A DNA stretch of 64,000 nucleotides from Botryllus schlosseri. Its lineage: Eukaryota. The notes beneath the pieces are model-generated. The model ran no database searches. It saw only the letters and a list, made by a program, of their open reading frames with translations, and was not told the origin of the DNA. The stretch is from contig CM119371.1 in assembly GCA_051294905.1 (NCBI GenBank), forward strand, positions 26,538,001 to 26,602,000. The letters run 5' to 3'. The position numbers and the translations under genes were made by a program. Of the stretch, positions 1 through 64,000 are shown piece after piece; position 1 is the first letter of the stretch, and each line of letters begins with the position of its first letter.

Positions 1-2096
1 TCGCAAGTTTGACTCGTGTTTCCCAAGCATTTTTACAAAGCAGATTGGACAACAAATCAGGAAGCAAACGCGCCACCCTTCTACACATCATGTCACAACG
101 ACACCCACCAAGCTTACCCATAAAACAATTTTTTTTGTTCATGACATGCGCGTTGGTGCTTACTGTGGTTTTGTTCGATTCAATTCATAGGCAACGCGAC
201 ACACAATACGTCATTCACAACTCCCTGGACATTTCAGGACATAAACCCGTGGTACCCAACCACCGGTCCGTCGCAACTTTCACCCGGTCCGCATAACATA
301 TCAGACTTTTACGTCTCGGAACCAAAAGTTGAACGCTTTTAAATAGTGAAATGAAACATCAAATTTTGAATTAACGTAGAAATTTGGAATGCATTTGTCT
401 GCCAGGCACCGTAATATTGAGTTCATGATCTGATTTGGAATTTACGCACGTCACAATGCAGAAAGCGTTGAATAAAACGATTTAAAAGTAGCCCACAACT
501 CGTAGGTTTGAACAAAATCACGTTAGATTTCAACGACATTTTTAGCGAATATTCACAGTAGAATAGAGATGGGGTAACAGCAAAGTCGCATTTATTTATA
601 GTTGAATACATTTGTCATAATGACAATTTCAGTGAATTCCGATTATTATTAAAGTGTTACCTGTCCGCACGGTCAGAACGTTCGGAACCACGGACTTGCA
701 CAATCAAGAAGTAACGGAATCAAAGGCAATTGCCTTCCCCATACCATCGCACTACGTTATGATGTATATTGGGGTACTGAAAACGTGATCGTTGGTTTGA
801 AAACTCATTGTTGCATGGAATGAAAAATGAACATCAACGTAGTGCGTTAGTGAGGGTTTCCGATAGAATGTGATCTCATATGGAAATATCTGCTGTTAGT
901 GTGAAAGAGATATCGATTTACAGTTTTTCTAAACAACTTTCTGTAATTTCTTAACCCCCTCTTTCTCTGAACCTCCCATAATGGCTTATAGTTCTTACAG
1001 GGCACAAACAGCACTTCGCCAGCCTCCCTAAAAAACGTTGTTCTTGCGATCCCCCCAGGGATATAGTCCAAACTTCCGGGGCTGCTAATCTAAGACCCAC
1101 CATAAAGATAATTTGTTCACCGCTACTTCTCACAATTCATGATTGAATTGGTCAAAAATATCGGGACTTGCGTATCTACAATTTTTTACCCTCCCTATGC
1201 CCACGTAATTAGATTTTCCGGTACAGCTGAGCGAGGTGCTGTCTTGGAAAATATAGGGCCCGTAAATAAGAATTCATCATGTTCGGGCGGGCCCGATGGT
1301 ATAATGACTTCCTTACATAATGTGCTTTCGTGACCCCTGTCTGCTATGTCAGAAGATATTGAAAACGCCCAGACGTACTAAACTAAAAGACGCACACGAT
1401 TACAAATTGATATTTCTTCTGGCGAATAATTTTTCTCTGCTGGGATGTCATTTGTCTTTTGGGGTTCAGATTTTCAGGACAATAACATTCAGCGCCAGCC
1501 ATTTAGGTGCATATGGACAAAGAAACAAATATATTTGGGATGGTGTGAACCCCTGAAAAGTTCAGGTTCGTGTTAACGCGGGCCATTTTGAAAGGTTCTG
1601 CGTTAACCAGACTTGTACGAACTACTAGATTTTGAAAAAGCGCAGCTACAACTAGAACTTGACTACTCAATTTTAAAACTCGCAACTGTAACTATAACTA
1701 TAACTGCCCGATTTTCAAAATCCGCAACTAGAACTAGAACTACTCAAAGAACCGTTGGTAAGTTGAAAGGGTAGAAATTTAGCAACGGACGGGAAAACGG
1801 CGGGAACAATGGGTAGCTATTCTCATTTATGTATACCCAAGGAACAGCTTTTGATCTGAAATTGCTAGATGGAAATTGACATACATATAGTCTTCAGGGG
1901 TAGTGATGAATATAAGTTGATCTTATCAAGGTGTGTTGAGTCAAAAAAGTATGGGAACGATCGGTCTACCATATTCCATTTCCATATACAAATGCAGTGA
2001 GACTCTTGTGACTGCAATTCCACCCCATTACAGTCAAAAGAATCAAAATAAAAAAGATATGAAAAATTGTCTCTGTAACCAACTTTCATATGATAC

Positions 2097-3391
2097 CAGA
2101 GGTGGTCAAAGTAGTCAAGAAAGCTACTCAAGTAGAAAAGTAGCGACGTAAAAATCTACTCAAGTACGAGTAGAAGTACTTCTTTCATATGCAGCCTAAA
2201 ACTACTTGATATTGAAGTAGAATTGACCGACTTTAAATCTACTCAAGTAAGTAAGTAGTTGTGAAAACGATCATAATTCGTTCGCATGGATTGTCAAAAC
2301 GTGCAAATTGAGCTATGCGAAAAGTGCCGAGCTTGATTCATATTGATGCATACCAGGAGGTATCAAATTTTCTACAGCATCAGCATTCGTGCGCATCATG
2401 GGATGAAAATGATAGTATTGATATGGAAATGCGATACTAATCCTCTGTTTACTCGAACAGCACGCTTTAGAAAATATCATGGTTTGGCGCCCTCCCTCAT
2501 ATTATAAGGCCCGTAGTTTAGTCGAAGAGTAATGCAGAGAAGTTGTATAGGATACGGTGTAAACACTTTGCGCGATTAGTAAACGTTGATAAAAATATGG
2601 TGGATCGAAAAATGTCATTTAGTGTAGCTTTATTTCCAGAAATTATAAAGGCATTACTACACTTGCTTTTATGCTTCAACATGTATGTTATCCAAACAAA
2701 AGAACTGATATTAATTAGAACTGAAAGTATAGGATACTGCAAATATAAAGTGAAATATAAATAATACTTCTAAAAGCGGAATATGTATTTCATGTCTTTA
2801 GTCCAGAAAGTTTTAAAGGTGGTATGACAAAACAGCTCTAAAACTAAAAAAAAAGTCAGAGTCCACTTTTCCAGACTAGGACACGCCATGGACTTTTAGA
2901 TTACGATATGATAAGTGAATGCTAGATTGCGAAACATCAGTTTCAAACGTTATGATGAGCTTATATATACTGTGATGAAATATTTCATATGGAGGAAGGA
3001 CGACAATGCAGTGTGAACGGAACCACGTCAACCCGCTACCTAAATTATACTTACCGATACTTTCGTGAAATCATACTGGTAACTGCGCATCCACTGCGCG
3101 CGAAGCGCGACGAAAATTTTGAGCTTTACTCAACTTTTTTGAAAATTAATTGTTGATACTCCGTGAAAACGGCCCCGAAATTCCTCAGGCTATCTTCCTG
3201 ATTGGAGGATTAAACTACTTCTACTTGACAAACTGAAAATAGCGAAAAGTTAGTAAGTAGATGACAGTAGATATTAGGAAGTAGAAGTAGAAGTAGCGTA
3301 AATTAGATCTACTTGAGTAAGTACCAGAAGTAGAGGGAAACTACTTGAGTACTTCGAAAAATTACAAGTACTTCGTTACTGACCACCTCTG
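2097..3391. mobile_element. hAT-like MITE with CAGAGGTGGTCA TIRs
   Basis: 12-bp TIRs; perfect 8-bp TSD TATGATAC; CTACTCAAGTA subterminal motifs. Confidence 0.9.
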
Positions 3392-3558
3392 TATGATACC
3401 CGATTCGCTTGAATATTTTGATAAGGTTTTGATCAAGTCGCAGAACTAGAACTACTGAATTTTCAAAATCTGCAACTACAACTAGAACTACTCAATTCTC
3501 AAAACCCGTAACTACACCTACGCTTAGTCAATTTTTAAAATCGCAACTAGAACTAGAT

Positions 3559-5040
3559 CAGAGGTCTCAAACACGCGGCCCGCGGGCCGCATGCGGCCCT
3601 CGAGGACATTTTGTGCGGCCCGCGAAGGCATTTTGGAATTTCAAATATTCGACAATATATTCATGTGTCATATATCTTTTTTAGATTTAAGGACTTAAAG
3701 TACACTCTAACACGACTACAAAAACACATCACTTCTAAAATCTAAAGCATGTCCCGTTGATGATCCGTGACTAAAAATTTTGATTTTGTTTGGTGAGACC
3801 TTTCGTCAAATTACTCGATTTTGGATTGTCTGGGGGATAAACTAAAAATTACTCGAGCTGAGTTAGGTCAAGCTTTAAAATCAGAGAAATATCGACTTGC
3901 GTATCGGAATAGTGACTTGGTAATCATAAGGACGCAACAATCTATGAAAATGTCATGGGGAATAGTAATATATCAAAATCCCGTAGCTTGCGTTGCGAAG
4001 GGTATATAGATATATAATCAGGTGTGTAAGAAAACCATTGGCATTCTGTGGTCTCCGTGACGTATATTTGGTTACATCATGGGTGTTGTTTGTTCTCTTT
4101 ATCCGTGTTATTATCGGTGGCGAGTAAAGTAGTAGTACGCTCCACTGCTGTAAAACCAATGGATTCTTCGGCGATTGCTCATGTATATTCCTGGGATTCT
4201 TAACCAGGGGTCCCTAGCCCCACTCGTGATTTGAACCACCACATCAGAGGGTACGAGATGCATTGTGGATATAGGCGTGTATGCTGTGGAATATTTTGTG
4301 GTCTAATTTATTCAACTGGAAAATATCCTTTGCGCTACGCGCGATTTTATGTGAATGGGCTTTCTGATTTTTATATATGTACCATCAGAAATTGTGTTGA
4401 AAATGGACAGGGGGCATAGAAATCTTATTGAAATCACAAGCGATACGATCAATTAAAAGGTTAAGAAACAATGCTATTACTATGGCACAATACTGATTAT
4501 ATCTAATTTGTTATTGATCTGTTCAAATACTAATCAGAGAGAACGTAACGCTGGTTTAATTTGACTTTGGCAATGACAGTAACAATAGCCTACTTATCAC
4601 GACTATATCAGAAACCCCGATTTGGCTACATCGCTCACATGCTCTGATATCAGATCAATATTTAGTAAATTCTAAAATATTCTACGTGAAATTGTGGCAC
4701 GTCAAAGGTCCGCTAGCTGCAATATTATAACCCGACAGCTTTTACGATGTCATTATGCGTCCTCTCGCGTGATGTCTATAACTCATGTTAACAAATTATT
4801 TACAAAAATATTTTATTCAGATATTTGAAAATGTGATTTTTTCGTGCCAAGCGTGACTATATAGTTTAGTAGTAAATTACATTTGCGAGGTGTTTGTAGA
4901 ATGCCTGTCTGCAAGGTGCCGTCAAATGAAGCCTACTCGGATAATATATATTGAATACCCCTATTATTGATGCTGCGGCCCGCGGCGTCATCAAAAATTA
5001 GGAAATTGGCCCACTATCACATTAGAGTTTGAGACCTCTG
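3559..5040. mobile_element. hAT (Charlie/Buster-like) MITE, CAGAGGTCTCAAAC TIRs
   Basis: 14-bp TIRs; TSD AACTAGAT/TACTAGAT; GCGGCCCGC subterminal motifs; contains a degenerate ~280-bp element at ~4191-4473. Confidence 0.85.
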
Positions 5041-6707
5041 TACTAGATGTTAGTTAGTTGACCATCAACTAACCAAATGTTTAGTTCGTACAAGTCTGAT
5101 GTGAACGCAAACGTGAACCTCATGACGTCATGTGACGTCATATTGCCAATTCCAACACTACATTTCAGTGAAGTGATAGCCTTTATTAATGTACATGATA
5201 CCTAGCGACGACTCGGGCCACATTAATACCACAATGCTGAAGTACATATTAACGTTTTAGACGTCACCAAATGTATCAACTTGGGCAATCAAGTGAAATA
5301 ATAAACCCATAAAATCAATATAATATCTTCGTTCGCTTTGCCAACAATTTCGACGACGACTTGCAAGGGAATAAAAGCTTACGCCTCAACGGTCCAGGCC
5401 AGACCGGGTAATGTATTCGGCGTCTCGAGTATTTCTACGTTGATATTGAGCAGAGTGTGAAACGGGTTTCGATACTTGCTACAGATAATGCCTTATTATC
5501 AAGTTATACAGCAATAACCAGCACCCCGATCGCACGGATTATGGTTTTTATGATACAATGAACATATGAAGTCAAGAACCCTCCCTGCTACATCAGACAA
5601 CGATTTCAATTTCAATGATTGGTTGAATAAGCATCATTCGCTGACTGCATGTAGCGTATTTCGCTCTTGATGTTGTGAGATTGCAGGTTAAGCTCACAGC
5701 AGAGAGTCACCGAGTATTTACAAACGGCAAGCTGGTTATTTCGAGCAAATTTTTGTAACAAAGCAAGTAAAATGTTTGAGATTGTCAGTTTGCTGCTCGT
5801 TTAGTGTTGATTTTTTATGCTGCCAGCACCTTTCATATAGAATGGCCCGCAGTTGAAATGCAAAAAATTTCAAGCAAAAATGTTATAGTGAAGTGAAAAT
5901 TGTAGTATCGGAAGAAGATTCCCAGTGCAGAACCTGCCGAGGTCGTATGTGAACGTGAACCTCTTTCCGAGGTTCATACACAGAATGCGAACGTGAACCT
6001 CACGTTCACACCATCCCTATTACATATATTGTATATGTATCGAAGTTTTCCGTTAGTATTAGGGCAGTCCTTTTCGGCAGAGATTTTCTCGCTGACGATC
6101 GTTCTGGTACACTCTGAGTGACATGTTACAGGGCCTAAAACCTCATATGTAATAATGCGCCGTCTCGCGGTAATGACATACGCCTAAGTGCCGATTTCTA
6201 TAAATCATGCGTATTTTTTGTTGGAAGAGTGCAAATAACTAGGATATTTTGCAACAAGAAATCGCGCGTAGCACGAAATTATTAAAATAAAGTTGCATAA
6301 ATCTTAGAAAAAATACTTCATAATTTGTGCTCATTCACGAAATAATTCTAAGCCTCCATCTACAGCTCAACCCCCAATTCCGGGGTTTGGGGTGAGGCAG
6401 TTACGGCCCTGGTTGTTAACAACGATCGCCCGTTCCCGGTCGCCAGCCGACCACGAGATGAGACCAATTCAAGAACCACTTCTTAGCAAAAGTGGGCTTC
6501 TTACGAATTTTGCTATGTGCATATTCGTCGCTATTTCAAATAATGACAAATGACTCGTATGTAGGTGAGGGGATTTCTAAAAAATTGGATTGCGGTGGCG
6601 AATGTTTTCTTACCTTTTATAGTCATTGAAATACAAAAGCACAAAATTAGTGCGAAAAGTCAAGTAGAAGTGGAAGTGGCTTCGAAATATCGGCTCTTGG
6701 TATAGTG

Positions 6708-6970
6708 TTAATTGTATGGAACTGCTCGGAAAATCCGAAAAGAGTACAAGTAATTCGATACAGACCTCCCCTGACCAAGTGCAGTGCTACTGTTCGGTTC
6801 TTCGCTGTCAGATACCGCGTTCCAATGCACACCGTCTGCAAGGCTCGCTTCTTCAGTACTGTAACGGCTTGGCCTTGTTGGTTGCAAGGGAAGCGATATT
6901 AAGAGCCCGTCTGGTACATGACTTGTGCCCCACGGGCTTTTAGGGTTCGTGGTGTGATCCATTGGAGAGT
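6708..6970 (-). CDS. candidate coding exon of an unidentified spliced gene
   Basis: GC-richer non-repeat block; acceptor gtgcAG at 6971-6972; open frame SPMDHTTNPKSPWG...VSDSEEPNSS; no recognisable domain. Confidence 0.2.
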
Positions 6971-8158
6971 CTGCACGCCCCGCAAAACATGATTACAATT
7001 CTGCAAATGCTGGACAAGTAACTTTCAGTCACGCAAATGAGAAAGAAAGAGTCATATATATTCATTAAATCGAAATACTTAACAAACAGACGGTGATAGG
7101 GATGAGGAAAGGATGAGGAAGAAAGGAAAAGTAATCCTGTAACTTTCATTTCCCTCTTTAAATGCACAAGTGCTGCCTACAGTGCGTACATTGAGCTTGT
7201 AGTACCGAACTACATCTGCCACAACGCATGCCGATTACGGTCGGATCAGAATTGTCCGTAATAGAAAGAATGCGGTTTAGTTCAAGATCTTTTTATTGAA
7301 ATTTGCCCACGGTAGAAAAGTTTCGGCATGGCACCTAAAAAACTTGTATCCCGAGGTAAACCGCTTGACGTGGGATGAATAAGTCATAACAGTGTTATGC
7401 GCAACCCCCGCTAAAATCTCGGGCCTCTCCCAGATGTAGTGGGTTGGTACTTGGTAGTCACTTTTTTCAGTTTCTTCATTTGTACGACAATGGTGAATTC
7501 AACTTTCATTGTTTCGTTCGTTCTGTTTTTTTTGTTGTTCTTTCTTTCTTTCCTTTTTTCACAACAACAATTCGACACAGTAAAGTAGTTTGAGTAGCTT
7601 AATTATTACAATAGTCAATTGTATGGTTATTGAGGTCCTGGCAAAATTTAGGCAGGGGTCCGCAGAATTGATAATTTGTATGAAGGGGTCCGTGACAGCA
7701 AAAACGTTGGGAAACACCGATGTAGACTCTTTAAATAGGGCTCGGTTGTAAATCAACACTATGATCAACTTATCAAAATACGAACTATTAAAAGTAAGTA
7801 GTTTTGCGAAGCATATCAATCCACAAAGTGAAATGTCGCAGCGGTGACGTACTATCGTTAACCCTTATCAGAGGGTGTCAACATGCCCGTTTTCGCTGAC
7901 ACTGCATTGCAAATACTTCTGTGAAAACGGATGCATTTCACACCTTCGTCACATTTCGGTAAAGTTTAGCTTTCATGCCCATTCTGATGAACGAAAACGA
8001 GTCAAATACACAAATCAATTTGGTGATATATGTAATAATTTGGCTGATTCTGTTCACGTGTAGGTATCACCTTCTTCGGGTGGAACACGGAAACACGTCC
8101 ATTCCACAAGAACTAGATATGCATGGGCTTTACTGTATTCAACTGATTGCACCTATCG

Positions 8159-8822
8159 CACGGGTTCTTAAACCTGGGTACACGGACCCCTCGGGTGTCC
8201 GCGAACTAGTTTTAGTGGGTCCGTAAAAGGGCAAAACGTCATTACGAAACTACCAAAACAAATTATCTCTTGGGAACGATATCGTAAGTGGGAATGTAAC
8301 TACCTTTTCTAGTCACTAATAGGCTTATATTTTAGGCATGGAATAGCCTAAATAAAGTTCAGTTTGATGTAAGGGTAGCGTTACCATATTTTGAGGAAAA
8401 GAAATGAGATCTCTTTAAAAATTCCAATCTTACTATACCGGAGTAAAATCCGGAACATTTTGTAAATTTATTTCGAGTTTGTAGTTTATTCACCAAAAAA
8501 GGGTACACACTTTCCATGATATTTCCCGTTGATTGACTAAAAACAAGGACAGCTTTCTGACTCAACTACCGTAAGACTGCAAGTACTTAATTCCTATACT
8601 GTTGACCAAAATTTTCAAAACAGAGGACCAATTTTCAAAATAGAGGACATTTGGGCGTTCTCCGAGAACTATTTCACAAATGTCAAAAATACTCTTCAAA
8701 AAGGACGTATGCTAACCCTATGTAAGGACCTTCCTTTCAGCGGATTCTGAAATTTTTGGGTTACGCGCAACTGCCTATAAAACCATAAGGGGTTCGTGAT
8801 CAAATAAGTTTAAGAACCCCTG
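8159..8822. mobile_element. hAT-like MITE, CAGGGGTTCTTAAAC TIRs
   Basis: CACGGGTTCTTAAAC ... GTTTAAGAACCCCTG; degenerate TSD ACCTATCG/ATCTATTG. Confidence 0.7.
8376..8720. mobile_element. hAT-like MITE, TAGGGTTACCATA family (nested)
   Basis: TAGCGTTACCATA ... TATGCTAACCCTA; TSD TGTAAGGG/TGTAAGGA. Confidence 0.75.
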
Positions 8823-8824
8823 AT

Positions 8825-9017
8825 CAATGTTTCCTCCAAGCTGAGCACGTGCGCAAATGCGCAGTGCTGACACTGTCTTTGCGCACAGAAAATCAAGTTG
8901 TGCACATAAAATCCGAAGTGATGACCTTTCTTTTGGTCATTACGCACTGTTGTCCAAGGATCTGCACAGTGAGTTGGGGAGTGTGCGCAGACTCGTCGAA
9001 AATAGGAGGGAACATAG
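8825..9017. mobile_element. 193-bp MITE with CAATGTT termini
   Basis: Perfect 8-bp TSD CCCCTGAT; reverse copy of the element inside the Thr genes at 38923, 49691 and 54882. Confidence 0.85.
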
Positions 9018-9159
9018 CCCCTGATCTATTGGAATGGCTATGAAAGCATTATTCCGTAACGGAAAGTGTCGCACACCCGATTTCGCCGTGCGCCATGGCG
9101 TAAATGGACGAAATAACCGAACTCAAGTATATTGTCCACGACTCTAGAGTACACCTTAC

Positions 9160-9359
9160 TTGATCGCCTGTCCTTTCCAAGCAGACCTAATTCACTTTCC
9201 CTCCTTTGGTGCCGAGGCGAGCCGTCAGAAGATTGACCACTTCCATGACCGCCGTGCGCCCAGAAGTCTTCCAATACCTTCGCATAATTGAAGTCGCGGG
9301 TCCGCCTCTCTGCTTCGAACCTGTGCTCACTCGCCTGCCGGTGGGCCGGTGTGGGATCG
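9160..9359 (-). CDS. candidate internal exon of an unidentified spliced gene
   Basis: Branch-like CTAAC, pyrimidine tract and CAG acceptor; GTAAG donor; open frame DPTPAHRQASEHRFEAERR...GKDRRS. Confidence 0.3.
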
Positions 9360-9827
9360 CTGCGAAGTACAGAAGCAGCAGGTTAGCCATCATTGAGGCC
9401 TCTTCAGTTTCTACGTAATAAAAATCTGAAGTAGTGATTTCCAACTAAGTCAAAACTACCACAAGTGGCGGTAGATGATGGCGTGCGTGAAAAGTAATTA
9501 CAAGTAGAGTCTGTAGGGGTCGCATGCTTTTAGTAGACAATCGGATGGTGTGCGCTATAGATATTTCGGAACCACTCCAGAGTTGGTCAAAGTACTCGGC
9601 GTTGATAATCAAGTTGAAGTAAAAGTACCATCGTGAAATTCTACTTCTTGACAAATAGAAGTAGCGATTTATACATGCCAAAACTACCTCAAGTGAAAGT
9701 AGAATGTGAAGGAATAAAAGGCACTAAAGAAGTTTAAAAATGGAATCGGTTGAGGGCTGTTATTCAGTAACTTTTAGCAGTTACTCGGAGGTGGCTACTT
9801 CATAAATAGCATGGCGTATCTTCGAGC

Positions 9828-10268
9828 CTAGTCTAAAAACCATTTCGGTAGGTAATAGCCCAAGTAGAAAAATGATTTTGACTCCTTCGGGATGCATCTA
9901 CAAATGGAAATGTGCAGTTGTGGAATTTGTACTCATTTACTGCGGTTAATGGTAATGGACGCCGAAAAGTTACCTACACTGCAAGTAAATGCCCGCCATG
10001 GTAATCAGTTATCGTTACAAAGGGCCGGTTTCGTCGAGCTTTCAAGATAATTTTACTCATGCAAGTGATGTGTACAACTCCCAACTACTTATTTTCATTT
10101 TGCGAGGTCTAAAGCAATGTCAAGTGGAAGGGAAGTAGGGGCTAGTCTAAAAACCATTTCGGTAAGTAATAGCCCAAGTAGAAAAATTATTTTGACTCCT
10201 TCGGGATGCATCTACAAATGGAAATGTGCAGTTGTGGAATTTGTACTCATTTACTGCGGTTAATGGTA
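9828..10268. repeat. 127-bp direct repeat pair (9828-9954, 10142-10268)
   Basis: Two copies with two visible differences, 187 bp of unique sequence between. Confidence 0.9.
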
Positions 10269-11469
10269 CATTTCGTGACAACTTCACTCACAAGGTGGTT
10301 CAAACATATATAAACTTACTTGACGATATGAAAAGTGTATGGTATCAAAGTGAGCAGTTCCGTCTCCACAACCACAAAGTATAGAAGTGTCAAAAATACA
10401 ACAATTGAAATACTACGATTGGACTGAACAACGTAAGAGCTCAAATCGAGTGAACATACTTTGGTGTCGACTCGATTGGCAGCAGCATGTCAGATGAAGG
10501 GTCGTGTGATCCGCTCGATTCTTCGGAATTGTCCTCGCCAGTCTTTACAATGCACGACGATTCTGTCAGTAATGAGAAAGCGACTCTTACGTTACTTGTG
10601 CTTGAAAAAGTCCATGGTCAGTGGGAATGGCATCAAAGTGCTTATACAGTTAGCATGGAATCAACCCATTGTGTAACACAAAGAACGGACTGCCATTCAA
10701 GCGAGGAATGACGCCCGAATATTCAAATCTGTGGCGCACCATACAATGAGGTCATACTTTGAGCACGGCCGATCAATCGGCCCAATGTTTTCTGAAATCT
10801 CGGTGTCGGAACCTTCCTGTCAAATATCATTGTCTTATGATGCCATCACGGACATCAATTGATGCGATTGAGAGGGTTGTCAGTAGAGATGGTCGAGGTA
10901 ATCAATATATGCTCTGGTACTCAAGTTGAAATAAAATTAAGAGCGTAAATTGCCACCCAATTACAAGTGAAGTATCGCCTTCCATGATATGCTACATCTA
11001 CAACTCTACTTTCAGTAGAAGTAGCAAATGGAAGTTCGGAAGGTTTTCAAGTTTAGTCTGTATTAAAAAGTAGAGTCGCACAGTATTAGTACTAAATGGA
11101 GAGGTGCTACTTTTAGAGATTTCAAGATGCAAAACGCCAGATGACACGAACAACGGAACAAATTTCTGTGATAGATACTCTTACAGTGATACATGGGCTA
11201 ATTCACCATATAATTATGAAAAGTTGATCCTCAAAAGTAATGTAAGCCAGCCCAGGAGCTATATCATACTTTACAAAAGCTCTTAACCTCTCCTTTGCGG
11301 TCGAAATAACGAGGTAATGCGTGAGATTGGTAAAAATGGTCGAAATGATTCGCGCATGAAACTAGTTTGGAAGCACTCTTTTTGGATGTTTATCTTCTAA
11401 TTTGAAGTTTGAAATATTAGGTTTGCATAAACGATATGTGCTTTCGAACGTCCAACTCGACCAACTCAC

Positions 11470-11751
11470 CCAATATTGGGCTACTGGCAGACGCGTGTTT
11501 TGCTGGGGTCACGCGGGCATCGTTGTCCGTTCCGCTTTTCGCAACTTCGACAGAATTACCCTCGGACACATCGGATTTGGCAACAATAGTTTCGTCTTCA
11601 TAAGTTACCACTGTATCCGTGAGGATGTTCTCTAAAGATTTTCTATAAAGGACCGGGGTTGCATAATGTTCCGTTCCCGAGTCCTCGTCATCGCTTTTGA
11701 TAAGCTGCTGCAACGCATCGTGCGGTGATCGAGATGACATCATAGATTCGC
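11470..11751 (-). CDS. candidate exon, acidic Ser/Thr-rich peptide
   Basis: Lies within the 134-aa ORF 11417-11821; acceptor aacAG at 11752-11753; consensus donor G|GTGAGT at 11469-11464. Confidence 0.3.
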
Positions 11752-12742
11752 CTGTTCTTAGAAATAAATTTACTGCCCCCCTAGGGTATTTTCCTGCCGA
11801 AGATGTGAGGAAATGGTTCAATGTTCGATCCTTACACCGACAAAGGTAATATATAGGTAGGTCAACAACAAGGCTTTAAAGAATGGGTGGTGACGTTTGG
11901 AAAAGGATTCATTCTTTCCTGCTTTGATTGGACCACGGAGTACTGTAAACGTAGGGCGCCAGAAGCAGATATGGTTAGTAACAAATTATTTGACCGTTTT
12001 CGAAGCTCCCAATTTGGTTTTGCCTACTTACAGTACCTACCCTAGTGTTCATGTTTTTTGACAACTTCCACTGTTAACAATTTGTAGGCAAGGGTATAGG
12101 TAGATCCTACATACTAAACTATACCTATTATAGGTAGGCTACCTACCTTTTGCGATCGCGTTTTGGATAGCAGAAGATTGTTGAAGAAGTTCACCAAACT
12201 TATTTCAACAACATAGCCATAGAAACCATGTGAAAAAACTTCCATATGATGACTATAGGATATTCTTTCGGAGATTGTACTTATTCGAAAAGTCATTAGT
12301 CGTTTTGCTTTAATCGCCAAGGTTTATATCTGGCATTTTCGAAATTATACATCAAAGTAGCTCGTGTCAATTTTTTAAAATTTTGACATCCATTTTTCAA
12401 TTTGATCCGAAAACAAGTTCTTGTTGAAATTTTCATATTTTGCGGACATGTTGTGACCCTGTTCATGTTTGTCATATTGATTCAATGTTAACCATGACCA
12501 AGATATGGCCAAAAGAAAATGGAAACATCACATAAAGTTAATTTCCCCGACTTATGCAATAGGACATCAGCTACATTGATTCCACAGCGACGATCTATGC
12601 ACCTACAAATAATTCATAACGGTCTGCGCCGACTTGGCCCACTATACTTGGTGAAACTAGTTACTTGAGTATTTTACAGCTCTTCGATTTCTACCTGGAT
12701 AGTTTAACGTGTAATTGAGTAGAAGTTACCCTCGCTTCTTAC

Positions 12743-13257
12743 TAGGGCTGGGCAAAATCGAGTACCTGAGTGATTCGATTCTGAATCACGTAATATGCTT
12801 CGAGTCGAGTCGAGTAATCGAGTATCACTCATTATGACGTCATACCATAATACAATACGTCAAAGTGCAAATATGTATCTTTTATCCCACCACAAAGAAT
12901 ATAATGCCTGTTATCCTTCTCATAAATGATACTCTGGTATTTTTCGACCATACCGAATTCATTCCACTTGATGACAATGTTGTTGGATAATCATGATTTC
13001 GGAAATGTGCTACGTCCAGTAGCCTTCGTAGCTTTGTACTAGATGTTTCGCATGCTACGATACGGCTAATCAAGGTTTCAACGCTTCAACAGTGAAAATT
13101 AGTATCAAAACTATAATTCTCATTGATAAATTAACTTTCAGTGGCGAGAAGCGTATAATTTAGTACTCGAAAAAATCGTCTTTTACTACACGACTCGAAT
13201 CATTAAAATTAATACTCGATTCAGATTCGAGTACTCGAATCATTGTGCCCAGCCCTA
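12743..13257. mobile_element. hAT-like MITE, TAGGGCTGGGCA family
   Basis: 12-bp TIRs; TSD CTTCTTAC/CTGCTAAC; homologous to 61293-61798. Confidence 0.85.
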
Positions 13258-15466
13258 CTGCTAACACGTCTATTTGAGTAGCAACGGTGACTAATTGGAT
13301 CAGAACTGACTATAGGATCATGTTTGGGCCACAGCTCTGCCAGTGCCCGCTATTGCATTTATGACCTATTTACTCTGATGAACCTAATCTTTGAACATTG
13401 TTCGTAGGGAGAGTGGCTGTCAAACGCCATGGCCTGGTTTCCGCGAGTATATACAACCGGAATGTCCGTACTGGTGCGGAATTAGTCGCGGTCTAGTATG
13501 CACACTGAACCAAAGGATACGGAAGATCCACGATTTATCACGCAATACTATAAAGATTGATGCAGCCCCATTTAACGCCTCATCAACGGTAGCGAATGTT
13601 CGATCTCTAATCTACAAAGCTACTTCGATCGCGATCATAGAGAAAGCTTTCCTGCAATCAACATTTCTCAAACATCAACGCAGCGTGAAAACAGCAACTG
13701 ATGTTTTGTCAAACCCTTGATACTTCACAACAGAGCGCCTCAATCTGTCTTGGTGTGGTGAAGAATCAAGGTTGCTGTGGCGAGCTCATGCACCCTGTTT
13801 ACTTGAAAGCATCTCACTAAAGTTTCCGGAACCGTAAAACGTTCGCTCATGACATGAACCAATGTATGTAATTTTAAAATGGATATCGAATGTCAATGGA
13901 TATCGAATTTACTATAGTGACAAAATGAGACTTCTGCTGCAATATCAAAACTGAATAAATCGAGTCGTATACCAAAATTAACGCCCAACAGACAGATCAT
14001 AATAATATACCTATATCAATAATTGAAAAGGATTGCTGACCCTTTTTACTAATAGCGTTCACTACCATGGTATGTGTAGCTTCGATTTTGAATGTATTAT
14101 GAATCGAATAGAATACCAACTAGGCAAAGAAACAAAAAAATGAAACGGATCGAATCTGGCAGAATCACGTCGGTGACGATAGCAAAATACCAAGTCGTTT
14201 TCCTTATTTCACATATTCGGGCTCTCATTCACCGAGTCGAAAGTAGACCGAATACTGTCGTGGATCACGCTTTTTGTACGAGGATATTCTACATCCTAAT
14301 AGCTGAATGTCTCAATCCACAGATTAGTCATATATCCTGGATTTAATTTCTCGATATTTTGGGATCGACCTTTCCATGCGACAGGTTTGTAATGCACCAT
14401 TGTATTCTATTACGTACTGGTGCACCTATTGAACATTTGATACATCCTAATGTGCATACCAGTGAAGGAACACTTCTCTACAGGACGACCCAATAATGAA
14501 AAATCCATCTCTTTCCATGTGGCTCTGGCAATATCTGCCTATCTCACTGCCGTGCCAAATTAGCTTGATCTCAAACGGTCTCCATATTACCTCAAGGGAA
14601 CAACTGCGGTAGACAAGGTGCTTAGTCCAACACCTGTGCTGACCAAATGCGATATACTCAACAGAAGACTTGATTACTTCGGGGCAATCTTACGTATCAA
14701 CTTGATTACGTCTAATCACGTTATCGGGTCTTCCAGTTTGGCGCAGCTTGATTCTTTGAAAATCTCACTGCTAAGACATCGATGGCCTTTCCGTATTCAT
14801 TTCAAATTCGTCAGATGTCGTTAAACATTACCCACATTTCTAGGACTCACGAATAGACTAGCAAACGAACATTTAGGTAATCGCTGCTTTATGAAACCGT
14901 ATATAAGTTATACAATTCATTGAAATGTAGTGTCCGATTTATGTAACGTCGATGTTCAGCACAGATAACATTTCCCCGACGGACATATTGGAATTTATTG
15001 AATGTCCGGACGATCTCCGATTCTGTGTCATTGAGATATCAAAGGACGTTTGCCACCGCGCCAAACATCGATCCTTTAGTATAAGTCAGGGTGGGTAGAC
15101 GTGGTTCATGCACGATCCGCATATCCAAGATCATAGTTGTAGAAGACCACAATACAAAAATTCAAAAATACGATTCTATTACGTCGCAATGAAATGTTGG
15201 TTACCGAAAGAAGATTATTACTGTGTGGTGACTGGTGATAAGGTACGTCTCCACCTGGGCTGCAAGATGTTTAAAATCAGGCTGATATGGCGCCAAAGCA
15301 GTGCGGGGCAACATAAGTGCTGATGAGCATTTACGAAAGATTTCATCCCGGTAATCTTATTATTCCGTAAATCTGTCTTCGTTGGGTATTCGAATCTATG
15401 CGTATACCATATGTAATCGAAGAACAAAATATGATATCAACTAGGATTGATCGAAAGAAAAAACAC

Positions 15467-15555
15467 TCCCTCGAGCCGGATTCGAACCAGCGACCTACGG
15501 ATATCAGCGTCACGTGCTCTACAGTCCACCGCTCTACCAGCTGAGCTATCGAAGG
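15467..15555 (-). tRNA. trnY-GTA: tRNA-Tyr(GTA) with 16-nt intron
   Basis: Full cloverleaf CCTTCGATAGCTCAGCTGG...CTGTAG[AGCACGTGACGCTGAT]ATCCGT...TCGAGGGA; T6 terminator; intron and flanks differ from the other copies. Confidence 0.9.
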
Positions 15556-16154
15556 GCTGTGCGCGTCTCTACTCCAGTATATTGAACCATATTGTCCTAT
15601 ATGGTGTCGACACAAGCAAATCTCACTGATCAGTGAAATTGATCACGTCACAATTTCCATTTGGCTACAGGCAATTTCACGGTCATTTTTGACCAGCTCG
15701 CCGAGCATTAAATTTCGTAAAACGGATATCAATCGAAAGATGACTCTGCACTGATTACGGAATTATAAATTTTATTACACTCGCGGCCTGGAACCCCCAC
15801 AATCAGCCTCGAATTTTTCATTGTTATGGAGATTGGCATTGGGACGCAACAATGCTGTCTGGCTCTTTTTCTCTTGAGCTACTCTCTCGTTCTATAGGCA
15901 AGAAGAATTTCAAGTTGAGAGTTGGCAGAAGCAACACAACGTTATGCCGCCAATAGCAAGCTATCACGTGACCATGTGTGTGTAAGAAGGGTTTTGAATT
16001 AAATATGTGTGTTGATGCCAACATAGCTCAATATTAATGTCAATGGAATCAACAACAAGAGACGTTTAAGCGCTGATCTAATGTTTTTATTCAAGAATGC
16101 GTGATCAGTTATTCGAGGTCCTATCGCGCAGATGCATAAATATGTGCAAAACCT

Positions 16155-16182
16155 TGCTCCATGGCGATTGCGCCAATGGAGC
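16155..16182 (-). pseudogene. tRNA-Ile(TAT) remnant with internal deletion
   Basis: TGCTCCATGGCGATTGCGCCAATGGAGC between normal Ile flanks. Confidence 0.8.
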
Positions 16183-16443
16183 TACGGAGTTGAGGCGATG
16201 CGAACCGGTAAAAGTGTACCACTAAACGTAAACCCGATGAAACGTCACAATGCTCATTCACATCACAAATAACTTATTGAGTATGACCCTGTCTGTCAAA
16301 GATATAGCCGGAGATGTAGATGTGTAGATGTGACACTCGTGAGGACTTAACCTAAGCAATATTTCCTATTGGCGATATATTATACTCTAAAAATAGCAAT
16401 CAGCATTTGTCTCACACATTTCTATGTTTGAGACAGGAAAAGT

Positions 16444-16525
16444 CGTTGCCGGCAGGACTCGAACCTGCGCGGACAGAATCCAACAGATTTCTAGTCTGTC
16501 ACCATAACCACTCGGCCACGACAAC
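16444..16525 (-). tRNA. trnS-AGA: tRNA-Ser(AGA), variant; partner Thr deleted
   Basis: 82-nt class II cloverleaf, loop CTAGAAA, several wobble changes, T4 downstream. Confidence 0.7.
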
Positions 16526-16745
16526 TGTGCCACGGCGGGTGGGTGGGGATGGTTCCCAACGTTAATGAGAAAATCCCTGTTGTGTATCATGTTCTATAGT
16601 AAGACACCATGCCCATAATACAGAGTTGCAGGTGGATATTTTATTCCGAAGTCGATCATTTAAAAAATGGCATGGGACAGTTTCGAGAATTTGGTAACCA
16701 ATGCTTATCAGCTGGGCTAACGGAGTATTGTTGATTGTCGCCTCT

Positions 16746-17166
16746 TAGGGTTACCATATTTTGGAAATCTGAAAGGAGGACGCTATTTCAAAATTTCAAA
16801 ATTTGCAAATCTGGGGAAATTTCATTAAAATATGGTAAATTTTACCACGTCGTGGTCGGTTGACTAAAAAAATAACAAGATCAACTTTCTCACCCAGCGC
16901 ACAAAATACAATTTGTTCCTTCACAGTATTTGGTGATTGATTGAAAAAAAGGTCATCTCCGGCTCAGCTCCCGAAATACCCGTCTGAGCGTTACTACAAT
17001 GCTGATTTAGGGCATCTCAATCGACTTTGACCGTAAATTTGACCAAAATTATTGAAAAAGAGGACAAAATCTCAAAAAGAGGTCAAAAAGGTGTCCTCCG
17101 AAGACGCATTCAAAAAAGTTAAGAAAGAGGACAAATCCTCTTAAAAGAGGACGCATGGTAACCATG
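16746..17166. mobile_element. hAT-like MITE, TAGGGTTACCATA family
   Basis: Absent from the paralogous spacer at ~19435; AGAGGAC subterminal repeats; right end degenerate. Confidence 0.75.
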
Positions 17167-17233
17167 TCCCTGCTACAATCACGGATGATGCAGCATATAG
17201 GTAACTGATGAAAACAAACATTGTCAATGAAGA

Positions 17234-17309
17234 ATTCGAACCAGCGACCTATGGATATCAGCTCGAATTGTTCTATGGTCCACCGCTCTACTAACTGAGC
17301 TATCGAAGG
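17234..17309 (-). pseudogene. tRNA-Tyr pseudogene, 3'-truncated, loop CCATAG
   Basis: Tyr body up to the T-loop, then fused to spacer sequence. Confidence 0.85.
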
Positions 17310-17697
17310 GAGGTGATGTGACATGGCTCAGCATATTGATGCTGCAAATGAATAAATTATCTGTTTTTTTGTTCATTTCGAGTATGCAACGAAGTTGAGC
17401 AAGCACATCCCGGAATGTATGTCCATTTTGGATTCAAATATAGGTTTGTTGAATGAACGTTCATGGTAGTTGACGTGATATGTAAGATTGATGTTTGGTG
17501 AGGCACTGACCTTTTACTTCAGAATAGCAGATGCATGCTAAAAATGACAGCTCATTCATAGCCCCGCTATTGAATATGTTACATTATGTGAAATGGTAGT
17601 AGTAGATATCATTAGAAAATATTCCTTGAGGGCGTGAGCCAACCAGAGATGACCTATGAATAACATTAATAACGGTTCTACTGCAAATAATTATAAG

Positions 17698-17779
17698 CGT
17701 TGTCGGCAGGACTCGAAACTGCGCGGGCAGAGCCCAACAGATTTCCAGCCTGTCGCCTTAACCACTCGGGCACTCCAAA
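17698..17779 (-). pseudogene. tRNA-Ser pseudogene (anticodon GGA)
   Basis: 5' acceptor strand and B box mutated. Confidence 0.8.
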
Positions 17780-17781
17780 CG

Positions 17782-17854
17782 AGCCACCAGTGAGGATTGA
17801 ACTCACGACCCCTGGTTTACAAGACCAGTGCTCTAACCACTGAGCTATGGCGGC
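17782..17854 (-). tRNA. trnT-TGT: tRNA-Thr(TGT)
   Basis: GCCGCCATAGCTCAGTGGTTAGAGCACTGGTCTTGTAAACCAGGGGTCGTGAGTTCAATCCTCACTGGTGGCT, intact 73-nt cloverleaf. Confidence 0.92.
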
Positions 17855-18603
17855 TTACGGTACCGAAAACGTCCACCATACCGTCAGACATTGCGATCAT
17901 TTTGAGTTGAATTAATTCTCGTTCTCTGGTAGTGTTACCATATGTCCTCCTTTAGGAGGATTTGATCTTCATTTTATGGAAATCGAAAATGTTCTTCTAG
18001 GTCGTTTAAGTATTCTCACTTCTGGAAATTCGTATTGGACAGCAAGGCTAATGGTCATGATCAACTGCAAATCGCAATACATTATGTGAAATACACAATG
18101 CGGACATTGCGGAGGGGTTAATTCTGGAGTCGAATCGGAGTGATGAGCTTTTTTTAGTTAACACAACAAGATTTAGATTTACAGCAAATATTTCAAAATC
18201 AGCTGTTATTGATTTCGGTAAACTTTATTTTTTACTATGATTAACGTAGACCCTACCCTTCTTTCCTGATCCCAAAGTATGGTATCCGTATTATATAGCC
18301 AAGTGAAATTTCCCTGGAGAAGGCGGAAACACATAAACAACGCTACCGTTACGCTGTCAACTGTAGGCTACCGCGTCATCATATCTACAGGAACTCATTT
18401 ACGACTTCTGACAAGTTTCCAGACTTTGTGTGTTGGAAGAGAGTTGAACTAAAGAAGCGTGTTCATGCAAATATAGCTCAATAATCATGTCAATGGAATC
18501 AACAGCAATAGACGTTTGGCGCTGATCTAATTTGTACATTCAATAATGCGGGGTCAGGTATTTGTGGTTCTATTTCGCAGCTACACAAATGCGTGCAAAA
18601 CCT

Positions 18604-18693
18604 TGCTCCAGGCGAGGCTCGAACTCGCAGCCTCCGCATGTCTCCGTGTCTGTCGTATAAGTACGGCGCGCTAACCGATTGCGCCACTGGAGC
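18604..18693 (-). tRNA. trnI-TAT: tRNA-Ile(TAT) with 16-nt intron
   Basis: GCTCCAGTGGCGCAATCGG...CTTATA[CGACAGACACGGAGAC]ATGCGG...CTGGAGCA; T4 downstream. Confidence 0.93.
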
Positions 18694-18837
18694 TACGAAG
18701 CTGGAGCGATACGAACTACTAAAACTGTACGTACGAACGTGAACCCGATGATACGTCAAAATGGCCATTTCATCACAAATGACTTATTGACCATGAACCT
18801 GTCTGTAAAAGATATTGCGGGAGATGTAGATATGTAG

Positions 18838-19093
18838 ATGTGCCACTGGTGAGGACTTTAAGTAAGCAATATTTGATATACGACGATATATTATGCTGCA
18901 AAATTAGCAATCAGCATTCGTCTATGTAGGAGACAGCAAAATTCGTCGTCAGCTGGACTCGAACCTGGTGTGTCACTGGTGAGGACTTTACCTAAGCAAT
19001 GATATACGACGATATATTATGTTGTAAAATTAGCAATCAGCATTCGTCTATGTAGGAGACAGCAAAATGCGTTGTCAGCAGGACTCGAACCTG
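18838..19093. repeat. ~127-bp tandem duplication including the 3' end of tRNA-Ser
   Basis: GTCACTGGTGAGGAC...GGACTCGAACCTG occurs twice. Confidence 0.8.
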
Positions 19094-19151
19094 CGCGGGC
19101 TGAGCCCAACATGTTTCTAGTCTGTCCCTTTAACCACTCCGCCACGACAAT
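19070..19151 (-). pseudogene. tRNA-Ser(AGA), degenerate
   Basis: 82 nt; acceptor, D and anticodon-stem mismatches. Confidence 0.8.
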
Positions 19152-19153
19152 TG

Positions 19154-19226
19154 AGCCACGAGTGAGAAATGAACTGAAGACCCCTGGTTTACGAGACCAG
19201 TGCTATTGCCACTGAGCTATGGTAGC
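19154..19226 (-). pseudogene. tRNA-Thr(CGT), degenerate
   Basis: 73 nt; T-arm and acceptor mutated. Confidence 0.8.
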
Positions 19227-19771
19227 GGGTGGGGGTGGTCCCAAGCGATAATGAAAAAATCCCTATTGTGTATCGTGTTTTACAGTAAGACACCATACCC
19301 ATAGGAGTGAGTTGCAGGAGGTTATTTTATTCCTAAGTCAATCATTTGAAAAATGGCGCGGGGCCGTTTCGAGAATTTTACGGAAAAGTTTGAGAACCAA
19401 TGCTAATGAGCTGTGCTATCGAAGTATTGTTGATTGTCCCTGCTACAATCACGGATGCTGCGGTAGATAGGCAATTGAAGAAAACAAATATTGTCAATGA
19501 AGAATAGTTGAAAGCGAAACAAACTAAACCTCATTGGTGCCGGTGCCGGTACGTTGATCTAGTAAGTGGTTACCGGCTGACGTCGGTTTCCGCTGTGAAA
19601 TTCGCGCACATACCAGCGTATGGAATCAAGAATAGGAAATATTAGCAACAGAGATTATTCGAGATGTGCCTTTGTGTAGCCCACGTTTAGTGTTGTCTTA
19701 TGCGCTAAGAATTGCACCGAAATTGATTGATTGGGTACGTGTTGATTGGAGTGTAGGCGGATAGCCGTTTA

Positions 19772-20429
19772 CAGTAGGGGTATTAAAAGATGACTTTATT
19801 TCTCAAGTTGTACTGGCTACTCGATAAAATTGTTAGGTTTCCCAATTTAAGCCAACACACCAAATTTGGTTCAATTCCAGCCAGTAGCCGCATTGCTACA
19901 GGAGAACAAAGTTTCTATTTAATATATAAAACAAAATTTTCTGTTCACCTCATTAAAGTGTAAGGTTGTCTATAGAAATGATGTTCACCAAATTTGGTTC
20001 AATTCCAACTAGTGAATGCGGTGTTATTGCCGTCGAAACGTTTGGATTATCAATAAAATAGTATTTACGGTTTTTACGACCAATTCTTTAAATATTTAAT
20101 ATATGTGTACCCACCGTAAATACTATTTTATTCAAATCCAAATTTTTTGACGGCAATAAATCAGCTTCCACTGGTTGGAATTGAACCAAATTTGGTGAAC
20201 ATCGTTTTTATAGACAACCTAACACTATCATGGGGTGTAATAAAAATTTTGAAATTTTTTGTAATTTATTTTTATATAATAAATAGAAACTTTGCTCTCC
20301 TGTAGCAATGCGGCTACTGGCTGGAATTGAACCGAATTTGGTGTGTAGGCCTAAATTACGTAACCTAACAATTTTATCGAGTAGCCAGTACGATTTGAGA
20401 AAACAAGGTCATTTTTGAAGACCCCAGTG
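19772..20429. mobile_element. Tc1/mariner-like fold-back MITE
   Basis: TA TSD (paralogous empty site GCCGTGTACAG at ~40907); CA...TG termini; ~300-bp inverted arms around a ~40-bp centre. Confidence 0.85.
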
Positions 20430-20573
20430 TACAGTGGTCACGCTGGTCACATGCGACGGTGGATTGGAGGCAGGAAGAGGTCGGAATTTGTTGTTGTGTT
20501 GTTGTTGTGCCCTTGTGTGTATTTATGTTTTAATCAATGTAATAAACTTCGCATTCGCAAGAATATAAAAAAA

Positions 20574-20645
20574 TCCTTCGAGCCGGAATCGAACCAGCTT
20601 TAATGGTTCTACAGTCCACCGCTTTACCAACTGAGCTATCGAAGG
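20574..20645 (-). pseudogene. tRNA-Tyr derivative with 17-nt deletion (72 nt)
   Basis: Deletion between two GCTG motifs; acceptor, T-arm and T7 terminator intact. Confidence 0.8.
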
Positions 20646-21003
20646 GAGGTGATGTGAAATGGCTCAACATATTGATACTGCAAATGAATAAGTTATCTCT
20701 TTTTTGTTCATTTGGAGTATCCAACGAAGTTGAGCAAGTACATCCCTGAATGTATGTCCATTTTGGGTTCCAATATAGGTTTGTTTAATGTCTGTTCATG
20801 GCAGTTGACGTGACATGTGAGATTCATGTTGGTGAGGCACTGACCGTTTACTGTCAGATAAGCAAATGTATGCTTAAAATGACAGCTCATTCATGGCACC
20901 GCTATTGAATACGTTCCATTATGTTAAATCGGCACACAATCATTCGAAACATAAAATATATTTTTTTGAGGCCGACCAGCTATCAACTGCAAACAAAGTT
21001 GCC

Positions 21004-21085
21004 CGTCGTCGGCAGGATTCGAATCTGCGCGGGCGGAGCCGAACAGATTTCTAATCTGTCGCCTTAACCACTCGGCCACGACAAC
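21004..21085 (-). pseudogene. tRNA-Ser(AGA), degenerate
   Basis: G53>A in the B box, C32>T, variable-arm mismatch. Confidence 0.7.
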
Positions 21086-21087
21086 CG

Positions 21088-21160
21088 AGCCACCAGTGAG
21101 AATTGAACTCACGACCCCTGGTTTACGAGACCACTGCTCTAACCACTGAGCTACGGTGGC
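21088..21160 (-). pseudogene. tRNA-Thr(CGT), mildly degenerate
   Basis: 73 nt; C27>G and C61>T. Confidence 0.7.
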
Positions 21161-21218
21161 TTACGATACCGAAATGGTCCACCATACAGCCAGAAATCGC
21201 GATCAATTTAAGTTGGAT

Positions 21219-23312
21219 CAGTGGTTCCTAGCCGGTGGGGAATTCAATGGTTTTTGATGAGGATAGACGCATTTGTTAAAATTAAATACAGTATAGTCCA
21301 CATATTTTCGGAGACACATGTGCGATTAACATTACCAGTTGACTGCTCTGGATCGCATGTATCGAAAAGTATATTGCTTGTTGTTCATGAAAACGAATTT
21401 GTAATTCTGGATAACCAATGATGGAATCCCAAACGTATCCAGCACGACCAGTATGACGTGAAATAACGCTTTCGCTAAATATTGAGGGTTATCATCGGTA
21501 TCGGTTACGGCTGGCATAATGATTAGGCTACTCGAATCTGAATCGAGTATTCATTTCAATGATTAAAGTCGAGTACTAAAATACGAATTTTTCGATTACT
21601 GAAATTATGCACTTCTCACCGCTGAAAGTTAATTTATCAACGGGAATTATAGTTTTTATAGTAATGTCATTGTTGAAGCCTTGAAATCCTGATTGGCAGT
21701 ATCGTAGCAAACAAAACATATTGTACAAAGTATTGATGGTGTGAACCTCTGAAAGGTTCATGTTCGTGTGAACGCGAACCTTTTTGAAAGGTTCTGTGTG
21801 AACGCGAAGTTGAACCTCATGACGTCACGTGATATCATATTGTTAGTTCCAACCCTATATTTCAGTGAAGTGATGTATTAATGTAAAACACGCTGCCTAC
21901 AGACGACTCGGGCCACAGTATATGTCACAATGCTGAAGAACATACTGACTTATTAAACGTAGCCAAATATATCAACTGGAGCAATTAAATGATATAATAA
22001 TCCCATAAAATCAATATCTTCCGTCTCTTTGCCAACAAATTCGACGAAGACTAGCAAGGGAATACAAGCTTACGCCTTAACGGTCCAGGACAGACCAGAA
22101 TATGTATTCGTCGTCTGAGTATTGATGCATTGATATTGAGCAGAGTGTCGAATGAGCTTCTATACTTGCTAACGATATTATCCTAATAACAAGATATACA
22201 GGAGTAGACAACACCCCAATAACACGGATTTGTTTTTGTATGACATAATAAATATAACAAATCAAGATGGTCCCAGTATTCCTGGTAGATTTTTTACATT
22301 CGACAGCGATGTATTCTGTATATGAATTTCATTGATTGGTTGAATAAGCATCATTTGCTCACCATACCTACATGTAACGTATTTCGCTCTTGATATTGTG
22401 TGATTGCGGGTCAAGCTCACACCAGAGAGTCACCAAATATTTACAGACTGAAAACTGGATATTTCGTGCGAACTTTTGTAACAAAGTAAGTAGAATTTCT
22501 GAGATTATCAAGGTGCATGCTCGTTTAGTGTTGATTTTTTATGCTGCCAGCGCCATGCATAGAGTGGCACGCAGTTGATATGCAATGAATTGAAACCGAA
22601 AATGTTATAATCACGTGTAAAATTGTAATATATAAAAGGTTCACAGTGCAGCACCTACCAAGGTTCGTTTGTGAACGTGAACCTCTAAATTTCTGAGGTT
22701 CACACACAGAACGCGAACGTGAACCTCACGATCACACCATCCCTAGTACAAAGCTACGATTGTTACTGGATGTAGCGCATTTTCGAAGTTATTATTATCC
22801 CACAACATTGTCACCAAGAGGGAATGAGGTATGGTCGAAAAAAATACCAAAGTTGCATCACAATACCAAGCTCCGTTACAATGCAACAGTCGAATCTGAT
22901 TTTGGGTGTTCCAGGACCAAGACCAAAATAAAATGTATATTTTCGCGATCAGTACCGCGATATAGCTATCGATTGATACACGTTTTATCAAAATAAACGC
23001 TCGGCGAGCCGGTTAAATAATACCGTCAATTTGCCTTTGACCAAATGGAAAGTGTGGCGTATACCAATTTCACTGAGCCATGAGATTTGATTGTGTCCAC
23101 ACCATATAGGACACTGTACTTTTATGCTGCAGTTATCGACGATTGACTTGCCTACTGGTGTCGTTTTCCAATAGCAAGTCCCTGCTAAAAGTCCGGCGAA
23201 ATGTTATGGAGGGGCATTTTTAAAGGGTATATAGGAGTTTTGGGTAGTGGGGAATGAAGACTCGGAATAAATCTGAAGTGGGGAATTATTACAGAAAGGT
23301 TTGGAATCACTA
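21219..23312. mobile_element. hAT-like composite element, CAGTGGTTCC TIRs
   Basis: TSD AGTTGGAT/AGTTAAAT versus empty-site AGTTAGAT; contains a TAGGGCTGGGCA-family remnant (~21510-22850) that is itself interrupted. Confidence 0.75.
21731..22745. mobile_element. hAT-like MITE, TAGGGATGGTGTGAAC family
   Basis: Perfect 8-bp TSD GTACAAAG; GTGAAC subterminal repeats. Confidence 0.88.
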
Positions 23313-23431
23313 AGTTAAATTAATTTTCGTTTTATAGCAGTGTTACCATATGTCCTACTTTAGGAGGATTTGATCTCCCTTTAAGGAATTCGGAAATGTC
23401 TTCCGGGGACGCCTAATTGTTCTTATTTTTG

Positions 23432-23487
23432 GAACTCACGACCCCTGGTTTACGAGACCAGAGCTCTAACCACTGAGCTATGGTGTC
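23432..23487 (-). pseudogene. tRNA-Thr(CGT) 5' fragment
   Basis: Truncated in the T-loop at a duplication junction. Confidence 0.8.
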
Positions 23488-24229
23488 TTACGATACCGGA
23501 TACGACAACTATACAGTCAGAAATCGCGACCATTTTGAGTTAGATTAATTTTCGTTCTATAGAAGTTTTACCACGTGTAATTCTTCAGGAGGAGTTGATC
23601 TCCCTTTCAGGGAATTCGGAAATGTCCTCCGAGTACGGCTAATTGTCCTCATTTTTGGAAATTCGTCTTTGACAGCTAGGCTAATGGTAATGATCAACTG
23701 AAAATCGCCATACATTACGCGAAATGCGCATTGCGGACGCTGCAGAGCAGTTAAGTCGGGAGTCGAGTCGGAGTGACAAGCATTTTATAGCCAGCACAAA
23801 AAGATATTGATTTCCTGCGAATATCTCAAAACCAGATGTTTTCGATATCGGTAAACTAACTTTTGAAATTGGATAAACGCGCCCTTTTTCCCCGATTCCA
23901 AAGTATGTTAACCGTTGTCTATAGCCAAGTAAAATTACGTTGGAGAGGTGGAAACAGATAAACAACGCTATCGCTATGCTGTCAACTGGAGGCTACCACG
24001 TGCTCGTGTCCATATGAACTCATTTACGACTTCAGACAAGTTTCCAGACTTTGTGCGTAGGAAGGGTGTTGAATCGAAATATGTTCATGCTCTCATACCT
24101 CAATATTAATGGTAATGGAATCAACAAACAACAAAGGACGTTTAGCACTGATGCAATGTGTGTATTCAAGAATGCGGGGTCAGCTATTCGTGGTTCTATC
24201 GCGCAGCTACATGAATAAGTGCAAAATCT

Positions 24230-36764: not shown

Positions 36765-37775
36765 GTTTTTTGTATTATTTCGAATGCAAAGTTTATTACA
36801 CAGATTAAAACTCTCCCTTCACCGTCGCATGTGGTCTGCTGACCAACTGCAATGTCCACGACTATCCGCATAACTCCAATCAACGCGTAGGCAGTCAATC
36901 TATTTCACGTGCCATTCCCAGCGGCTGGGGCACCACTAATCATGGGCTACCCAATAACGCGCATTTCGAATAATCTTCATAGCTATTATTTGTTATTATT
37001 GATTCCATATACTAGTATGTTTCGCGATTTTGACAGCGGAAATAGATGTCCTTCGATGACCCACTTGCTAGATCGGTGCTCTTTATCGCCGTCAATGATC
37101 CTATCCATATAGGTCTAGGGCACTAACGAGTTTTAGTTTATATCAAATAGGCTATTCTTCATTGACAATATTTGTTTTTTTCGATTGCCTATATATGGCG
37201 GCATGCGTGATTTTAACAGTGAATATCAACAATACTTCGATAGCACAGCTGATAAGCATTGGCTCCCCAACTTTTCACGAAAATTCACGAAACGCACACA
37301 TGCCACTTTCAAATCACTGACTTGGGAATAAAATAACAACCTGCAACTTAGTCCTATGGGCATACAGATACACAAAATACACAACAGGGATTTTCTAATT
37401 ATCGTTGTTGACATTCCCAGCCGCCGTCATAGCTTGATAGCTGATTGGTTCACGCCCTCAAGGAATTTTCTCTATTTCTAATGTTATCCACTTTTGACAT
37501 GTAACATATTCATTAGCGAAGCTATGAATGAGCTTTTATTTTTAGCATGTCTTTGCCAATCTGACGGTGAAGGGTCAGTGCGTCACCAACCACGAATCTC
37601 ACATCAAGTCAACTGCCATAAACATTCATTGAATAATCCGATATTAGAACCCCAAATAGACATACATTCGGAAATGTGCTTTCTCAACTTCATTGGATAC
37701 TCGAAATGAATATAAAAAATACAGATAACTTATTCATTTACTGTAGTAACTTGCTGAGCCGTATCCCTTCACCTT

Positions 37776-37864
37776 CCTTCGATAGCTCAGTTGGTAGAGC
37801 AGTGGACTGTAGAACTCTTCGAGCCGATATCCATAGGTCGCTGGTTCGAATCCAGCTCGAAGGA
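37776..37864 (+). tRNA. trnY-GTA: tRNA-Tyr(GTA) with 16-nt intron
   Basis: All stems pair; intron AACTCTTCGAGCCGAT; weak proximal terminator (T3). Confidence 0.85.
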
Positions 37865-38025
37865 GTTTATGTATGAATTCGAATGCTATGTTTATTACAA
37901 AACTTTTATAAAACTCTCTCTCCACCGTCGCATATGGTCTGCTGGCCAGCTGCAGTGTTCACGGCTATCCGCCTAATCTACAATCAATACGTAAACGATA
38001 AACCAATTGGATCAATACTAAACAT

Positions 38026-38396
38026 CATCAACATCATCATCATCATCATTGGATTATTAGCAATTTTATCAATTCAATACACCACGAAAAATGCGATACA
38101 ATGAAAAGAAAGGAAGATGTCGAAGCGACTAGGAGTTGTCTATGGAATCGGACACCCACCTTGGCCTACAGGCGATGTAAAGAGGAGGCATGCACACTGA
38201 ATGAAAGTAAAGAAGATAGTATAGAAAAAGGAGGCGACAAGAAATAGGGCGGCATGTCATGGGAAGCGAGATCGATAGGTCAGTCGTGGTCCGATAATCT
38301 TGAGGATGGATTGTATCTATTTAGTAGTAATTGCTTGTATTTCGACTTAAATGTGGACATGCTCGTCGACTGCCGGATGGCCTGCGAGATACTGTT
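38026..38396 (-). mobile_element. 5'-truncated non-LTR retrotransposon (CR1/L2/Crack-like 3' end)
   Basis: Absent from paralogues at ~49165 and ~54357; minus strand 38396-38280 reads NSISQAIRQSTSMSTFKSKYKQLLLNRY...stop, then UTR and a (GAT)n tail; no clear TSD. Confidence 0.8.
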
Positions 38397-38869
38397 GGGC
38401 TACACAGAGGCACATTTCGAATAATCCTCATTGCTTTAATTTAGTATATTCTTCAATCTACACACAGGTATATGTGCGCAAATTTGATACCGGATATCGA
38501 CGTCCTTCAACAACCCACTTGGTAGATCGATGGTGTTCATTGCTGTCAATGATCATATTCATTCAAGTCTCTTGCAACAATGAGTTTTTGTTAATATCAA
38601 TTATTGTTCATTGGCAATATTGTTTCTTTTTCAATTGCTCAATTGCATATTCCTCGGCATGCTTGATTTTAGCAGTGGCATAGCACAGCTGATAAGCATT
38701 GTTTTCCAAACTTTATCAGGAAATTTAGAAACGGTCCCATTGTATTATTTTAATGACTGACTTAGGAATAAAATCACCACCTGCAACTTAATTCTATGGG
38801 TATGGTTCCTAATGTAAACACGATACAGAACGGTAGTTTTCTTAGTATGGTTGCGTGCCACATCAACCA

Positions 38870-39194
38870 GCCGCCATAGCTCAGTGGCAAGCGAACTGGT
38901 CTCGTAAACGAGGGGTCGTGAGCAATGTTCCATCTAATTTTGAACGAGTCTGCGCACACTCATCAACTCACTGCGCCGACCCTTGGAAAACAGTGCGAAA
39001 CCACTTTGAAAAAGGTCATCATTTTGAATTTTTTGTGCAAAACTTAGATTTACTATGCGCAGAGACCGGGTCAGCACTGCGCATTTGCGCACGTGCGCAG
39101 CTTAGTGGAAACATTGGTGGTGAGTTTAATTTTCACCGGTTGCTCAATTTTTGTGGCTAAGGCGACCGACTAGAAATCTGTTGGGCCCTGCCGC
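38870..39194 (+). pseudogene. Thr(CGT) interrupted by a MITE plus deleted Ser remnant
   Basis: Thr 38870-38922 and 39117-39144; CA spacer; Ser remnant from 39147. Confidence 0.85.
38923..39116. mobile_element. 194-bp CAATGTT MITE in the Thr T-arm
   Basis: TSD GTCGTGAG/GTGGTGAG. Confidence 0.88.
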
Positions 39195-39665
39195 ACACAT
39201 TGTTTGCAGTCGTCGTATTTTTTGAAGAATCTATGCAAAATGCAGTGACCATCATTAACGTTATTCATAGTTCGATAGCAGGTTGGTTTACGCCTCAGAG
39301 GAAGTTTCTCTATTTATAATGATATCCAATGAAGTTGAGCAAGCACATCCTTGAATGTATGTCTATTTTGTGTTTCAATATCGTTTTGTTCAATGAATGT
39401 TCATGGCAGTTGACGTGATGTGAGATTTATGGTTGGTAAGGCACTGACACTTCACGGTCAAATTAGCAAATGTATGCCAAGAATGACAGCTCATTCATAG
39501 CACTGCTATTGATTTTGTACATTATGCTACACGATAGAAGTGGATATCATCAAAAATAGAGAATATTCCTTGAAGACGCGAACCAGCCAGCTATCCAGAT
39601 ATGAATAACAGTTGCTACATCTGCATACACTATACAGAATTATTTCGACTGCAAATAAATTTACG

Positions 39666-39747
39666 CGTTGTCGGCAGGACTCGAACCTGCGCGGGCATAG
39701 CCCAACAGATTTCTAGTCTGTCGCCTTAACCACTCGGCCACGACAAC
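39666..39747 (-). tRNA. trnS-AGA: tRNA-Ser(AGA)
   Basis: Identical to the consensus intact copy. Confidence 0.93.
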
Positions 39748-39749
39748 TG

Positions 39750-39822
39750 AGCCACCAGTGAGGATTGAACTCACGACCCCTGGTTTACGAGACCAGTGCT
39801 CTAACCACTGAGCTATGGCAGC
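39750..39822 (-). tRNA. trnT-CGT: tRNA-Thr(CGT)
   Basis: Consensus except C3>T (U3:G70). Confidence 0.88.
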
Positions 39823-40561
39823 TTACGATACAGGAATCGACCAACATAAAGCCAGAAATCGCGACCATTTTGAGTTAGATTAATTTTCGTTCTATAGAAG
39901 TGTTGCCATATGTCCTCCTTTAGTAGGATTTGATATCCGTTTAAGGAAATCGGAAATGTCCTCCAAGAACGCCTAATTGTCCTCATTTTCGGAAACTCGT
40001 CTTTGACAGCTAGGCTAATGGTCACGGTCAACTGCAAATCGCCATAAATTACACGAAATAGGAATTGCGGACGTTGCGGAGCGGTTAATTCGGATGCCGA
40101 ATCGGAGTGATGAGTTGTTTTAGCCAGCGCAACGAGATATTGATTTCCTGCAAATATTTCAAAATCAGCTGTTTTCGATATCGTAAACTAACTTTTGTAA
40201 AATTTGATGAACGCGCCCTTCTTTACCGATTCCAAAGTATGTTAAACCTGTATCATAGCCCAGTGAAATTTCATTTAGAGGCGGAATCAGATACACAACG
40301 CTATCGCTATGCAGTCAACTGCAGGCTACCATGTAGTCGTGTCTATAGGAACTCATTTACGGCTTCTAACAAATTTCCAGCATTTGTGTGTTGGGTATTG
40401 TTGAATCGAAATATGCGTGTTCATCCTCACAGACCTCAATATTAATGGTAATAGTATCAACAACAAAGGACGTTTAGCACTGATGCAATGTGAGTATTCA
40501 ATAATGTGGCGTCAGTTATTTGTGGTTCTATCGCGCAGCTACATAAATAAGTGCAAAATCT

Positions 40562-40651
40562 TGCTCCAGGCGAGGCTCGAACTCGCAGCCTCCGCATGTC
40601 TCCGTGTCTGTCGTATAAGTACGGCGCGCTAACCGATTGCGCCACTGGAGC
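40562..40651 (-). tRNA. trnI-TAT: tRNA-Ile(TAT) with 16-nt intron
   Basis: Identical to 18604-18693; T4 downstream. Confidence 0.93.
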
Positions 40652-41054
40652 TACGGAGAGGCTGATGCGAACCACTAAAACGGGATGTGAGTACGTGAAC
40701 CTGAGGAGACTTCACAATGCCCATTTCATCAGAAATAATTTATTGACTGTGACCCTGTCTGCAAGAGATATTGCCGGAGATGTAGATATCTAGACGTGTC
40801 ACTCGAGAGTACTCTACGTAAGCAATATTTCATACGATGATATAATATACCCTAAAAATAATAATCAGCATTCGTCAAATACATGTTTACACATGAGATG
40901 CGGATAGCCGTGTACAGTTGTCTGGCAGATCACCAGCGACGGTGTAGGGAGGGGTCGGCTTTTGTTGTTGTGTTGCTGTTGTGCCTTTGTGTATATTTAA
41001 ATTTATGTTTAATCTTCGTAACAAACCTCGCACAGGACATACTGAAAAATGAAA

Positions 41055-41145
41055 TCCTTCCAGCCGGATTCCAACTTGCGACTTATAGATATCGGGTCTA
41101 ATTGCTCTTCAGTCCACCACTCTACCAACTGAGCTATATCGCAGC
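41055..41145 (-). pseudogene. tRNA-Tyr pseudogene (anticodon GAA)
   Basis: B box and acceptor mutated; 2-nt insertion. Confidence 0.8.
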
Positions 41146-41588
41146 GAGCTGATGTAACATGAGTAGGCTATATGACTCAGCATGATGAACTGCAAATGAA
41201 TAAGATATGTTTTTTACTGTTCATTTCGTGTATCCAATGAAGTTGAGAAGTTGAGCAAGCACATCCCTGGATGTATGTCTATTTTCTGTTTCAATATCGG
41301 TTTGTTCAATGAATGTTCATGGCAGTTGACGTGAGGTGAGATTCATGGTTGGTAAGGCACTGAGCCTTTACGGTCATATTAGCAAATGTATGCCAAGAAT
41401 GACAGCTCATTCATAGTACCGCTATTGATTATGTACATGTTACATGATAAAAGTGGATATCAATAAAAAACAGAGAATATTCCTTGAAGACGTGATCCAG
41501 CCTGCTATCCAGCTATGAATAACGTTGATAACGGTTACTACATTTTCATACATTCCCAAAAATTATTTCGACTGCGAACAAATTTCTG

Positions 41589-41670
41589 CGTTGTCGGCAG
41601 GGCTCGAACCTGCGCGGACATAGCCCAACAGATTTCTGGTCTGTCGTCTTAGCCACTCGGCCACGACAAC
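41589..41670 (-). pseudogene. tRNA-Ser(AGA), degenerate
   Basis: T33>C plus D and variable-arm changes. Confidence 0.7.
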
Positions 41671-41672
41671 TG

Positions 41673-41745
41673 AGCCACCAGCGACGATTGAACTCACGAC
41701 GACTGGTTTACGAGACCAGTGCTCTAACCACTGAGCTATATCGGC
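41673..41745 (-). pseudogene. tRNA-Thr(CGT), degenerate
   Basis: Acceptor and T-stem mismatches. Confidence 0.8.
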
Positions 41746-42484
41746 TTACGCCACCGGAATTGACCACCATACAGAAAGAAATCGCGACCATTTTGAGGTA
41801 GATTAATTTTCGTTTTATAGAAGTGTTACCATATGTCCTCCTTTAGTAGGATTTGATCTCCGTTTAAGGACATCGGAAGTGTCTTCCGACGACGACTAAT
41901 TGTCCTAATTTTTGGAAATTCGTCTTTGACAGCAAGGCCAATGGTCACGGTTAACTGCAAATCGCCATAAATTACACGAAATAGGAATTGCGGACCTTGC
42001 GGAGCGCTTAATTCATATGTTGAGTCGGAGTGATGAGCTTTTTTTTAGCCTGCACAATAACATATTGATTTCCTGCAAATATTTCAAAATCAGCTGATTT
42101 CTATATCGGTAAACTAACTTTTGTAATTTGATGAACGCGCCCTTCTTTCCTGATTCCGAAGTATGTTAACCCTTTTCCATAGCCAAGTGAAAATTCATTT
42201 AGAGGTGGAAACAGGTACACAACGCTATCTCTATGCAGTCAACTGCAGGCTAACATGTGATCGTGTCTATAGGAAGTCATTCACGGCTTCTGACAAATTT
42301 CCAGACTTTGTGTGTTGGGGGGTGTTGACTCGAAATAATCGTGTTCGTCCTCACATACCTCAATATTATTGGTAATAGAATTATAAACGAAGGACGTATA
42401 GCACTGATGCAATGTGTGCTTTCAAGAATGCGGGGTCAGCTATTTGTGGCTCTATCGCGCAGCTACATAAATAAGTGCAAATCG

Positions 42485-42579
42485 TGCTCCAGGCGATGCT
42501 CGAACTCGCAGCCTCCGCATGTCTCCGTGTCTGTCGTATAAGTAGGCTACGGCGCGCTAACCGATTGCGCCACTGGAGC
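42485..42579 (-). pseudogene. tRNA-Ile(TAT) with 5-nt insertion in the anticodon stem
   Basis: AGTACGG changed to AGTAGGCTACGG at 42543-42549; C61>A. Confidence 0.85.
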
Positions 42580-43840
42580 TACGGAGGGGCTGATGCGAAC
42601 CACTAAAACCTAATGTAGGTACGTGAACCCGATGAGACTTCACAATGCCCATTTCATCAGAAATAATTTATTGACTGTGACCCTGTTAGCAAAAGATATT
42701 GCCGGAGATGTAGATTTGTAGATGTGTCACTCGTGAAGACTTTACGTAAGCAATATTTTCTAAAACGATATAGTACTGTTCTCTTCAACCATTTTCGGTC
42801 GTGGTACACCCTTCTAACTTTTATTCGAAACTCGTAGACTCCTGACCACATAAAACGCTGATTTCGTAGTAAGTCTTATCCAGAGGTGTTCAACCTTTTC
42901 GTAATTCACGGCGATTTTCGATTAGGTGTATAGCATACATCCACCATGGCAGCTCGATGTCATATACTCACGATAAATTACCTACTGGAAACTTGGCCCC
43001 GAGGACAGCCCTTGCTTATAAAAGTCTTTAACTGTGCCGGAGGCTAACTATATCCAGGCCCAAAAATCGGGTTTTTTCAAAAATTTGAATAAAATTGTTT
43101 TTGTGTCGGGCATAATTTTTATATTTAATGAGTTATAGACATCATACGAGTGGGTGAATCATGACATGGTAAAACTGTCGGGTTACAATATTGCAGCTAG
43201 TGGAACTTTGTCGTGCCACAATTTTATGTAGAATAGTTTAAACTCTATAGTGAAGATTGACATGATATCAGAGCATTTGAGCAGTGTAGTCTAATCATGG
43301 TTTTGATATAGTCTTGATAAGTATAGGCTATTGTTACTGTCACTGATAAGGTCAAATTAAATCAGCGTTCGATTTTGTCTTCGCTTAATATTGGAAAATA
43401 TCAATGACAACTTAATTATATTCATTATTGAGCCATAGTAATAGCTTTGCTCTTTAGCCTTATAATCGATCGTACCCTATGTGCTTCTAACGAGATTTCT
43501 CGAAGCCTCTGTCCATTTTGAACACAATTTCTGATGGTACCTATATTAAAATCAGAAAACCCATTCACATAAAATCCGGCGCAGTGCCCAGACTATTTTC
43601 CAGTTGAATAAATTGAACAAGAAAATATTCCATAGCATATAGGCTTAATTAGTCTACGGAATCTGGTTAAGAACCCCTGGAATGGACCAGTCCAATCTTC
43701 AGTCCCTACGTGCCCAGCCCATGTTTAGCGTTGCCTCAGCAACTGAAAATTGCACCTCAAATTGATTGATTGCCTAAGTGTTGATTGGAGTTTGGGCGGA
43801 GGACAGTGTAATAAACTTCGCATTCTAAATAATTACGAAC

Positions 43841-43929
43841 TCTCTCGAGCCAGATTCGAACCAGCGACCTATGGATATCGGTTCTAATTGTTCGACAGTC
43901 CAACGCTGTACCAACTGAGCTATCGAAGG
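43841..43929 (-). pseudogene. tRNA-Tyr pseudogene (anticodon GTC)
   Basis: 89 nt with intron; acceptor, D and anticodon-stem mismatches. Confidence 0.8.
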
Positions 43930-44168
43930 GTTGTGATGGGACATGGATCAGCAAATTTATACTGCAAATGAATAAGTTATTTTTTTATTTATTTCGAGTA
44001 GGCCTATCTAATGCCAAATGGGGAAATTCGGGCGTTCTCGGAGGACATTTTTGATGTCCTCAAAAATTGGAACAAATCCTCCTGAAGGAGGACATATGGT
44101 AACACTACTATGGATCTAAACTCAAAATGACCGCGATTTCTGACGGTATGGTGTACCTTACACCGTGA

Positions 44169-44269
44169 GCCGCCATGTCTCAGTGGCAAGAGCACTGGTC
44201 TTGTAAAACAGGGGTTGTTAGTTCAATCCACACTGGTCGCTGAGTTGTCGTGGCTGAGTGGTTAAGGCG
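44169..44269 (+). pseudogene. degenerate Thr(TGT) (44169-44241) plus Ser 5' fragment
   Basis: 2-nt spacer GA; Ser truncated after the D arm. Confidence 0.8.
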
Positions 44270-44389
44270 GAAGTGGAAATAGATTATGGGATGTGCTTGC
44301 TCAACGTCATTGGATACTCGAAATGAATAAAAAAAAACATAACATATTAATTTACAGTAGGAATATGCTGAGCCATGTCATGTCAGCTC

Positions 44390-44478
44390 CTCTCGATAGC
44401 TCAGTTGGTAGAGCGGTGGACTGTAGAACACTTAGAGCCGATATCCATAGCTCGCTGGTTAGAATCCGGCTCGAAGTA
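44390..44478 (+). pseudogene. tRNA-Tyr(GTA), degenerate
   Basis: C56>A and acceptor mismatches. Confidence 0.75.
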
Positions 44479-44826
44479 ATTCTCGTATTATTTCGAATGC
44501 GAAGATTATTACCAAGAATAAAACCTAAATTTACGCAAGGACACGTCATCAACTGAACCAAAAAAGTCGACCTCACCCGCCACCGTCGTTATCTGCCGGA
44601 CACCTGTACACGGCTGTCTGCCTAAACTCCAATCAGCGTGTAGGCAGTCAATCAATTTCACGTGTCATTCTCACGGGCTCGGGCAACAATAAACATGGAG
44701 TACACCAAGGCGCATATATAGTAATCTTCATAGCTAATATTTCTTATTATTGAGTCCGTACACTGGTATATTTCGGGATTTTGACAGCGGGAATATACGT
44801 CCTCCGATAACCCACTTGCTAGAATT

Positions 44827-46852
44827 CAAGGGCGGGCAACTTCTCCGGTCGGCGGGCCGGATATAGGAAAACTAAGTACTTGATGGGCCGGACTGCTGGA
44901 TCGATACATTTTTCGCCCATTTATCCACATATACCAGGAATAAATCGTGTTCAATGAGTGTATTTTAACGACAGCAATGTCACTTCAAAGTCATTTCTCG
45001 CCGATAATGAGGAAGACAATGTAGATTTGAGAATAGCATTGCTATACAGCAGTGGTCGGGAACCTATGGCTCGCGAGCCATATATGGCTCTTTTGGGTAT
45101 AAGATATGGCTCTTTGCCAAATATTTATATTTACACTGAATTGATCAATATTGCAGCGACTTGTTGGTAAATTTTCATCACGGCCAAAATAATTATTATC
45201 GTGGCAGTATTAAGACTATTAACATGTCTTTGAGAACTAAAGACAACGCCTTCATCGGGTTTAGGGGCTCGGATAGGTCTTTTCAAAATAATCAAATTTA
45301 AGTTACTGTCCCATCGGAGGCCAATATCACTCGCGAATTCTTTGCGCCAGTATTGTTTGTGTTAAACTGGAGCCGAATCTCGGCTCCTGTTAATTGACAG
45401 GCTATTGATTAGTTCTGTGATTGCGCCGTATATTTAGTTGCCTTATATAACGACTACTCGTGCTGTTAGGATGTCTTTTCAGTACGAAACGTTTATCGTG
45501 TGTCGACATCGTTTCTTGGTGCAACGGCGAGTACAGGCTCTGTATCCTGGCGTGATGGCAGCGATGGGCTCGAACCCACGCCGTCGAAATGACTGGTGAC
45601 TACCTCCTGGCGATGTATCCGAATCGAAAGCTTGAATTGTGCGATGCGTTGAATCAAAGAACATAGCACACATGGCGACGCTCATTTCAAAACGCTATTT
45701 TCAAATTGACATTGTCTTCCTGATCTACGGCGCGAAATGAGCTGTTGTGGATGTGACATTCACAATTACAAACCCGAATTACAAAAAAAGCCATAGCTAT
45801 CCACGTTCCACGTTCTCCACCGGCGATAAAATATATGCGTGTAGCGCAACGATATGTTACCGCCGAATACTTGAGAATTGGGAAGTCGATAAGCATTTAG
45901 ATTTTCGGATCAGTGTGACAGTCACATTAATAGCAGAACAGTTATAATAAATTCTAAGCTACCTACGATGAATTGCGTTATCATTGGTGAGGGTTGTCCC
46001 ATATGCGTCTTACCTCTCGTTTCGAGCTTTATTTTCGAACAATAAATACCAGTTTTTACAGAAAAAATGTGGCGCACACGAGGAATCCCATGTAGGGAGT
46101 TCGAATTTGTGCTTCCATGACGTCACGAATTTCCAATTGTAACGTAACAGTTGATTGGAATGTATGGCTCTTTCGGAGTTGAGATTGAAAAAATGGGGCC
46201 AATATGGCTCTTCGTACAAAAAAGGTTCCAGACCATTGCCATACAGGCACCACCGTGTCTGCTTCTCTCTGATCAATCAACACGCGGTACAATCCTTAAT
46301 TAAGATTTCAAGGCGTTCGATAAAACCGGTACCCCAAATTTACCAAGATATCAATTCATTAGGGTTGAGTAGGGGACGAGATAGCGTCGTTGTTCAACTG
46401 TGTGGACTAATTAATCTGGATATTGAATTCATGCGCCCGGCGTCCTCCATAAAATTTGAAAAGTGGCCCGCGACCCGTTTTGATTTGGCGACCCCTAGCA
46501 TGAGCGCTGTCTTGCAAAAGCCTAGAAGTGTGCCGTGCGACAAGTCGGCGGTTACGGAATCAAAAATAAGAAATATCAGCCTGGTGTAAATGACCATCGT
46601 AGTCGACAAACACCATGATTAGCACAAACGACATTGGGGTTCAGTACATCGTAAATGGCGATAATGCAAGTCTTCTCGCTTTCACGAAGTTACGCATAAG
46701 CTCCACTCTCGCACGCTGCGCACTACGCATACACGTACATAATAACATACAGTCACTATAATTTGACCTATAGTGGGGAATCTAGGCAGACTGGGGCCGC
46801 GGGTCACATTATCATGTAACACGGAAAACTGGCCGTATGTTGCCCGCCCCTG
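44827..46852. mobile_element. composite hAT-like element, CAGGGGCGGGCAAC TIRs
   Basis: Flanks TGCTAGAATT / TGCTAGAT; absent from paralogous spacers. Confidence 0.82.
45050..46238. mobile_element. hAT-like MITE, CAGTGGTCGGGAACC TIRs
   Basis: TSD CTATACAG/CCATACAG; ATGGCTCT subterminal repeats. Confidence 0.82.
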
Positions 46853-47211
46853 TGCTAGATCGATGTTCTTCATTGCCGTCAACGATCATATCCATATACG
46901 TCTCTGGCACTACAGAGTTTTAGTTTATTTCAATTATTCTTCATTGACAACACTTGTTCTCTTCGATTGCCTATAAATTGCAGCATGCGTGATTTTAGCA
47001 GTGAATATCAACAATACGTCGTTACCACAGCTGATAAGCGTTGGTTTCCGAACTTTTCCGGAAAATGCACGAAACGGCCCATGCCAATTTTAAATGACTG
47101 ACTTAGGAATAAAATACCAACCTGCATCTTAGTCCTATGGGTATATTGTCTTACTACAAAACACGATACCCAACAGGGATTTTCTAATTATCGTTGTTTA
47201 CCGTCCCACCC

Positions 47212-47284
47212 GCCCCCATTGCTCAGTGGCAAGAGCACTGGTCTCGTAAACCAGGGGTCGTGAGTTCAATTCTCTCTGGTGGAT
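47212..47284 (+). pseudogene. tRNA-Thr(CGT), degenerate
   Basis: Acceptor and T-stem mismatches. Confidence 0.75.
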
Positions 47285-47286
47285 CA

Positions 47287-47368
47287 GTTGTCGTGCCCGA
47301 GTGTTTAAAGCGACAGGCTAGAGATCTGTTGGGCTGTGCCCGTGCAGCTTCGAGTCCCGCCGGCAAAG
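47287..47368 (+). pseudogene. tRNA-Ser(AGA), degenerate
   Basis: A and B boxes mutated. Confidence 0.78.
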
Positions 47369-47800
47369 CATAACTTTATATTCAGTCATTGTTAATTTAA
47401 AGAATGTAGTCAGATGTAGTAATCGTTATTAAGGTTATTCATAGCTGGATAGCTGGTTGGTTCAAAATTTCGAGAATTTTCTCTATTGCAATTGATATCC
47501 AATTTTATCATGTAACATAATCATTAGCGGTGCTATGGATGAGCTCATAATAATGAGCTGTTATTTTCAGCATATGTTTGCCAATCTGACAGTGAAGGGT
47601 CAGTGCCTCACCAGCCATGAATCACACATCAGGTCAACTGCCATGAACATTCATTGAATAAACCGATATCGTAACCCCAAATGGTAATGCATTCAGGGCT
47701 GTGCTTGCTCAATTTCATTGGATACTCGAAATAAATAGAAAAAATACCGACAACTTATTCATTTGCAGTAATTATTTGCTCAGTCATATCGCATCACCTC

Positions 47801-47889
47801 CCTTCGATAGCTCAGTTGGTAGAGCGGTGGACTGTAGAACACTGGAAGCCGGTATCCATAGGTCGCTGGTTCGAATCCGGCTCGAAAGA
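47801..47889 (+). tRNA. trnY-GTA: tRNA-Tyr(GTA) with 16-nt intron, near-intact
   Basis: Single C2:A71 mismatch; T6 terminator. Confidence 0.78.
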
Positions 47890-48916
47890 GTTTTTTGTAT
47901 TATTTCGAATGCAAAGTTTATTACAAAGATTAAAACTCACCCTCCACCGTCGCATGTGCTCTGCTGACCAACTGCAGTGTCCACGACTATCCGCCTAACT
48001 CCAATCAACGCGTAGGCAGTCAATCAATTTCACGTACCATTCCCAGCGGCTGGGGCACCACTAAACATGGGCTACGCAATGGGCTACCCAACTGCATTTC
48101 GAATAATCTTCATTGCTATTATTTGTTATTATTAATTCCATATACTAGTATATTTCGCGATTTTGACAGTGGAAATAGATGTCCTTCGATGACCCACTTG
48201 CTCGATCGGTGCTCTCTATATCCGTCAATGATCATATCCATATAGGTCTCGGGCACTAACGAGTTTTAGTTTATTTCAAATAGGCTATTCTTCATTGACA
48301 ATATTTCTTTTTTTCGATTGCCTATATATGGCGGCATGCGTGATTTTAACAGTGAATATCAACAATACTTCGATAGCACAGCTGATAAGCATTGGCTCCC
48401 AAACTTTTCACAAAAATTCACGAAACGCCCACATGCCAATTTCAAATCACTGACTTGGGAATAAAATAACAACCTGCAACTTAGTTCTATGGGTATATTG
48501 TGTTACTGGAAAACACGATACACAACAGGGATTTTCTAATTATCGTTGTTGACAATCCCACCCGCCGTCATAGCTTGATAGCTGATTGGTTCACGCCCTC
48601 AAGGAATTTTCTCTATTTCTAATGTTATCCACTTTTGTCATGTAACATATTCATTAGCGAAGCTATGAATGAGCTTTTATTTTTTGCATGTCTTTGCCAA
48701 TCTGACGGTGAAGGGTCAGTGCCTCACCAACCATGAATCTCACATCACGTCAACTGCCATAAACATTCATTGAATAAAACGATATCGGAACCCCAAATAG
48801 ACATACATTCGGAAATGTGCTGGCTCAACTTCATTGGATACTCGAAATGAATATAAAAAATACAGATACCTTATTCATTTACACTAGTAATTTCCTGAGC
48901 CGTATCCCTTCACCTT

Positions 48917-49005
48917 CTTTCGATAGCGCAGTTGGTAGAGCGATGGACTGTACAACTGTTCGAGCCGATATCCATAGGTCGCTGGTTCGAATCCGGCTCG
49001 AAGGA
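48917..49005 (+). pseudogene. tRNA-Tyr(GTA), degenerate
   Basis: D-stem mismatch and G37>C. Confidence 0.65.
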
Positions 49006-49637
49006 GTGTTTGTATTAATTGGAATGCGATGTTCATTACAAAACTTTTATAAAACTCTCCCTCCACCGTCGCATATGGTCTGCTGGCCAGCTGCAGTGTT
49101 CACGGCTATCCGCCTAATCTCCAATCAATACGTAAACGATCAACCAATTGGATCAATACTAAACATGGGCTACACAGAGGCGCATTTCGAATAATCCTCA
49201 TTGCTTTTATTTAGTATTCTTGAATATACACACAGGTATGTGCGCAAATTTGAAACCGGATATCGACGTCCTTCAACAACCCACTTGGTAGATCGATGGT
49301 GTTCATTGCTGTCAATGATCATATTCATTCAAGTCTCTTGCACCAATGAGTTTTTGTTAATATTAATTATTGTTCATTGGCCATACTGTTTTTTTTTTCA
49401 ATTGCTTAATTGCATATTCTTCAGCATGCTTGATTTTAGCAGTGGCATAGCACAGCTGATAAGCATTGTTTTCCAAACTTTTTCAGGAAATTTAGAAACG
49501 GTCCCATTGTATTATTTTAATGACTGACTTAGGAATAAAATCACCACCTGCAACTTAATTCTATAGGTATGGTTCCCTAATGCAAACACGATACAGAACG
49601 GTAATTATCTTAGTATGGTTGCGTGCCACATCAACCA

Positions 49638-49961
49638 GCCGCCATAGCTCAGTGACAAGCGCACTGGTCTCGTAAACGAGGGGTCGTGAGCAATGTTCCA
49701 TCTAATTTTGAACGAGTCTGCGCACACTCATCAACACACTGCGCAGACCCTTGGAAAACAGTACGAAACGACTTTAAAAAATGTCATCATTTTGGATTTT
49801 TGTGCGCAACTTAGATTTTCTGTGTGCAGAGACCGGGTCAGCACTGCGCATTTGCGCACGTGCGCAGCTCAGAGGAAACATTGGTGGCGAGTTCAATTTA
49901 CACTGGTTGCTCAATTTTCGTGGCTAAAGCGACCGACTAGAAATCTGTTTGGCTCTGTCGC
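49638..49961 (+). pseudogene. Thr(CGT) with MITE (49691-49883) plus Ser remnant
   Basis: Duplicate of 38870-39194. Confidence 0.85.
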
Positions 49962-51550
49962 ACATATTGTTTGCAGTCGTCGTATTTTTTTCAGATTCTC
50001 TGCAAAATGCAGTGACCATCATTAACGTTATTCATAGTTCGGTAGCAGGTTGGTTTACGCCTCAGAGGAAGTTTCTCTATTTATAATGATATCCTATGAA
50101 GTTGAGCAAGCACATCCTATTTTGTGTTTCAATATCGGTTTGTTCAATGAATGTTCATGGCAATGTGAGATCATGTGTGTCGAAGAACAGTTGTCGTAAC
50201 GAAGCGTAGAAGCTTAAAATTATGCCACGACAGTTTCTTCTATATAGTTATTTATATCACCTGATCTTGGAAAACGTTACCACCTACGTGTCAAGCTGGA
50301 AATCCATATTCAGCGGCGTTGTTAAAACTGCCGACGATGTTACAGACGCATCGTTCGAAATGGCTTGGTGCATCGCGAAACCCAAAAAATATGCAAGAGA
50401 AGGGCTTATTTCAATGAATCTTTAACATGCTGTGCGACTATTCCCTATTTCCGGATCTTAGCAGCATGGGCAACATCACCTGACAAATTACGAAGTTACT
50501 GTTATCTGATTCAACCGTGACCAGAAGAGTAATAGCATTGTCAGTCGCTCTCTTACCACATGTTCTGAAACACTTTTCCACGTATAGACTCACTTTAGCC
50601 ACCTAGCATTGGTCAAATCCACCGAATCCACAGACATTGCATAGCTAATTATCTGGGTGCATTTTATCACAGTGGACGGACATATTTGCAGTGGAAATAG
50701 TGGCAGGGCAAACGTGGGGAGGGGACCAGCGTAAATCATCAACTTGACCAAGCTGACTTCTGTAACCATTGGTGCGCGGCTTCATCCATGGAAGGAAAGG
50801 AGAAGGGTTGATTGGTTTGCTCAGAAATGACCCCTTCTTATACCACTGAGAGCCCAGAGTGATAATGGCCTCTGTCACGAAAAAGTTACCGTAATTTTAA
50901 ACTATCTCGCTCACGCATTGAGACATACAGTTAGGTTATATTGTGGACGGGTTATGGTTTAAAGATGCATATACCGATTTGGCAACGAATGCATTGCACG
51001 CTCCATTACTTTTGCCGCTGGGAGAAACATATTCTTCCGAAAAACAGCAGCCGCAAATATACGAACGCTGTCCATTATTGACTTAGAATGCATAAAAAGG
51101 AAGATTACGAAATACCCGTATACGACTCATAAATAGGCTACTGTAGACTAAATTTGATAATAGTCCACAAATACATGGAAATAATGTTCTGCGACCCGCT
51201 GCGTTTTTTGCTGTTAAAAGGCGGCCCGTTATGCAAGGGAAGTAAAGAACCCACGTGTAATATAGTCATTAGCGGTGCTATGAATGAGCTGCTAATAAAT
51301 AGCTGTTATTTTCAGCATATATCTGCCAATCTTACGGTGGAGGGTCACTGACTCATCAACCATGAATCTCACATCAGGTCAACTGCATGCCATTAACATT
51401 CATTGAATAAACCGATATCCGAACCACAAATGGGCATACATTCAGGAATGTGCTAGCTCAACTTCGTTGGATACTCAAAATAAACAGAAAAAAATATGGA
51501 TAACTAATTCATTTGCGCTACTAATTTGCTGAGTCACATCACGTCACCTC

Positions 51551-51638
51551 CCTTCGATAGCTCAGTTGGTAGAGCGGTGGACTGTAGAACACTGGAGCCG
51601 ATATCCATAGGTCGCTGGTTCAAATCCGGCTCGAAGGA
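51551..51638 (+). tRNA. trnY-GTA: tRNA-Tyr(GTA) with 15-nt intron
   Basis: Canonical body; intron AACACTGGAGCCGAT; T5 terminator. Confidence 0.93.
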
Positions 51639-52288
51639 GATTTTTGTATTATTTCTCATGCAAAGTTTATTACAAAGATTAAAACTCTCCCTCAACCGCC
51701 GCATGTGGTCTGCTGGTCAACTGCGGTGTACACGGCTATCCGCCTGAAATCCAATCAATGAGTATGCAGTCAATCAATTTTACGTGTCATTCTCAGCGGT
51801 TGGGGCAACACTGAACATGGGCTACTCAAAGGCGCATTTTAAATAATCTTCATTGCTATAATTTTTTATTATTGATTCCATACACTGGTATGTTTAGCGA
51901 TTTTGACAGCGGAAATAGACGTCCTTCGATAACCCACTTGCTAGATCGATGCTCTTTATTGTCGTTAATGATCTAACATATAGGTCTCTGGCACTAAAGA
52001 GATTTAGTTGATTTCAATTATTCTTCGATGGCAATATATTTTCTCTTCGATTTCCTATATATTGCAGGTTGCGTGATTTTAACAGTGAATATCACCAATC
52101 CTTCGATAGCACAGCTGATAATCATTGTTTCCCCAACTTTTCCGAAAAATACAGGAAACGGCCCAATGCGGATTTCAAATCACTTACTTGGGAATAAAAT
52201 AACAACCTGCAACTTCAGTCCTATGGGTATATTGTCATACTGGAAAGCACGATACAAAACAGGTATTTATCGTTGCAGACCGTCACCC

Positions 52289-52365
52289 GCCGCCATAGCT
52301 CAGTGGCTAGAGCACTGATCTCGTAAACCAGGCTGCCCGCGCAGGTTCGAGTCCTGTCGACAACG
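52289..52365 (+). pseudogene. Thr(CGT)/Ser deletion chimera
   Basis: Thr positions 1-44 joined to the Ser variable arm, T arm and 3' end. Confidence 0.85.
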
Positions 52366-52774
52366 CATAGCTGTATTTGCAGTCGTTGTAATTTTTAGGA
52401 ATGTATACAGATGTGGTAACCGTTGTTCATAGCTGGATAGCTGGTTGGTTCACAATCTCGAGGAATTTTCTCTATTTCAAATGATATCCCCTTTTATCAT
52501 GTAGCATAATCATTAGCAGGGTTATGAATGAGCTGCTATTTTAGCATATATTTGCCAATCTGGCAGTGAAAGGTCAGTGCGTCACCAACCATGAATCTCA
52601 CATCACGTCAACTGCCATGAACATTCATTGAACAAACGGATATCGGAACCCCAAATAAGCATACATTCAGGGATGTGCTTCCTCAACTTCATTGGATACT
52701 CGAAATAAATAGAGAAAATACAGATAACGTATTCATTTGCAGTAGTAATTTGCTGAGCCATATCCCGTCGCCTC

Positions 52775-52863
52775 CCTTCAATAGCTCAGTTGGTAGAGCG
52801 GTGGACTGTAGAAAACTTGGTGCCGATATCCATAGGTCGCTGGTTCGAATCCGGCTCGAAGCA
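52775..52863 (+). pseudogene. tRNA-Tyr(GTA) with two acceptor mismatches
   Basis: G6>A and G72>C; boxes and T5 terminator intact. Confidence 0.65.
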
Positions 52864-53515
52864 GTTTTTTGTATTATTCCGTATGCGAAGTTTGTTCAAA
52901 ACTCTCCCTCCACCGTCGCATGCGGTCTGCTGGTTAACTGCAGTGTACACGGCTATCCATCTAAGCTCGAATCAACGCGTAGGCAGTCAATCAATTTAAC
53001 GTGCCATTCTCAGAGTCTGGGGCATCACTAAATATGGGCTACAAAAAGGCGTATTTCGAATAACCTTCATTACTATTATTTTTTATTATGGATTCCATAC
53101 ACTTGTATGTTTCGCGATTTTAACAGATGAAATAGACGTCCTTCCATACCCAACTTGCTAGATCGATGCTCTTTATTGCCGTCAACGATCATATCCATAT
53201 AGATCTCTGGCACTAAAGAGTTTTAGTTCATTTCAATTATTCTCCATTGACATTATTTGTCTTCTTCGATTGCCTATATATTGCGGTATACGTGATTTTA
53301 TCAGTGAATATCAATAATACTTCGATAGCCCAGCTGATAAGCATTGGTTCCCCAACTCTTCCGAAAAATTTACGAAACGGCCCCATGCCAATTTTAAATG
53401 TCTGAGATAGGAATACAATAACAACCCGCAACTTAGTCCTATGGGGATATTGTCTTACTGCAAAACTCGATCAACAACAGGCATTTTCTAATTATCGTTG
53501 TTGGCCATCTCACCC

Positions 53516-53589
53516 GCCGCCATAGCTCAGTGGCAAGAGCACTGGTCTCGTAATCCAGGGGTCGGGAGTGCAAATTCTCTCTGGTGGTT
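53516..53589 (+). pseudogene. tRNA-Thr(CGT), degenerate
   Basis: T-loop disrupted. Confidence 0.78.
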
Positions 53590-53591
53590 CG

Positions 53592-53673
53592 GCTGTCGTG
53601 GCCGATTGCTTAAGGCGGCAGACTAGAAATTTGTTGGGCTGTACCCGCGCAGGTTCGAGTCCTGCCGACAACG
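53592..53673 (+). pseudogene. tRNA-Ser(AGA), degenerate
   Basis: D-loop GG lost; acceptor mismatch. Confidence 0.72.
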
Positions 53674-54107
53674 CCGTAACTTTATTTGCAGTCGTTGTAA
53701 TTTTTAAGAAATTATGCAGATGTGATATCCGTTATTAACGTTATTCATAGCTGGATAGCTGGTTGGTTCACAGTCTCGAGGAATTTTCTCTATTTCAATT
53801 GATATCCACTTTTATCATGTAACATAATCATTAGCGGTGCTATGGATGAGCTGTTAATAATGAGCTGTTATTTTCCGCATATATTTGCCAATCTGACAGT
53901 GAAGGGTCAGTGCCTCAGCAACCATGAATCTCACATCACGTCAACGGCCATGAACATTCGTTGAATAAACCGATATCGGAACCCCAAATGGAATTACATT
54001 TAGGAATGTGCTTGCTCAACATCATTGGATACTCGAAATGAATATAAAAAATGCAGATAACTTATTCATTTACACTAGTAACTTGTTGAGCCGTATGCCT
54101 TCACCGT

Positions 54108-54196
54108 CCTTCGATAGCTCAGTTGGTCGAGCGGTGGACTGTAGAACTCTTCGAGCCGATATCCATAGGTCGCTGGTTCGAATCCGGCTCGCCGGA
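54108..54196 (+). pseudogene. tRNA-Tyr(GTA) with acceptor mismatches
   Basis: TCGCCGG replaces TCGAAGG. Confidence 0.68.
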
Positions 54197-54828
54197 GTTT
54201 TTGTAGTAATTCGAATGCGATGTTTATTACAAAACTCTCATAAAACTCTCCCTCCACCGTCGCATATGGTCTGCTGGCCAGCTGCAGTGTTCACGGCTAT
54301 CCGCCTTATCTCCAATCAATACGTAAACGATCAACCAATTGGATCAATACTAAACATGGGCTACACAGAGGCACATTTCGAATAATCCTCATTGCTTTTA
54401 TTTAGTATTCTTGAATCTACACACAGGTATGTGCGCAAATTTGATACCGGATATCGACGTCCTTCAACAACCCACTTGGTAGATCGATGGTGTTCATTGC
54501 TGTCAATGATCATATTCATTCAAGTGTCTTGCAACAATGAGTTTTTGTTAATATCAATTACTGTTCATTGGCAATATTGTTTTTTTTTTTCAATTGCTCA
54601 ATTGCATATTCTTCAGCATGCTTGATTTTAGCAGTGGCATAGCACAGCTGATACTCATTGTTTTCCAAACTTTTTCAGGAAATTTAGAAACGGTCCCATT
54701 GTATTATTTTAATGACTGACTTAGGAATAAAATCACCACCTGCAACTTAATTCTATGGGCATGGTTCCTAATGTAAACACGATACAGAACGGTAATTTTT
54801 TTAGTATGGTTGCGTGCCACATCAACCA

Positions 54829-55153
54829 GCCGCCATAGCTCAGTGGCAAGCGCACTGGTCTCGTAAACGAGGGGTCGTGAGCAATGTTCCATCTAATTTT
54901 AATCGAGTCTGCGCACACTCATCAACACACTGCGCAGACCCTTGGAAAACAGTGCGAAACTACTTTAAAAAAGGTCATCATTTGGGATTTTTTGTGCACA
55001 ACTTACATTTTCTGTGTTCAGAGACCGGAACATCACTGCGCATTTGCGCACGTGCGCAGCTCAGAGGAAACATTGGTGGTGAGTTCAATTTACACTGGTT
55101 GCTCAATTTTCGTGGCTAAGGCGACCGACTAGAAATCGGTTAGGCTCTGCCGC
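54829..55153 (+). pseudogene. Thr(CGT) with MITE (54882-55075) plus Ser remnant
   Basis: Third copy of 38870-39194. Confidence 0.85.
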
Positions 55154-55596
55154 ACATATTGTTTGCAGTCGTCGTATTTTTTTTAGAATCTCTGCAAAAT
55201 GCAGTGACCATCATTAGGTTGGTTTACGCCTCAGAGGAAGTTTCTCTATTTATAATGATATCCAATGAAGTTGAGCAAGCACATCCTTGAATGTATGTCT
55301 ATTTTGTGTTTCAATATCGGTTTGTTCCATGAATGTTCAATGTTCATGGCAGTTGACGTGATGTGTGATTTATGGTTGGTAAGGCACTGACTCTTTACGG
55401 TCAAATTAGCAAATGTATGCCAAGAATGACAGCTCATTCATAGCACCGCTACTGATTATGTACATTATGTTACACGATAGAAGTGGATATCATCAAAGAT
55501 AGGGAATATTCCTTGAAGACGTGAACCAGCCAGCTATCAACATATGAATAACAGTTGCTACGTCTGCATACATTATACAGAATTATTTCGACTGCG

Positions 55597-55602
55597 AAAA
55601 AA
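55597..55602 (-). terminator. Pol III oligo-T terminator of the Thr-Ser dimer
   Basis: T6 on the minus strand 6 nt after Ser; no T-run between Thr and Ser. Confidence 0.75.
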
Positions 55603-55608
55603 TTTCTG

Positions 55609-55690
55609 CGTTGTCGGCAGGACTCGAACCTGCGCGGGCATAGCCCAACAGATTTCTAGTCTGTCGCCTTAACCACTCGGCCACGACAAC
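55609..55690 (-). tRNA. trnS-AGA: tRNA-Ser(AGA)
   Basis: Consensus intact copy. Confidence 0.94.
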
Positions 55691-55692
55691 TG

Positions 55693-55765
55693 AGCCACCA
55701 GTGAGGATTGAACTCACGACCCCTGGTTTACAAGACCAGTGCTCTAACCACTGAGCTATGGCGGC
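55693..55765 (-). tRNA. trnT-TGT: tRNA-Thr(TGT)
   Basis: Identical to 17782-17854. Confidence 0.93.
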
Positions 55766-55791
55766 TCATGATACCGGAATTGATCACCAAT

Positions 55792-56387
55792 CAAGGCATG
55801 GTATGGTATGGTATGGAACGAGAATTTTCCATACTCCATACTTGCCATATTCTCTCCATACCATACTTGCAATTTTCCATACCATACCAACATTGTTCCA
55901 CACCATACTGGATACATATTCCATACTTTCTAATACTTCAATATCATAAGTACAGTACCTTTTATAGCACCTATATTATTGATATTTTGGATGTCAATAT
56001 TGCTTAAACTAGCGAATCTAATGCGAATCTAATTCCTGGTAATAGTTTTACAGAGTCTGTTTTGGTGAGATTTAGTCCACGGTGGTGAGGTGCCGTGTAC
56101 GTCTACTCTACAGCTTCCGCGAGCAAGATGAGATAGTGAGCAGATTGTTATCTAGGACTGTCCGTGTCCATAAAAGGAACTGGCAATATACGGCCTGGGG
56201 GCTGGATGCGTCCCGCTTGTACAGATCACGATAAAATGTATAAAACACCAAAGTATGGAAGTATGGAAATGTCGTTCCATACCATAGATTAAAATCTTCC
56301 ATTCCATACGATACTTGCATCCTTCCATATTCCATACCAAAATAGCGATCCATACCATACCATACTTCCATACCATACCATGCCCTG
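55792..56387. mobile_element. MITE with CAGGGCATGGTATGG TIRs and CCATA subterminal arrays
   Basis: TIRs; absent from paralogous Thr upstream flanks; TSD unclear. Confidence 0.8.
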
Positions 56388-57116
56388 CCACCTACCACCA
56401 TACAGCCAGAAATCGCGACCATTATGAGTTAGATTAATTTTCGTTCTATAGAAGCGTTACCATATGTCTTCCTTTAGTTGGATTTTATCTCCGTTTAAGG
56501 AAATCCGAAATTTCCTCCGAGGACGCCTAATTGTCCTCATTTTTGGAAATTCGTATTTGACAGCGAGGCAAATGGTGACGGTCAACTGCAAATCGCCATA
56601 AATTACGCGAAATACGAATTGTGGACGTTGCGGAGTGGTTAATTCGGCTGCTGAGTCGGAGTGATAAGCTTTTTTTAGCCAGCAAAAAAAGATATAGATT
56701 TTCTGCAAATATTTCAAAATCAGCTGTTTTCGATATCGGTAAACTAACTTTTGTAATTTGATGAACGCGCCCTTGTTTCCCGATTCCAAAGTATGTCAAA
56801 CCTTTTCCATAGCCAAGTGAAATTTCATTTAGAGGCCGAAACAGATACACAACGCTATCGCTTTGCAGTCAACTGCAGGCTACCATGTAGTCGTGTTTAT
56901 AGGAACTCATTTACGGCTTCTAACAAATTTCCAGCATTTGTGTGTTGGGGGATGTTGAATCGAAATATGCGTGTTTATCCTCACATACCTCAATATTAAT
57001 GGTAATAGAATCAACAAAAAAAGGACGTTGAACACTGATGCAATGTGTGTATTCAAGAATGTGGCGTCAGCTATTTGTGGCTCTATCTCGCAGCTACATA
57101 AATAAGTGCAAAATCT

Positions 57117-57206
57117 TGCTCCAGGTGAGGCTCGAACTCGCAGCCTGCGCATGTCTCCGTGTCTGTCGTATAAGTACGGTGCGCTAACCGATTGTGCCAC
57201 TGGAGC
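57117..57206 (-). pseudogene. tRNA-Ile(TAT), degenerate
   Basis: 90 nt; mismatches in the D, anticodon and T stems. Confidence 0.7.
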
Positions 57207-57626
57207 TACGGAGGCTGATGCGGACCACTAAAACCGGATTTGAGTACGTGAGCCCGATGAGACTTCACAATGCCCATTTCATCACAAACAATTTATTGAA
57301 TGAGACCATGTCTGCAAAAGATATTGCCGGTGATGTAGATATGTAGATGTGTCACTGTAGATGTGTCACTCGTGAGTAATTTACGTAAGCAATCTTTCAT
57401 ACGATGATACAATATACCCTAAAAATATTAATCAGCATTCGTCACATACATGTTTCGTCTACACATGAAAGGCGGACATCCGTGTACACTGTACAGTTGT
57501 CCGGCAGATCACATACGACCGTGAAGAGAGGGGTCGGCTTTTGTTGTTGTGTTGCTGTTGCGCCTTTGTGTAAATTTATGTTTTATTCTTCGTAATAAAC
57601 CTCGCACTGTAAATACTGAAAAAAAA

Positions 57627-57717
57627 TCCTTCGAGCCGGATTCCAACTAGCGAAATATGGATATCGGGTCTAATTGTTTTACAGTCCAGCGCTCTACCAA
57701 CTGAGCTAGTTCGAAGC
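57627..57717 (-). pseudogene. tRNA-Tyr pseudogene
   Basis: B box mutated; 2-nt insertion. Confidence 0.8.
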
Positions 57718-57737
57718 GAGCTGATGTAACATGAGTA

Positions 57738-58701
57738 GGGGAGATGTGGTACCGATGGATCACTGGGACCGAGAATACTTGAAAAATTCTCCATGATAAT
57801 TCCATGATTACACTCCGCGAGTTTGTCTACAATGACATGCTGACAGAATCTTTCCTCACATGCAAAATAATTCGACCTGCGTAAGTTATGGGGTCTATGA
57901 CGAATGATTTACGTTTTAGGGGGGGTAAAGTAAATTTGGATCGACATTTGCATTTTTATATATCACCTTTCAGACTAACAAACCCGCCATAATTTTTGAT
58001 ATGAAGTATAGGGCTTGTATCAGAGTATATAACGGCACATATTTTTTTAATCAATACCATCCTCGAGTGGATTATTTTCAAGTCAATTACAATATTTATG
58101 GGGTGGAGGACCTATATGATACGATAGCCAAATCAAGCGAAATAGATGGACCAACTAATTACTTAACAACAGAAACTAGCCTACTTATATATAGGCTGTA
58201 AATCATAGTCCCCTGTGGTGTTTTATCGCTATTACGAGGTATTTGAAAGTCAAAATGTCGATTTGCGGGTAATGTGTATGTGGCATTAATTTTGCAAGTT
58301 TAGGCGTAAATCAAAACATGATTTTATGCTAACATTTGAGTTGATATAATCTATTTTATTCTTGAAGGTCGCGACGAAACATTCTTCATTGGCTTGCTGT
58401 AGCTTAGCTTATAGTACACAACAAAACAAGTTAACAAATTTGAGTTTTTGAGCGTATGTCTCATAGGTCCCATGGTCGTGTGCCATTGGACCCACCGGGT
58501 TGGGACCGATGACACGTTCGAGCAACAAATTTTAAACGTTCATAAATACTTTTTGAAAAGGCGGATATTCATGTAAATGTCCGCGATAGGTAGAGCTTGT
58601 ATCGAAGTGTTGAGACAGCAAAAGATCCACTATTCTCGGCTGAAGATTTGAGGGCCAGAGATCATTTTGCAGTTTTTGATCCATCGGTACCACATCTCCC
58701 C
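57738..58701. mobile_element. 964-bp TA-TSD MITE (GGGGAGATG family), second copy
   Basis: Perfect 25-bp TIRs; TA at 57736-57737 and 58702-58703; empty paralogue at 25669-25670. Confidence 0.93.
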
Positions 58702-59118
58702 TACATGAATCAGTATAATAACCTGCAAATGAATTAGTTATGTTTTATTTTTGTTCATTTTATGTATCCAATGAAGTTGAGGAAGCACATCCCTTAAAGT
58801 ATGTCTATTTTGTGTTTCAAAATCGGTTTGTTCAATGAATGTTCATGGCAGATGACGTGAGGTGAGATTCATGGTCGGTAAGTCACTGACCCTTTACCGT
58901 CAGATTAATAAATGTATGCCAAGAATGACAGCTCATTCATAGCACCGCTATTGATTATGTACCATTATGTTATATGATAGAAGTGGATATCAATAAAAAA
59001 TAGAGAATATTCCTTGAAGACGTGATCCAGCCAGCTATCCAGCTATGAATAACGTTGATAACGGTTACTACATCTGCATACATTCCCAAAAATTATTTCG
59101 ACTGCGAAAAAATTACTG

Positions 59119-59200
59119 CGGTGTCGGCAGGACTCGAACCTGTGCGGACATAGCCAAATAGATTTCTAGTCTGTCGCTTTAACCACTCGGCCACGACAAC
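59119..59200 (-). pseudogene. tRNA-Ser(AGA), degenerate
   Basis: Several stem mismatches. Confidence 0.75.
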
Positions 59201-59202
59201 TG

Positions 59203-59274
59203 AGCCACCAGTGAGGATTGAACTCACCCGGACTGTTAACGAGACCAGTGCTCTAATCACTGAGCTATATCGCG
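59203..59274 (-). pseudogene. tRNA-Thr, degenerate
   Basis: Paralogue of 41673-41745, further decayed. Confidence 0.75.
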
Positions 59275-60014
59275 TTACGCAACCGGAATTGACCACCATA
59301 CAGAAAGAAATCGCCACCATTTTGAGTTAGATTAATTTTCGTTTGATAGAAGTCTTACCATATGTCCTCCTTTAGTAGGATTTGATCTCCGTTTAAGGAA
59401 ATCGGAAATGTCTTCCGACGACGCCTAATTGTCCTCATTTTTGGAAATTCGTCTTTGACAGTAAAGAACAATGGTCACGGTTAACTGCAAATCGCCATAA
59501 ATTACACGAAATAGGAATTGCGGACTTTGCGGAGCGCTTAATTCAGATGTTGAGTCGGAGTGATGAACTTTTTTTTAGCCAGCACAATAAGATATTGATT
59601 TCCTCCAAATGTTTCAAAATCAGCTGTTTTCTATATCGGTATACTAACTTTTGTAATTTGATGAACGCGCCCTTCTTTCCTGATTCCGAAGTATGTTAAC
59701 CCTTTTCCATAGCCAAGTGAAAATTCATTTAGAGGTGGAAACAGGTACACAACGCTATCGCTATGCAGTCAACTGCAGGCTACCATGTGATCGTGTCTAT
59801 AGGAACTCATTCACGGCTTCTAACAATTTTCCAGACTTTGTGTGTTGGGGGTGTTGACTCGAAATGATCGTGTTCGTCCTCACATACCTCAATATTAATG
59901 GTAATAGAATTAACAACAAAGGACGTATAGCACTGATGCAATGTGTGCTTTCAAGAATGCGGGGTCAGCTATTTGTGGCTCTATCGCGCAGCTACATAAA
60001 TAAGTGCAAAATCG

Positions 60015-60058
60015 TGCTCCAGGCGAGGCTCGAACTCGCAGCCTCCGCATGTCTCCGT
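60015..60058 (-). pseudogene. tRNA-Ile(TAT) 3' half, interrupted in the intron
   Basis: Perfect 3' exon and 8 intron bases abut the transposon TIR. Confidence 0.85.
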
Positions 60059-60613
60059 CAGACATGGGGTGATTACTTCATGAATGTAATCGATTGCGAT
60101 TACGATTACTTCTGAATCCCGCGATTACGATTACGATTACAGCAAAATCAGGAAGTAGTCGATTACGATTACGATTACATTGGCAAAGTAATCACGATTA
60201 CTCACGATTACATTTATTTTGCTTCTTTGAACTAAACTTAGAAAATGTATTGGAAGACAACATAAGGATTGCGATGAAAAGTCCTAAAAACAACTTTCTT
60301 TATCGATGCTGCGTCATCTTCTTGTTACGTCATAATGTTTGCTCAACTTTATAGGGGACGATTTATCGCACCCACCGATTTGCATTCTTGTCAGATCCGT
60401 AACTACCGAACCCCAAACTCTGACTGTGAGGGAGCAAGGGCCGAAAAATCACTTCATCGGCCCCCTACCCAAAAACATTTATCTTGGGCACCCATAGGAT
60501 CATGGGATCATAATTTTTTTTTGAATTTTATATAATGCATTATTGATTCGGTCAATACTATTGGGAATTGCATATATATTGCTACATTTTTTTAATCCTC
60601 TCTCTGCCTACGT

Positions 60614-62816
60614 CAGTGGTTCCCAACCGGTGTGCCGCGGCACACTAGTGTGCCAATTGGACTGCTCAGGTGTGCCGCGAGCAGATGCGCTAAACTGGGT
60701 CGAAGTATAACAAAAATCTAAATTTTGAGTGTGTCATTGTTGGAGTTTCTATTGAATTTACTATATCAAGACACGCGATGTAGGCCTACAATCCGATGCA
60801 GTGAACAGATACAAGGATGTCGCGACGGCCATAGTAACGTTATCTCAATTAGGCATCCCCATCACGTCATGGATTGGGTCTTTTTCTGGCTTTTTGTTGT
60901 AAAGACGCTCCGAGCACAGCAACGTATATGGCCGGAGAATCTCATAAATCTGAGACGCTTCGTAACTTGCTACTGCACTGCCATGAATGAAACTGGGGCC
61001 TCCACCGTCAATGGGTGTGATGCGCTAGTTTGCCCACATATAGAAGCATTTAGGACGGTGATAGATAGATAACTAGACTCGGGCTATTGGACCGTGATGT
61101 TGAGGTGTGGCCGAAGGTGACCTTTTACTTGTCACCCCATCCGAACCGGAGGCAGAACAGGGACGTGAAGTAGTTGATGACCTTTTTCTGTTTCTATTTG
61201 TAGTCGTATTCTTGCCATGTCTTCGTTATCGATGATAATTTTATACCATGCCGATATAACATATTTTGATTCTTGAGATGCCAACTTATAGCTAGGGCTG
61301 GGCAAAATCGAGTACCTGAGTGATTCGATTCTGAATCACGTATTACGCTTCGAGTCGAGTCGAGTAATCGAGTATCACTCATTATGACGTCACAACATAA
61401 TGTGCTATGTCAAAGTTCAAATAGGTACCTTTTATGCCGTCACAAAAAACATAATGCCTCTTATCCGTCACATTAAAGATACTTTGGTATTTTTTCGACC
61501 ATACCGATTTCATTGCACTCGCACAATGTTGTGGGATGATCATGACTTCGATGATGTGTTAGTATTTCCAGTAACGTTCGTAGCTTTGTACTATGTCTCG
61601 TATGCTGCGACACGGCCAATCACGGTTTCAAGGCTACTTCAGTATCAAAATTATAATTCTCGTTAGTAAATTACCTTTCAGTCGCGAAGAGCGTATGATT
61701 TCAGTACTCGAAAAAATCGTCTTTTACTACTCGACTCGAATCATTAAAATTAATACTCGATTCAGATTCGAGTACTCGAGTCATTGTGCCCAGCCCTACT
61801 TATAGCACGGTCCACTTTTTGTAAGACACTGCTTTTGCGGACCCGGGGACGAGTAGGAGCCAATATAAACCTCCAACACCTAGGAAGGCATTCCCACCAA
61901 CAAGAAATATATACTCATTTGGAAGTGATGTTCACATGTACAAATTAGAATTGCCGACATAGCCATTCACATTGCGATTGTTGGGTAGCGTGCCAGCATT
62001 GCAGGTAAAAGTAGGCTCACGTCGCAACGTAATGTTGCAGGCGACAAATTTGAGAATTGAGAAGTAATGTTGATCAAATTATATCAGTTAATAAATTTCA
62101 CCGGTCCTGGGGTTTATCATCCCGGTTTGTTGGAACTGCAATTGAACAGCAGCTGGCTGCCAGTAAGACTCTTGACAGAGGTATTGCTATCCTCACAGAA
62201 GCTATTACACGATCTGCATGGAAACGCGTTTGGCTTCCAAGTATAGACACCTCTATACGCGTCTGTTTTTGTTATTAGTGACGATCGCGATTGGACTCTT
62301 CCACGCGACGGTTATTACATCGACAACGAGGTAGTGGGCAGACTTTGTTGTCAAGCCAATCTTATGAAATTAACCTCAGCCTGAAGTTTGAACGAGGTCT
62401 CAGCAGGCAAGTTATGTGGCAACAGAGGTAATGGTTGATAATTCAAAACCTCACACGGATTGAGAGAAAGTCCTTATTCCTGCCTGCAATAAAATTGTAA
62501 AAAAGAAGAATTGAAAACGATCCCCGTGTCAAATTATACCATTCGTAGACGTATTTGTGAAATGTCCGCAGAGATAAAAGAAAACTTAATTTCTTCTTTG
62601 AAGCAGCGAAAAGCCTACTTGAGTACACCGAAAAGGCAGAAGTACTTCGTCAGTGACCAGTGACCACCTATATAAGACTGTGGTTGCTGCTATACGCATT
62701 CTGGTAGTTTGCTTTTGCCGTAAACCAAAAGAGTTCAGAACCACTGTGCTAGTGTGCCGCGAACTCTTTTTCATTTTCAAAGTGTGCCGCGAGGTCAAAA
62801 AGGTTGGGAACCACTG
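60614..62816. mobile_element. hAT (Buster-like) element, CAGTGGTTCCCAACC TIRs
   Basis: Perfect TSD GCCTACGT; GTGTGCCGC subterminal repeats. Confidence 0.9.
61293..61798. mobile_element. hAT-like MITE, TAGGGCTGGGCA family
   Basis: Perfect TSD CTTATAGC. Confidence 0.92.
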
Positions 62817-64000
62817 GCCTACGTAATCAAATTTACCGGTAGCGCTGAGTGAGGTGTTGTCAGGGAAATGCCGGGCTCGTAAATAATACTTAAACATATT
62901 CGGGTGGGTCCGTTGTTATTTCGTGTACTCCTGTCTGCTATGCCAGATGATATTAAAATCGCCCAAACGTACTAAACTAAAAGTCGCACACGATTTCAAA
63001 TTGGTATTTCTTCACTGGAAAATAATTTTTCTCTGCACGGTGTAGCACTTGTCTTGTAGATTGTCAGGACACGAACATTTGGTGGCAGCCAGTTATAGGC
63101 TACTATGGACAATTGAACATATTTGTAGATATATAAAAGTTTTCGGTCAGCATGAGGGCAGTCGCCCAGTCGGTCAAGTTTTTCTCGCTGCTTATCGTTC
63201 TTGCAAACTTATCGGAGTTGCATATTACATGGCCTAAAACTTCATATGTTTTGATGCGTCGTGGCGCGGTAATGGCCGACGCCGAAATGACAGTTTCTAT
63301 AAATCATACGTATTCTTCTTGGAGAATGGTACCCAACAACGAAGCGGTTCGGCACCATTGAATCGTAGTTGCATAAAGTTGCATATATTTTCAAAAAAAT
63401 ACTCAGAAAATTATTTTGGGCCCGCTTCGAGCTCCCCATCCACAATTGGAGGGTTTGGGTTGCGGGTTGCAGTAGTTACGGTCCTTGAGCGAGCTGGAAG
63501 GGGAATCAGAAGTAATTCGTAATCAACATAAATTCTAGACTATTTTCGAGAAATTTGATCAACTTGAAAATTTTCGTCAAGCTTCGCAATTTAATTTCTG
63601 TAGATAGCTTGCTTCTGAAATGCATACGTCTCCCTTTAAGCAAAAAACCATGCCTAATTTATAGCAATAGGGGGTTCGGTGCACGTCAGTACCGCGCCAC
63701 GACACACCAAAAGACAGGTGCAGTTTCAGCCAACATGCGACTCCACGAAGTGTGCTACCAAAAAGTCTTACGCCGAAACTTTGGGTATATGTTCATTGTC
63801 AATAGCCGCGATGGGTGGGCGTGACGAATAGTCATGTCCTCCAAATCTGAACCCCAAAATACAGATGGCACCCGGGGCACCCTCGGAGGAATGAATGCAT
63901 GGCAATTTGTGTGTGCTTCCCACGAAATTTTTAGTCTGCTACGTTTGGGCGACTACAATATCTTTTGATAATATGCTATGCAAGCTGCCGTTACGAGAAA

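Follow-up and report, generated by a model that had tools for sequence, protein, structure and literature searches.

Does the heptamer TA-GGC-TA at 41164, upstream of a decayed tRNA-Tyr copy, record the departure of a transposon and, if so, of which one? The stretch of Botryllus schlosseri DNA analyzed here, 64,000 nt in length (the window), holds a tRNA cluster with 31 ARAGORN calls (Ser, Thr, Ile and Tyr-derived) between 15467 and 59200. The cluster was assembled by direct and inverted block duplications at 67–93% identity, and many of its copies are decayed. The earlier note on this DNA had claimed that a single paralogous site occurs here empty, filled and as TAGGCTA, and all three states are present in the sequence, each beside its own tRNA-Tyr copy:

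25669..25670, plus strand: empty site, a single TA; it is the junction of an 8-bp tandem duplication at 25662..25677 and serves as the target
57736..58703: filled site, consisting of TA (57736–7), a 964-bp non-autonomous element (57738–58701) and TA (58702–3)
41164..41170: scarred site, TA-GGC-TA, a 5-nt insertion relative to the empty paralogue
25560..25650, minus strand: tRNA-Tyr copy of the empty unit, degenerate and without an ARAGORN call
41055..41145, minus strand: tRNA-Tyr copy of the scarred unit, degenerate and without an ARAGORN call, with a 2-nt insertion near its 5′ end and an altered B-box region
57627..57717, minus strand: tRNA-Tyr copy of the filled unit, degenerate and without an ARAGORN call

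In each of the three units the TA lies 18 nt 5′ of the degenerate minus-strand tRNA-Tyr copy. Among the other Tyr paralogues, no fewer than 12 are without a TA at the site, and the 8-bp tandem duplication that creates it is private to these three units. Besides the 5-nt insertion, the scarred copy differs from the empty one by a C>T change directly following the scar; in the filled copy, the right flank carries a C>A change. The trio is thereby confirmed as three sequence states, one TA seen with a transposon absent, present and apparently cut out across duplicated units of the tRNA cluster. The same three copies form a pseudogene subclade marked by a 2-nt insertion within the tRNA-Tyr body (25639, 41135 and 57709). 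A second 8-bp tandem duplication near the site, at 41239–41254, is private to the 41164 unit; both this duplication and that at 25662–25677 could have arisen by slippage or been left as footprints by an element that duplicates 8 bp.

The element in the filled unit is 964 bp long, has a perfect terminal inverted repeat (TIR, 25/25) and ends in GGGG…CCCC. A second copy is found elsewhere in the window:

24284..25250: second element copy with its TA duplication (element 24286–25248), TIR 24/25, inside a tRNA-Ile(TAT) gene

The two copies differ at 63 of 962 aligned columns (93% identity), and both show a TA target-site duplication when compared with empty paralogues. The 8-bp tandem repeat at the filled site had suggested an 8-bp or 6-bp (hAT-like) duplication. 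Comparison with intact tRNA-Ile(TAT) paralogues reveals that the second copy duplicates TA alone, and the 3-, 6- and 8-bp readings are therefore ruled out. In agreement, the loose ends of other element copies begin outside the TA in four of four public runs aligned to 57210–59110. The TA duplication, found at both window copies and also flanking a related element described below (L018), and the terminal inverted repeats (25/25 and 24/25) are traits of the ITm (IS630-Tc1-mariner/pogo) group, and the 964-bp element appears to behave like an ITm-type cut-and-paste element. Separately, upstream of a Tyr gene, 19773–20429 is occupied by a palindromic TA-flanked element of ~655 bp with CAGT/CACT-type ends. 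Three tRNA-Ile(TAT) copies have disruptions confined to a short stretch: the element at 24284, a scar at 42543 and, at 60058, another repeat that is also present near 29992.

The element family is abundant, as shown by two of the four public runs, in which summed contig depth, a quantity distinct from copy number, reaches ~1e5–9e5 for the element and 1e1–1e3 for its flanks. The element is also present in runs X5 and X6, with little flank sequence. Among the 30 of 274 aligned rows listed, the filled-unit copy differs from nearly all contigs at 21 or more positions. The 24286 copy carries the family letter at all 21 positions (21/21) at which the 57738 copy deviates; a local hop linking the two window copies is therefore unsupported. 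The 57738 copy is non-coding, with no frame of at least 120 aa, and the scanned frames of either element copy gave no Pfam match. Short, non-coding, TIR-bounded, abundant and homogeneous, the element has the features of a MITE-type non-autonomous DNA transposon. No autonomous partner was found in the window frames scanned or in the metagenome scans. The eight window frames of at least 120 aa include no transposase, and a Pfam scan of 84 frames, 78 from the window (taken from the longest 150 of 207 and lying mostly outside the tRNA units) and six from L018, returned four weak sub-cut-off matches, none to a transposase family. A metagenome scan with a 27-mer of the element gave no matches, and a scan with a 17-mer gave 24 loci, with a partner end in L018 only. 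At 3001–4878 this locus contains a 1874-bp TA-flanked element in G-TA/TA-C context, with the first 12 bases common at both ends. Its subterminal repeats are similar to those of the 964-bp element, its interior is without similarity, and the frames scanned hold no coding region.

If the TAGGCTA copy once held this element, it would be expected to share a more recent ancestor with the filled copy than with the empty one. The earlier note had predicted that 41164 would group with 57736, and this grouping was recovered. With the 17-kb unit as outgroup, the 941 right-flank columns contain 24 informative sites that join the scarred and filled units, four that join filled and empty and three that join scarred and empty (binomial 6e-7). 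A six-row tree of 1000 columns gave 100/100 support for scarred plus filled, and the scarred-plus-empty and filled-plus-empty topologies were rejected (p-AU 8e-7 and 8e-6, respectively). The scarred and filled units are collinear for ~1.35 kb on either side of the site, with p-distances of 9.0% on the left and 6.3% on the right. On these flank alignments, the scarred and filled units are shown to be sisters. The signal is weak close to the site (five versus three versus two sites in the 357-column spacer), which counts against our preferred explanation. With outgroups, the left flank supplies just one or two informative sites per grouping, and two 15-row local trees both left scarred plus filled unseparated from the alternatives among the three units. 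The sequence AACATGAG, which the earlier note had offered as a marker uniting the scarred with the filled copy, did not hold up in this role. Most outgroup Tyr copies carry T at the marker position, and the difference between AACATGAG and AACACGAG is a change private to the empty unit; AACATGAG is thus the ancestral state and says nothing about grouping. Comparison does not distinguish a precise excision from a never-filled site, as discussed in PMC4423477, and precise excision could in principle account for the empty unit. Such a reading is unnecessary because this unit sits in the outgroup position.

We then consider whether the 5-nt insertion is peculiar to this site. TAGGCTA and its mirror form TAGCCTA occur 22 times in the window against 4.41 expected, and TAGGCCTA six times against 0.40 expected; none of 100 shuffles reached either count. 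Ranked among TA-x-TA motifs, the former pair is first of 32 and the latter first of 136. Together the excess amounts to ~23 motifs, or about one per 2.8 kb of window, with inherited duplicates counted in. The GGG/CCC form shows no enrichment, and five longer GGG-containing TA-x-TA forms have no occurrences in the window. Comparison of the 28 motif matches with their paralogues identified seven as insertions arising from six events (26784, 32124, 37148, 41164, 42543, 43999 and 48281), five as same-length look-alikes, eight that are without a paralogue and eight that are ambiguous or unpolarized. The insertions outside the focal site are the following:

26784..26790: TAGGCTA scar, absent from five paralogues
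32124..32137: TAGCCTA insertion adjoining an older TAGGCTA, a repeat hit at one spot
37148..37154: TAGGCTA scar, absent from six paralogues and shared with 48281 as one inherited event
48281..48287: copy of the scar at 37148, made by duplication
42543..42549: TAGGCTA scar interrupting a tRNA-Ile(TAT) paralogue, absent from three paralogues
43999..44006: TAGGCCTA scar, a 6-nt insertion relative to 35910, which passed two insertion screens and missed the strictest filter

The look-alikes at 18364, 23677, 27170, 40011 and 58177 were discarded as scars, being point-mutation variants of the same length, and 5179 was rejected as a decayed scar because its paralogue has no TA there. Three repeat copies differ at one spot, with TAGGCTA at 4586 and TA+TAGGCTA / TAGCCTA+TAGGCTA variants at 32124–32137 and 43322–43330, which suggests serial hits. 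At 18247–18253 a 7-nt insertion yields TA-GACCC-TA where the paralogues have no TA.

An indel survey of 599 paralogue alignments found 5-nt extra sequence in 13 rows, corresponding to 11 sites and 10 events, and five of these 10 events are TAGGCTA/TAGCCTA scars; among the rows with six extra nucleotides, one of 15 is TAGGCCTA. Under a stricter control, GGC/GCC behaved as insertions at seven of 12 testable sites (five events, with 32124 and 32131 being one event counted twice), compared with three of 176 for all other TA-NNN-TA motifs (GGG/CCC 0/5, CAG/CTG 0/3, the rest 3/168). This difference is significant whether sites or events are counted (Fisher 6e-8 and 7e-6, respectively). Insertions of GG/CC (0/9), GC (0/3) and GGCC (0/2) were absent under this control. 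Purine-TA…TA-pyrimidine flanks surround 17 of the 28 scar motifs, at sites that are partly non-independent, against a background of 0.287. Because such insertions recur at other paralogous sites, the change from TA to TAGGCTA, TAGCCTA or TAGGCCTA is, as judged by sequence comparison, a footprint class. Literature searches, whose reach did not extend to Repbase-type catalogues and subscription journals that may list the family, returned no description of this class of scar; the string TAGGCTA is indexed for the abstract of PMC2275977.

Taken together, the grouping of 41164 with 57736 and the recurrence of like insertions at paralogous sites support the proposal that TAGGCTA at 41164 is the excision scar of a GG…CC-ended element. 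The scar is very probably the footprint of a GG-ended, TA-targeting transposon, and the 964-bp element is likely to be the parent of this very common scar. Since an unseen element with GGC…GCC ends would leave the same 7-mer, what ties the scar to the 964-bp element is the site they share and the tree. To the full account, in which one inherited insertion was duplicated and then excised from one copy via 2-nt GG overhangs, we assign a probability of about 0.65. The 8-bp tandem duplication seen here created the G-TA-C target upstream of a tRNA-Tyr copy, and a GGGG…CCCC-ended, TA-duplicating non-autonomous DNA transposon would have entered this TA after the empty lineage had split off. A block of ~2.7 kb was presumably duplicated thereafter, and transposase supplied in trans would have excised the element from the 41164 copy in the germ line. 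The most likely cut position is 2 nt in from either end of the element, so that both flanks would retain a GG-3′ overhang. If end joining filled both overhangs, the product would be TA-GG-CC-TA, and overlap of the terminal Gs as a G·G mismatch would give TA-GGC-TA or TA-GCC-TA, as the scar spectrum suggests. The family of the 964-bp element and related GG-ended families would thus have left the excess scar motifs of the window.

Several lines of evidence bear on this mechanism. Tc1/mariner enzymes are reported to cut the non-transferred strand a few nucleotides inside the element; end joining then converts the resulting 3′ overhangs into footprints made of the first or last 2–4 nt of the element (PMC6943129). 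Footprint types of 2 bp and 3 bp have been distinguished, and mismatch repair is described as non-essential (10.1101/659086). The TA + 2–4 nt + TA form of the scars fits a putative staggered cut a few nucleotides inside the ends. The model with two GG overhangs predicts GGC, GCC and GGCC, the forms seen, and no others. Copying of a single GGGG end would instead leave GGG/CCC or GG/CC, neither of which acts as an insertion here. The related GGGG-ended element of L018 sits in DNA enriched for the same scar motifs, which counts in favor of our explanation: 6 kb of this locus hold five and one motifs, counted as motifs and not scored as insertions, against 0.46 and 0.03 expected, numbers reached by one and nine of 300 shuffles. 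Counting against it, the published canonical ITm footprints (PMC6943129) predict GGG/CCC or GG/CC for such ends rather than GGC, and the scarred copy requires an extra C>T change. Among the 15 of 150 joints listed in four runs, none skips the element, and neither an empty nor a scarred allele of the filled site appears in the rows listed; other copies dominate these rows, and the result is evidence for neither side.

The main competing explanation, which we consider improbable, is an independent hit on the same TA by a different, unseen TA-targeting element with GGC…GCC ends, excised with a Sleeping Beauty-type 3-nt overhang and a central mismatch. This geometry yields exactly TAGGCTA/TAGCCTA (PMC6943129, 10.1101/659086), the forms that outnumber TAGGCCTA 22 to 6. 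A second cut geometry would be required for TAGGCCTA, and the top 30 inverted pairs listed for the 64-kb window include no TA-GGC…GCC-TA element. The hypothesis also requires a second hit on a TA that is filled in the sister copy, with a probability of 0.003–0.07 for two paralogues. At uniform rates, taken from five non-focal events over 2906 paralogue-covered TA sites, an unrelated scar would fall by chance on one or another of six paralogues of a filled TA with a probability of ~0.01, which a 10–20-fold hot spot lifts to 0.10–0.19. Hot spots are plausible given the adjacent hits at 32124–32137, the position of the 42543 scar a few nucleotides from the TA occupied by the second element copy in a different paralogue (24284), and the purine/pyrimidine flank bias. 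Repeat hits are thus present in the window, and Stowaway elements are documented to have inserted independently more than once at a single site (PMC1925063).

Also unlikely is the same insertion of the same element followed by a different cut, with 3-nt GGG overhangs or uneven cuts trimmed to GG+C. Uneven cleavage with varied footprints is reported for Sleeping Beauty (10.1101/659086), a pogo element leaves 0–4 bp (PMC9976928), and Stowaway footprints combine fragments of both ends (PMC1925063). However, no scar here keeps three Gs or Cs from one end, as reflected in the zero of five testable GGG/CCC insertions and the absence of the five longer forms.

We regard as quite unlikely two independent insertions of GGGG-ended elements at a favored G-TA-C in the sister copies, one retained and one excised. 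The flank preference of the scar motifs agrees with such targeting, and the perfect TIRs together with a divergence of 2.2–6.5% would allow the insertion to postdate the duplication. The filled element has at least 21 private changes in 964 positions (2.2%), with 63/962 as the upper bound, and the flank branch of the filled copy has 14 changes in 357 (3.9%, CI 2.2–6.5%); the probability that perfect TIRs would be retained is 0.08–0.22. These dates are compatible with either order of insertion and duplication, and the same age window also fits a single insertion just before the duplication, which is more parsimonious. The source family of the scar would in either case stay the same. Ordinary 5-nt slippage or repair that resembles a footprint by chance is very unlikely: these paralogues often differ by short indels and tandem duplications, and five motif sites are point-mutation look-alikes, but GGC is not copied from adjacent sequence, and one motif pair makes up five of the 10 five-base events whereas control motifs insert at three of 176 sites.

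Inherited insertion followed by excision remains the reading we prefer, and the event type itself is ordinary, excision footprints and empty/filled/excised trios being already known. What the locus adds is a mechanistic origin for a very frequent short motif, with a candidate parent at the same site and with a G-run terminus that lets the scar spectrum discriminate between models of cut and repair. The events also disable tRNA genes here: the element sits in one tRNA-Ile copy and a scar in another. As a tentative extension, to which we would give somewhat less than even odds, TAGGCTA, TAGCCTA and TAGGCCTA may be fossil traces of germ-line excision events of GGGG-ended (Fot-like) elements in several animal groups, and the commonest 5-base insertion in such genomes. 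If so, the G-run ends of the parent would show that footprints can form through 2-nt overhangs and a one-base mismatched overlap instead of one-end copying, and the motif could be used to count and date past transposition and as a phylogenetic marker.

Zator elements duplicate a 3-bp TWA target. The 3-bp flanks differ between the two sides at both element copies, and Zator was set aside on this ground. PIF/Harbinger, with its 3-bp TWA duplication (PMC4482050), was set aside for the same mismatch. ISL2EU elements of the PHIS superfamily resemble the 964-bp element in their GG termini, 2-bp duplication and occurrence in animals, but they duplicate AT within A|AT|T targets (PMC4482050), unlike the TA found at both window copies. 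Within the ITm-like elements, the 964-bp element is possibly a Fot-like pogo, a candidate family suggested by its termini; transposases of this group have a DDE_1 domain, about DD35D, and cluster with Fot. Fot-like pogo elements include GG(G)-ended ones with TA duplications, one of them being GGGG-ended in Entamoeba, a resemblance that is not exclusive to them and serves as a lead (PMC7386202). The source tabulates 50 Fot-like elements with TA duplications (PMC7386202, supplementary file 3), and GG(G) termini with a TA, TAA or TAAA duplication, the Fot-like trait, are found in the 964-bp element. Its TIR of 25 bp compares with the 40–60 bp usual in this group, in which several listed rows have 24–26 bp, and none of the rows listed starts with its end sequence (PMC7386202).

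The scars themselves share with the canonical Tc1/mariner footprints (TACAGTA/TACTGTA for Sleeping Beauty and TACATA/TATGTA for Tc3) a TA duplicated around 2–4 nt of end sequence and two mirror forms that differ in the middle base (PMC6943129, 10.1101/659086). Those footprints consist of one element end, whereas GGC, GCC and GGCC must join bases of both GGGG…CCCC ends. Elements ending in CAG cannot reveal this difference. The scars are also very uniform compared with rice excisions, which mostly carry deletions or filler, with eight of 94 perfect (PMC4423477). A close parallel is provided by the Stowaway MITEs of Triticeae, for which empty, filled and footprinted states are placed on a tree, with fragments of both ends and repeat insertions, as here (PMC1925063). 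The Stowaway trios are orthologous sites, whereas the trio described here is formed by paralogues within one animal tRNA cluster.
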